From Podospora anserina (taxonomy: Eukaryota), in the NCBI GenBank assembly GCA_017654855.1, contig CM030336.1, positions 3,038,001 to 3,102,000 on the forward strand: a stretch of DNA of 64,000 nt, read 5' to 3'. The notes below the pieces were generated by a model. It saw only the letters and a program-made list of their open reading frames with translations. It did no database searches and was not told the DNA's origin. Positions 1 through 64,000 of this stretch are shown piece after piece (position 1 is the first letter of the stretch; each line of letters starts with the position of its first letter). The translations under genes were made by a program, and so were the position numbers.

Positions 1-852
1 CTTTTTCTTGGCCAAAATATCAAACTGTTCTTTGCTGATGATGTACTTGGTCGCGTCTGTGAGAGGCAGGCTGATGACCAGCAGATCAAGGTCCTGGGCG
101 AGGAACTCGTTGATTGACTCCTTGGAGGAGCCGTGATACCATTTGACCGGGATCAGACCGTCGGGGTCTCCTGTTCCGGGGACAACGTAGCTGTCATCCT
201 TTCTTGCCTCGGGCGTGGCTTTTTCGCGGCGGGTGTAGGCGTAGACTTCCATTCCGAGAGCCTGACCTAGCCGCGCGCAGTGCCTGCCAATGGCACCGTA
301 CCCCAGGATTCCCATCCGTAGGCCGGGCGAGTCTTCAATGTGGAGAGATGGCTGACGGTTCCAGGTAGCCTTCTTTTGTTGCTCGACGTAGCTGAGGAAT
401 TGGTGGTTTGCCATGAGCCAGGTGCCAATGACCCATTCTGCGATTTGGGGCCTGGAATCATTGTTAGTTCAGTCATTCCAAACGGTTCCACCCACCCTTC
501 AACCAAACACGTACGCGTGGGTCCCATTGGCGGTGCAGAAGGTGACATTGGGGTTTTTGTAGAGGTCGTTGGTGGTCCACCTGTCGGCTCCGGCAGACAT
601 GAGCTGGACATATCTGACTTTGGGCAGCTTTTCGGCCGGGTGAGGCATGAACCCGACCAACAAAGTAACTCCGTCGTACACCTCATCCGGTAGGGGCTTT
701 GGCATCATGGTCAACTCAGACGTGTGCCACCGAATCTCCAGCCCAGGGTATCGTTCCTGGAGCTGAGCGATCCATTTCTCGTCTCGTGGCGCTGGCACCT
801 CAAAGAGGAGAACGTCTCCGGCTAGGGAGCTTGTGGGGGTAATGGTTACCAT
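1..852 (-). CDS. D-isomer-specific 2-hydroxyacid dehydrogenase (3' end runs off the window)
   Basis: ATG at 852. Reads MVTITPT...VQLMSAGAD...CTANGTHA, then a GTACGT..CTAAC..CAG intron, then PQIAEWVIGTWL...MGILGYGAIGRHCARLGQALGMEVYAY (Rossmann GxGxxG) and LLVISLPLTDATK. Confidence 0.9.
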
Positions 853-1349
853 TTTGGATACGATACTCGGTGTTGAAAAACAAGAGACCAGAACAGAGAC
901 AAGGCAAGAGAAGTGATGAGGCAGACCTCCGTGAGGGGTGGCCAGTCTTCTTTTATAAGCCGAGGTCACACCTGAACGTAAACGGCTTAGAGTCCGAGAG
1001 GGCCGAGTGCGACAGTCTCCCCGTTGGTGATGTGTGAATGCTTGGAGGTGCGGGGTCCGGACCGGCTACGGCGGAGCGCCAACGTCTTTCGGAGACATTT
1101 GTCGTATCTCCGTTGCCGTGATGACGCAAAGCGCCACGTTAAAAGCACAATATTCCCGGAGACGTTCACTAAACATGAACCTGCAGCTCAAGTCCAAAAG
1201 GTATAACGATAGGAGTGAATTGATTACCAACCAGCAACTCCCCAACTCCCTCGGATATCATTTCGCGCGGCTATGTCCACCTAGATTAATCTCAACAATA
1301 TGTACAAAAGCTCCATCGCACACTTCTCACCACCCTCCGAATCACCCCG

Positions 1350-2379
1350 TCATGGCCTGTTGCTCAGCTCGGTGTGCTGTTGACCCTGGGCTGGCAGCTC
1401 GATTCGATTCTCGTTGGTAAACGCCTCATGGACATGTGTGTTTGGAATATAGTGACGGTTATCCATCTCGACCTTTGGACTGTAATAATCGGCTTCGACT
1501 GGATACTGTCCGCCATAGTGATAGGCTCCTGGTGAAACAGCCTGCGTCGATGCACCGCTGTGAAGTGTGCCGCTGCCCTGACCTGGACTTCCAGCAATTG
1601 GCCCAACCACCTCGGCATTTTGAGCTTGCGCGTTTGCGCCTCCTCGCCGTCGACCGAGAAAGTACGCACCAATGGCAATACCAATGGCGAGAACAGCTGT
1701 TGCTCCGACTCCGATACCGATGCCAGCACTGGTGGACAGACCAGTTGGGCTGGCTCCCGCAGGTTGCTGATTGGGGAACTCATCTTTGGTTGTGCCACCG
1801 GCATCAGAGGTTGCTCCAGGCCCGTCGCTTGTTGCTGTGGTCGTCGACAGCCCGGGGCTGAGGATAACCGTGGTTTCGGTCGGGAGCTTCGTGGTTGTCT
1901 CGGACGGCTGCTGAAAGTTGGATATTCCTTCGCCGCGTCTCGAAATGTTGAAGTAGTGGCTCATGGCGAGATTATTGCTTGTGCCCTCCTCGAAGATGAT
2001 CAGCATGAACATGTTGGATACGTCCAGGTCCTTTGTCGTCGCGACAATCCACCGCCATCCCGTCATTTCCACGACACTGCCTGTGGACGCAGTTCTGTTA
2101 GCATGGCCATGACAGGTAAGCCAAGGTCAGGTAGGAGGTGCGCATACGGGTGACATGCTCCAACTGTCCCATGGTCTCGGTTCCGTTCATCTGGAACAAC
2201 GTCACGGAATAGGGCAAGCCCTTGGGAGGAGCGCTCCAGTGGAGGTCAACCGTGGACAACTCGACATAGGTGGGGTTCTTGCTGAAATCGCCCCTGGTTC
2301 CGAAGGCTGGCGGGGTGAAGAACTCCATCGCCGTTACGGCAGCGGGTAGAAGCGCGCCCAGGATGGCAAGGAGCAACAT
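1350..2379 (-). CDS. Single-pass membrane protein with signal peptide and Ser/Thr-rich stalk (Mid2/Wsc-like architecture)
   Basis: Signal MLLLAILGALLPAAVTA. Intron 2081-2147 joins HVT-R-SVVEMTGW. T/S-rich linker, TM segment AGIGIGVGATAVLAIGIAIGAYFLG followed by RRR, cytosolic tail ending ELP...TELSNRP. Confidence 0.8.
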
Positions 2380-3312
2380 TGTATTGTCTGTCGTGACAGA
2401 GATGGGTGAAAGAGTCGCGTGGGGAAAGAGGAGGGAGGGGATCTCTCTCGCATAAGAGACTTTGGCGACGCCATGTGACACTGGGGCCACTCACCTGCCC
2501 CGGGGACTATGGTTGCATAGTGGGTTCGCTGATCTCCATCACATCACGATGTTGCTCGCGGTTACGTTGCTATTATATGAGGGTATTTAGGGAAGGCGTG
2601 TTTGAGCACTTGAACACGGCATTATCTGGAGCAGGGGGTGCTGTGCGGAAAACTCAGGGGTTGTCTGTTAGGGTCCCGCTTTGGAGGTTACACAGTGTTC
2701 GTCAGGGGTAGGTTAGCGCAAGCGTTTGGCGCATTTGCCAGCGGGCCGTTGGTGGCATTGCTTGTTTGCGCCGTGCCTCCGCAGCCTCCGCAGCGGGCCG
2801 GCACTGATTTTGCTTTCAGCGTCAGGCGCAGGCCATATGTATATGGTTCCAGCGACCTCTAGCAATCGCTCCGTCCAGGCCTTGTGTTGACCCAGCCCCG
2901 CGGGTGCGGGAGAACCACTCGGTACCGAGGGCCGGTTTGCGGTTCCCAATCACAGACACAGAAACCTCGCCATACACTCAGTCCCGATGACCAGTAAGAG
3001 AATCAGCAGCTACTTGAAACACTTACTGTCCTTTGTTGACCTTTCTGTCATGCCAGTCTTGTTCAGGCTCCTTCTGGCACCCCCGGCTTGTCTGTATCAT
3101 CATGGCAAGGCCAAACAAAAGTACCGGAAAGACAAATAGAAGGAAGCATTCTACAGACCAGGCCTTGCCACACCAGACCTAACAATCACCACAAGCGGTC
3201 GTCTTGACGGCCCGTTCCTCGTTTGCAGGGTCGCCACGTGCTTAGGTACCTACCACCTCACAGCTTCTAATTTCATGATTTATGTTTGTCCAGGTAAGAT
3301 ACATCTTTCTCC

Positions 3313-3981
3313 CTACTTTGATTCCACCCCCCCTCCAACCATCTCCCCCGGCGCCGCCTCAAACCTCTCAACACCCTCAGGTATCTCCACCACCGCGCTC
3401 CTCGTGTAAATATGTTTTGACCCTTTCCACTCCAAACCCTCAATCACCCCTCCCTTGACAGAAACAGTACCCCTGAGCGTCCCATCAGCTTCATGGATAT
3501 GGTGGTAGATCCGGCACCCGCATTCCCTGCAAAAGTAACAGTCCATCGTTCTGCCTTCTTTGGTTGGGCGTGTCCACTTTGACAGTTTGGATTGCATCTC
3601 GGTCGGGATGGTAAACGAGGAAGAGGGGAAGATGGCTGAGGTGCCGAAGGCGGAGGAGGATTGCTTTTGGCATTCTAGGCAGTGGCAGTGGTAGAGGTCT
3701 AGGAGGGGGGCTGTTATGGGGAAGGAGATGGAGGTGCATTGGCAGGATATTTGCATTGTGGCGTGGATGGAGTGAGTGGAGTGGTGGGTTGTTGTTGTTG
3801 TTGATGATGATGATGATGATGATGATGGGCGATGCGAGTGACTGCGAGAGGATGGGAGGGTGAAAAAGGAGGATGTTTGCGGGGCAATAGAGCGTTGATT
3901 AACATGGGCTAGCAAGACGAAAGGGCGCGCCAAGCCCCGGGATGTGAAAGTTGTGCGGATTAGCTGTGGTGAGAGCTTCAT
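3313..3981 (-). CDS. GFA/CENP-V (Mss4-like) zinc-binding protein; start either 3756 (core domain) or 3981 (N-terminal extension)
   Basis: Cys pattern CQC...YHCHCLECQKQSSSAFG...YFCRECG...HIYTRSA of the glutathione-dependent formaldehyde-activating family. Confidence 0.85.
   Translation of the reverse strand: MKLSPQLIRTTFTSRGLARPFVLLAHVNQRSIAPQTSSFFTLPSSRSHSHRPSSSSSSSSTTTTTHHSTHSIHATMQISCQCTSISFPITAPLLDLYHCHCLECQKQSSSAFGTSAIFPSSSFTIPTEMQSKLSKWTRPTKEGRTMDCYFCRECGCRIYHHIHEADGTLRGTVSVKGGVIEGLEWKGSKHIYTRSAVVEIPEGVERFEAAPGEMVGGGVESK
3788..3827. repeat. Compound (GTT)n/(GAT)n microsatellite
   Basis: gttgttgttgttgttgatgatgatgatgatgatgatgatg read directly; encodes the poly-S/poly-T stretch in the GFA upstream frame. 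Confidence 0.9.
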
Positions 3982-4426
3982 GATGGCAGATATTTTGGTG
4001 TGCATAAATGAGGAAATAAATTCTCAGGGGCTGAAGATTTCTGCACTTGAGGCGAAGGGCTTCACAAATAAATCTCGTGACATAGGTATACAGGCCGCTT
4101 CGAGCTACCAAATCAGGACAATATTCCGACCGAGACTAGGTCATCCCGCACCATCTCTGTACCTATCTGGTAGTTACTTAGAATCTTCAATCAGGTAGTA
4201 CCCATACTCGGCAAACATAAAGCTTTGGCGACAGCGATGTCTTTTCTACCTAGGTTTTTCTAACAAAACCCTATCCACGTCTACCCTCCCCCTAAACCCC
4301 TGAATCCAGCCAACCGCATCACCACAAACACCCCGACCAAATCACAAATAACAAAAGAAAAGCTCCCTACTGTCTCATCACCCACCGAATCCTACTCTTC
4401 ATAAAGAACTCCTAACACAAACCCCT

Positions 4427-4771
4427 CTAATCACAAATAGCAGCAAGCCCATTGGCGAAGCACCTCTCATCAGCACAGCAGCAAGCCCCGCGCGCCTGGG
4501 GGACGCCGTCCTCATTGGTAGGGAAGATGCAGTTGGCGGGCGAGTTGCCGGCCGGGGTGATCACCGCGAGCTCCGTTTCACTGCCGACGCCTGTTTGGTT
4601 GGGTACCAGTGTCAGCTGAGTTAATGCAAGTGCATTGGGAAGAAACAAGAACTTACAAGCGAGGCTTCCGCCGGGGAGGATGTCGCTTCCGCAGAGGCGG
4701 GCGTTGGGGGGGCATTGCGCGCTGGTGAGGGCAGCGGCGGTGGCGAGGAGGAGGAGGGTGAACTTGTTCAT
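4427..4771 (-). CDS. Small secreted cysteine-rich protein (92 aa after splicing, 9 Cys)
   Basis: Signal MNKFTLLLLATAAALTSA. 66-nt intron 4591-4656 (GTAAGT..CTGAC..CAG). Mature part QCPPNARLCGSDIL...NCIF...GACCCADERC...AICD. Confidence 0.8.
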   Translation of the reverse strand: MNKFTLLLLATAAALTSAQCPPNARLCGSDILPGGSLACKFLFLPNALALTQLTLVPNQTGVGSETELAVITPAGNSPANCIFPTNEDGVPQARGACCCADERCFANGLAAICD

Positions 4772-5019
4772 TTCCGTAGAGGGCTGGGTTTGGGATGTCG
4801 GTGAGTTGGTGAGGTGGTGTTGAATTGTTGTGTTATGGACAGGAGACTAAACTCAGGGGAGGGTGGTGTACTTATACTTTTGTTCTTTTCATGGCATGAG
4901 TGAGGACGAGGTTGATGGCTCGAGTCCGAGGCTATGGAAGGTAAGGGAACAGATCCTTACCCCTTGTGGCTGTTGCATTGTTTTGCCATGATTGAAGGAA
5001 TTCTCACCGAACTTGAAGT

Positions 5020-7850
5020 CAAAGGATTGGGTCATGCGTCTGCGATGAAGACTGTTGGGTTGGTCTTTTATGGGGATGACAACATATACCTTGGGTCACA
5101 ACATCGCACTTGTGGTATTGCAAGGGTAGCCGGCAGCCCCGGAACCAGGCATCGAGTTTTGTTATAGTGACGATCACTGGCGATGGATTGTCTGTTTCAA
5201 GAAGAATCGTGATGGAGGCATTGTCTTTGGAGGATTTCAAGCCTGTTGCCGGATGATGGATAGCTCTGTTGGCCATGCGTCCGAAACGATTTGGCCCCAC
5301 CTATGATCAAGCAAGAAGTGATAGATACAGCAGTACTGTATGTTAGAAACACTGCTCAAAAGTTCGTAGCGCTGATCTTTTGTACCTACTTTAAAGGTGT
5401 GGACTGATCAACCCATCCCAACCTCTTTCCACACGAGGGAGAGACGGTTCAAACAGCAATCCCAGTTACTTAAGATTGAGAGTACCAGACAAGGACAGCC
5501 TGAAACCTCAATCCTCCATATCAGTTGTTTTACGTAAAAACTGTTGTTGAATTTTGTTGTCTGCCACGCATTAGAGTATATGACATGGATGTGGATCCGT
5601 CCCAACTTCAAACACAGGTCCCATGAAACCGGTAGCGAATGAGCCTCATTTTTGGTAGGTCAGCTTCTTTCGGTGAGCTATGTTGGAGGCGCAGCAATGA
5701 GGGTAAGCTCTCGGATATAACCAAGCACTTCGGAAATCGCAGCAGGTTTTGGAAGCTGCATGGGCTTGAGATCACATGAGACTGATGAACCGGCTTCCCC
5801 GGACATACACTGAGGATGAAGCTATTCGATGAGATCATCGTGAGGCATCGCACTCGTAAATCGGACCGAGTGATACTTGACATCGAAAAATGTCCAAACT
5901 AAAAGAGTTGGGGGGTAGGATTGATGAAAGATTCAAAACACGGCGTTAAAATAGGTCCTGAATTATGCCACCACGTAGACAAATACAAGGATGGGAGTCA
6001 TGGCTTGCCAGTCCGCTACCTTATGATGAGTAAACCAGATCATGTTCTTGGAAAGCACAGGAATCATCCCTGTGTGACACATGCGGTCGGAGCACTACCT
6101 GACTCGTATGCCGATCGTCTATAGATAATTGACAAAGGCCAATCGTTGATGAACATGAAATCCCTTGATAAGATAGCCCCATGGTATTGAGCAGCAACGT
6201 GACAAGAATAATGGACGGCAAAATATTCGAGAGCGTCAAGACCTTCTTGCCGAAGCAGATGTCGACATGAGTCTGGAGCAAGCAATCGAATGTCGAGACA
6301 AGGCCGCGGATGCGATGTATTGACTCCAAGTCTATAGCGACGCCAAAGATTTCGACGGTGTTGTTCAGTCACTGAGCAATACGATCGATATCATTGCCCT
6401 CAGCGATGAAAGCTGGCGTTGGATGTACGACTGTGCGACAAGGGCGAATTTCAAGGGTTTCAATGCTATCTGGCCAAAACCAGGTTTTGATTAAAAAAAG
6501 GATATACGACCATGCGCTGGCAGCGTGTGGCGAGGTCCCAGGAGGCTCATGAGGTAATGGTTGTGCCTTGCAAAGCTCAGGATTTCCAAGTTGCAAAAGA
6601 AAAAGGAATGCGAACCGTCTTTGTGTGCAGATCTTGGAGACCTCACCATAGTCATGGCGAGTCAAGCGTCATAGGACTCGGACTGGCAGCTTCTTATGCC
6701 GACTTTGTTGTCTGCAATCGCCTTCAACACGCCGGGCATAATGAAGGGAGGTACTTGACTGATATTTTGGATCAGATGCACATAGATAAGTACCTAGCTG
6801 ATGAAGATGTGTGACTTCATGTCTTTACTTGGTAGTCAACTGGTTATGAAATGAAGTCGGGTGTAAGATTCGGATTGACTTCACTCGTGTGCCAGCATGC
6901 CCTGCCATCTGATGGAGCTTGGTCCAATGCAGGGCCGTTTTGGCTAAACACGTCCAATGACCTCTGCTCTGCGGCCTCGCCTAACCACTGCACGATAAAG
7001 TGATTGTGATTCACTGAAACCCAATCAAGTGTCTGCAGTAACGAAAATGGGCTTGTTCGTATACCCACGGGGAAATTCTTCGGTCATACTTCCAAAATGC
7101 GTCGTGACTAGCTCCTGTTCATTCGAGCTACAATCAGGTTGGCGATCTCAATAGAGACTGCCACTACCGACCTAGGCAGACACCTATGTACTTATCCAAT
7201 CTTCGTCTCTATCATACCCAACATACACGACTACCAAGCGTAAAGTGCTCTCTTTGCCGTCCAATGTAACGTTTCCGGCCCCGGGGTGTTTGCCCGATGT
7301 GGGCAAGCGAAGTAAATACGGCGAGGCCCGTTCGATGGTTACGATGTGTAAAAAGCTCCCAAAGATCCCGTCCCAACGGCTCGCTAAACGAACTCGCTTC
7401 TTCTCGGCACTCAATCAAGGGTCTATAACATCTCCGGAATGGTTCCTCTTAGCTCCAGGTGACAAAGAGCGTCTCGGGTTGAGAGCATGGATAAGTTACA
7501 ATCCTGATCGGCTATTGCAACATTTGACTTCGAGTCTCGCCTACCTTGCCCATTCTTGTTCTAGACTCCTGGCCTTTGAACTTTATGATGTGATCAGTGA
7601 CTTGTTGTGGACAATGTGGTCATGTCTTGCCCTAGATTTACAACAGTTTGTCAAATCTGTTATTGTCTATTGGACCAACGTGATATGGACACAGGGCAAT
7701 GGTGATGGGTATGTAAAGAGCAAAACTCTCACAAATAGTCGAGTTGAGGTCGGTGTCCAAAACGAGACCAAAAATGAAGTAGTCAAAAACCACTCTGCTG
7801 TACCCGCTTCTCACACGGCAAGTCATATATTGCCCACATCATCTGCAGTC
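5020..7850 (-). pseudogene. Highly degenerate NACHT-type NLR-like relic, possibly with ankyrin C-terminus
   Basis: Collinear, motif-like fragments across frames: GTAEWFL..F...W (~7800), GKHPGAGNVTL Walker-A-like (~7280), VVVYVGYD, SLLRS, PALDQ Walker-B-like (~6925), HIFIS sensor-like (~6800), LEYFAVHYSCHV (~6210), AIHHPATG..ITILLE (~5230). Many stops and frameshifts. Confidence 0.35.
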
Positions 7851-8341
7851 TTAGTATGCACGTTTTCATTGCGGCTGATGTCTTGTTCCACCTCTTGAGA
7901 GTGCTGAAATGTGTAAGGCTTCGGCCATCCTGCCTCAACCCCTCAGCTAGTGGACATCAGAGACATGAGCAGCACTGCTCTGCCAACATCATGAGATATT
8001 GCCGAGACTCAACCGTATCCCTGTTCAGTGGTGAACACTCTATGTTTGCATTCGATGAAACGAAAGAAGCGAGAGGCAATATCTCCATCGCGAGATGTGG
8101 GCTTTCTCCGCTTCAAGTCTGACGATCTTGACCGGTTGCCAGCGTCCGTTACGACAAGAGGAATTACAAGCGAGGACATCTCTGGCCTCTTTGACCGTCC
8201 CAAAGAAAAGTATATAACCCCCTGAATCTCCCTCTCTTTCCAGTTTATTCCCATCCTCAGCAGCAGCAGCAGTCTCCAGCCAGCACTCGACACCACCTCC
8301 AACAAACCAGCACCCAGCTCTTTTTGCAAAAATCTTTCAAA

Positions 8342-8807
8342 ATGAAGGCCAACTTCCTCCCCGTCATTGCCCTGCTCCTCACCCCCGCCCTCGCTGCTCC
8401 CTTTGCCGAGCCCGAGGCCGAGGCCGAGTTCACCCCCATGGCCAGGGACATGACTCCCCGCGCCGCCTTCAACGAAGCCGAAGGTCAGTCGACCCCCCCT
8501 TTGCACTCTTTTCTCTCTCATACTCACTTGCAGCCTGCTAACACGGCGCCCGACAGTCTTCGCCTTCGCCCCTCCGGCCTCCTGCAAGGTCCTGAACTGC
8601 ATCAGCGTCATCAGCTCGGCCGTCTGCGTCGCCAACGCCATCGACGATGATGACTACAAGGCTATCCTCAAGTGCGCCAAGAAGGACCAGGTTCGTCATT
8701 TCCTTTCCTCTATCAGACGAGGTTGCTAACATTTGGTTCAGCTGTGCGGCTGCGCTGGCTGCTTCAGCAAGCTCAATGGCTTCTTGGAGAAGTGGGGAAT
8801 CTGCTAA
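8342..8807 (+). CDS. Small secreted Cys-rich protein resembling the fungal calcium-binding protein (CBP) family (113 aa, 8 Cys)
   Basis: TATA-like tatataa ~8211. Signal MKANFLPVIALLLTPALA, acidic propeptide, introns 8484-8556 and 8691-8741. Spliced C-terminus CKVLNCISVISSAVCVANAIDDDDYKAILKCAKKDQLCGCAGCFSKLNGFLEKWGIC*. Family assignment from recalled motif only. Confidence 0.8.
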
Positions 8808-9213
8808 GTGATTGTGCTGGTATTTGGGAGACGGGCGCACAGCGGAAAGAAAATGCCGGGCTGAAAGGGGGACACATGTACATGCTGGGATTGGAGGTGT
8901 AGGTGCTGGGATTTGTTGTGTATAGGGAGATGCAATGATTCTAGTAGTCACTCTTTTGGCAATCGATCGATCGTTGTTTTTTTAAGGTGTCGACGTTGAG
9001 CTTTGGTTGTCCAGGTGATGGTGCTCCATTGATGGATCCCTCGGTGAGCTTGAGCAGCACAGCTGAAACTCAACTAGTCGTCTAGCTTACACCGGCGCGC
9101 CACTTCTTGCAAGTCTGGGATGAAGTCGGCCCGACGTCGCTTCACCAATTACTGTCAGTAGGTAGGCAATTTAGAGTAGATATTTGGGTATCAATTGATT
9201 GCTCTGAGGTGAT

Positions 9214-10155
9214 CTAGACAGGGTCATCGTGGTACACCGGGTCGTCTGTTTCCTGTTCAACTCGGTCCTGCGCAGTGACTGGTCTACCCACCCGCACACG
9301 AGACAACTCTTCCATCTTGGCCGCCCACATTGCTGCCGCCGAAGTGGTGGTCAGCAAAAAGAAGAAGCTCAGCACCGGGATTAGCTGCAGAATCATAGCC
9401 ACTGTGCCAAACCACAGGTAGTCCCAGCTCTTGAAATTCAAATCTCTCTTCATGGTCTTCTTGTCAATTCCACGCAGCTTGTACCATCGGTAGTGCGAGA
9501 GTTTTCCCACGCGTGACCCGGTTATCATGATGAAGGCGGGTGTGCCAATGTAGGGAATAAGGTTGAGGGGAAGGCAGGCGACGAGCTCGAAGATTTGGGT
9601 CCAGCTGAACGGCGAGTATTCGGCGCGGCTTGTGGGTTTGCCTAGCATCTTGACCGAGTTCGGGGCATCGACGAAGAGGACGCGCTGCGGCGCAATGAGG
9701 TCGACGAAGCCATGGTTAATCAAGGTGGCCTAAGCAACAAGAAAACATCAGTAGGGTGGTCGCAAAAAACAAGGAAATGACGAAACAGCTCCTCTCACAT
9801 CGAAAATATCCACGCGACATTCGTCGACAAACAGGCCTTCGAACAGTGCTTGTATCAGCACCAGACCCTCTCCCAGCACGAGGACAGTTGTGTTTATCAA
9901 CGCGCCGGCGCGTCCTTGGAAGATGTAGAGAAGCAAAAATTGGGGAATAAAAGTGAAGGTAAACAAGATAAAGTAGACAAGGAATGATATGATAGAGAGA
10001 GGGAGCAGCCGGCCGACGAAGATGGGGTAGAATTCTGGGTGTCGCAAAAAGTACCAGATGCCGTGGATGGGGTACCAAGCGGCCCTGGCGGCGCGTGATA
10101 GCAGATGCGCCAAGTGGTGAAAGGGACGAGTCAAGGTGTGTGTACTGGGCGGCAT
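9214..10155 (-). CDS. EI24-domain membrane protein (RRT8/LDS-like)
   Basis: YPIHGIWYFLRHP, LVLGEG...LFEGLFVDECRVDIFD, one intron (~9730-9798), ATLINHG, LPLNLIPYIGTP, HYRWYKLRG, FGTVAMILQLIPVLSFFFLLTT..AAMWA. Confidence 0.85.
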
Positions 10156-10951
10156 GATGGAATCTAGAGTCGGCGGGTAGAGAAAAGGCGAGACGATGCG
10201 CCTGACAGATGGGTGGTGTTGCCCACACAGTCGATGATGGAAGCTGGGATCGCGTCGTCATCAAGTTCAACAAACAGCTGAGCTCGCAGCTCCCGTCTGC
10301 AGGTGCGGGGTCAAACAGGCACTGTGTCGCACACAGTCTCGGAAAGGAAAGGTGGGGAAGCACAAGGGGCAAGGACCAAGGGTTTTGACTTTCTGCAGGG
10401 ATTACAACTAAGGTTTCCGACAGGGTGGCAGATTGCGGGGTCTGAGACGGGGCGGTGCCAAACGCAGGGTTAGGGCTGAGAGTTCGTGTGCTTTGGGGGC
10501 CATGAACGGGATCAGCGATGCAAATTGCGAAATAAGACACCACAATCGATCACAGCGTTGAGCATTAAGGTTTTGAATGGCAATAGCGCCGACAGAAAAC
10601 ACTCGGAACAACCATCATGGCCAATGCCAAGTCTGAACAGGACCACCATCATCAGCCATAGCTTCAGCCTCCCTCGCCGAACCAGTCGCAGGATTTGCTT
10701 ACCTCATCAACCATGCACTACGACCGCAGGATGCTTCATGAGCCCGGCTGCCCGGATTTATGGGAGCGGCTGGGAAGAGGGACAACCTGGAACAGCAGTC
10801 GCCTTGCTGTGGTTGGATGTTGGCACTTCACCGGCGAGAAGCCACAAGCCATCCTCTCCTTTCGCCAGGCACTGGTGAAGCCACTTGACGACATCAACAC
10901 TCTCCTCTTATCAATAAGTTGCTGCAAGAACAACAGAGACAGAAGCTTGAA

Positions 10952-13586
10952 ATGGAAGAGCCAGCTGTGATCCCGGAGAAGACTGGGCAAGCGGGGACGG
11001 GCGCCGGGTCCGGCCCGGAGTTATCCTCGACAGCAGCACAGAAGAAGAGAAGTCGCATCCGCTTCTCTTGCACAACCTGCAGGGACAAGAAGTAAGCACC
11101 TGGCTCAGATTTTGACAGGTGGCAGCTGACACTGAACATTCTCAAAGATTGAAATGTGACCGCCAAACCCCATGCGACCAGTGCATGAAGCGAGGGATAG
11201 AGGCCACTTGTGAATTCATCCCCTATGTCACTGGCGGGTCCCGCCCCGGACCGGCTCTTCCTGCGCGTCATCACCCAAGAGACGCCACGAATCCTGCTAC
11301 GACGACAGCACCTGCACCTGACAGCCACCGCTCCAAGCCCGCTGCCAACGACTCGGCCGTGCAAGCCCGGCTCCGACACCTTGAGCACCTCGTCCAGGTT
11401 CTCAAAGCCCAACGCCGTGAAGCTGTCCCTGTTGAATCAACCGCCGGTGTGGCCGCCGACTTTGGTGACGATTTCCAGGAGGATGACCTTCCCCGCATAT
11501 CAGCCCGCGTCAGAGAGACGGCTGGAATGATTTTGAGCGATTTGCGTTACGTTGATGCCTCCCACTGGGAATCTATCCTCAGCGATGTACGCCTCCACCT
11601 TTTGCATCACATCTATACCCACAAGTTCTGACAAAATCAATGCAGGTTCTAAGTATCACCGGAAGTCTGGACAGACCTGAAGATGTGTTCCAGGACGATG
11701 ATGACCCCATTGTTCCGCCCAAACCTGAGCGTCAAGGACAACCCGACTTGTTGTTGGGCGGCTGGCCAAGGCTCTCTGTCGAAGAGCTGGTTCGCTATCT
11801 GCCTCCTCGTGCTATTGCTGACCGACTGCTTGCCCGTCTATTCCAGGCCAAAGAACCAGGATGGATCATGTTCCACATGCCCAGTCTTCTCAGGCACTAC
11901 GAAACCTTTTGGGAGCACCCCGCCGCCATGACTTACACCGAGCTCGCCCTTCTCTTTGCCATGTTCTGCAATGCCTCGTTGTACTATATGAAAAGTGGCG
12001 AAGAGCTGCCCGGCAGACTCGGCGATGCTGGAGAGGCGTACAGGATCTACAAGGCCCGGTGTGCCCAGTGTCTGGTTTTGGGTGACTACACCAAGCCCTG
12101 GCGCTACAAGCTTGAAGCCATGATTCTTTACTTTGGGTCGGAATATCTCGGCCAACAGGACGCACATATCAACGTCTCGGTCATACTGTCCATTATCGTC
12201 CGCCTTGCCATGCACATGGGCCTGCACCGAGACCCGAAGCACTATCCAGACATGTCCCCATTCGAGGGGGAAATGCGCCGGCGGCTGTGGACCGTGTTGA
12301 GAGACGTGGATATTCTGATTGGTTTTCAGTTTGGTCTGCCAGGCAACATACCAAACGATTTGTACGACACAGCCCTTCCGCGAAACCTTCACGACGAGGA
12401 CTTTGACGAGAACACCTTAGAGTTGCCCCCATCACGACCAGAAACAGAGAAAACGGTGACGTTGTGGTGCATCATGAAGGGCCGCATCGTCAATGTCTTT
12501 TCCGAAATCACCACGGCCATGAGCTCGCGAAAGGCGCCGGGGCTTTCCGACATTATGCGCATGGATCGAAAGATTGACGAGCTTGCGACGCAGTTCCCGC
12601 CCAGCCTCCGCTATCGACCTTTCAGCCAGTCGGTGGTGGACCCGGTAGACATTATCATGCAACGGTACCAGCTCGAGCTGCTGTTTCTCAAGTGCCGCAT
12701 CGTCCTGCACCGACGGTACATGGGTTACGCCCGCAAAGACAAGCGGTACGAGCACTCTCGGCGTGTCTGTCTCGAAGCTGCGACGAAGACGCTCCGTCAT
12801 CAGTACGACGTTCATTGCGAGCTTCAGACGGGCGGCCGCTTGTCACACGAGCGCAGCCATTGGTTCTTGAGCAGTTTGAGCACCCACAACTTTCTTTTGG
12901 CGGATATGATCCTCTGTCTAGAGCTGTGGTTTCTCAAAGCCAGGGAAGGGCGGAGCCCTCCGGCCGTTGAGCAGTCTCCCGAGATGATCATGACGAAGGA
13001 CCAGATTCTGGATATCTTGCGGACATCACGGCTGATTTGGCAAGGGAGGCGAAAGGAGTCGGCCGAGGCCAACAAGGCGTTCAACATTCTCACAAAGATG
13101 CTGTCTTTGTCCACGGGCGAGAGCCTTGATGGGAGCCCAGAGTCGAGTAACAATAGCGCATACGACAGGCTTGAGACTTCTTCGTATCCGGCAGTGCCAG
13201 TTATGACGTTTGCTGGTCTGGAGACGGGGCTGCATCCAGCGCCGGTGCTCGGGTCGCAAGCTCCGCCGACGATAGTTCCCACGGGGTGGGCACCTGTTGC
13301 CGGAGGCGAGTTGCCGCTGGACGGGCAGGTGGCTGTCACTTGGGGACATGGATTCCAGCAAGACCTTCCAAATTTGGGACATGTGGATGGGCTGATGGAT
13401 CCGAATTTGGGGGGTGATTGGGTAAGTGCCTGGACTTCAAAGATTTGGGCTGGATGGTTCCTGTTGGGACATGTGCTGACCATGATGATGCAGACACTCT
13501 GGGACAATCAAATCTTGAACTCCAGCGATGGGGTATCACAGATACCATGGGATACGTTTTTTCAAGCAGGAGGATATGGGCTTTGA
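10952..13586 (+). CDS. Zn(II)2Cys6 transcription factor with fungal-specific TF middle-homology domain
   Basis: RIRFSCTTCRDKK|LKCDRQTPCDQCMKRGIEATC across an intron; RLAMHMGLHRDP..FEGEMRRRLW; DTALPRNLHDEDF. Further introns ~11587-11645 and ~13422-13493. Confidence 0.95.
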
Positions 13587-14299
13587 GTATCTGCTTTGCA
13601 TCGTTGTCATCATCAACTATTTTACTGTTTCTTCATCGCTGTGTTGCCAGATGGCTGCCATGCTCCCTCCATTGTTCTCAAATCACCTCAACAGAAAGGA
13701 AAGTGCAACGAATGGCAAGTACAAGTTCCATCAGGTGTCTGACGATGGTGCTCGCGTGGAGTGGAGCTTTTTAAAGTTTGATGGCTGCCTGCTGCTTCGA
13801 GTGGAGAAGGAAGGAGCCCGGGCAGTGTCTCCCGTCGGGCAGTCTGTGGATTTGATTTGAAAATGCAAGAATCATGACCACCGCTTACGGGAATGCAAGA
13901 GCAACAGTGGTGCCCTGATATGGAAACATTGCCCGCCTTTTCAATCATGTAATGAGTTACTTCCACCCCTGGGTCATTGAATGTTGGGAAACTGGAGACC
14001 AGGCAAGCTGGAGCCGGGACCAGCGTCAGAACAAGACCGAGTGGAATGAATTACCCGGGCTGACTTCCAGACTTCGATTGCAATTTTCACCTTCCGTCCC
14101 TTCCTTCAAGCGTTGGTGACTGAATGGCCCCCGAGGAACGGCGTAGACAGCTCAGAAGGAAGGAACCAGCTGCGAGGATGACAGAGCAAGCTACGCTCAC
14201 GAGCCCGGAATCGTGTCAACCTCTCCGTTCAAGAAATCCACAGTCAACACCTTCGCCCCTGTTTTTCCATGACTTTTATTGGATTTCAATACATGTTGA

Positions 14300-14750
14300 A
14301 AACGGCTTTAGGCCTGTCAACTATCGTTTCATGCCTCTTGGCTATGATTTAAGGCCTATAAATGTGACAATAAGACATTTGAGAGATGGTAAAAGGCGTT
14401 AAAACATATTGAATAGGCCTCAGAAGATATCTAACAGGTCTCAAAAAATATTGATAAGAAATTCAGAAAAAAGGTGGAAACCTCTACTCACCCCCCTATT
14501 GTGTTGCGAGCGCGGTCCTCCCTAGGTATCTACCGATTTACTTGCAGTTTCCATAATATAATAAAAGGGCTGTAAATCATGTTTTGAGGCCTCTTAACTA
14601 TATTTTGAGGTGTTTAAATCATATTTTAGGCTATTTAAACTATTTTTAAGACCTCTTAACTATCTTTCAAGGTATTTGAATTATCTTTTATGGCCTTTTA
14701 CCTACTCTTTTTAAGGCGTTTGAATTATTTTTTAAAACATAATTAAATTC
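14300..14750. repeat. AT-rich element of degenerate 21-bp units in forward, inverted, forward blocks (foldback/MITE-like relic)
   Basis: Unit consensus about RAGGCCTYTTAACTATNTTTT. About 3 copies at 14309-14368, 3-4 inverted copies at 14381-14463, a non-repetitive core, then about 8 copies at 14565-14733. Confidence 0.7.
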
Positions 14751-15141
14751 TATATAAAGAAGGTTCTCTTAAAAATCATGTATGTCACATAACAGTTCAT
14801 GGCTACCTGTTACCATGGCACAGTCATTGCTCCTTCCCATCACCATGAATCTGGCACACAGAAGAATGGCACCACTCGCTGTCACCCGACGTCATGGACA
14901 GACCAGGAAGGCACCTCACGCTCTTTCCTGTCTTTCCAGCAGCAGACATCTTGGATGTTGGGCCACAACACCTGTCACCTTTTAACATTTGACATCTTTG
15001 CCAGACCATCTTCCCTCTTCTCTCTTCCGTCCGCATTCCTGTCCCTCTTCGGCTCCTTTTGTCCACCATCCCTCAGCACGCTGCCATTTCCGCTCGTTTG
15101 GAGACATTCATTCCTTTGCAACATCCTGCACCCACGACACT

Positions 15142-18100
15142 ATGCGTGTCCACGCCTCTGTTGGGGCTCTGGCCAGTCTAGCCTGGCTATCCTCTGCGGC
15201 CGCCGTACCACGGGCGTGAGTGCTTTCACCATGGACTTTCTTGATGCATGGCTGACTCTTGTTGCTCTGCAGGGAGGATTGGGCCCTCACCGACACAACA
15301 TGCACCACTACGACGTCTGGCCAGGCCACTGTTATCGTTCTTCCCGGCGAGTCCGCTGCGTCTTACACGCTTCCGTCAGTTTTCACATTCACTCTTCCCG
15401 CCGATGGTGGTGCTGGCTCTGGTTCCTTGGTTTCTTCTGGCTTGGCAAACGGTCCCTCTTTCGCCTCTTCCACCTGCGAGTCCTCGGAAACTCCTGTTGT
15501 TCCTGCCATTCCCACTCCTTCAGCGCCAGTCATTAGCACCGTTACAGTCCCCGTTTTGACGGTGACGCTTCCAAGCCCGCCACTTTCTTCCACTGGTTCA
15601 GATGCAACACCAGTCGCTACAGCGACTGTACCCGGGGAGGCTGCTTCCAATTCTGTGGGCGTTGTGACGGTCACTATCCCAGAGGGGCCCAGCGATACAG
15701 CTACCGTGGTTTTGACCGTTACTGTTCCCCAAGGTTCCGGGAGCCCTGGAGCCTGGTCCACCATCATCACTGCTCCTGCCGTTTCCGGTGCCCCGGCCGG
15801 CCCTCTTGTCACTGTCACCATTTTCACCTCGCCTGCCTCGGCGGCGCCCGGTTCCCCGACAACTTCCATCGACTGGTGGGGCTCTGACTCGACGGCCTTT
15901 GTCACCATTCCACTCGACACTGGCTACGGATCTGACATTTCGCTGGCGCCATACACCCTCACGTACACGCTGCCCGTGGCCCCGGGTTTGACCGATTTGT
16001 CGATTGCCACGGTGACTGTGACCCCGGCGGACCTTTCGATACCTACTGGCGTTGGACCCTTTGCGACAGAGACCCTGTCGTCGGGCGTGTCTTCTTGGTC
16101 GTATGTTCCTGCGCCGCCAGGCACTTCCGTCGTCAGCTTCACCGTCTCGGCCAGCGGCACTGTTCCTGGTTATACTGGCGTCATCACCGTCACACCAGGC
16201 ATGTCTTGGGGCCTTCCTACGCCAGTCTCCGTATCTGGGGACCAGTCAGGGACCGCTACGCCTACCGCACCTGCCCTTGTCACTGTAACTGTCACGTCTC
16301 CTTCGCAACTTCCCACGCCTTCGTCTGGTTTTGCCACGCCTTCTGTTGTGACCGTGACACCTTCCTTGGGCCTTCCTGCGCCTTCGATTGTTACTGTTAC
16401 GCCTTCCGTTATTACAACGACGCCTTACGTTATTACCGCGACGCCTTCCTCGGGTCTTCCAACGCCTTCCATTGTGGCCGTGACGTACACCGTCCCCGCG
16501 TCACTGGGTTTGCCGGCATCCGAGTATACGGTCACGTATACGGTATCCCCGGAGGGCTACAATGGGGGTGGCCCATCCACCGTTTCAGTGCCAGCGCCAT
16601 GGACCTTTACCATCGTGCCTACCGGGGACTCCGGCACGCCTATCGTTGTCACCTGGCCGAGCGAGCAACCTGGTCCCGTGACTGTCACGGTCACGCCTCC
16701 CACTTCTCAAGTTGTTGCAACTGTTGCACCTTCCGCTTCTCAGACTATCGTGACAGTGACACCTGGCGTCGAGCCAGCCTCGCCGGGCCTTGTCGTCACC
16801 ACCATTACACCCTTGTCTGGAACTCCTGTGGTCATCACACTTCCCGACACCGGCACGCCTTTGGCTCCCGCAACATCCGCCTGGACCACTCAAGCCTTTA
16901 TCACGGAAACGATTGTCAGCAATAGCGTGGTCACCGTCACGCCTCCTTCAGGCCCACCCGTCGTAGTCACCATCCCCCAGTCCGTTGCCTTCACTGTGCC
17001 CACTGGCGTTTCTGGTTTTCCACCTGGGACGACTCAAGCTTTTGTCACGGAAACAATCGCCAGCGATAGCGTCATCACCGTCACGCCTCCTTCAGGCCCA
17101 CCGGTGGTAGTCACCATTCCCGAGTCCATTGCCTTCACGGTGCCTACTGGCACTCCACCTTTTTCGGCTGGCTTGTCATCATCGACTTCTGGGACAGTTC
17201 CTCCTCAAACAGTGATTGTGTCTCAAGTCACCATCAGCCAGACCATTTCTCTTGGACCCGGCTCCTCCACGGTTGTTGCTGTGACAACACAGGTCACTCT
17301 TCCAGCTGACTCGACCTCTACATTATCGGAATCTGGTGTCCTTGTTACACCTTCCCTGGCCACATACACCATCGCTGACTCCTATGGGAATCCAACAATC
17401 TTAACTCAATGGACAGTCGTTCCTGTCTCGCCTTCAAGCTCCAGCGCAGGCGGCGGCGGAGGCAATGGAGTGGACGGAACTTTGAGCAGTCCAACTGGGA
17501 CGGTTCAATTCATCACCATCTCGCCAATTGCGCCCACCTCTGTGATCACGATATTGCCATCGGTGGCCCCGTCAGTCATCACCATTTGGCCATCGACAGA
17601 CAGCTTCTTGACGTCGTTTGTTTCGTCAACTTTAGAGGTGCAGTCTGGCAGTGCCTCTCCGTCCGAGATCACCCTCTGGCCTTTGCCAACCTCGACTGAC
17701 ACCACTTGCACAACCTTTTCGACGGGGCACGGCTCTCCAACAATCTCGGGCCTGGGTTCGGCGACGTCTCCATCCTCACTGTCTGTCATCACACTATGGC
17801 CATCGACTGCCAGTCCTCCCTACTCTGTGATCACAATCTGGCCGTCGTCGGGAGACAGCGCCCTAGCTGGCTGGCCTACGACAAGCACTTGCAACGAGTC
17901 TCCGGCCATTCTGACGTCGGTTATTCTCTTGAGCTCGGTCTCTACTCCCTTCACGCCTTTTGGGACCCCGGCGATCTCCCAGAGCAGCGATTCCGCTGTG
18001 GTGGTGGCGCCCACAGAGACAGGACAGACTTTGGGCTCCCAAGGATTGGACACTTCAGCCGGCGCCCTTCCTGAAAGCACCGAGTTGCCGGCTTCGCAGC

Positions 18101-19544
18101 CTGAAAACACCGAGTCTCCTCCTTCGCAGCCCGAGAACACTGAAGCTCCTGCCAATGAATCCGAGGATTTGATGCCTCCACCGCAAACCCAATTCAACCG
18201 TCATGGGCAACACGCAAGGACCACCACGTTGGCTGTTCTGTCTGACAGCACTTTTGGCGGCTATGCCTTCAGCAGTCCGGCCGCAGGCTATGGTGACCTT
18301 CCTCCAGGTTACGGGAACCCCGTGGAAACAGCTCCGGCGTCTTCCAGCCAAGGCATTTTCTTCACGGATTCCAGTCTGCCGGTCTCACAGCCCGCGTCGG
18401 CTGATATCAGCTTCACCGCGTCTGTTCTTCCAATCTCGACGACTTCCACCGCAGATCTGGCGGCCATGTTATCATCAATCATGTCTGTCCTTTCGCCCAA
18501 TGCCACCATTGTCTCTAGACCAGGGCCTGTCTTGACCTCTATTCCAGCTGCTTCGGACAACAGCACGTCATCTACTCAGCCAAGTCTCACCTCCACCACC
18601 TACGCATCATCGAGCAGCGATCTCTTGTTGACTTCAGACAGTATTGTACCAACAGTCACAGCATTGCCAACAACCGCCAGCTCTTTGCTAGCCAACATTT
18701 CCAGCCTCACTGCAGCCCCCATTGCCACAAGTCTTGCCAGCACTAGCCCGAATGTGAGCACTTCCAGCCGAGGACTTCCTGGTTCAACATGCGGCGCGGT
18801 TGGAGATCGGGGAGCAGTGGTGTTCAAGGTATGTCTTGGTGTTGTCTCTCTTTTCTCACAACCGAAGCACTGACCGTATTGTAGTTTGATGACATCCCTA
18901 CCATTTCGACCGACAACGACACCGAGGCCAGCAGCTTCCCAGCAATGCCATTACCCTTCCCGTATCACCGATTCTTCTTCTCCAATGGCTTCAGTGTCGT
19001 TCCCCCGCCTCGCACCAAGTTCAAGGCTTCCTCTGGCCAGCAGCTGATCCAGCACAATTCTTCGGTGTCGCCAGTCGCCGAGTTTGGTCTCGCTGAGCTG
19101 CGCTCCAATCCCTGCTTTCACTTCAGCTTTTTGGGTGTCAGTCTTGGCTGCGACTCTACATCTGACCCCTGTGTTTTCAACATGACGGGTCTGCGCTGGA
19201 ACGGCACCGACGACGTTGTCGAGGCACGCCATACCTTTGAGGTGGCTGCTTGCTCCAAGAAGACCGACTGTAGCCTCAGCCATCAGATTCTGGACTCGGC
19301 GGCTGCGTTGCCATTCTCCAATCTGACTTCACTCAACATTTCGCTGTCGGTGGCTGGCAAGCCAGAGACATGGTGGGCGGATGACTTGCAAATTGCTTGG
19401 GCCGACAACGACTGCACAGTGGCGGCGTGCCGGTCGCGTGTGCCAAACACGATCATGATTCCGCGCATTTCACAACCGTTTGCCAGTCGAGCCAAGAGAC
19501 TGTTGCGATGGGCGGTCCGCGGCAAAGATGACAAGTTCTATTGA
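15142..19544 (+). CDS. Very large secreted Ser/Thr/Pro/Val-rich mucin/adhesin-like protein with Cys-containing globular C-terminal domain
   Basis: Signal MRVHASVGALASLAWLSSAAA. Introns ~15216-15271 and ~18829-18884. About 1200 aa of low-complexity VTVT-P repeats. Final exon FDDIP...PFPYHRFFFSNGF...CFHFSFLGVSLGC...WWADDL..W..NDC..AAC. Confidence 0.85.
16885..17151 (+). repeat. Intragenic direct duplication with 144-bp period
   Basis: TTQAFITETIVSNSVVTVTPPSGPPVVVTIPQSVAFTVPTG and TTQAFVTETIASDSVITVTPPSGPPVVVTIPESIAFTVPTG. Confidence 0.9.
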
Positions 19545-20349
19545 TTCGACATTCCAGTTTTGTCCCAATTTTGATGCACACGGGATGTGCCAATATGTCT
19601 GATATCATTTGCATGTTTTGCTGACTGGCAGTCAGCGCCGAGGCTGATGGTGGGTTGTCTGATTTGGTGGCTGAGAATTGGAAGACTAGATAATGAGGTT
19701 ATGGTGGGAATTTTGACAGATAATATGATGGACTGGTGCGTGCTGGGGAATGGTGTAGATGGACGAGGAGGAGCCGGGATCTTTTTTGACTGTACATGTA
19801 CTTATAGGACACGAGTGGTTGTGGGAGAACAAATGAAGGAATGCTTGCCCAATACTGTGTGGATGTGGCTGTTGTGTGGGTGTCTTGCTTGTCTTGCTGC
19901 CGATGTTGTCTCTGTGAACGACGACAAGAACCACATCAGATGTTGTCAATGATACAAAGCCAGGTATAGAAGGGAAGTATGGGCGGTTCAAGGCAACGGC
20001 TAGTGTATATTCTCTGTCATCAAGTCATGAAGCCACCAAACCAGGAGGCCGTCGTGGTTTTATGTCCTCATCATCATGACCGTCCTGGTATTCCTCCCAA
20101 CCCAAGTCGGCCAAAGATAGCTATGCCGCTGCAATTCAAATCCCAAACTCGGGTTCCCCTCTCAAAACAAAGCAAATGCCAAACTCCCAGCGAAGCCAGG
20201 TATCTGCAAGTCAAAGAGCCTTTTCGGCCGTGCAAGCTGCGGTGTCGCTGTGTCAGCACAATGCTCACTTTTAGATCAGGGCCAAGGTAGGTAGTAGAAG
20301 GGAGAGAGAGAGGGGGGGGGTCAAGATTTGCCAATTGCTTACCGCTCGG

Positions 20350-20613
20350 TCAAAGCTGGGAAGACGAAGTCTTCTTCATCATGGCCCTTCGCTTGCGGCG
20401 AGAGGGGCAGGGGCGGCGGCAGCGGGCGTCACGCTTGCTCTCGGCGAGGTCCTCGGGCGTGGTGCAGGCGGAGCACTTGCGGGCGTTTTTGAGGCGCTCG
20501 AGGAGGTGGCGGGAGCGGCACTCGGGGGTGCCCACATGGGCGCAGGGGCGGTCGAAGAGGGGGATGTGGAAGGTGTGGCCGCAGGTGTGGATTATGCGTT
20601 GGTAGTAGCACAT
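20350..20613 (-). CDS. Small basic Cys/His-rich protein (87 aa, MC...CGH type)
   Basis: ATG at 20613 in aaagATG context. MCYYQRIIHTCGH...C...C...CSAC with a basic tail; C-ending codon bias as in neighbouring genes. Confidence 0.6.
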   Translation of the reverse strand: MCYYQRIIHTCGHTFHIPLFDRPCAHVGTPECRSRHLLERLKNARKCSACTTPEDLAESKRDARCRRPCPSRRKRRAMMKKTSSSQL

Positions 20614-22529
20614 CTTTTGGGGTTGGTGGTGGTGGTGGGTTGTCAAGATGGAAGTTTGAGGGGTTAGTTGATGGACTAGGTACCCAAGGCATAGAGATTG
20701 GTTGAGATGAGATGAGGGGGTAGTTTTGCAAGGGAGAAGAGACGAGAGGGGTTGGATGGGATTTTGGAGAGGCCATTGTGTGTGTGTGTGTGTTTGGATT
20801 GTAAATTGGTGGTTGACTTGAGAAGGAACGATTGAAGGCGGTGACAATGGGAGAGTTATTGTGCCTGTTGTGCGGGGCTGGAGGGGGGTGTTTATTGTGG
20901 GAGTTGAGAGGGTCGGGTCTTTGAAAGATAATGGGATTGGTGGGTTCTATTGGTGATAATGGATTGTGTTGGATGTTTCATGTTCTCATTGTTGGTTGTC
21001 TATGCATGGAAGGTAGACTTTTGTGTGACATGAGGGGGGTTTGTTGATTCACCCCTGAAGGTAGTGGTGGACTTGTTCATGGCTGTTGTCAGCCCTCCAC
21101 AGTACGTCATTGGAGCCCTACCTACACAATCATCACAAGCCTAGATAGGTAGGTAGGCAACCAACTGCCGGGTGGAGATGTGCTCTTGTCACAGACAAAC
21201 AGAAATGAGCCAGTTTGTTGCTTTTGGTTGGAGCGCGCATGACATGCAAGCTAATGTATGTTTTTTTGGAGCCTCAATTTCTCCGATTGAAGGTTACAGT
21301 GAGGAGTGGACCCCCAGTGGGGCTGCCACATGGCTGTCAGCGATGGTTCGAGTTGTGACACGGCCTGCTGAGCGGGAGGAGCCTCCCACGATAAGGTACA
21401 GGAGGGGAGAACTTGTGCGACCAAAGCCAGGCATGCATGATGAGTGGAATTGGGCCGGTAACCCCTTTTTTTTCATCTCTAAATCTAATTGCAGGTCCCA
21501 ATCCACTGAGCTGCTCCAGATGCTCGGAATCTCAGCCGAACTCGGCATAGATAAACCAGCAGCCAGCCAGCTCCACCGGGATGCCGATTTGCCCCAACAC
21601 GCTACCAAGTAGCCATTCGATGGTGTCGGAGACATTGAAGTTTCCGCCGGACGGCAAAGAGGCAGCAAAAATCTCGGCATCAATGTTGGAAGCTCTCGGT
21701 GCCGTCAACACAACCTTTCCATTGGAAAATAAAATGGACATGACCACCCACGTCAAAAAAGCAACTCACCAGCCGTCGATCTTCAACCCCTCACCTCGGC
21801 AATCCTAGATCTTGGAATCGGGCTCCCATGCCCCTGTCGACAAATTCTTGGCACCTTGGCAGGGCTCCAACCGTCGAGGTTCTAGTTACTTTCTGACACT
21901 GTTCTACGCTTCTTGTCCGTCTGGCTCGGGGTGGGATCATAGGGGCAGTTATATATCTAGGTATGTTTGGATAGGCTTGGACACCTCCATCAATTGTTGG
22001 AAGTACACCATGTCATTCGTAGACGAGATCTTGTCTCAACTTCCAGAGCCCGACAGTCACCTAGTATAGACTCGGCCGATGGAGCAAGGGATAGATATCC
22101 CTTTCGGGCAACGCCGTGCCGGGTCCACCGCAAAATGGAGGCCGATTCCTTGGTTGTTGAGGCTCCGGTATCCGCAAGACAATGGAGAAAAAATGTGATG
22201 CGAGTGCGAAACAGACCAGTGCCGTCGCCGTTCCGTCTGATAGGATCTGCATGACTGTCGGCGCCCCGCTGCCAACCTGACGGCTGGGTCCAGGCCCTTG
22301 TTTCCGGGCCCGCCCCATGACTTTTTTGTCTCCGCTGTTTGGCCCAGGGGAAGGTTATTAAAATACATGGGCCGCCGCCATCTCTTGCTCCCTTCTGGCT
22401 TGGAAAGACGATGTTTTGAACTTCTGACCTCTTCCCGGCCACCAGCCCCACGCCAACCACCGCTCCCGCCTGCTCCCTCCCCCGGTCTATGCCGCCGCAA
22501 CAGATGACAACATCACCGGGTGCCCTACC

Positions 22530-24291
<1,762 letters not shown>

Positions 24292-25214
24292 TAATACAGA
24301 TGGAGAAGAGGGTTTGATTATTTTGTCATGGGTGGAAGCATAGATTCTGGTCGATTTGATGTTGCTCCTATGTTTTAAACTGTGACCAAGATGTCCTGGG
24401 TGGGTTGCAAACCCCAATTGATAGTTGGAAGCAATGATCTGAGAGATATATCACAACTTGCATGAGTCAGTGATAAGTTGCTGGTGTTTCTTGAGATCTT
24501 TGTTCGTTTTGTCAAGCCCCTTTCTTGGGGGCCCCGCTATTTGTTACTCTTTGTTGCTAGGGCAACCCACGAACAGGGGCTTTCAGGGGCAATCGAATCT
24601 TTGAACCTTGTGGCTTCCATAATCAAAGGAAACTTTAAATGATTCGAAGCAATTTTGGTTGACAATGTAGCCATGCTCGAGAGAATGATGCAGGGGTGGT
24701 GTTGATGTTCTTTGAGCAGATGTACTTTTTTTTGTGTCTGCTAGCTGATCACCGCTGTAGGAAAGGCTACACATGCTGTCACAAGGTGCAAGGTTGACGT
24801 CCATCTATTCTATCCGGGAGCCACTAGCAGGCCCACCTGAGGCTGTCGGGCGTGACACAAATGATTCTGTACCTGCCCGCACTTTGCTACCTCCAGAAAC
24901 CCACTTAGAACTTGCACTACCATAATTTGCGTTCACTTGTTAACTTCAAAAACCAATCGCGATTACCAAGCCATAGAAAACGCTGGCGCTTGACGATGCA
25001 CCAACTATATTCCCCTCTCTTGATTGCCGCAATCCTACAACTATGCTCAGCTACCACACCTCTGATCGCCGAACCAGACCCTCACATTTGCGGCCTCAGT
25101 CTCAACAGCACCAAAGACCACCCCTTCACCAGTGTCCACGCCGGCCTTGACATATCCACCCTGAGCCTGCGCGACGACTCGGATAACCGGGGGGTGGGTG
25201 GGGGGTGGGGGAGG

Positions 25215-26640
25215 GGGAGTGTTACGCCATGGCGTTTGCCGACGACCACACCATCATCATCATCATCTCTCCCGACTGGCGGACCAACCTCAAGATCATC
25301 ACCATCTCGCACAACGCCATGAAGAAACGGGCTGACGAGAACGGTGTCACATTCGCCCCGGCCAAGTACGCCATGATGCACTTCCGGCAAACTCGAGACG
25401 ACAACCCGCCCCCCCAAGGACCTTCCGAAGAATGTCGGCATGTCGGCCGGCCAGTGCGTGCGCAAGCTGCAAGTCCCGGGTGTGATTTTCAACAATCATC
25501 TCAGCTGGATTGATCATGCCAGACATGTGAGTGGTGCACCCCGGATCTCTTTCCATGTTTTGCTCTTGCTGACCATGCCTTGGTTGCCGCAGCTTCGAGT
25601 CAAGGTTCTCAAAACCGAGCAGTACATGCGGCGAATCTCCAGCTCCATCAGAGGACCCCCGACGTGGCAGATGCGAAGTCTCTTCTGCTCCAATGTTCGA
25701 CCCGTGCTTTTCTACGCCAGCGCCGCGTGGTACCTGCCCGACAACAAGCGACAGCTGGAACACGGCCTTGAAGATGCTCGAAGCGGCTCAGAGGAAATGT
25801 CTGGTGGTTATCTCGGGCGCCGTCAAATATCCGCCCTCAGAATTGCTCCTGCACGAGTTGCAGCATTGGGACTGTCGACCGTCTCTTATGGTGGCCAATC
25901 CACAGTCCACCGTGCTCGTCATGATCAGCTTTCTGACCACTACAAGAATCTCCGCGCCATCGGTGACAGACTAATCAAGGTGTTTGGAAACAGGAAGTAT
26001 CGTCTCATCGCCTCGCAATATCCCATCATCAAGGCCTACGCACACGCTGCGCGCTACCACCCAAGACTACTGAGATGGAGCTTGAGCAGGCCTCCAACTG
26101 TCCCAAACGGCACCACCCGAAACACACTCTCGCCTCTCAGCTACCGACCCAGGGCCGAAGTACGCCAAGGACATCAATCCGAATCCCGTCAAAGGTAGGA
26201 GGTCAGAGCGCGTCTTCACCGTCGACGCTTGCTTGCTCGGCAATCATCGACACCCGATCAGTGTGTTCCGTTTCTCCCCCCCCTGCACCGCACACTCTCG
26301 GTACTAATAGATATGTCGCAGGCCTTTCGAAGGCTGGGGCAATACGACTTTTTGATTGCGTGGGCCGTTCGGCTTCCGCGGTACGATGGGAACAAACGCA
26401 GTTTTCGATGCGGCATGGTGTTTGGTGCGCCGGAACTTGACTTTGCGGCCGGTGGTGAGGTAAGTCCTCCTCTGATGTTGGTGACCTCTCCAGTTGGGTC
26501 TTGCTGCTAACCTGATGAAGCTTTCTTCCATGCTTTGATGGGGAGCGACATCGTGTCTGTGTGGTGTAAGTGTTGCCCTTTTGTCCATCAATCCCACGTG
26601 GTGTTTGCTCTTCTCTAACCAGCGTCACAGGTCCCTTTGA
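25215..26640 (+). mobile_element. 5'-truncated, frameshifted non-LTR (LINE/Tad-like) reverse transcriptase relic carrying spliceosomal intron signatures
   Basis: FADD at 25235-25246; GVTFAPAKYAMMHF; PGVIFNNHLSWIDH; RRIS..RGP...MRSLF..NVRPVLFYASAAW; LEAAQRKCLVVISGA..PSELLLHEL. At least two frameshifts. Introns 25527-25592, 26460-26520, 26566-26630. Confidence 0.85.
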
Positions 26641-26689
26641 TGCTGATCTGGCAGCTCGTTGTGTTGGTTGGGTTTTTTGTGGAACGGAA

Positions 26690-26930
26690 AAATGGTTGTT
26701 TTTTATATATTTTTTATACCTCTCTTTTTTTAAAAAAAATTTTTTACTGTTTTAATTTTTTTTTCCTTTTTTTATTTCTTTCATTTCTTTTTTCATTTTT
26801 TTTTTTATTTTTTTTTTTTTTATCTTTTTAAAAAAAATTTAAATTTTTCTTTTTAATTTTTTTTTTAAATTCTTTTTTTAATTTTTTTTTCTATTTTTTT
26901 CTTATTTTTTTTCTATTTTTTTTTTCGAAA
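26690..26930. repeat. ~240-bp T-rich low-complexity tract
   Basis: Runs of T with interspersed A/C and almost no G. Confidence 0.9.
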
Positions 26931-27329
26931 TTATTCATCATATTACGCGCCCTTCGCAGCGTAACCTACCTTGGCCTCAACAGCCCAGCGTCCCCGGGTG
27001 CTTGTGTTTCTTGAAAGTGTCAACATTCTCAAAAAGGAAGCTCGCTTCAGCTAGGCTTAGTCAATCGAACACTGTCAGTCACGGGTGACTGTTTCATTTT
27101 TTTAATTTTTTTTATTTTACACTGATAGTTCTTGCTCGCAATCGCGTGACCTCGGGTGTGACCGATCAGCGGCTTTCCATGTAGAAAGAATAGGCAGTGT
27201 GATTGATGCTAGTCTGCCCTCGCCACGTTTGGGATAGATGATGTGGCCGACGCGGCATGTGGATGAAGACACAGATAATAAGGAGGGAGGTGTCAATTGT
27301 CAAGGCGCCTTTCGCTTCGCAGGTCCACC

Positions 27330-28108
27330 GTCAGGCCACCTCTGGACTAGACGGATTCTCCGCTGCTAACAAGGACAACAGGAGCTCGGCCATGAGGATG
27401 TCAACAACAAAATTATGGGGATGGCGCTGCTTGAAAGAACATGGGAACTCTGGGTTGTCCCAGTGGGGCCGCGTGCATTGCTTCAGTCGGGGATCGATGG
27501 CAGCAAGGAGCGCTACTTCTTTTCTCGTCTTGCGCCAGTCGGAGGGAGCCTGGGGACACACCAAGCCATCGGCACACAAGACAGCCAACGGCGAGCACTC
27601 AATAGATGATACACACGCACCTCGTTCAAAACATTTTGCACACCACCGTCGCGCCAAAAAGGCGGGTCGTCATCGCCCTGCTCCCGCTCGCCCCATAACC
27701 ACCATCGAAGAGAGGATAGAAGTCAGGATAGTCCTCGCGGATCTTATCTATCATTTCGGGGCTCATTTTGCTCGCGGTGCGATTGATCAACTCCTGGTTC
27801 TGCTCGCGCAGATAGCGGAGGAGGTACTCGAAGCGACAGAGGCTGGTGCGCATAGACTCGGTTGAGGCGGGACGAAAGGTGACGGTGTTGACGCGGAGCG
27901 CGAGGCCGGACATCTCAGCGGCGACGAGGCGGCAGGTGTACGCGAGGCTCAGCTCGATCGGCCGGCCGTCCGAGACTCGCAGCTTGTTGCGGTCGAAGCT
28001 GTAGACGTAGCCATCGTCGACGAGGAGGTAGGCTCGGTAGATGGTGTCTCGAATCTCGGGAGGGGTGGGGGGGGGGAGAAGCCGCAGCAGGGGAAAGTGC
28101 GATGCCAT
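27330..28108 (-). pseudogene. Truncated/frameshifted member of a fungal F-box-like hypothetical family
   Basis: MASHFPLLRLL..PEIRDTIYRAYL..DGYVYSFDRNKL..DGRPIELSLAYTCRLVAAEMSGLALRVNTVTF. The frame loses protein-like character near 27700, and a second frame continues to 27331. Confidence 0.55.
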
Positions 28109-28351
28109 GGTGTGTGAAGGAAGGGAAGGACACAGAGGGGGGGTTTTTGTGGTGCAGAAATTCTTTAAGGTTTTCGCTGCTCCAATGCTCTCCCCCCCCC
28201 AGTGCCCCCACCACCCCCACCGCCCCACCAAGTCGGGGTGCCCCGTGGGGAACTCCGGCCTTTCTAGTATATGGACCCCCGCCTATACCTACCTCTCTCC
28301 TCTACTTTTTACCCACGCTTACCTACCACCACCTAGGCCAACCAAACGCAA

Positions 28352-28950
28352 ATGGTGCTCATCAACATCGCATACACGGCTCCGATCAACCGGCCAGGCC
28401 AGCATCCCGTCCTCACAACCCCGCAAGTCTGGGCCGGCCTGGTGCGCAAAGTCCGCCATGCCCAAGAATTCGTGCCCGTGATCGAGTCCTGCGCCGTAGC
28501 CTCCGAGGAGACCAACGCCGCCGGCCAGCTCGTCGTCACCCGCCATGTCAACTTTGGCCAGGCCGCCCCCGTGCCCGGGAGCGGAGGGGAGGGAGGGGAG
28601 GTCGAGGAGGTCTGCACCTTGTTCCCGCCGCACAGGGTCGACTTTGTGCAGGACGACGGCACCAGGGTGTGGAACCACGTCAGCCAGGGTCCCGGCAAGG
28701 ACGGGGAGGACCTGTACCTGACCTATGTCTTCGAGGCGAGGGACGACGCGGTCGAGGACGGCTCCCCGGACGCGGCAGCTCTCGAGGAGAGGTTCAAGAC
28801 GGTGCGTGCCCAGCCTGACTGACCACGGCAGCGAAAGACGGTGCTGATGACATGGGATGAGTGCAAAAGACCGCCAAGAGGGCCGTAGAAAGTTCCATCG
28901 AGACCATCAGACGGCTGGTCAGCGAGGGGAAACTCCAAAGTATCACCTAG
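28352..28950 (+). CDS. DUF1857/AtaL-like (SRPBCC/Bet v1 fold) protein
   Basis: IAYTAPIN..PVLTTPQVWAGLVRKVRHAQEFVPVIESC; P.RVDF; NHVSQG..DLYLTYVFE. Intron from 28802, then TAKRAVESSIETIRRLVSEGKL. Confidence 0.88.
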
Positions 28951-29148
28951 TGTATCGTGTAAAATCTCCTGAAATTGGCAACAAAATAGCTTCACTATGC
29001 ACAACCCGCTTGCTCTGCCTGCCTTGCTTGGTCTATGATATGATCTACACGCCTCGTGAGGGCATCCCAGGGTATCCGTATTCCGTAAAAAAATAAAAAC
29101 AGCAACATCTGTCATCAATCATGTCACATTCACATCGCCCCCCCGACT

Positions 29149-30754
29149 CTACTCCTTCTTCTCCCCGCCCTCGGCCTTGACAATTTCCCGCTGAGGCGGC
29201 GTGGTGGAGTGCCGGGAAGCACCCTCGGAAATCATGCACCCATGGCCCAGGCCGTCCTCAAAGTCCAGGTCCTCGAGGTAGTTCAGGTCCAGGCCGCGAA
29301 CCTCCTGCTCCTCGGTGGCGCGGATGTGGAGACCGGGAATCTTGTTGATGACAAACAGCAAGAGGCACGAGACGAAGAACGACCAGGCGGCGCAGGTGGT
29401 GGCACCGGCCAGTTGGAGACCCATCTGGCGGAAGTTGCGGTTCCACCAGCCACCTTCGTACGAGGCGCCCGACACGCCGTCGAGGGCGGGCACGAAGCTG
29501 GCCGCGAAGAAGCCGGTGAGGATGTCGCCGACGACACCGCCGATGCCGTGGATGGCAAAGATGTCGAGGCCGTCGTCGACCGAGAGGATGTACTTGTACT
29601 TGACGACGTAAAAGGAGCAGACCGAGGTGATGGCACCCACGAGGCAGGCCACGTACACGGGAACTGTTTCGGTCCCCTGTCAGCATTCCGCACACGGAGA
29701 AAGAGGGCCAAGAAGAGACGTACCAAATCCGGCAGCAGGCGTGATGCCGACCAGGCCCGCGATGATGCCCGAGCAGAAGCCCGTCAGGCTGAACTTCTTC
29801 TTGTACAGGTACTCAAGAATGACCCACGTGATGCCGCCACCGCACGCGGCCAGGTTCGTGTTCACCACGACGTAAATGGACCGCAGGCTCAGGTTGGCGG
29901 TGCTGGCGCCGTTGAAGGCGAACCAGCCGAACCAGATGAAGACGGTGCCGATGCACATGAGGAGCGGGCTGTGGGGCTTGTAGTGGGCAAGCTTGGACTT
30001 GCGGTCGCTGACGGTGGGGGCGACACCATGCTCGTTCAGACGGGGGCCCAGCATCATGGACCAGGCCAGGGCGCCGAAGCCGCTCGCAATGTGGACAGGG
30101 CCCGAACCGGCAAAGTCGTAGAGGCCCAAATTATACAACCAACCGGAAGGGTTCCACTCCCAGTATGCGAGGCTGTCGGGGTCGTTAGCAGACCGTCCGG
30201 CTGGGCTGGCTGTGTCAAAGAGGAGAGGACCAAACTCACAAGTAGTATACAAACGTCGTCCAGCAGAGCAGGAAGACCATGCTGGGAAAGAGGCGGCCGC
30301 GCTCCAGCATGGCTCCGGCCAAGATCATGGCGGTGGCGCTGACAAAGGTGAAGCCAAAGGCAGCATACAAGATGTCGGGGATGTCGCTGTTGGCAAGGCT
30401 GGGCTGGGCAAGGACATTTTTGAAGACGGCCAGGCTGAGATCACCGAGGATCGGGTTGGTGGTTCGGGACTGGTACAGGCTGTAGCCGTAGATCCAGTAC
30501 TGGATGCCGCAGGCGCAGGCACAGAACAGGGACTGCAGCACCATGGTCAGAGCCGCCTTGCGGCGGTGCATGCCCGCATAGAGGAAGCCGATGGCGGGCG
30601 TGATTTGCCAGCACAGGATGGTGCAGACAAGCAGCCAGGCCAGGTCGCCCTTGTCGTAGGGCGCGTTGAGATCCTGGGTGAGCGGGTCACCGCCGTCGGG
30701 GTTGGAGGACCATTCCGGCCACTCTGTAACGGGGACGATCTCTGGTTCGGCCAT
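29149..30754 (-). CDS. Ammonium transporter (Amt/Mep family)
   Basis: GAMLERGR, DFAGSGPVH, WFGWFAFNG, GIIAGLVGITPAAGF, DDGLDIFAIHGIGG (twin His retained), EQEVRGLD. Two introns (~30174-30239, ~29664-29723). Confidence 0.96.
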
Positions 30755-30888
30755 GAGCGACGGGAGCACGGGAAGTGGTGAGTGAGGGGTGTGGGTGGCG
30801 GGAGAGATTGGAGGGCAAGACTCCTGGACGATGGGGAGGTGACGTCGCCAGTATTTGTACGCAACGGCCGTCCCCGTCCAGTACGGTA

Positions 30889-31196
30889 TTATCAGCGACC
30901 GGGGCCATTTCCCGGCCCAGGGGTCTCTGTCTCTCTCTCTCTGTGTGTGTGTGTGTCTGGGCGAGATAAGAGAATGGTTTGTCTACCTATGGGAAAGATG
31001 CGATGCTGCTGATAAGAGCTGGCTTGGCCTGCCACCCTGCCTGGTGAGAGGGCTTATCAGTCTCCACAAGCCGCTGCCAAGGCCGTTGGCTGCTGTGATA
31101 TTGCATGCGAGGTCGACGGCCGATCCGTGGGCTTGGGTTTTCTCGCAGACCGCATTCCATTACTGAAACGGGTTGGAATAACCCATGTGTTTATCA
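30889..31196. promoter_or_regulatory. Cluster of five HGATAA sites upstream of the ammonium transporter (AreA/NIT2-type nitrogen regulation)
   Basis: TTATCA 30889, AGATAA 30964, TGATAA 31010, TTATCA 31054, TTATCA 31191. Confidence 0.7.
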
Positions 31197-31486
31197 GGAT
31201 TGTAGATACCTAGCTTCAGGCCATTGGAAAGCTTGAGGATAGCAATGGTAGGTGATCCCAGTCTCGGTAGGTACTCGGTAGAAGAAGACACCTGGTACCA
31301 GGTAGCAGGTAAGGTATCGCAGTCGATGAGGTGTCGGGACGGGCCTGGACAGGCAGGCGGGGTCGGGTGGGGTGGGGATCCAAACGTGGGGGGTGGTTTC
31401 GGTGGGAGCCCGCATCCTCGGGGTTCCGTCCAGGCACCCGGCATGGCCAGCTCAGTATAGCTGCAAAATCAACCCCTCCGCCGTCC

Positions 31487-32905
31487 ATGGTGCATCTTCT
31501 GGACTTGCCCGATGAACTTCTCATCCAAATCTGCGGTGCTTTCCCACAGGCCGACATCTCAGACATCAAGAGCTGCCGTCTGAGTTGCCAGCGACTCTGC
31601 GCCGCAAGCTCCCATCTCTTGGTGCCCCTCGTGGCCGTCGACTGCCGCAAAGCCTCGCTCGAACGCTTCACCAAGATCCTACACCACCCCACCATCTCCC
31701 GCGGCGTTCGCATTGTTCGTGTTCCCATACATTCCTATCGCCATGAGCTGAGCGACCTCTGTGCCAGCTTTGTTAAGTTTGTGGTCGAACCAGCTCTCCA
31801 CGCCCGTGCCGCCCACGACCATCATCGCAGAGCCGCCCTTTGTTTCTTCCGCCGATATCTGGACGGACACGGCGATGGCAACCCCCTGGAGCACGACGAC
31901 AGTCTGTGGCTGCGGGCCCTGCGTCTCGTCCATGGGGAGTACCAAAGGCTCTACAGGGAACAAGAAGCGCTGCGAAGCGAGGGAACCTTTGTCGACACGG
32001 TTGCCTCGGCCGTGGCCACCATGCCCCGCGGAACTGTCTTGATATACGATGACAAGCCGTGCAGCACCCTGGACGCAGCCAGCCTCCAAGTCTTGGTCCG
32101 AGAACATTGTCGCCTGCTAGGCCTTGATCCATCTGCCTGGCGCCCCATCTGGTACGAGATGTTGTCTCCTACAACCTGGACCGACTTGGTCAGAGACGAC
32201 TTTGGCTGGGAGGCCTTTGCTCCGGATCCCGCCTTCCAAGAGCCGCAGATGGATTTTATACTCGAACTTCCAGGCGCCATTGCAAGGGCTGGAGGCCAGG
32301 TCCATGACATGAGGTTTGATCTGTCTTGCGAGACACCTCTGCGTCACCTCGGGTCAGGTGTAGCAACTCGGTCCCATCTTGCCTCTGCGACGCAACAACT
32401 ACAGGCCTTTACCCTCATCTCTCACCAGCCACAAACGGAGACGCTATCTCACGACTATGCAAGCTCGGTGCTGGCCAGAACACCCAATCTTGGTTTTCTT
32501 CGACTCGACATTGCCTCTCCCGGTTCGCATCCTGACATCCTAGTTTCCCGGCTATGGCCTCGTCTCCAGAACATACACCTCGCCGGAGTCCAGCTTACGC
32601 TGCCGGACTTGGTGACCTTCCTAGATGGATTACCGGCTTATGTCAAGAACATGCGTCTGAGCTCGGTTCACCTGATGCAAGGCTCGTGGGCAGACGCCTT
32701 GGAAGCCTTGCGGCAGAAATCCTACGGCTCATTTACCGTCGAAGATCCAAGGGGGTCTGAGGCGGAACACGTGGGTGTCGCCTTCGAAACAGGTGGGAAT
32801 GGTCCAGGGGACCGGTTTGTGAAACGTGTGAGGGTGCCAGGTGGTCTCAGTCCAGCAGAGGCATTCGTCCGCAGGGTCACAGACACCAATCCGTGCCAGA
32901 GCTGA
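31487..32905 (+). CDS. F-box-like protein with degenerate LRR-like C-terminus
   Basis: MVHLLDLPDELLIQIC...DIKSCRLSCQRL...SSHLL; later WPRLQNIHLAGV...LSSVHLMQGSWADALEALR. Intronless, 472 aa. Confidence 0.8.
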   Translation: MVHLLDLPDELLIQICGAFPQADISDIKSCRLSCQRLCAASSHLLVPLVAVDCRKASLERFTKILHHPTISRGVRIVRVPIHSYRHELSDLCASFVKFVVEPALHARAAHDHHRRAALCFFRRYLDGHGDGNPLEHDDSLWLRALRLVHGEYQRLYREQEALRSEGTFVDTVASAVATMPRGTVLIYDDKPCSTLDAASLQVLVREHCRLLGLDPSAWRPIWYEMLSPTTWTDLVRDDFGWEAFAPDPAFQEPQMDFILELPGAIARAGGQVHDMRFDLSCETPLRHLGSGVATRSHLASATQQLQAFTLISHQPQTETLSHDYASSVLARTPNLGFLRLDIASPGSHPDILVSRLWPRLQNIHLAGVQLTLPDLVTFLDGLPAYVKNMRLSSVHLMQGSWADALEALRQKSYGSFTVEDPRGSEAEHVGVAFETGGNGPGDRFVKRVRVPGGLSPAEAFVRRVTDTNPCQS

Positions 32906-33616
32906 GGGATGCTTCGGCAGTTCATGCTAGAGCAGCTACTGCCAGACTAAAACAGGCCAGCTCGGGGCTCAGATATGGATCGCGATCCATCGAGTTCTCC
33001 TCGCCCAACGCCTCATTGTACAGAATAGACGACTGTCGACTTGGTCGTCGATCACGCCTGTGGAGGTTGTGGGGATCCTGATGCCTCTTGGATTCTTGGG
33101 GTTCCTCCCCCGCAATCTTGGCGCCAGTCAAGGACCCCCGACTTTGGCAAGCGTCCTGGCCAAGATGTGCTTGTTCCATTAATCAGTTAGCATGGAGGAA
33201 ACTGGTGCCACGATGAGGGAGGGTGTCGACTTACCCAAAGGCTGTGGCAAACTACCGATGCTGCTAGATCCGGACGCTGTTTAAGGTCACAGGACCAGGC
33301 TCTCCGACTTCTCCAACCGCCAGTCCCCCGTCTGGATGCGACAAGCAACGGCGTTTCTCCGCACGAACCACACCTTTACCCCAATATATCCCCATGGGGA
33401 CGGGGCTATCATGCTCCCCGGATGCTGCCCTTGTGTGTGGTTGACAGGGGGGGAATGAGCCAGCAATGAGAAATCTATGGTCCCCAGTGGGGTCTCTTGA
33501 TGAATGTGTGGTTATAATTCATGGCGCCTCCCGCCCTAGCTACCGTACTCTGCCTCTTTTCCCCTCTGTTGTTGACTGCGATAGCAAGCGCGAGGTAAAA
33601 GCGACCGAACCTCACC

Positions 33617-35519
33617 ATGGGTGCTCCAGAACCAGTCACCGCCCACAGCGGCGGGCGACGTCTAGTACACAGGTAGGTATACGACATACATCTCATCCAG
33701 AACCCGCCGTGCTTCTTCAACTGACCCCTTCCCCCCGTTTCAGCCACGCCAAAGAATGCGACATCCCCGGCACCGTCGACCTCTCCGTCCGCGAAGGGGA
33801 CGACACAGCCTACGGGCAAGCGCTGTACCCGGTCCCGGCCGAGGACCCCAATGATCCCCTCCAGGTGCGTCTTTGCCTTGCCTCCCTTTTGGTCTTGTTG
33901 CTCACCCGAGCCGCTGACCATGCGCCGTCATCAACAGTGGTCGCCCATCCGCAAAACCCTCATCCTTGTCGTCTGCTCTCTCTACTCATTTCTGAGCAAC
34001 TCGGCCCTGCTGGGTCCGTCGGTGTACATTGGCATTTTCGCCGCCGAGTTCAACACATCCTTCACCGACGCCAGCAATCTCATCAGCTATGCCAACCTGG
34101 CGTTCGGGTTTGGCAGCTTGCTCCTCGTGCCGAGCTACCACAAGTTCGGCAGGAGGCCGGTGATGCTGGGCAGTCTGATTCTCTACTGCGGAGGCCTGCT
34201 TGCTTGTTCTCAAGTCCAGACCTACTCGGGCTTAATGGCTGCCAGAGTGGTGCACTGCTTTGGCGCGAGTGTCTGCGAGGCGTTGCCGGTGCAGCTGGTG
34301 AATGACATCTTCTTCCTGCACGAGAGAGGGAAGAGGTTGGGTTATTACACCGGTGGGTGCCTCCATGCCGACGAGTTGATCTGGTCAGAGTGCTGACGTC
34401 AAACCCTAGTTTGCCTTTGCTTCGGAGCCACTGGGCCCCTTTTTGCCGGATACATGCTCAACGGCGGACACTCGTGGAGGTTATTCTTCTGGGTCGAGTT
34501 TGCATTCGGCGCGGCCCTCTTTATCCTGGCCTTTTTCGTGGTAGAGGAGACTCTGTACCACAGAAAGCCTCCGGTCGGCTCCTCGTCCCCGGAAAGGCAG
34601 AGCTTGGAGGGCGGGGAAGAAAAGCCCACTGCGGTAGAAAGCACCACGCCAGAGACCGGAGCAGCCATTCCACCCAGAAAGACGTTTGTCCAAAGCCTCA
34701 AGTTCTGGGGTGTCTACGAGAAAGACGCCGACTTCTTGCTGATGATCGCTCGGTCCTTCACCTACTTTCTAGTCCCGCACGTTCTGTGGGTCATCACCAC
34801 ATATGGTACGCAACATTCTAACAGCTCTGGTCGTCAACCGCTGACATAGCTTTCTTTGCTCGGCGGCAGGCATCTACATTGGCCTGGGCGCCCTCACCTT
34901 CAACTACATCTTCCCCCTCAAGATCACGGCACCGCCCTACAACTGGTCCCAGCTCGACTCGGGCCTCATCGCCGTGGCGTCGTTCCTGGGCTACCTCCTG
35001 GCCATCCCGTTCACGCCGTCGTCGGACCGGCTCGCGGCCCGCCTCACGCGCAAAAACAAGGGCATCCGCGAGGCCGAGATGCGTCTGGGCGTCATGCTCC
35101 CCGTCATGCTCCTGGCCCCTGCCGGGCTCATCGTCTTTGGCTTCGCGGCCGAGAGGGACCTCCACTGGGTGGCCTACTTTGCCGGCGTCGTCATGTGCAA
35201 CTTTTGCAGCTACTTCTACTTCACCTTCACGCTGGCCTACGCCATTGACAGCTACACGAGCAACATTAGCGAGATGCTCATCGCCATGAACTTGGGCAAG
35301 CAGGCCATCAGCTTCGGCATGGGGCTGGACCTGCTGGACTGGGTGACGCAGCACGGGTACGCCGTCATGATTGCCGGGGTGTTTGGGGCCATTCTGTTGG
35401 CGAACAACCTGGCGCTGCTGGTGTTTATGCTGTACGGCAAAAGGATCCGGGCGTTCATGAGCACGACCTGGCTGGCGAGGGTGCACAGGGAGAGTGTGAG
35501 GGAGGTTGCGACCCATTGA
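33617..35519 (+). CDS. MFS transporter (HOL1-like)
   Basis: LYPVPAEDPNDPLQ|WS..RK; KFGRRPV; CEALPVQLVNDIFFLHERG; SWR..FW; VEETLY; EAEMRL; AYAIDSY. About 4 introns. Confidence 0.92.
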
Positions 35520-35821
35520 GGGGGATGTTTGAAGCCATGAGCAAGAGCCAAACGCCAGACAGTATCCCCAAGGCAGAATATTCTCCTGAATTTCCTTTCC
35601 ACATCCAGCCGCCCATCCATCTAGATAAAGTCGAGTATCATAACCCCTGAACCCCTTTACCCTTTTTCCAAACTCCTTCATCAAAAAGAACAAGAAAATA
35701 AGAAAAAAGAGACAACCAGCTCCGAAATTTCTTGTCATCTATCATTGCTGCCGCTGTCCAGACGTCGACGCAACCCACACCCAACACCCCTTCTCATAAT
35801 ACTCAAATAAAGTACCTCGCC

Positions 35822-36522
35822 CTACGCCCCGTCATGTACCGCTCCCCTCGCCCCCGGACCCCTCAGCGGATCCTCCACCTGCGACCCCCACTCACCATCT
35901 AACATGAACGCGTCAGTCAAGATCGCCTTTATTTTGTCGCGAAAAAAAGAAAAAGAAAAAAAAGAAAAAGAAAAAAAGAAAAAGAAAAAAAGAAAAAGAA
36001 AAAAAAGAAAAAGAAAAAGAAGAAAATCAACTCACATGTGTACTCCCTCTGGTAGTAGTCGACGTACTCGTCGTTGCCGCCGTCGTCGTCGTCGGCTTCG
36101 TCGTCTTCGTTCCTCCCCTCCCAAACCGAAACCCTCTTTGCGCGCCCTCCTTGCGGCCCCGGAGCCTTCCCCCTCCGCCTCCTGTGGACGTGACGCTTCT
36201 GTTGCGCTCTTGCGCTCTCGGTTATCATATTGATCAGCCAGCCGAACGGCTCCCACAGGAGCTCGAAGGGGAGGGTGAGGAGGCGGGCGAGGTGGCGGGA
36301 GAGGCTGGTGATGTTTTCGACGAGGAAGAGGACGAGCCACAGGGCGTAGGGGACGAGGAGGAGGACGAGGAGGAGGAGGATGAGGGGGGTGAGGAGGGGG
36401 CTGGTGAGGAAGAGGATGGAGGAGGTGAGGGTGAGGATTATTTTGAGGGGGAGGAGGAGGATGGAGAGGAATAGGGAGACGAGGGGTCGGGATTCGATGT
36501 GGATGAAGTCGAGGCAGATCAT
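35822..36522 (-). CDS. Hypothetical small membrane protein with Leu-rich hydrophobic N-half
   Basis: MICLDFIHIESRPLVSLFLSILLLPLK..., basic then acidic tail. GTGAGT intron filled with (TTTTTC)n, branch ACTGAC and TAG acceptor ~35900, giving YGEWGSQVEDPLRGPGARGAVHDGA*. Start uncertain. Confidence 0.5.
35941..36027. repeat. (GAAAAA)n-type poly-purine tract within an intron
   Basis: Read directly; a similar T-rich tract lies at 36528-36561. Confidence 0.9.
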
Positions 36523-36930
36523 ATCTATTTTTTTTCTTTTTTTTTTTCCTTTTTTTTTTTTGGTATGAATGCTGGTTCGGTTATGTGTTGGATGGTGTTG
36601 TTTGATGTTTTGAGACAGCACTTGGAATTTTACATGCGAGGTTGGTAAGGTAGGATAGGTTAGGTAGGGAAATAGGGAGGAGTGTGCTGCATATTTGGAA
36701 GGAGACGAGATTGGGATGGATGGCTTTGTCGCTTCTTTGTGCGGGCTGCAACATCTACAGCCCAGCCTTTTTGAGAAGAAGCCTCCTCGAAGGTCAACTC
36801 CCGCAATCCTTTGTTATCGGCTCCCTCCTCTCCCGCCGGGACCTGTCGCACTGGTGTGCCCGCTTTCCATCAGCGCCATGATCTCGTCCTCGGCATCTGG
36901 CTCCCGCTCGGCGGTGGGATCACCGTAGTG

Positions 36931-37643
36931 TTACGCTGCCTTTCTCCCGTCTTCCGTCTCCAACCAGGTCTTGACCGGCTCCCCAATCCATTCCACACAC
37001 GCCCTGAATCCCTCGTCCCCGACCCCCTTCAAATGGGGGACACTCCCCAGCACCCGTCCGTACCCGTCCTTCATCATGGGGTCTGCCCCAGACTCGAGGA
37101 GGAGCTTCACTATTCGGGCATCACCAAGCGGCACGGCAAAGTGCAAAGGCGCCATTCTCATCCCGTGAGGGGGCTGGCTCCGTTGGGGCCGCAGCCTGTG
37201 TCTCGGAGGAGCAGTCTGGCAATCTCGAGACGGTCGTCATTGTCCTTTGGTCAGAGGGTGAGGGGGATGAGCAGGTCGGCGGACTGGCTTGGGTCGAGGG
37301 TGTAACCGCCAGTGGACTTGTTCGCCGAGGCCATCTTTTGCAGGGAGAAGGCTTGGAACCACTGCTGGCACTGGGAGAGGGTGGGAAACGGGCCGTCGAG
37401 GGTGCCCTCTCTGCCTTTGTGGAAGCGGATGACGGCGTCGATGGCGCTCGCTTTAGAGAGAAAGGCTTCGAGGTGGGCAGGGGAGATGTTGGTGGTGTGG
37501 CGGCGACATGTGTGCTTGAGCTTGGTGGTGATGAAGTCTTGGGTTGTGAGGTTGAGGGACTCGAGGTAGAAGGTCTCGCGGGTGACGTCCTTGTTTGGGA
37601 AGAGACTTTTGAGGGTTCACTCGATGATGAGGCGGTCTGACAT
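36931..37643 (-). pseudogene. Ankyrin-repeat gene pseudogene
   Basis: ATG 37643. In-frame TGA at 37617-37619, 37251-37253 and 37158-37160. RLEIARLLLRDTGC, then a frameshift to APLHFAVPLGDARIVKLLLESGADPMMKDGYGR. Confidence 0.7.
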
Positions 37644-38287
37644 TTTGTAGAGGCGCGGTATGAGAAATCTGGAGGGAAAGATGGTGTAGGCAAGGTAGGC
37701 TTGATCAGACTTGAATGGTTGACTATCTGTGTGTATAAGCACGCTTCACAGGCAACCATCCTGCCCGGACACCTGTTGAAGCTGTCGCGGTTGAATAAGC
37801 TCATTTGAGGGCTCTTACACACAGTCATGGTCTCAATGCTCTTGCACGTGTTGGCATTCCAGTACTGCCACCTTAAGCTCAATCTCAACTGTCTTCCAAA
37901 CCCAGCCTGTCAAGCTCTTGTTGTAACATCACACCAGAACTCTGGACTATCTCAGAGCCAAGCAGGCTGAACAGCAACAAAGTTCCCCACCAAGGCCACT
38001 TCTTACCAAATGTTGACCACCGCTGTAGACTATTGCTTACCTTCCCTCCAAATGGGCGCGTTCCTGCATGATGCTAGAGCCAAACGAGCAATAATACTGC
38101 ATAATCACCTCGCAGTAGAGCGGGGGAAGCCATTTGACACCTACCATCTCAAGGATGCATACCTGCCTTTACATCACTACAACAATCACCCTTCCTCCCC
38201 TCCTCCCTTTTTTTCCTTCCCCACCACCACCATCCATCCCCCCTTTCCCTCTGCTCCTCCCAAAAATCAAACCCGCCACCGTCCAAA

Positions 38288-39064
38288 ATGGCCCCCCGAT
38301 CCCAATACGACCCCATAGCAACCCAGTACACCTCGTACACCACCGTCCCCGACATGCGGCTCGAAGCCTCCCTCGTCCGTACCGCCCTCGGCCCCTGCCA
38401 GCCCACCGACATTATCCTCGACCTCGGAGGCGGCAGCGGCCTCCACGCCCGCACCGCAGTCGACCTCGGCGCCGGCCGCGTCGACGTCGTGGACATCTCC
38501 CCCGAAATGCTCCTCGCCGGCCGGCAAATTGAGGAGTCCCTCGGCCGGACCGACCGCCGCATCCGCTACATCCATTCCGACGTCACCAAGCCCCTCCCCC
38601 CTCACCTCGCAGAACAGAAATACGACGTCGTCATGGCGAATTGGGTGCTGGATCACGCCGAGAGTATGGACGACCTGATTGGGATGTGGAGAAACATCGC
38701 GTCTGCGCTGAAGCCGGGGGGGAGGTTTGTGAACGTGAGGGTGAGGTGCTTGCGGGCGGGGTATTTGACTCGAGGAAAATACGGGGTGGTGTTTAGCGAC
38801 TTTGAAGAGATCGTCACCGGCGGGCCGGGGTGGAGGTATAATGTTAGTTTTCGGCTGGACGGGGTGCCGGTTGTGTTTGAGGCTACGTCTATGGAGGCGA
38901 CGTTGGGGTTGGATCACAGCATACCTGAGAGCATGGGGATGGGGGGGTGGGGGATTGTGCCGTTGGAGGAGGATGAGGTGGTCAAGGGGGATAGGGAGTA
39001 TTGGGCTGATCATGTCGGGGAGCCGTCGTTTGTGGTTGTGGTGGGAAGGAAGCTGGGGGGGTAG
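38288..39064 (+). CDS. Class I SAM-dependent methyltransferase
   Basis: ILDLGGGSG (motif I), VDISPEML, YDVVMANWVLDHA, LKPGGRFV. Confidence 0.92.
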   Translation: MAPRSQYDPIATQYTSYTTVPDMRLEASLVRTALGPCQPTDIILDLGGGSGLHARTAVDLGAGRVDVVDISPEMLLAGRQIEESLGRTDRRIRYIHSDVTKPLPPHLAEQKYDVVMANWVLDHAESMDDLIGMWRNIASALKPGGRFVNVRVRCLRAGYLTRGKYGVVFSDFEEIVTGGPGWRYNVSFRLDGVPVVFEATSMEATLGLDHSIPESMGMGGWGIVPLEEDEVVKGDREYWADHVGEPSFVVVVGRKLGG

Positions 39065-39289
39065 AGTTGGGTTCCACTGTGTCACGGATTTCACTCCCTA
39101 GAGCACACCCGGTTCGATAAAGGCAAGAACAGCTAACCGTTCCGTATATCCCTCCTGATCAATCTCGCCATGAAAATGCCTCTGATCTCTATGAAAATCG
39201 AAAACACCATCGAGGTCCAAGCACTTCACCCCGTGACCAAACCGTAGCTGTAAGCCCAACCTCCCACTGCTCCCTCCATCAAATCACAC

Positions 39290-39400
39290 GGTGAGATGGC
39301 CGAGCGGTCTAAGGCGCCACGTTAAGGTCTTCCTTAATCAACATCTACGAGTTAGATTCCGTGGTCCGAAAGGGCGTGGGTTCGAATCCCACTCTCATCA
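39290..39400 (+). tRNA. tRNA-Leu(AAG) with intron
   Basis: Acceptor stem GGTGAGA/TCTCATC-A; D arm GGCCGAGCGGTCTAAGGC; anticodon stem CCACG/CGTGG with TT-AAG-G; intron ~39328-39358; long variable arm; T loop GTTCGAATCC; T-run terminator follows. Confidence 0.95.
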
Positions 39401-39849
39401 TACATTTTTGCGCCGATCACACCCTATGCGGCATTTTTTTTTTCGGTCGGCTAATTCCGAGGAGGCCTCAAATTCCGGTAGCGTACTTTGAGCAAAGACC
39501 TCCTCCACCAACATCATGATGAGCAGTCTTCTAGGTGGCCATCACAACATGCACGAGAAAACAGTTGCCAGCATAATATGTATTGCCAATCTACAGGTGC
39601 TACATACTGGTACCGGAGACATGTTGACTGCAGAGCAGCTCTGTACCATGTCTTGAAATTCTCTTTTCCTCCTTGCTGCAACGTGAAATGCAAATGGGAG
39701 TAACCACCAGGACCAACCATCTCCTCCTCCTCCTCGGCCTCCAGACCCGCACATCCCTTGGTCTTTTCCCCTAACCCCTCATAATCGCACAAAACACGAT
39801 CATCAGCGCGAGACACGACCATCACCCGGGGCTTCCCGCCCCTTTTTAG

Positions 39850-42800
39850 TCAATCCCGTCCGGTATCCGGAAGGCGGCTCTCCGAGGACTCATACCCGCT
39901 GCTCAAATATTCACCAAACACTCTCTCCTCAATGTCCAGATCCTTCCACTGCTTACCCGTGGTCTTCTTGGCCGTGCGGCGGAAGTACACGCGCTTACCA
40001 AACTTCCACAGCTCGACACCAGCAAAGAAAAGACCAGCCGCAATGAAGACGATGCCCCACTCCCACGTAATTCCGACGTGCTTGAAGACCTTGGTGTTGA
40101 GCACGGGAATGTACACGACAGGGAAGAGCGTGACGAAGCCACCGACGATGGCCCAGAAGAGGAACTGGTTTCTCCAGACGTCGTGGAACCACTGGGTAAA
40201 GTACTTGGTGCTGCCGGGCTGCATGCGGAAGAAGGACCGGCGCATGTCGACCAACTCCCAAGCCAGGAACAGGGCGAACCAGGTGAGGCAGGCAAAGGTG
40301 GTGGCGCGAGCCTTGAAGACAGTTTCGCAGGCCTCGGAATACTCCTCGTTGCAACGCTCGCCCAAGCTGCCGTCGCCCCAAGCGTACACTCTGAGCACGA
40401 AGGAAGCCAAGCACAAAGCGGCAATCCAGAGACCGTACACAACCATATCCACGCAAAACTCGAGGGTGAAGATGCCCGTCTTGAGGCTCTGTGGAGGACG
40501 GCGCATGATATCGGGAACGGCGCGCTCAAAACCAAGACCCATGTCGGGAAGACCAGAGGTGACCATGATGATCCAGACGATTTCGACAGGTGCGAGAGGG
40601 AAAACGGAGAGGCCAGAACGATCCTTGAAGGCGAGACCGATGAGGAGGGTACCGGCCTGGGCGATGTTCTCAGCAAGCACGTGAAGCACAAACTTTTGGA
40701 TATTGTCAAAGATACGGCGGCCCTCCTCAATGGCAGCGACGATGGAGGCAAAGTTGTCATCAGTGAGCACAATGTCGGAAGCATCCTTGGCAACATCGGA
40801 ACCGGACTCGCCCATGGCGATACCAACGTCGGCGCGCTTGAGGGAGGGAGAATCATTCACACCATCACCAGTCTAATACTCTGTTAGCGAAAACTGGAAG
40901 GCAAAAACAGCAGAAAAAGAAACGACATACCATTGCGCAGAACTTGCCGCGGCGGTGCAAGGCATCAATCATGCGAACCTTGGTGCTGGGGGCGCAACGA
41001 GCAATGACCAGGGGCAGCACGGGGAGCTTATCAACCGCCTCGTCGCTCAAAGCATCAAACTCGGAGGCCGTCATCACCATGCAGGCGGCCACGTCGGCGC
41101 TAACCCGCTCCATTCTCCTGGGCAGGATACCGACTTCAATAGCGATCGCCTTGGCCGTCTCCGGGTGGTCACCAGTAAGCATGTGCACGGAAATGCCGGC
41201 CTCGTGGCACTCGCGCACAGCAGGGGCAGATTCCGCACGAGGGGGATCATAGAGACCAATCAAGCCACGGAAAGTGAGGTCCTGCTCGACCTGTTCACGG
41301 GGGGTGTCCTCGGTGAACTGGGCACCGGCAGGCAGCTTCCTTCCGGCAAGAGCCAGCACACGCAGACCCTGGGAGGCAAATGTTTCCATGTTGCGCAGGA
41401 TCTGCTGGCGGAACTCGTCGGTCATTTCTACCTCGGAGCTCTCGCCATCGGCCGCATCGCTGTCGCAGTACCGGGTGCAAACACCAATCACTCTCTCGAC
41501 GGCACCCTTGGTGAAGGCCCAGTGCTCGTTCGTGGTGGTGTGCTCCATAATCACACTCATGCGCTTGACATCGCTGTCAAAGGGGAACTCGGCCACCTCC
41601 TTCCACTCGGGCTTGTCACCGTTCATGACGTCGAGCCTGTTTCTGTTGAAGCGGCTGGCAAACACCTGGATGGCAATCTCGGTAGGGTCGCCGCGAGCGT
41701 GCCAGTCGCCATCCTTCTCAAAGACGGTGGCGAGGTTGGCCAGCGAGGCGATGGTGAGGAATTCGTGAAGGCGAGCCTTGCTGTCGGAGAGGAGCTGCTG
41801 GATCTTGGTGATGGGGCCCTTGGGGTTAGTCGATTCGTCATCCTTTTCAGACTGCGAGCCGAAGTTGATCTCGTGGGGCTGCTTCTGAACAAAGCGAATG
41901 TCGCCTTGGGTGGGGTTAAAAGGCTGGCTGGAGGTAAGCTCGACAGTGTAGGTGCCCATTCCGGGGATCCAGGCGCCACGCGCCACCATCTTGCCTTGAG
42001 TGAGGGTACCGGTCTTGTCACTGCAGATATCGGTGACGGCACCCAAAGCCTCGAGAGCCTTGAGGTTACGAACAATGACGTTGCGCGCAACCATGCGCTT
42101 GGTGCCAGCAGCCATGGTGATGGTGAGGACGACAACCAACGAGGCGGGAATCATGGAAAGACCAGTGGCCACAGCGTAGATGATGACTTCTTTCGGGGTG
42201 CGCATCTCGTTGGCACCAAGCACAATGATGGCGCAGACGACGGCAATGCCAAACAGAAGCATGGCAAGCTTGCTGAGCTTTCGCTGCAGCGGAGTACCCA
42301 CGTTGACACCGAGGAAGCGACCAACGGCATCACCGAGGGTCAGCGTGTAGGCTTCGAGATAACGATGGGGACCGGCCTTGCCATTCGGCTTGCGCTTGAC
42401 GGGGCGGACACGCGAGTCCTTCTTGTTCAGGGCGGAGGCAATGGCACCAATCTCGGTGAAGGTGCCTGTCGCGAACACAATGCCCTTGGCACGGCCCTTA
42501 GTGACGGTGGAACTGCTGTAGGCAACATTGAGGCGATCGCCGGGGCCGGTGTTGTCGTCAAAAACGTCGTCGACACGCTTGCGAACGGGGAGGGATTCGC
42601 CAGTGAGAAGGGCTTCGTCGGTCTCAAAGTTCTTGGCTTCGATCAAACTGTTGGGCCAAGTCAGCATTCATGTGATTTGCACGTGCTTTCTTGCGGCAGC
42701 GGGGTTCTCGCACCGAATATCGGCGGGGATGGTGTCACCCATCTTGACTTCAACCAAATCGCCGGGAACGAGCTCGCCAGAAGGCACAACGGTGGCCTCA

Positions 42801-43299
42801 CTGCCACGGATAACAGAGGCGGTAGGCGAGGACAGCGAACGGAGGGAGTCCATGGTCTTCTCAGCAGAGTACTCCTGGAAAAAACCGACGACGACATTGA
42901 GCAAAATGACAAAGGCAACGACAGCACCCTCAATATGGGAGCCAATTCCAAAACTGACAGCCATGGCCAGGATAAGCACCTAATTTCTCATCAGCATGTA
43001 TTACCCAGTTTACCTCGTTTGTTTCGTTGGGAGCCTACCATGGTCATGGCATTGGCAACCTGAGCAATGACAATCTTGAGAGGCTGAACGCCCTCACCCT
43101 CACCAAGCTCATTGCGTCCAAACTCCTTGATGCGGCTCTGGGCCTCGGCGGCGGTCAAACCGGAGAGGGTATCGGCATTGAGTTCGTGGGCAACCTGTTG
43201 GTGAGACAGAGCATGGGCCGGGCGACTCAATGGCTTGTTGGACTGGCCCGAGATGTGCCCGCCACCCGAAGCTTTTTCGGGGTCCGCAGGTTGCGACAT
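39850..43299 (-). CDS. ena1: ENA-type (P2D) Na+/K+-exporting P-type ATPase
   Basis: LTGES, MIPASL, CSDKTGTLTQGKM, FDSDVKRMS, KGAVE, DPPR, MLTGD, TGDGVNDSPSL, MGLGFE. Three introns. Confidence 0.95.
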
Positions 43300-43649
43300 G
43301 TTGGAAAGTGCGTTGGGTCTAACCAGACCTCGGAGGGGGGGGGGTCTGCGTAGGTGTCGACGGGGGTGGGGCGAGCTCGATACCGTCAGGTGTGTCTGTC
43401 TGTGTTTGGAGTTGAGAATCTAGAAGTAGGGACGAAGGGACGAAGGAGGGTCTTCAGACGGGCGGGAGACCATGACGTGTTATACGACTTTTGCTTCTTC
43501 ACCGAATGCCATCTCCGGCTTCCTAGCGCAATCCACGAACCGAACGGAGGCAAACCTGGAGAGCAAGATAGCCACTAAGGTTCCTGGAAGAGACATCCTT
43601 GCCTGTGGGTTCTGTCCACGGATGGAAGGTCCAACCTCGATGTGCAGCC

Positions 43650-44314
43650 CTTGGCGGGCTCGGCAGTGCTTGGCGCTAGTGGGGACTGCCGGGGATGAAG
43701 GGACTTGGGTTTCGTCACTGGCGAGGTTCAAGAGTCAAGACCACCCTGCTGCTGTTGGTCAATTTCTGCCCTGATATTGGCCAATAGTCCCCCAGTGGGG
43801 GATGGTTTGCTCATGCGTCATGTTCGGAATCTTTGGGGATCAACTGGATCGGAGGGGGGCGATCAAATGTCGTCATGTCACCTTGTCAGCGCGGGGGAAG
43901 TCGGTGGGAGGTTGGTGGTGGCCTAGCTGTCTAGGCGTTTGAGATGCCGAGAGCCATCCGTCCGCAAACAACAAAGACAGTTCGTTGGTCGCGTGCCGGG
44001 CGGTGGGAGTTCAAGAGGACAAAGACGGAACACGGAAGAGGCAGGAAGTGTGGGAGCCAAGCCAAGGCTCGCGTGAGAAGGCTCAGGCTCGGCGCTGGCT
44101 GACAGCCAAAGAGCTTCACACGTGCAGGTTGGTGTTTCTGGAGCCAATATTTTTTTTTCTGAAGGGTTCACCGCTGTAGCCAGCTTTTGTTGGGTTTTTT
44201 TGGCGGGGATAAGAGCTGGGCTGCCAAGCCCCGATAAGGATTCCGGGCCTCCCCGCTAGTATCAGACACCACCAGACACACTCCCTTAAACCGACCTCAG
44301 CCGGGTATGCCAGG
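43650..44314. promoter_or_regulatory. Six PacC/Rim101 consensus sites (GCCARG) upstream of the ENA ATPase
   Basis: CTTGGC 43650 and 43669; GCCAAG 44056, 44061, 44223; GCCAGG 44309. Confidence 0.7.
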
Positions 44315-45281
44315 CGACAAGACGGCAAAGATCTGGGGTCGCACTGGTCGGTGTCTGCACGTGGATGGAGGCTCAGCAACTCCCGACAGCAAGCCGTGCA
44401 AACCCCTTTTTTGGCCTGCAGAAAGGGGCAGGTGTTGATCTGTGTTCCTGGATTATTCTCCATTCTGGAGACATGCTGGAGACATTCTGGAGTCGATGCA
44501 GCACTGCGCCTTCCTGGGAAGGAAACTCATGCCGTGGAGACCCCGCTACTAACGCTTGCAAAAAGTCTTGTTTAAAGAATGCATGCGATGCCACACTGCA
44601 GTCCGCGCGCGTGCTTCCCTGCCACATTGGGATGCCATCTCTGGTCTCTGCCTGCGCCTATCAGATATCTATCCGTCGCGTCTGCCTGTGACCTGTCAAC
44701 TGAATAGACATTAAAAGAGGACTGCCTAGATAGATCAGATCATGTCGGGTTCAGAAGCAGCGTCAGATGAATATCATGATAATTAGCGCAGCTTCTGACC
44801 ACCAGATAAAGAATGAAAAAAATAAAATAAAATAAATCTTCATCACGAGAAGCAAATGCAGCCAGAGACACCGTCACATGGCAGATGGATTGGCAGACAG
44901 GGCTCTTTCCACCGCTCCAATCACAACACACCATGGCATGCGTGCCAACCCGCCGAGCCCGCGTTAAGTGCTTGTTTCCGAGACCAGTCATCTACCTCAC
45001 CCACTGGCTTCAAATTCTCGATTGCTGACACGAACTGTTTGAAGGTCGAAACAGGATCTGGGTGTAACGGAGACACGGAGATAATTTAGATCGCCCGCCG
45101 TGCCACCCGGCATTTTCGATGACCAGTTTTCTTGCTCTGAGGCGGCAGACACCACAGCTCCCCGCGTGAGATGGGCTTTCTTCACAGCTAACTTGAGATA
45201 AGAGGTGAAAGAGTACAAAAATAAAATACAAGTACCTAAAAGAATCATGCTGAGACTGGGGACTACATGCTTATATTGATT

Positions 45282-45353
45282 TGCGGCCATCGGGAATCGA
45301 ACCCGACTCTAATGCTTGGAAGGCATTAATGCTAACCACTACACCATGGCCGC
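45282..45353 (-). tRNA. tRNA-Gly(TCC)
   Basis: Reverse complement GCGGCCATGGTGTAGTGGTTAGCATTAATGCCTTCCAAGCATTAGAGTCGGGTTCGATTCCCGATGGCCGCA; 72 nt; anticodon arm AATGC-CTTCCAA-GCATT. Confidence 0.95.
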
Positions 45354-45616
45354 TGATGATTTGTTGAAGTCCCTCCATTGGTGTTGGGCATCGTGAGCTC
45401 CACTGAATGGGTCTTTGGGTGAATCATCCCAACGAGCGAAACCTATGGGATGCGTAAAGGATCTTACTCGCCTCGTAGACTTGTGTTTCAAATGATCAGG
45501 GTGTGTGGATACAAAGTTTCATGACATCCCGCACTTTGTCGTCAACAAGCACATTGTTCAGCACCGAAGACCAGGGTTAGGAGCATCTTCTACATCCATG
45601 TGCAACCAATCACCAG

Positions 45617-45709
45617 GCCCGATTAGCTCAGCTGGTTAGAGCGTCGTACTAATACTAGCAATAGCATCAAGTCATGCGAAGGTCAACAGTTCAATCCTGT
45701 TATTGGGCA
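45617..45709 (+). tRNA. tRNA-Ile(AAT) with intron
   Basis: Acceptor GCCCGAT/ATTGGGC-A; D arm AGCTCAGCTGGTTAGAGC; TCGTA-CT-AAT-A[intron]A-TGCGA; T arm AACAG-TTCAATC-CTGTT; T-run downstream. Confidence 0.93.
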
Positions 45710-45738
45710 CTATTTTTTGTCATTTTTATTTTTGCATT

Positions 45739-47022
45739 TTATTTTCTCTGGATGACACTATACATGATACATCCATCACCTACGCTTCTACCAATTCCTA
45801 TCTTCTTTGCCTCTGATAAATTAGTTTTTCTCACTCTCTCTTCTTCTTCGCCCCTCCAGCATTCCGCAACCTCCACACTGCCCTCGCCACGACAAACCAC
45901 TGTTTTGATCTCGTCAGCATAAATTCAATCAATAAGAGAAGAAAAAGAACTCACAATAAGAACCAACCCAACCCCAGCAGCAACACCAACAAACCTATCC
46001 ACCCCCTCCAACACCCTCCCCTCCAAGTTCAGGCCCCTCCCCCTCGTCGCCTTGACCTTGGCCTCGTGCGGCCACTTGGGGTTGTCCAACGTCCCATAAT
46101 CGGCCGGGTCATCGCTCCCAAACTCAAAGTCGATCCCGTACCCGCCAGGGAGATACGCCCCCGGGGCGCTGTAGTCGTAAAAGTTTTGGTGGAGCTCCAG
46201 CAGGAAATACAGCCACTCTACCACCGTGGCCAGCTGGACGAGCGCCTTCCAACCTGGAGTCACGGGGTCGGAGGGTTGGGAGGCATCGACGAGGGAGAGG
46301 ACGATGCCTGATAGGAGGAGCTGGATGCCTGGGGAGAGGAGGGCTGTCAGGGAGGTGACGTTTGTGGAGTTTAGCAGGGCGTAGGTGAGTGTCCCGAGAA
46401 GGATGAGCGTTCCATGCAGGAGGAGGTAAGGGGGGAGAGGGGGGGAGAAATCTTCGTTGAGGGTTTTACGCAGGGAGGAAGAAACCATGGAGGGGTTTCC
46501 GGGGGGGAAGTCAGGGGATGTTGGCGGGGTGGTGAAGGAGTAGACGTCTTGTTGGTCGTCTTGGAGGTAGTAAAAGTTCTCTGAAAATGATTCGACTTCT
46601 TCTTCTTCCGGCTCGTCTTCTTCAATGGGGGGAAGGCCGGTGGGTAGGAGCTCGTCCGGGACGGTGGCGAATCGGAAGGGGTCGTCGTTGTCAGTGTTGG
46701 AGTCGTCGTCCTTGGGTTTGGGGAGGTCGGGTTTCTTTTCCTCCCCTTGCGTCTGAGGCTTCGGTTTCGGCTTCTCCCCGGGTTTGACATTGGGATTCTT
46801 ATGCGCGTCTTCTTCCACCACCTCGGGCTTCTTGTCCTCTGCGGCCTCGGGCTTCTTCTGCTGGCCCTCTTCAAATTTCACCCGCGTCCCCTTGGAGTTG
46901 TTTCCCGTTTGGGACCCCACTGACGAGCGACGGTGAATTGGGCTTGTCGTGGCAGTCGGGCTTGTAGTGGCCGGGTTGGAAGGGACTGGGATCCCGGAGG
47001 GCTTGTCTTTTGCTGAACTCAT
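45739..47022 (-). CDS. Hypothetical membrane protein with disordered charged N-terminus and about 4 TM segments
   Basis: Long ORF MSSAKDKPSGIP...; hydrophobic segments YLLLHGTLILLGTLTYALL, IQLLLSGIVLSLV, FVGVAAGVGLVLI|WFVVARAVW; GTGAGT..GCTGAC..CAG intron ~45900-45955. Confidence 0.65.
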
Positions 47023-47612
47023 GGTGAACAAGGATCCAGTTGTTGCAAGTAGGTGAGGATCCGATGAATTGTGTACAGCTGATCAATTTGATCACGCCAA
47101 GGGGGACAGACAGCACTGGTTTAAAAAGGTAGGGACAGGAATCTGAGGCCGGATGCGGCATGGAAGCATGGTGTTGATGTCATGAACAAAGGGGTGTCAA
47201 CATTTGCGGATGTCAATGACGTGAATGAATTCTCGCAAGTGAAAAGGAGAATTTCATTGTTCGATTTGATCCAGTCTGCAATCTGTGACTTGGATGATTG
47301 TTCTAATACAATTGATGCAGGGCAGAATGAAGTTGTTTGGGTGGCCCATGGGAGGGAAGGAACTTCATTGCAAGCCCTGGTTGTGTCCGAAACAAGGAGA
47401 GGAAGCACACCATGCTATTGTTGGTTTTTGTTGATACGGGAAAGCTGTTACAGGATCACAAGTTCATATACATACAGGAAAACACAGAGCTATTGAAAAA
47501 AAAAAGAAATACTTATTACCTTCTTATTAAAAATTGACTAATTGTAAAAGTCGTGATCAGAACATTACCTTACGCCCCAGTGGAGAGAGATTCATCAGAT
47601 GCTTACTAGACA

Positions 47613-48416
47613 CTAAAAAGCAGTGAGGTTCCTTACCTGGATATCTACCACGCCCTTGCCAGTACGGGTCCGCCTGCGGGCAGCAAGGTGGACATGATTC
47701 TGCAAAGTGCAGTGAAACCACTTATACCTCTTGGATCTCATGCTGATATCAATGTAGATTGTCTTGAGTTTAGGGCACGCATCGCCATCCCAAAGCCACT
47801 GAATCTGACGGCAGACGACAGCATCGTCTATCTCCGGCTTCCAGTAGATGGCTACAGAGGTGATGTTGGCCAGATAGCCGGTGGCAGGCAAGTCTGGAAC
47901 AAGAAGAGGGTACCGGCGCCGCCAGTGACCAACACTGTCCACGGTTTCAAAAGTAAGTTGAGTGAATGGTTCAGGAACTTCTGGCTCTTCGGGCTCAGAA
48001 GTATCCATGTCTTCAGCGTCGGTGGGTGGCTCGGAAGTATCTATAGCGTGGATGGGTGATATGACCAGCATATCTTGAGATGCATCAAACAGAGGGAATG
48101 GGCCACGATTTTCAGATTCAAGATCCTTCTTGTGGAGGCGCACTGCAGTCTTGTTAGCTTCGTAGCAAGAGCTGGCAATGGCTGAAACACGAGACCAGGA
48201 TTGAGTGAAGCTGAGAGGGGAGGGGTTCAGACTTAGCAACGACTGACCAAATGCTGCCAAGTTCGGAATTGGACCGTAGATGGGTCTGAGTTGGCCGAGG
48301 GAATGATGCCCCGAGTTCATGGTGAGGAAGTGAGTGTTGGGCTCGGAGAGAGCCAACTCCCAGATCACCCATTGAATCTCAGTAGGAAGCCGCGTGAATT
48401 GGGGGAACGAGGCCAT
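47613..48416 (-). CDS. 2EXR-domain (F-box-like) protein
   Basis: MASFPQFTRLPTEIQWVIWELAL...SSCYEA...FDASQDML, matching the F..F..LP.EI...IW 2EXR pattern. Confidence 0.7.
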   Translation of the reverse strand: MASFPQFTRLPTEIQWVIWELALSEPNTHFLTMNSGHHSLGQLRPIYGPIPNLAAFGQSLLSLNPSPLSFTQSWSRVSAIASSCYEANKTAVRLHKKDLESENRGPFPLFDASQDMLVISPIHAIDTSEPPTDAEDMDTSEPEEPEVPEPFTQLTFETVDSVGHWRRRYPLLVPDLPATGYLANITSVAIYWKPEIDDAVVCRQIQWLWDGDACPKLKTIYIDISMRSKRYKWFHCTLQNHVHLAARRRTRTGKGVVDIQVRNLTAF

Positions 48417-49517
48417 CTTGTTGATAAAAGTGCTGGTTCTGTTAGTATAGGTGGTGGGGGTGGTGGGGGTGGTGATGGTGATGTTGCTGTTCTTGTTAGT
48501 GAAGGTGATGATGATAATGATGATGATGGTCTGGAATGGAAGTGAGGGAGACTTATGGTTAAATATCGCATAAGAAGCAGCACATATTGTGTTGTGATTA
48601 AACCAGTTGTCTTGGTTACAGAACTCGACAAGGCCTGTTTCTTTCTCCATTGTGTTGAACTAGTCCGCGACAATGGCATTGTCTTGCATAGATTTATAGT
48701 GTCCAGAGAACAATTCTGAGAGCTAGGTATGTTACTGATGGCCGATGCTCCCGAGGAGTTGCAATTTTGGAGAACGCATCAGCGAAATCGGACATTTTTC
48801 ACTTATCAACAGGATCCACTGGAATACGCCATGGTCTAACCAGTTTCCGACAAGTGCTGCTTCTAGCTCCGTGAATGATCCGGGAATAACGCACATTGCA
48901 AGGTACTCCGGGCCGAGCACCATCATGACAAAGCAGCCGACACTACGGGAAAACTTTGCAACGCACTTGTATGCTTCAACCTCTTGTAACTTGGACCCAG
49001 CGACTATGAAAACACTCCCAGATTTGTCAGGACATTGCGTCAACTCGGCCCTCGGTGTTGATCGCGTAAATTGACCCAATGTACCTACGGAAGGTTCCTT
49101 GTTGTCGGCCATGCCTATCTATCGGATCACGGTCGGGTCTGGGGCAAACGGTTTGACTCTATTCCCGGCCGGGGTGCGCCGTTATGGAACCAACGACTTC
49201 CTGCCGAGACGGCCCCACAGAGACCAAGGATTGAAAGTCGGTGACTGATGAAGTCGATGACTGATAAAAAAGCTAAGAAAAAATTAGGACCGACCAAATC
49301 CCGACGCCCTTTGCAGGACATATATGCCCAAGCAGCTTTCCGTTGACTGTTCCTACATTGCAGCTTGTGTTACCTTTCGATCAAAACAATAAATAGGGGT
49401 TCAAGGGGTATCTTAACAGCAACACCAACCTTGGCAACCGGAAGATAACGAAAGAAACCGGAAAACGGCATCCTATCCTCACAAAAGCCCAACAGCGACG
49501 TCGTTAACACCACAGCC

Positions 49518-51065
49518 ATGGCGACAGACCTCGAAACGGGGCCACCACCCCCCGTCGCCGGACCAGAAAGAGACATTGACACAGATTCCTCCTCACCAAC
49601 CTCAAAATCACCACCAGTAAAGCCAACAAGAGAAAAGACGGATGGCGCCTCGACGACAGACACAGACTCGGACTCGGACGAAGACGTCGCCCCCCAACCG
49701 CTAGAAACAGGAGGCGTCATATCACGAACCATCAGCCGCCTGACCCGTCAAAGCACAAACTACGACCCCGGCCCTCCCCCCGACGGCGGCGTCAAAGCTT
49801 GGACTGCCGTGTTCTGTGCCCACCTCGTCATCACCAACACCTGGGGCATCATCAACTCCTTTGGCGTCTTCCAACCCTATTACACCACCACCCTCTCCCG
49901 CCCTCCATCCGACATATCCTGGGTTGGGTCAGTGCAAATCTTCCTGCTCTTCTTCATCGGCGCCATCACCGGCCGCCTCACAGACGCGGGTTTCTTCCGG
50001 CACATCTTCGCCCTGGGAACGGTGCTGCTCCTGCTGGGGACGTTTACCGTTTCCGCTGCGAGCACGTACACCCAGGTCTTTCTCAGCCAGGGGATATGCA
50101 TGGGCCTGGGGATGGGGTGTCTGTTCTGCCCGAGCATCTCGACAGTGAGCACGTACTTTGACAAGAGGCGGGCGATTGCGCTGGCGGTTGCGGCCTGTGG
50201 CAGTGCGACGGGTGGGTTGATCTTCCCCAGCATGGTGCGCGAGCTGCTGCCCAAGGTTGGGTTTGGGTGGACGATGAGGAGCATTGGGTTCATCCAGCTT
50301 TTGACCTTGGGGGTGGGCTGTGTGTTTTTGAAGCCGAGGATCAAGCCGAGGAAGTCGGGGCCGTTGATTGATTTGGCGGCTTGGAAGGAGGGGGAGTATG
50401 TCATGTATGCGTTAGGGGCTTTTACTGTGAGTTTTGATTGAAAACGCCCCTTGGGAATAGCACAAGACAATGGAAGAGAGCTGACATCAGACAAGTGCTT
50501 TATTGGGTTGTACTTTCCGTTCTATTACGTGGCGTCGTTTAGCAGGGACATCATTGGGCTGGACTTCACCGAGAGCTTGAATCTGTTGCTGGTGATGAAC
50601 GGCGTGGGAGTGATCGGGAGACTAGGCCCGAACGCCGTTGCCGACCGAGTTGGACCTCTCAAGGTCTTTGTTCCTGTGGCGGGACTCTGCGGCGTGTGTG
50701 TCATCTGCTGGATGGCTGTGAAAGATGTGGCGGGCCTCTATGTGTGGTCTTGCTTCTACGGGATGGTCGCCGGTGGTATTCAGAGTCTGTTCCCGGCCGG
50801 ACTGAGCAGTCTCAACACCGACGTGCGGAAAGCCGGTGTGAGGATCGGGATGGTGTTTACGACGGTCAGTTTTGCAACCCTGGCAGGCCCGCCAATTGCC
50901 GGTGCCATCATCACAGCTTGTGATGGGGACTACTGGGGTGCGCAGGTTTTTGCCGGGACAACGTTGCTCATTGGAATGGTGCTTGTCGCGGCCTCCTTTG
51001 TCATCAAGAGCAGGAAGATGATGGCTGAAACTGGGGCAACATCCATGTGGAGCGTCAAGGCGTGA
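49518..51065 (+). CDS. MFS monocarboxylate-type transporter (MCH4/5-like)
   Basis: PPPDGGVKAW, NTWGIINSFGVFQ, ISWVGSVQ, GRLTDAG, YFDKRRAIA, FGWTMR, ADRVGP, GPPIAGAII. One intron ~50427-50494. Confidence 0.93.
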
Positions 51066-52097
51066 GTGAGAGGCAAAACACGGGCGGGCAGGCAATGCGC
51101 CTACCTTTGCTCACATGTATATACAAACCATGATCTACGTAACCGCATGTTGACGCCGCTGCCAGGGGCTTTTCCTTCCCCATATCTACCGAAAAGAGCA
51201 AGGCATCATGTGGCGAACTTTGCCCACTGTCAGTTCTATTCCGTCGCTTGATGCCGCGGCTGTCAAGGTCAAGTTGCTCGCCCAGTGCGACGTGAACACT
51301 ACTATTCCACGAATCAGAAACAACCCCTGTAGCGCGCCTATGTCGATGCTGGGATCAGCTTCTGAACTTGTACAAATCCGGCAAGTCGTCCAAGAAAGTG
51401 CCATAAGCGAGTTTGGCACCCACGTACCTGGTTCACTCAAAGTTGAGATGGTTCCGTTCTTACCTGATCGAGTATGTGAGGTTGTATTGGTGCGACACTT
51501 GTGGAGGATAGAGTCGGACTCGGACCGACAAGTATCCTGCAAACTGGAGTCTGCGAGAGCCTCAAGTCTCCGGAAAGATCACGGTAAATCGGTAAATGGA
51601 AAGGTCGGCAGAGCTGAAAGGTGAGGCTTTGTTTGAAACATTAAAGCAGACCAAGCTTTGCCTTGAATCACTTCTCTGCCGTCCGAATCTCTTGTCACCA
51701 GCGGAGACACGGGTTGCGACAGCACGGACAAAAGAAGGAATCAGGACCACAGTCTACATGTTCACCGTTCGCTCATAGATTTGGTTGATGCAATGAAGTA
51801 GTCCATCGCGCAAAGGCTCCTCTACCCGGAACTCTGCGCAAGCCAAGCCGAGGCCAAGCCCACAGAAGATTCGGTCGGTGGATTTCCGGGACTAACACCA
51901 TGTCGCCAAGGTCCTCCGATAGGCGCGGCTACCACAACAGCACGCGCCGGCGTACTTGTTCCATTAGGAAGTATTCGGAGTGTACTCCGTTCAACGACAA
52001 CCGAAGCATATAATGGACAAGGCGTCCCTTGAGGCTTCGTTATCCTGTGTCTACTGCCTTGTCCGTCTTTCAGTACAGCCTTGTTGGAGCAGCAATC

Positions 52098-53458
52098 ATG
52101 CAGACTCTCGCCTTTGTTCTCGCTATCGCCCCGGCGACTGTCCTTGCCCAGTCCCCTCTCTGGGGCCAGTGTATGTGACAGCCTTTGTGACAACCTTCCT
52201 CAAACAATTTCTGCTCGACCAACTAACTTGTCTTGTTTCCAACAGGCGGCGGTCAGGGCTGGACGGGTCCCACTACCTGCGTTTCTGGCTCAGTCTGCCA
52301 GAAGACCAAGTACGTAACACCTCTCACAACCAGAGAGTTGCTCCCTTCCCCGAAGGCCATCACTAACAAGTTTCTCTCACAGCGACTGGTACTCCCAGTG
52401 TGTGCCCGGATCCGGAGGAGGCAACCCTGCTCCCACCACACCCACCACTCCTACTCCTACCAACGGCGGCGGCGGCGGTGGCGGTGGAAATAGCTTGCAC
52501 GAAAAGTTCAAGGCCAAGGGGAAGCTCTTCTTCGGAACCGAGATCGACCACTACCACCTGAACAACAACCCGTTGACCACGATCGTCAAGAACACCTTTG
52601 GTCAAATCACCCACGAGAACAGCATGAAGTGGGATGCCATTGAACGTGAGTGTCCTTTTTTTTCTTCTGGAAGAGCTGGCTCAAGCTAACTTGTCCATCA
52701 CAGCGAGCCGCAATCAGTTCAGCTTCTCCAACGCCGACGCTGTCGTCAACTTTGCTACCGCCAACGGGAAGCTCATTCGTGGCCACACTCTCCTCTGGCA
52801 CTCTCAATTGCCACAGTGGGTGCAGAACATCAACGACCGCAACACGCTGACGCAGGTCATCGAAAACCATGTCACCACTATGGTCACCCGCTACAAGGGC
52901 AAGATCGCCCACTGGGACGTCGTCAACGAGATCTTTGCCGAAGACGGCTCCCTCCGCAACAGCGTCTTCAGCCGCGTTCTCGGCGAGGACTTTGTCGGCA
53001 TCGCCTTCCGCGCTGCCCGTGCCGCCGATCCCGCCGCCAAGCTCTACATCAACGACTACAACCTCGACAATGCCAACTACGCCAAGGTCACCCGTGGCAT
53101 GGTCGAAAAGGTCAACAAGTGGGTCGCCCAGGGCATTCCCATCGACGGCATCGGCTCCCAGGCTCACTTGGCTGCCCCCGGCGGATGGAACCCTGCCTCC
53201 GGTGTCCCCGCTGCCCTGAGGGCTCTCGCTGCGGCCAACGTCAAGGAGATTGCCGTCACCGAGCTCGACATTGCCGGTGCCTCGGCCAACGATTACCTCA
53301 CCGTCATGAACGCCTGTCTCCAAATCCCCAAGTGCGTTGGCATTACCGTCTGGGGTGTTTCGGACAAGGACAGCTGGAGGTCCAGTGACAACCCGCTCCT
53401 CTTTGACCGCAACTACCAGCCAAAGGCGGCATACAATGCCTTGATGAACGCCTTGTAA
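52098..53458 (+). CDS. GH10 endo-1,4-beta-xylanase with N-terminal CBM1
   Basis: Signal; CBM1 [35 protein letters not shown] linker; [17 protein letters not shown], catalytic WDVVNE and TELDI, NDYN, GITVWG. Three introns. Confidence 0.97.
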
Positions 53459-53815
53459 GGGACATGTGGTACTCATTCGAGTTGTGGATTTCGGGGGCAA
53501 CATACGATGGCGATGGGATTGAACAGTGTGTGTATATATGGAAAGCTTCGAGGCACCTCGTTTTAGAAGCGTAGGTACCTAGACTTCAATCTGATCGTTT
53601 CTACAGTTCGTCGTTGTGTCATGTGAAAGGTGTCTGATGTGCACATGTGCAGTTAAATTACCTAGGTCAACACCCAGTCACCGGTTTTCTGAGTCACCAA
53701 TCGTTGGGAGGGCCCCTTTTGAACCCCGCCTTCCCCTGCATTCTATAACTGCATCATGTCTTTCCAACCTACATCACACTTTGACCCAGGTCTCAACCTC
53801 TTCAAAACGGAAACA

Positions 53816-55835
53816 ATGGCAGCACAGGGAACCTGTCCTCCCAGACCCCAGGAAACGAAACATTCTCATTACCAGCGCCCTTCCATACATCAACAATGTG
53901 CCGCACCTTGGCAACATCATCGGGTCAGTCCTTTCAGCCGACACGTTTGCGCGGTACAGCAGAGCGCGCGGCTTCAACTCACTTTACATTGGTGGTGAGC
54001 TTGACTTCTCGGTCTGGTGCCCGTACCCGTTTGCTGACTCGCTCCATAATCAGGTACCGACGAATACGGAACCACCACCGAGGCCCGAGCCCTAGTTGAG
54101 AACTGCACCCTGCAAGAGCTTTGCGACAAATACTACGCGATTCACGCTGCAGTCTACAAGTGGTTCAGCATCAGCTTCGACATCTTTGGTCGCACCACAA
54201 CACCGCTGCAAACGGAAATCACCCAAGATATCTTCCTGAAGCTCAAGGACAATGGTTTTCTCGAGGAACGCATGACAACCCAGCTCTACTGTGAGCAGCA
54301 CCATTTGTTTCTCGCTGATCGCTTCGTCGAAGGCGAGTGTCCTGATTGTGGCTATGTCGATGCTCGTGGAGACCAGTGCGACCTATGCGGTAAACTTCTC
54401 GAGTCCCTGGAGCTTATTCGCCCGCGCTGCAAGGTGGACGGTTCTGTACCAGTTACCAAAGAGACCAAGCATATCTTCTTGGAGCTGGATAAGCTCCAGC
54501 CAGAGGTGGAGGCTTTCTTCCAGGAGTCAGCTGCTAAAGGCGCGTGGTCTAGCAATGGAACATCAATCACAGCAGCGTGGCTCAAGGAAGGACTACAGCC
54601 GCGAAGCATTACGAGGGACCTCAAATGGGGCACTCCGGTGCCCACGAGTTTGGAAGGCTATGAAGAGAAGGTTATCTACTCGTGGTTTGATGCTTGGCAA
54701 GTTGAAATCCTGTTCCACTGTTGACTCTGGAAAACTGTGCTCCTTGCTAACTGACGACAGCATCGGTTACGTATCGATCACAGCCAATTACACCGACCAA
54801 TGGGAGAAGTGGTGGCGCAGCCCAGACGACGTGCAGCTCTACCAATTCATGGGCAAAGACAACGTTGTCTACCACAGCATCATCTTTCCCGCCACCAAAA
54901 TCGGAACGCACGAACCCTGGACAAAGCTCCATCACCTCTCCACCACCGATTACCTCACCTACGAAGGCGGGAAATTCTCCAAGTCTCGAGGAATTGGCGT
55001 CTTTGGTGATTCTGCGAGAGAAACCGAGGTGCCCTCAGACATTTGGCGGTTTTATCTCCTCTACTGCAGGCCCGAGACTGGTGACAGCGAGTTCACCTGG
55101 GACGGCTTCATCAGCGCCAACAACAATCTCCTCCTCAAGAACCTAGGCAACTTTGTCAGCCGTGTCGTCAAGTTTATCAACTCGCGTCACTTCAACAATG
55201 TGGTGCCTGACTGGACACAATATGGCGAGCCTTCCTTCGATGCATTCAAAGCAGATATCAACCAGCTACTGGCACAATACATCCAAGAGCTTGACGGGGT
55301 TAAGCTCCGTGCCGGACTGTTGACAGCGCTCCAGATTTCTCAGCGTGGAAATGGCTTCCTCCAGGCGAGTAAACTTGACAACAGTCTGTACGAGATCCAA
55401 CCTGCCAAAAGCGCCGCCGTCATCGGTCTTGCAATCAATCTGGTCCACCTGTTGGCCTCTCTCATTTCCCCTTACATGCCCACCACAGCCGCAGCTATCA
55501 ACTCACAGCTTCGTGCCAACGCACTGCCTATTCTCGAGGAATGGACTGCCGATTCAATCAGACCGGGACATGAGATCAGTTTGTCACAGCATCTCTTCTC
55601 CCGAATCAAACCCGAGAAAGCAGAGGAGTGGCGACAGAAATATGGCAGCGAGGAGGCCAAGAAGCTGAAAGAGGAGGAGGCTGCATTGAAGGCGAATAAG
55701 ACTTCGAAAAAGAAGAAGGGGGGTGCTGCTAAAAAAGCGGGAGGTGCCTCTGCTGTCCAGCCTTCCATGACAGAGGATGATGTTGCAAGTACAGTTTCGA
55801 CGGAGGCAGCTTTGGACGGCCCGAAACTGAATTGA
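53816..55835 (+). CDS. Cytosolic-type methionyl-tRNA synthetase (apparent 1-nt frameshift at codon 5; may be a pseudogene or a sequence error)
   Basis: [16 protein letters not shown] (HIGH), TDEYG, zinc knuckle [36 protein letters not shown] (KMSKS). Introns 53995-54053 and 54697-54760 (GC-AG). Confidence 0.92.
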
Positions 55836-56151
55836 AGCTTTCTTTTTGGCGTTGGATAGAATGTAGATTATCAAACACATTTTAGACGGAATTACATAGT
55901 AAGAATGGTTCATAGTCAAAAGTGAGGAGAAAGGTCACGGGCGTATCCTGTTGTTATTGCTGAGTTTGGATTCCAGGCAGTTCACTTGAGCATGTAATTG
56001 GACTCGTGATGGTGTCTGACCAAAATAAAGTCATCCAAAAGTGCGTTCCAAGACAACCCAAGTATTGTGTCCGTGACGTGCCATTCAATCCTACCTTGCC
56101 CTATTTTCTGTCCCTCCACAGTATCTTGGGCGAAGCAAGACAAGCACTGTA

Positions 56152-58026
56152 TCATCGCAGTCTTTGATGAGTCTTACTCTCCTCATTGTCAATACTGTTA
56201 TACCGAATTGCCCCCTCGGGTGGCCGCAACCCCCGCGCCTCCGAACGCTCTCCCAGGAACTCTTCCGGACTCAAACCTTCGGCGTCGGCTTTCAAGTTGG
56301 CAAACTCCTCGAGGGCCGCGCAGTACGGCAGCGGCTCCTCTCGGTCCCCAGCGTCAGGATCCCAGTCCTCAAACCATTCCCAAGGGTCATCCCCGTATGC
56401 CACCCGGCCGTCGCGAGATATAAAACTCCACCGTTCCGTTTTATGTCCACGAACCGTTCCTCCCTCAGGGACCGGGAAAGCAAATACCAAGCCACGGATT
56501 TTGTGGCCGGGGACGTGAAAGTATCGTCCCCATGCCCATCTTGGCGCAGTGCGCCGGCGGTGTTCGACGCTGTCATCCTCCGAGCTTCTCTCGCTCGCGC
56601 CGCAGTCGTCTTCGCTTCTCGTGTGTGTGGAGATGAAGACGTGGTTGTAGGGATTGACCGCATCGTGTACCCGCCGGTCATCGTCGTTGACAGGTGCTTG
56701 ACCTCGCAAATATCGGAGCAGAGCAGCTTCCGTGACAAACTCTGTCCTAAGCAAGCCATTGCCAAAACCTGACGATTCGGGGTTTATTAGGGCTTCGTCC
56801 CCGACCTCTGAGACACCATCACCGGTGTCATCGTAGACGTCCCCCAACAGAGATGTTTCGCCATACGCCACCTCTTCATTCCGAACTATCTGTATAGACT
56901 CTAACTGGAGCCCCTGGATTTGAGCCATGTCTCGTATCTGTTGCGAAGAGACAGGGATGTTATCGAGGCAGAGATGGCGCAGCGAGGTGGCGTTAGCCTT
57001 GATGAGTTGCGGCAAGAGGTCTGGTGAGGGAATCATGGAGGACAGGCTCAAGGACCGCAGAGCGAATTGACCGTTGCCGAGCCACTTGAGCATGGTGCCT
57101 CCAAGAGTCCAGGCTTGAGAATAGTGTTCGACCGACGTTGAGTCGACGTCCATGCTAAGCTTGAACTGACGTAGGCTTGGCGCTGCATTCAACAGTGCCG
57201 TTTCTAGTCCCGCCAACGCATCGCCGGGAAAACCCCTCCTCATCCACTCCATCATGATTATCTCGAGTGATTCCAGGCCTTTGAATGCCGAGTCCGGAAA
57301 CGGGCGGGAAAAGGTACAGCTGGGGAACTCGTCATGCCAGCGCAGGTTTGCCACGGCCGATGTCGGTCTACCCATGACGGGGAGGAGGAAGAGAAAAAGT
57401 CCATCATTTGTTTCGGGGTTATCCTCAGTCTCATTTTGGAGGATTTGAAAGTGACAAGCGCTGATGGGATACTCCAGATCGGGCAAAGTCCTTTGCGAGG
57501 TCATGGGACGTGAGACAAAAGTCTGTAGGTTGGGCAAATTGTCGACAGCTGCTTCGAAAATGGGACGGAACGAGGCAATAGTATTCTCCCGCGTAGCGGC
57601 AATCGCATCATAGTCGACGCCATCCCGCGAGGGAACTGCGGGGGTGTTGAATAGCCAGAACAGGGATGTAGATGCAGTTTCCATGTGCTGATGTAGAGCG
57701 TCGAGGACGCCAAGTTCCTTGCCGTCCTCAAGGTATATCTTGGCGATAGTTTTGTTTTTGTTGCCGAAGTCACCGGGGGCGTAGCGAACCTCAAGCCACT
57801 CGACTTCCCTCACGTGCTGAACTAGGTGAGGACTGTTGCAAATAGCGAGAAACGCGTCGCGGTCGGCAATGAGTTTGGATATGTAGATGCGGAAGAAGAG
57901 CCGGCTGGCGGCGACCGGGGCGAGGGCACGGCAGCTGAGTCTCAGGGCTTGGACGTCGTATTGGTCAAGTCGGTCGCTCCATACGATGGATAGCAGCAAC
58001 TCGGCCGGCAGCGACAAAATGTACAT
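56152..58026 (-). CDS. F-box-like protein with LRR-like middle and Trp/Asp-rich C-terminal domain
   Basis: MYILSLPAELLLSIV..LDQYDVQALRLSCRAL..VAASRLF; LRSLSL, LRHLCL; C-terminal YGDDPWEWFEDWDPDAGD. Intronless, 624 aa. Confidence 0.75.
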   Translation of the reverse strand: MYILSLPAELLLSIVWSDRLDQYDVQALRLSCRALAPVAASRLFFRIYISKLIADRDAFLAICNSPHLVQHVREVEWLEVRYAPGDFGNKNKTIAKIYLEDGKELGVLDALHQHMETASTSLFWLFNTPAVPSRDGVDYDAIAATRENTIASFRPIFEAAVDNLPNLQTFVSRPMTSQRTLPDLEYPISACHFQILQNETEDNPETNDGLFLFLLPVMGRPTSAVANLRWHDEFPSCTFSRPFPDSAFKGLESLEIIMMEWMRRGFPGDALAGLETALLNAAPSLRQFKLSMDVDSTSVEHYSQAWTLGGTMLKWLGNGQFALRSLSLSSMIPSPDLLPQLIKANATSLRHLCLDNIPVSSQQIRDMAQIQGLQLESIQIVRNEEVAYGETSLLGDVYDDTGDGVSEVGDEALINPESSGFGNGLLRTEFVTEAALLRYLRGQAPVNDDDRRVHDAVNPYNHVFISTHTRSEDDCGASERSSEDDSVEHRRRTAPRWAWGRYFHVPGHKIRGLVFAFPVPEGGTVRGHKTERWSFISRDGRVAYGDDPWEWFEDWDPDAGDREEPLPYCAALEEFANLKADAEGLSPEEFLGERSEARGLRPPEGAIRYNSIDNEESKTHQRLR

Positions 58027-58435
58027 CTTTTCTGGCGGTACTGGTTCCCTTCTCACTTGTGTTGACCGCTGCTTTCGCGACTTTATGGTTGGATGATGCG
58101 TGACGGCATGGGGGTTTAGTGTGCATTTCAGCTGGGGAAAGACGTACCTCGAGCTTCGGACGAACCCCGGATGAACGCCTCTGGACAGGCCTCCAACCCC
58201 TGCATTCCATTGCCCAGACATAGTTGGCCGGGCAGGCATATTCGCCCAGGCATACTCTCACCCAGGCATATTTGCCCAGACAGACGGAAAAGCACTGTAG
58301 ATAAAAGTTGTAGCGATCAGTCAAACCAACTAGTTCACATATTTATTGATTTGTACTACAGGCTCTAAATTCTCGTCCACAATAGGGCAAGTCCTGGAGC
58401 TATCTGCATAGATACCTAGCAATTTAATCTAGTTA

Positions 58436-60040
58436 CTAATGCGGAGGGCGGATCGCATCCTCACAGGTCCAACACGCCCCTCCTGTGCAAGACGCATCGA
58501 ATTTGGCCTTTTGAGGATACGGGCACACTACCCTAGCCTCAGTCGTGCCATCCAACCTAGTCACATTCACGGGCGAAGCCTCAGGAGCAATGCCCTGCTC
58601 GACCCAAGCCCGCAGTTGTCCCAACAGCTCGAGGGGGTTTCCACTCGGGCCGCCAAAGCAATGCTCAAGACCAGGGACTTCGTAATGTCGGTAGAACTCC
58701 TGTGTCTCCGACACAATAGCAGACACATCCTGATAATACCGCTCGGTGGCCTTGGGGGACAAAAGCTGATCGATCAGCCCATGCCAGCTGATCAACTTGC
58801 CGCCTTGTCTCTTGAACTCAGCCAAGTCTGTGTCGTCTGTTTCGAGCAAAGAACCAAAGTCCTGTTTGGTGGCTTTCACATAGCGATCCAGCTCCCTGTG
58901 AGTCATGTTGGAAACATCCGCCGTCGAGCTCTTCTCAACAAACAACTCAAACCAGTCCTTCCCAAGCGGGTTTGCCCTTCCAACACACCTCTCCTCGGTA
59001 CAATTCGTCGCCACAATCCCAGACCCGTTCACAGTCAAATCACTCCCCGGCACAAGCCCATACCACACCTTCCTCCCATCCACCCTCTCCCTCCCATGCC
59101 AAGTCTTGTTCACCACCGCCGCCGCCGCCTCCGTGATCGTGATCACCCTCCCTCCCAACTGAGCACACTCAACCTCCCTCCCCACCATCCCAAACGGATC
59201 AAACACCCCCAAACACCCCTCCACCTCTTGCACAATCCCATCCACCACCCCATCCAACCCATCACACTGCTTCGTGGCCTCCTCCCCAATAGCATCAACC
59301 TCACAACCGAACGGCCACTCCCCCCCCTCATTCATCACCACCTGCGGCCACTGAAACCCGCCCATCGCCTCACTCCAATACACCGCCGGCGCCCCGGCAA
59401 CAATCCCGTCAAACAAGCCCGGAAACCTCTGCGCAAGTACCATCCCTTGCCTCCCGCCCTGGGAACACCCATTGAAGTAGCTGTATTCCGGCCCCTTTCC
59501 GTAAAAAGCCTTGATGATTTCTTTACCTATCAAGCCCATATCGCCAAGACTTGCGCTCCCCAGATTGAGGAGGTTATACAAGTTCACATTTCCCTCGCTT
59601 AGCAGCGCCCACCGACGGGCGGTGGTGTCGGACCCGAGGCCGGCGTCGGTGGTGATGGTTGCGTAGCCTTCTCCTAGGCCGCCTTGCATGCCGGCGTAGG
59701 AGAGGTCGAAGCGGCCGGCTTGGTAGCCGCCTCCTCCTACGGCTAGGAGGCGGGAGTTCCAGGGGTTGGTGGGGTTGGTGGTGAGGTTGGATGATGATGA
59801 GGCGGCGGGCAGCCAGGTTTCGATGATGATGCTGTCGTTTTGGCCTGGGTGGGTGTAGGTTAGGGTGATGTTGCAGAAGGAGAGGTTGGTGTAGGCGATT
59901 GCGGGGGCGGTGAGGCGGTAGATGGCTGGGACGGAGGCAGAGTAGTTGGTTACCGGGGTGGTGGTAAGGGAGAGGAGGGAGGCGGAGATGGGGAGGGGGA
60001 GGGAGAAGAAGGTGGTGGGGTTGCAGAGGTGAAGGGACAT
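58436..60040 (-). CDS. Tannase/feruloyl esterase family hydrolase
   Basis: FCNITLTYTHPG, WNSRLLAVGGGG, GYATITTDAG, SYFNGCSQGGRQG (nucleophile), GGKLISWHG, PGLEHC, WVEQGIAP, CPYPQ. Confidence 0.93.
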   Translation of the reverse strand: MSLHLCNPTTFFSLPLPISASLLSLTTTPVTNYSASVPAIYRLTAPAIAYTNLSFCNITLTYTHPGQNDSIIIETWLPAASSSSNLTTNPTNPWNSRLLAVGGGGYQAGRFDLSYAGMQGGLGEGYATITTDAGLGSDTTARRWALLSEGNVNLYNLLNLGSASLGDMGLIGKEIIKAFYGKGPEYSYFNGCSQGGRQGMVLAQRFPGLFDGIVAGAPAVYWSEAMGGFQWPQVVMNEGGEWPFGCEVDAIGEEATKQCDGLDGVVDGIVQEVEGCLGVFDPFGMVGREVECAQLGGRVITITEAAAAVVNKTWHGRERVDGRKVWYGLVPGSDLTVNGSGIVATNCTEERCVGRANPLGKDWFELFVEKSSTADVSNMTHRELDRYVKATKQDFGSLLETDDTDLAEFKRQGGKLISWHGLIDQLLSPKATERYYQDVSAIVSETQEFYRHYEVPGLEHCFGGPSGNPLELLGQLRAWVEQGIAPEASPVNVTRLDGTTEARVVCPYPQKAKFDASCTGGACWTCEDAIRPPH

Positions 60041-60912
60041 GGTGGTGATGAGAGATGTCAAGTTGGTACGGTGGTGAAGTGATGATGAGAGTTGGGAATA
60101 AAGAGAGGAGGTTCAATTTATAGACGGGTCATGTAGGCAGGTATCCGCTCACCATGGCGATCGACTGACACGGCAGATCAAAGTTCCGTGTGAATATGAC
60201 TGCTGAAAGTTCCATGCAAATATGGCTGTGCATCGCCTCCATGCGGCTCGTTATCACATCCAAAAGCAGTTCTACACCACGCGTCGAGGTGAGGTTGATT
60301 GAGCATGTTCAGGGAACTCACAGCGCAGGTTCATGTTGTCATTGAAGCATGGAGAGTGATCCTGTCGGGGGGCTGCTAATTCCGAGCAGTCCGAGGCAAA
60401 TAATACACCGCGGAGAGCGCATAATCCTTCTGGTTTTGGTTTGGTGGGTTCTAGGTTGTAATGCATGTTGGTTCACGGCTCGGATGTGTAACGCGAGACG
60501 GCTTGACAACATTTCCGGCCACCGAGTGGCTCCAGGTGAAGATGACCTCGGGAAGTTCGTCCGCGGCAGACATTGCTCAGCGGCTTTGTCATGGTTCAGG
60601 CTGTTGAGGCAATAGGGAGCCTTGGGAATATGTGCTGCCCTTGTCAACTTCTTCGTGACAGCAGCTCACCAGGAGAGGAAGACCTAGCAAAATGCTAGCC
60701 CTGCATATATGGGGCGTGCGGCCGGAATAACTTGTCGGACATCATCGACATTCCCCGCCAGGAAAAGTGCCCGCCAACAAACCTGTGAATGGCACCCTAC
60801 AAAGACCCACTCACTGTGCTGCCTAAACCACTAGAGAAAAAGGCACCTAGCCTGTCATAAGAGGACCAAGACCCCGATTGCTGTTCATCATTCGCGTATC
60901 GACACAACAGCA

Positions 60913-61989
60913 ATGGCCCGTCTTCAGGACCTCCCCGTGGAGCTTCTTACAAAGATTGTCGAGGATTTCTGCTGGTGTCGATCACCTCCGCCTCACGCCG
61001 ATTGCCATTGTCTGACGATACGGTGCGAAGCCCATCTTGGCAGAGAGGAGACTGGCCTCGAGGCTGATTATGAGACGCTTGCCGCACTCTGCTTGACGTC
61101 CAAGCTGTTCAACGATCTCGCCACAAAGCACTTGTACCACTACATCCCGGATCTCGACTCGGACGCTCAGTGGTGGCTGCTCCTTCGAACACTGGTTACT
61201 CGCCGTGACCTTGGCCAACATGTCCGATCACTAGACATAGTGACCCGGGATTATAAAACGACACCAGACTACCCAGAAGTCGAAAGATATCTGCAGGACC
61301 AGGTGAAAGCCTTGCAAGATCGGCGGGTAGAGGCTGGCGGAAAACTCTCACCATGGGAAGAAGGGGAATTCAGCACTGGGGCGAGCAACTATCTAATCAG
61401 TCTCTTGACATCTTTGTGTCCCAACGTGGAGAGCATTCGCGCCCGGCTCACCGGGGATTCCTTCGATTTCTGTGGCGCTCAGACGATGTCGATGTTGAAA
61501 AAGGTTGCGTTCGAGTGGTACGATACAGAAGGCGGAATCTGTCTTGCTGGTCTCCGAAACCTTCTTCAGGCCGCTCCCAGCATTGAGAGCATGATAATCT
61601 CACCCTTCAGTCAGGAGGATGACGACAAGCTTGAGTTGACACTGAACAAACTCACCTATTTGGAACTGAGGCACTCCATGGTGGGGGCTGGAGCCTTGGA
61701 TTCCATCTACAAGTTGTGCCCAAACCTCGAGATATTCAAGTATGAGACCGGGGACGCCTGCATTGGCTATGAGCAGTTTGCACCCCAGGACCTTCAGCGG
61801 GCGACTCTGAACCATGCTCGGAAGCTCAGGATGCTGATGATGAAGGAGGGCCCTGGCAGATGGGAAGAATTGTATGAAGACCATGTGCATCCGGGCGTGT
61901 ACGAAGATGCCTTGGTGGAATTGGATGCTGCACTGAAGGCTCGGGGGATTGAGTGCAGGATAACGCCGTTGGAGGACGAAAGTGTATAG
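60913..61989 (+). CDS. F-box-like/LRR-like protein
   Basis: MARLQDLPVELLTKIV...LAALCLTSK...ATKHLYH...LLRTLVTRRDLGQHVRSL; CPNVESI, CPNLEIF. Confidence 0.8.
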   Translation: MARLQDLPVELLTKIVEDFCWCRSPPPHADCHCLTIRCEAHLGREETGLEADYETLAALCLTSKLFNDLATKHLYHYIPDLDSDAQWWLLLRTLVTRRDLGQHVRSLDIVTRDYKTTPDYPEVERYLQDQVKALQDRRVEAGGKLSPWEEGEFSTGASNYLISLLTSLCPNVESIRARLTGDSFDFCGAQTMSMLKKVAFEWYDTEGGICLAGLRNLLQAAPSIESMIISPFSQEDDDKLELTLNKLTYLELRHSMVGAGALDSIYKLCPNLEIFKYETGDACIGYEQFAPQDLQRATLNHARKLRMLMMKEGPGRWEELYEDHVHPGVYEDALVELDAALKARGIECRITPLEDESV

Positions 61990-62170
61990 ATACCTCGGTA
62001 GGACTAAGATCAAACGTTTGCCAGGTGTCAACCCACTTCGGCCATGGCTGCGTGGGTGTTTAGCATTGGTGGCTTTGGGGCACATGTCGGCAGCATTCCA
62101 TGTCCAAAGTGTTCCTGCAACCCCTCACCTTCAATCTCCTCCTCCAACCTCCCGTCAGCCAGCCGCAACA

Positions 62171-63111
62171 ATGGCCGGCTTCCTGGATCTCCCTCTCGAG
62201 CTTGTTACAATGATCGTTGAGCAGCTTTGCAAGGACAGCAACTTCGACAACCGGTGCACCCATGCCCTCGCTTCTGTTTGCCTGACATGCAGACTTCTCA
62301 ACAACTTTGGCACAAAACACCTATACCACGATCTCAAGTGTATCCAGACTTTTGGTCATTGCTCATCCGGACACTCATCAAACGCCCTGATCTTGCACAA
62401 CATGTTCGCTCCGCCTGGGTACAAGTTCAGTTACCTGTGGACTGCCCGCCCGACGTCATAACCTACTTTCAAGAGCGAATTGAAAACGCCCATCCAGGCT
62501 GGGAAACAGAGTATATGTTTAAAAAGAGCCCATATCAGTCCGCAGCTGCCATGCTCGCAAGTCTTTGCCCCAATCTGGAAACCCCTAGGGGCCCAGATGC
62601 ATCATTGGAGCACGTTCCACTTTTGTCTTCCCAACACCCTGACGAGACTGAGGAGGGTTCAATTCTGGCATTGGAGCTTCAACCGGGGCGAACGGGGACC
62701 TGAGCGTCTTCTCCTCCTGATTCAAGCAGCACCCAATATTCAAGAAATGTCCCTCTCCGGGGTGTACGATGACGTGGATGGGGGTCTTGAAGGGCGAGTC
62801 CTTGACAAACTTACCCACCCAAAAATAGATTTCTGGCCAACGTGTTTACCATGGCCCCTAAACTCCACACTCTAGAGTACACGCCACATTCGGATAATGC
62901 GTGTCACGGAAGAAGACACTTTGGACCGCAGGAATTTCTGGACGTCACACTGAGACATGTCCCAAACCTCAAACACGTGGTCCTTGAAGACGTTGATGAG
63001 AGGGCACGAGCTGCGAAAATCCGGGACGAGAGTTAGTTCGACAACCAGATCAACAATCTGAAGGTTGGAATGGAGAAGCTGGGCATTGACTTGACGTTGA
63101 GTGAGTCTTGA
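62171..63111 (+). pseudogene. Decayed tandem paralogue of the 60913-61989 gene
   Basis: MAGFLDLPLELVTMIV...LASVCLTCR...TKHLYH / LLIRTLIKRPDLAQHVRS / LASLCPNLE. Frameshifts ~62335, ~62583, ~62840; in-frame TAG 63034-63036; tail MEKLGID aligns with LKARGIE. Confidence 0.8.
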
Positions 63112-63215
63112 GTCTTGTGTTGGAGATTGGATTGGGGAAAGTCTATTCAGATCTTTGCATGTATTTAGATTAGACGTCTTGGTCAATACACACAGCCGTG
63201 TCTACACCTCTCTTC

Positions 63216-64000
63216 TCACAAACTCTTCCCCGAAGTCCAAGTGACATCCTTAACGTCCCCAACCCAGGCATAACTCGGATTCTCAGTGTAGCAATAGTCG
63301 ACCACGCCCACCGGCTCAGGAATCGTTAGCTCCTCGCCTTCCCCGAGCGGCTCGTCGGTGTACTCCCTATGCTCGACCTTTTCGCAGACAATGTTGCTGT
63401 TGACGGTGGCGGTCGACACTCCCGAGAAGCGGACCCTAAAGCAAACCCAACATAAGCATCATGGTCAAAAAGAAAGAAAAAAAAACTAAAGAAAAAACTA
63501 GAAAAGAAAAACTCACGGATTCTCGGCATCCAACTCCAAACACTCCCACTCAGCCCTCAAACTCAACTCCTTCCTCCCCTCATCCCACCTAAACTGGCAT
63601 TTGTATGGCCACAACGGCCCCTCGGGAACCTGAGCACCACCATCATACCCCATCTCGCACTCCCACCACCCATCCCCGGCAGACTTGCCCTGGTAAACAG
63701 GATTAGGATATCTAAACCCCCTGTTTGTCTGGAGGATAATCTCAAACGATATCGAGCCGTTGTAGGTACTGAAATACGAAAACTGCCATTTGGGACTGTA
63801 GATCGAGGAGAGTGTGCACGAGTCTTGGGTGGCAGGGACGGGGTCCTCGATGGAGTACGGCTGGAGGGTGACGATCGTGCCGAGGGTGCCTGTGAGGGAA
63901 ACGGTCGAGTCGGTCGTGGGGACTGTGCAGAATTTCTTGAGGTGGGTGGGCGAGGAGGGGATAGGCTCTGTAGTGCATAAGAGGGGGAGGGGGAGGGTTC
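63216..64000 (-). CDS. 3' part of a hypothetical Cys/Trp-containing protein (start outside window)
   Basis: Open frame from the window end: ...CTLSSIYSPKWQFSYF...WWECEMG...WPYKCQFRWD..LSLRAEWECLELDAENP, intron 63436-63516, then VRFSGVSTATV...TWTSGKSL*. Confidence 0.7.

What the first reader, a model, noticed from the sequence alone, without database searches (positions are those of the whole stretch)
25215..26640. LINE-type reverse transcriptase sequence interrupted by spliceosomal introns
Seen: clear non-LTR RT and thumb motifs, with a GTGAGT..GCTGAC..GCAG intron at 25527-25592. Removing it restores WIDHARH-LRVKV...RRIS, the usual W..H....K spacing; it is 66 nt, in frame and stop-free. Two more canonical GTAAGT..CTAAC..AG introns follow at 26460-26520 and 26566-26630, flanking a 45-nt exon. 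Known: retrotransposition through spliced RNA removes sense introns, and fungal Tad-like LINEs are normally intronless. Inference: this derives from a domesticated, spliced RT gene family or an intron-retaining retroelement lineage, not an ordinary LINE copy. This copy is frameshifted. It is my best candidate for an undescribed system in the window.
Basis: partly seen in the sequence, partly recalled or inferred. Interest (0 to 1): 0.75.

Follow-up and report, generated by a model that had tools for sequence, protein, structure and literature searches.

The report
Dead LINE fragment with real intron
This is a broken, long-dead piece of a fungal jumping gene (a LINE reverse transcriptase) in Podospora anserina that still carries a genuine small intron, probably inherited from its parent element, which is unusual for LINEs but not unheard of.

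Summary
Window 25229-26065 (+) is a 5'-truncated relic of a fungal non-LTR (LINE) reverse transcriptase, running from the FADD motif through the thumb. It has four frame changes. It lies in Podospora anserina chromosome 5 and is annotated as hypothetical gene Pa_5_7117.

The 66-nt segment 25527-25592 has canonical GTGAGT, CTGAC and CAG signals, is phase 0, in frame and stop-free. An ORF from an independently assembled 1362-nt contig (P0001) is identical to the window except that exactly these 22 codons are missing. That most likely reflects spliced RNA. Removing the segment makes the protein colinear with RVT_1-bearing relatives.

A 30%-identical homologue (P0005) has a 16-residue insertion at the same codon boundary. 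It reads like a translated intron (VS...TN..K). ORFs of three further lineages begin just downstream of the site. So the intron probably comes from the parent element, not from chance.

The "domesticated RT gene" reading fails. Catalytic motifs 1-4 are absent, and two frameshifts are shared by all four Podospora species.

The two 3' intron-like motifs are present, but they lie outside recognisable RT homology and are unverified. No RNA reads could be laid and no homologue DNA could be fetched. Introns in Neurospora Tad transcripts are already in print.

The parts
24996..25190 (+). Upstream ORF (MHQLYSPLL..., hydrophobic N-terminus). It is not RT-like. The sister-species gene models fuse it to the RT relic.
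   Evidence: P0002, P0008 and P0009 all start with this ORF, which shows the locus is orthologous. No similarity to the RT proteins was found. This exact ORF is not in the protein collection.
25186..25228 (+). G-rich tract at the 5' break of the RT relic.
   Evidence: RT similarity starts directly after it.
25229..25404 (+). RT palm remnant in frame A: FADD (25235-25246) through ..ENGVTFAPAKYAMMHF.
   Evidence: tblastn with P0012 (an RVT_1 protein) covers 25229-25447 at E 4.5e-6, and P0005 residues 4-23 are 70% identical at 25331-25390. Weak Pfam RVT_1 match to profile positions 146-199 of 205.
25405..25415 (+). Frameshift 1, in a C run (frame A to frame B). It is shared by all the Podospora species models.
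   Evidence: every sister-species gene model needs a frame jump here.
25416..25526 (+). End of the palm (..VPGVIFNNHLSWIDHARH), frame B. It contains the ATG of the annotated CDS at 25440.
25527..25592 (+). 66-nt phase-0 spliceosomal intron (GTGAGT..CTGAC..CAG) at the palm/thumb boundary. It is in frame and stop-free.
   Evidence: P0001 (source Logan, 1362-nt contig) lacks exactly these 22 codons. P0013 and P0012 have no residues here.
25593..25752 (+). Thumb part 1 (LRVKVLKTEQYMRRISSSIRGPPTWQMRSLF..AAWYLPDNKR), frame B.
   Evidence: It is similar to P0003, P0005, P0010, P0011 and P0016.
25753..25861 (+). Thumb part 2 (SWNTALKMLEAAQRKCLVVISGAVKYPPSELLLHEL), frame C, after frameshift 2. Frameshift 2 is specific to P. 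anserina; sister species read DNKRHADSWNTAL continuously.
25865..25891 (+). IGTVDRLL in frame A, after frameshift 3 (P. anserina only) and before frameshift 4 (shared).
   Evidence: P0009 runs on from here into a stop.
25896..26065 (+). The last recognisable RT C-terminal similarity (QSTVHRARHD...KAYAHAARYHP), frame B.
   Evidence: tblastn with P0003 reaches 26000; alignment A3. No CCHC knuckle or later ORF2 similarity was found downstream.
25440..26198 (+). ORF of the annotated gene Pa_5_7117 / PODANS_5_7117 and of the contig-derived P0001. It ends at TAG 26196-26198.
26195..26321 (+). Candidate 127-nt intron (GTAGGA..TACTAAT..CAG). Only gene models use it.
   Evidence: P0001 ends at the TAG inside it, so that contig is not spliced here.
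26460..26520 (+). Intron-like motif GTAAGT..CTAAC..AAG, 61 nt. Unverified.
   Evidence: It fails the strict YAG rule, and the official model P0006 reads through it.
26566..26630 (+). Intron-like motif GTAAGT..CTAAC..CAG, 65 nt. Unverified.
   Evidence: It is one of the 5 strict plus-strand hits in the window.

Best explanation
The locus is a dead relic of a Tad/I-type fungal LINE ORF2. It is 5'-truncated at RT motif 5 and runs through the thumb. It is fixed at one orthologous site in the Podospora anserina species complex and was already frameshifted in their common ancestor. It cannot make a reverse transcriptase.

It is still transcribed, as the annotated hypothetical gene Pa_5_7117. The spliceosome removes a genuine 66-nt phase-0 intron that sits exactly at the palm/thumb boundary.

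The intron was most likely part of the parent element, not a later accident. That implies a LINE lineage whose intron-retaining RNA served as the template for retrotransposition. The in-frame, stop-free state would let such unspliced RNA still encode a full-length protein.

Status of each step:
- Shown: RT identity, truncation, frameshifts, orthology, splice signals, and colinearity after removal.
- Inferred from one contig-derived ORF: splicing in RNA.
- Inferred from protein sequences only: the same intron in other copies.
- Pure inference: the template and isoform mechanism.

The two 3' intron-like motifs are probably real introns of the same transcription unit. Their origin (LINE 3' part or flanking host sequence) is open.
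For: RT identity:
- FADD plus colinear similarity to RVT_1 proteins (tblastn P0012 E 4.5e-6; BLASTP P0008 against P0013 E 4e-11).
- P0013 and P0012 pass Pfam RVT_1 at 3.6e-32 and 2.6e-17.
- The nearest structural clusters to P0013 are Ascomycota RVT_1 clusters. Part of their members also carry RNase_H (21-88% across rows 2-4) or Exo_endo_phos_2 (32% in row 3). This is a lead only.

Relic status:
- No motifs 1-4 upstream.
- Four frame changes.
- Two of them are needed by all three sister-species models as well.
- The frameshifted reading is confirmed by the independent contig ORF P0001.

Orthology: P0002, P0008 and P0009 start with the same upstream ORF.

Intron:
- Canonical signals.
- A-poor and T-rich (A 0.11, T 0.33, against 0.22-0.23 and 0.20-0.23 in the flanks).
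- Strict-pattern enrichment.
- P0001 lacks exactly the 22 codons, on a contig of only 1362 nt.
- 66 nt is close to the species mean intron length of 79 nt (PMC2441463, passages read).

Ancestral intron:
- BLASTP of P0005 against P0013 (E 5e-25) shows one 16-residue gap opposite VSVESNIWIMFTNLPK, at the same boundary as the window's 22 residues.
- By the codon table, VS fits GTNAGY, TN fits ACTAAC, and the final K fits AAG.
- P0003, P0010/P0016 and P0011 (4 of 4 other non-Podospora ingroup ORFs, representing 3 lineages) start 8-11 residues after the site.
- In the tree, Podospora+P0003 and P0005 are separate ingroup branches.
- In P. pseudopauciseta the segment keeps VS, LLLLTMP and LPQ while 4 of its 22 codons differ.
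Against: - No RNA reads were seen. The spliced form rests on one ORF from a contig whose library type I cannot see.
- The official annotation (P0006) and the P. pseudopauciseta model (P0009) read through the 66 nt.
- The intron reading of P0005 comes from amino acids alone. V-S at the start and L-P-K/Q at the end could instead be conserved coding residues of a lineage-specific loop.
- The ORF starts of P0003, P0010, P0016 and P0011 fall on a conserved Met. A frame break anywhere in the preceding few dozen codons would give the same start.
- P0012 and P0013 have no insertion, though I cannot tell whether their contigs are DNA or cDNA.
- Retrotransposition normally strips sense introns.
- Only one copy exists in the window. 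Its copy number in the genome could not be checked.
Confidence: 0.68

Rival explanations
1. Chance or cryptic intron. The 66 nt is an ancestral coding loop of this RT subfamily, or a later insertion. In the decayed Podospora copy it happens to carry GT..CTGAC..AG and is spliced as a cryptic intron. The P0005 insertion is then a homologous or coincidental protein loop, not an intron.
For: - Both insertions are in frame and open, and they share V-S at the start and L-P-(Q/K) at the end, as conserved residues would.
- Cryptic splicing of LINE RNA is known for L1. PMC1636488 cites it; the details are recalled.
- P0012 and P0013 lack the segment.
- The AlphaFold model of P0005 was too poor to show whether the segment is structured.
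Against: - Apart from the end residues, the middles of the two insertions show no similarity and differ in length (22 against 16 residues). Both look like translated T-rich DNA (F, L, I, S, W).
- A phase-0 read-through of GTRAGT must give exactly V-S.
- ORFs of three other lineages break here.
- The exon junction CAT|CTT is not a proto-splice site.
- Strict intron motifs are about 50-fold enriched in this 1.4 kb over the Markov expectation.
Confidence: 0.2
2. The segment is not spliced at all. The 66 nt is simply translated or untranslated pseudogene sequence, and P0001 comes from an intron-aware gene call or from a DNA variant, not from RNA.
For: - The official model P0006 and the sister-species model P0009 read through the segment.
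- I could not see how ORFs were called on Logan contigs, and I could not lay reads.
Against: - P0001 ends at the genomic TAG and ignores the other model introns, which is how a plain ORF call on a contig behaves.
- A 1362-nt contig in unique sequence is transcript-sized.
- The deletion is exactly GT..AG bounded.
Confidence: 0.07
3. Domesticated, spliced RT-derived host gene. Pa_5_7117 encodes a functional protein derived from the RT thumb and is kept by selection.
For: - The locus is syntenic in four Podospora species and carries gene models in all of them.
- RT-derived segments differ less between P. anserina and P. pseudopauciseta (5 of 135 residues) than the upstream ORF (5 of 65) or the intron (4 of 22). 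The intron comparison as actually run (4 of 22 against 4 of 82 flanking codons) gave Fisher p about 0.06; the numbers are small.
Against: - There are no catalytic motifs 1-4.
- Two frameshifts are shared and two more are private to P. anserina. About half of the 230-residue product is therefore out-of-frame sequence.
- The models of the four species disagree on exon structure.
- No Pfam family passes the cut-off.
Confidence: 0.04

Closest known systems
Tad (Tad1-1), the LINE-like retrotransposon of Neurospora crassa
   Same: It is a non-LTR element of a Sordariales fungus. The FADD-type RT and thumb here are of the same general type. Introns have been reported in Tad transcripts: Sewell and Kinsey 1996, seen only as a citation in PMC1636488.
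   Different: The window holds only a truncated, frameshifted relic. I could not read Sewell and Kinsey or obtain a Tad sequence. Whether the Tad intron sits at the same palm/thumb boundary is therefore unknown. If it does, this finding is already known.
Penelope-like and Athena retroelements
   Same: These are retroelements whose genomic copies keep spliceosomal introns (Arkhipova et al. 2003, seen only as a citation in PMC1636488; abstract of PMC4209133 in the listing).
   Different: They belong to a different RT clade (telomerase-like, with GIY-YIG endonuclease; this detail is recalled). Here the RT matches Pfam RVT_1 relatives whose nearest clusters carry APE and RNase H domains.
Cryptic splicing of human L1 RNA (spliced integrated copies)
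   Same: LINE sense RNA is recognised by the spliceosome. PMC1636488 cites introns in L1 transcripts.
   Different: In L1 the spliced RNAs give intron-less, defective copies and the sites are not a conserved gene structure (recalled). Here the intron seems to persist at one codon boundary across 30%-identical copies.
Ogre LTR retrotransposons of legumes
   Same: They have an intron inside the pol region. Spliced RNA serves translation, while unspliced RNA is the copied genome. This is the mechanism I propose by analogy (recalled, not read here).
   Different: Ogre is an LTR element from plants, and its intron separates reading frames. Here the intron is in frame within a LINE ORF2.
rvt genes (single-copy RT-related cellular genes of fungi)
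   Same: They are RT-derived sequence at a fixed host locus (recalled: Gladyshev and Arkhipova 2011).
   Different: rvt genes are intact and catalytically complete. This locus lacks motifs 1-4 and is frameshifted.

Membership tests
Non-LTR (LINE) reverse transcriptase, Tad/I type | RT motif 5 (F/Y-x-D-D), followed by the ..G..F...K...HF and LGV..D..L.W..H blocks, in colinear order | tested here: met
   FADD is at 25235-25246. The region aligns colinearly with P0012 and P0013.
Non-LTR (LINE) reverse transcriptase, Tad/I type | Pfam RVT_1 above the gathering score on the locus's own translation | tested here: not met
   E 0.13, 12.4 bits against 29.6, because only profile positions 146-199 of 205 remain. 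The relatives P0013 and P0012 do pass.
Non-LTR (LINE) reverse transcriptase, Tad/I type | RT motifs 1-4, APE endonuclease, RNase H, CCHC knuckle, ORF1 | tested here: not met
   Nothing upstream of 25229 or downstream of about 26065 matches P0013, P0015 or P0016. The copy is a fragment, so it is filed as a relic of the family and not as an element.
Non-LTR (LINE) reverse transcriptase, Tad/I type | Multiple dispersed copies, target-site duplications, A-rich or defined 3' end | not testable with these tools
   There is a single copy in the window and no whole genome is held. The 3' boundary is unknown, so no search for target-site duplications was made.
Spliceosomal intron | GT..AG ends, fungal 5' consensus GTRAGT, branch CTRAY near the 3' end, typical length | tested here: met
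   GTGAGT, CTGAC 20 nt from the end, CAG, 66 nt. The species mean is 79 nt (PMC2441463).
Spliceosomal intron | Precise removal in RNA | tested here: inconclusive
   P0001 lacks exactly the 22 codons, but the contig's library type is unseen.
Intron-retaining retroelement lineage | The same intron position in independent, diverged copies at the DNA level | tested here: inconclusive
   There is protein-level support only: the P0005 insertion at the identical boundary and ORF breaks in 3 other lineages. No homologue DNA was obtainable.
Domesticated RT-derived gene | Intact, conserved reading frame across species | tested here: not met
   There are four frame changes, two of them shared by all species models.

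The most novel reading that the evidence does not exclude
A deep lineage of ascomycete Tad/I-type LINEs has carried a phase-0 spliceosomal intron at the palm/thumb junction of ORF2 through many rounds of retrotransposition. The intron may be kept in frame.

This would require intron-retaining RNA to be the copied template. Because the intron is open in frame, the unspliced RNA still encodes a full-length ORF2 protein that can act on its own RNA. The element would then make two RT isoforms.

The P0016 family may carry a second such segment before the CCHC knuckle.
Probability: 0.38. Interest if true: 0.6.

Novelty: new member of a known kind. Interest (0 to 1): 0.35.

Why it matters
The locus itself is an ordinary dead transposon fragment that gene predictors have turned into a hypothetical protein in four Podospora genomes. 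That annotation should be read as a transcribed pseudogene.

The wider point is the intron. LINEs copy themselves through RNA, so a sense intron should be lost at the first jump. If one intron position really is shared by copies only 30% identical, this fungal LINE lineage must copy unspliced RNA.

That would give a natural system for asking how a LINE transcript escapes or exploits the spliceosome. It would also bear on whether intron retention affects RNA-silencing surveillance of transposons in fungi.

The idea is directly testable with existing Podospora RNA-seq data and with the genomes that hold the relatives.

Tried and rejected
- **Whole genome:** none is held for this window, so there is no copy-number or genome-wide search.
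- **Sequencing runs:** no RNA holder listed.
- **Read laying:** No junction reads were seen.
- **The search for homologous proteins, 'longer':** the window ORF and P0005 each gave no hit at E <= 0.001, among 3047 and 2293 candidates.
- **Representative search:** 5 hits at E <= 0.001. I dropped P0004, a 579-residue repetitive protein that matches only the out-of-frame part of the query (residues 133-172).
- **Collection scans:** two metagenome-contig scans and two viral-contig scans confirmed no relative, so no homologue DNA was obtained.
- **PDB profile search:** only chance-level DNMT3 matches (E 0.45 and above).
- **ESM Atlas with P0005:** no named family at 0.9 or more.
- **Rfam on 24300-27600:** one chance-level hit (E 0.72).
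- **AlphaFold of P0005 with 8 rows:** mean pLDDT 53.7, with residues 1-78 below 50. It was too poor to judge the insertion, and no fold search was run.
- **Exact look-up:** two of the five references (starting at 25431 and 26316) did not start at the ATG, so they are void. The ORFs 24996-25319 and 25229-25510 are not in the collection, which shows nothing.
- **Papers:** ten searches found no description of an ORF2 intron in a fungal LINE. Sewell and Kinsey 1996, PMC1065258 and PMC47572 are not held. The transposon table of the P. anserina genome paper is an old .doc supplement that I could not read; it may list LINE families.
- **CCHC idea:** I considered that the 45-nt mini-exon encodes a decayed CCHC knuckle. 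I rejected it because tblastn shows nothing beyond chance there.

Full report
**What is in the sequence**

On the plus strand, RT-like coding sequence starts abruptly after a G-rich tract, at 25229. FADD lies at 25235-25246. Stop-to-stop ORFs show the homologous reading moving through several frames:
- 25229 to about 25404 in one frame.
- A shift inside the C run at 25405-25415.
- 25416-25752 in a second frame, which includes the 66-nt segment.
- 25753-25861 in a third frame.
- 25865-25891 back in the first frame.
- 25896 to about 26065 in the second frame again.

No second copy exists in the window. No whole genome is held.

**Is it a reverse transcriptase?**

The window's own translation gives only a weak Pfam RVT_1 match: E 0.13, 12.4 bits against a cut-off of 29.6, covering profile positions 146-199 of 205.

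An exhaustive search of 1.84 billion representatives with ORF 25377-26198 found 5 proteins at E <= 0.001. I dropped one of them, P0004, a repetitive protein that matches only the out-of-frame tail.

A profile of the real hits then found 9 proteins at E <= 0.01 among 4708 candidates. These include P0012 and P0013, which pass RVT_1 at 2.6e-17 and 3.6e-32.
- P0012 hits window 25229-25447 by tblastn at E 4.5e-6.
- The sister-species model P0008 aligns colinearly with P0013 from FADD through the thumb at E 4e-11.
- The nearest structural clusters to P0013 are Ascomycota RVT_1 clusters in which part of the members carry RNase_H (21-88% across rows 2-4) or Exo_endo_phos_2 (32% in row 3). This is a lead only.

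That domain set is the make-up of I/Tad-type non-LTR elements, by my own knowledge. Nothing in the window matches RT motifs 1-4, an endonuclease, RNase H or the CCHC knuckle.

**Where it comes from**

Cluster look-ups name the locus as PODANS_5_7117 of Podospora anserina S mat+, chromosome 5 (P0006). Gene models numbered _507117 exist in three sister species:
- P. pseudoanserina (P0002)
- P. bellae-mahoneyi (P0008)
- P. pseudopauciseta (P0009)

All three models begin with the non-RT ORF that lies at 24996-25190 in the window, so the locus is orthologous.

All three also need a frame jump at the C run and another after ..DRLLW. These two frameshifts therefore predate the species. The other two frame changes are private to P. 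anserina. The sister species read DNKRHADSWNTALKML and HELRI(G/E)TVDRLLW continuously. The independent contig ORF P0001 confirms the frameshifted P. anserina reading.

The four species' models disagree on exon structure. They are predictor stitching, not evidence of a gene.

**The 66-nt segment**

*Signals.* GTGAGT is at 25527, CTGAC at 25569-25573, and CAG ends at 25592. The segment is phase 0, 66 nt and open in frame. It is A-poor and T-rich compared with its flanks.

*Chance.* A strict intron pattern hits 5 times on the plus strand of the whole window, and 2 of those hits lie in this 1.4 kb. The Markov expectation is about 2 per 64 kb per strand.

*Splicing.* P0001 is a 230-residue ORF from a 1362-nt Logan contig. 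It is identical to the window from the ATG at 25440 to the TAG at 26196-26198, except that exactly the 22 codons are missing. It also ignores the other introns that the gene models propose. That is what a plain ORF call on a spliced transcript contig would give. I rate this as probable splicing, not proof. The official model P0006 and the model P0009 read through the segment.

*Fit to relatives.* Without the segment, the distance from the W of L.W..H to the (W/R)G of the thumb is 28 residues in the window. It is also 28 in P0013 and in P0005 minus its insertion (my count on A3). The site lies about 10 residues after the end of the RVT_1 match in P0013, which is the palm/thumb boundary.

**Is the intron older than the relic?**

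P0005 comes from ENA (333 residues, on a 3013-nt contig). It is about 30% identical to the Podospora sequence.

BLASTP of P0005 against P0013 (E 5e-25) opens a single 16-residue gap opposite VSVESNIWIMFTNLPK. This is at exactly the boundary where the window has its 22 residues.

By the codon table:
- A phase-0 read-through of GTRAGT must give V-S.
- T-N can be ACTAAC.
- The final K can be AAG, which would sit 10 nt after the branch A.

The middles of the two insertions are unrelated and of different length.

Of the other non-Podospora ingroup ORFs, 4 of 4 start at a Met 8-11 residues after the site. These are P0003, P0010, P0016 and P0011. They represent three lineages, since P0010 and P0016 are 92% identical. 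This is as expected if a non-open intron lies just upstream. However, any break in the preceding few dozen codons would give the same result.

In a small tree (8 rows, 123 columns), Podospora groups with P0003 (support 100/99) and apart from P0005. P0012/P0013 sit on a long branch.

Together this favours an intron that was present in the parent element and in the common ancestor of these copies. I could not see any homologue DNA. I also cannot tell whether the contigs of P0012 and P0013 are DNA or cDNA.

**The 3' motifs**

The motifs at 26460-26520 (GTAAGT..CTAAC..AAG) and 26566-26630 (GTAAGT..CTAAC..CAG) are present and flank 45 nt. The second passes the strict scan. The first fails it because of its AAG acceptor.

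They lie about 400 nt beyond the last RT similarity. Joined to the upstream frame, the mini-exon soon meets a stop (my reading). The official model reads through the first motif.

A further candidate at 26195-26321 is used by the models but not by P0001's contig.

The clustering of good intron motifs suggests a real multi-intron transcription unit. Whether these pieces derive from the LINE's 3' part or from host sequence is open.

**Known context**

I could not read the Tad paper, so the position of the Tad intron is unknown to me.

Ten full-text searches found no description of an ORF2 intron in a fungal LINE.

The P. anserina genome paper gives a mean intron length of 79 nt and 1.27 introns per CDS (PMC2441463, passages). 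Its transposon table is a supplement I could not open.

**Verdict**

This is a transcribed LINE pseudogene with a genuine intron. The locus itself is ordinary. The intron is probably a legacy of an intron-retaining LINE lineage, which is the interesting part and remains to be shown at the DNA and RNA level.

Noticed in passing
P0016, P0015, P0010 and P0011 (relatives, not in the window): Before the CCHC knuckle, P0016 and P0015 carry about 20 extra residues (..RRKAK VRFTSQGKTT.RIDGFSLWG ISSDKCECG) compared with P0013. P0010 stops inside this stretch, and P0011 ends shortly after the same point. This may be a second intron of the lineage, read through in some copies.
   Followed up: partly
window 24996-25190 (+): This ORF has a hydrophobic, signal-peptide-like start (MHQLYSPLLIAAILQLCSATTPLIA..). 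The sister-species gene models fuse it to the RT relic. It could be the first exon of a host gene into which the LINE inserted.
   Followed up: partly
window 26690-26930: A long T-rich, low-complexity tract with internal 76%-identical repeats (26699-26828 against 26797-26925). Similar tracts lie near 35940-36024, 36519-36561 and 63467-63510.
   Followed up: no
window 25186-25228: A G-rich tract at the 5' edge of the relic. Judging from the sister-species protein models (..DSDNQSFRWGEGECYAMAFADD), it is longer in P. anserina, which suggests local expansion.
   Followed up: no
window about 23800-23930: A dinucleotide (CT/GA) repeat, seen as long SLSL.. and RERE.. translations. It lies inside the gene that ends at 24291. 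By eye that gene looks like a PTH11-type fungal membrane protein (not tested).
   Followed up: no
window 25229-25891 against P0009: Between P. anserina and P. pseudopauciseta, RT-derived segments differ at 5 of 135 residues, the upstream ORF at 5 of 65, and the intron at 4 of 22. This is a weak hint of uneven constraint. The numbers are too small to interpret.
   Followed up: partly
window 29149-30982 (-): The long minus-strand ORFs look by eye like an ammonium transporter gene with at least one strict intron motif (30173-30239). Not tested.
   Followed up: no
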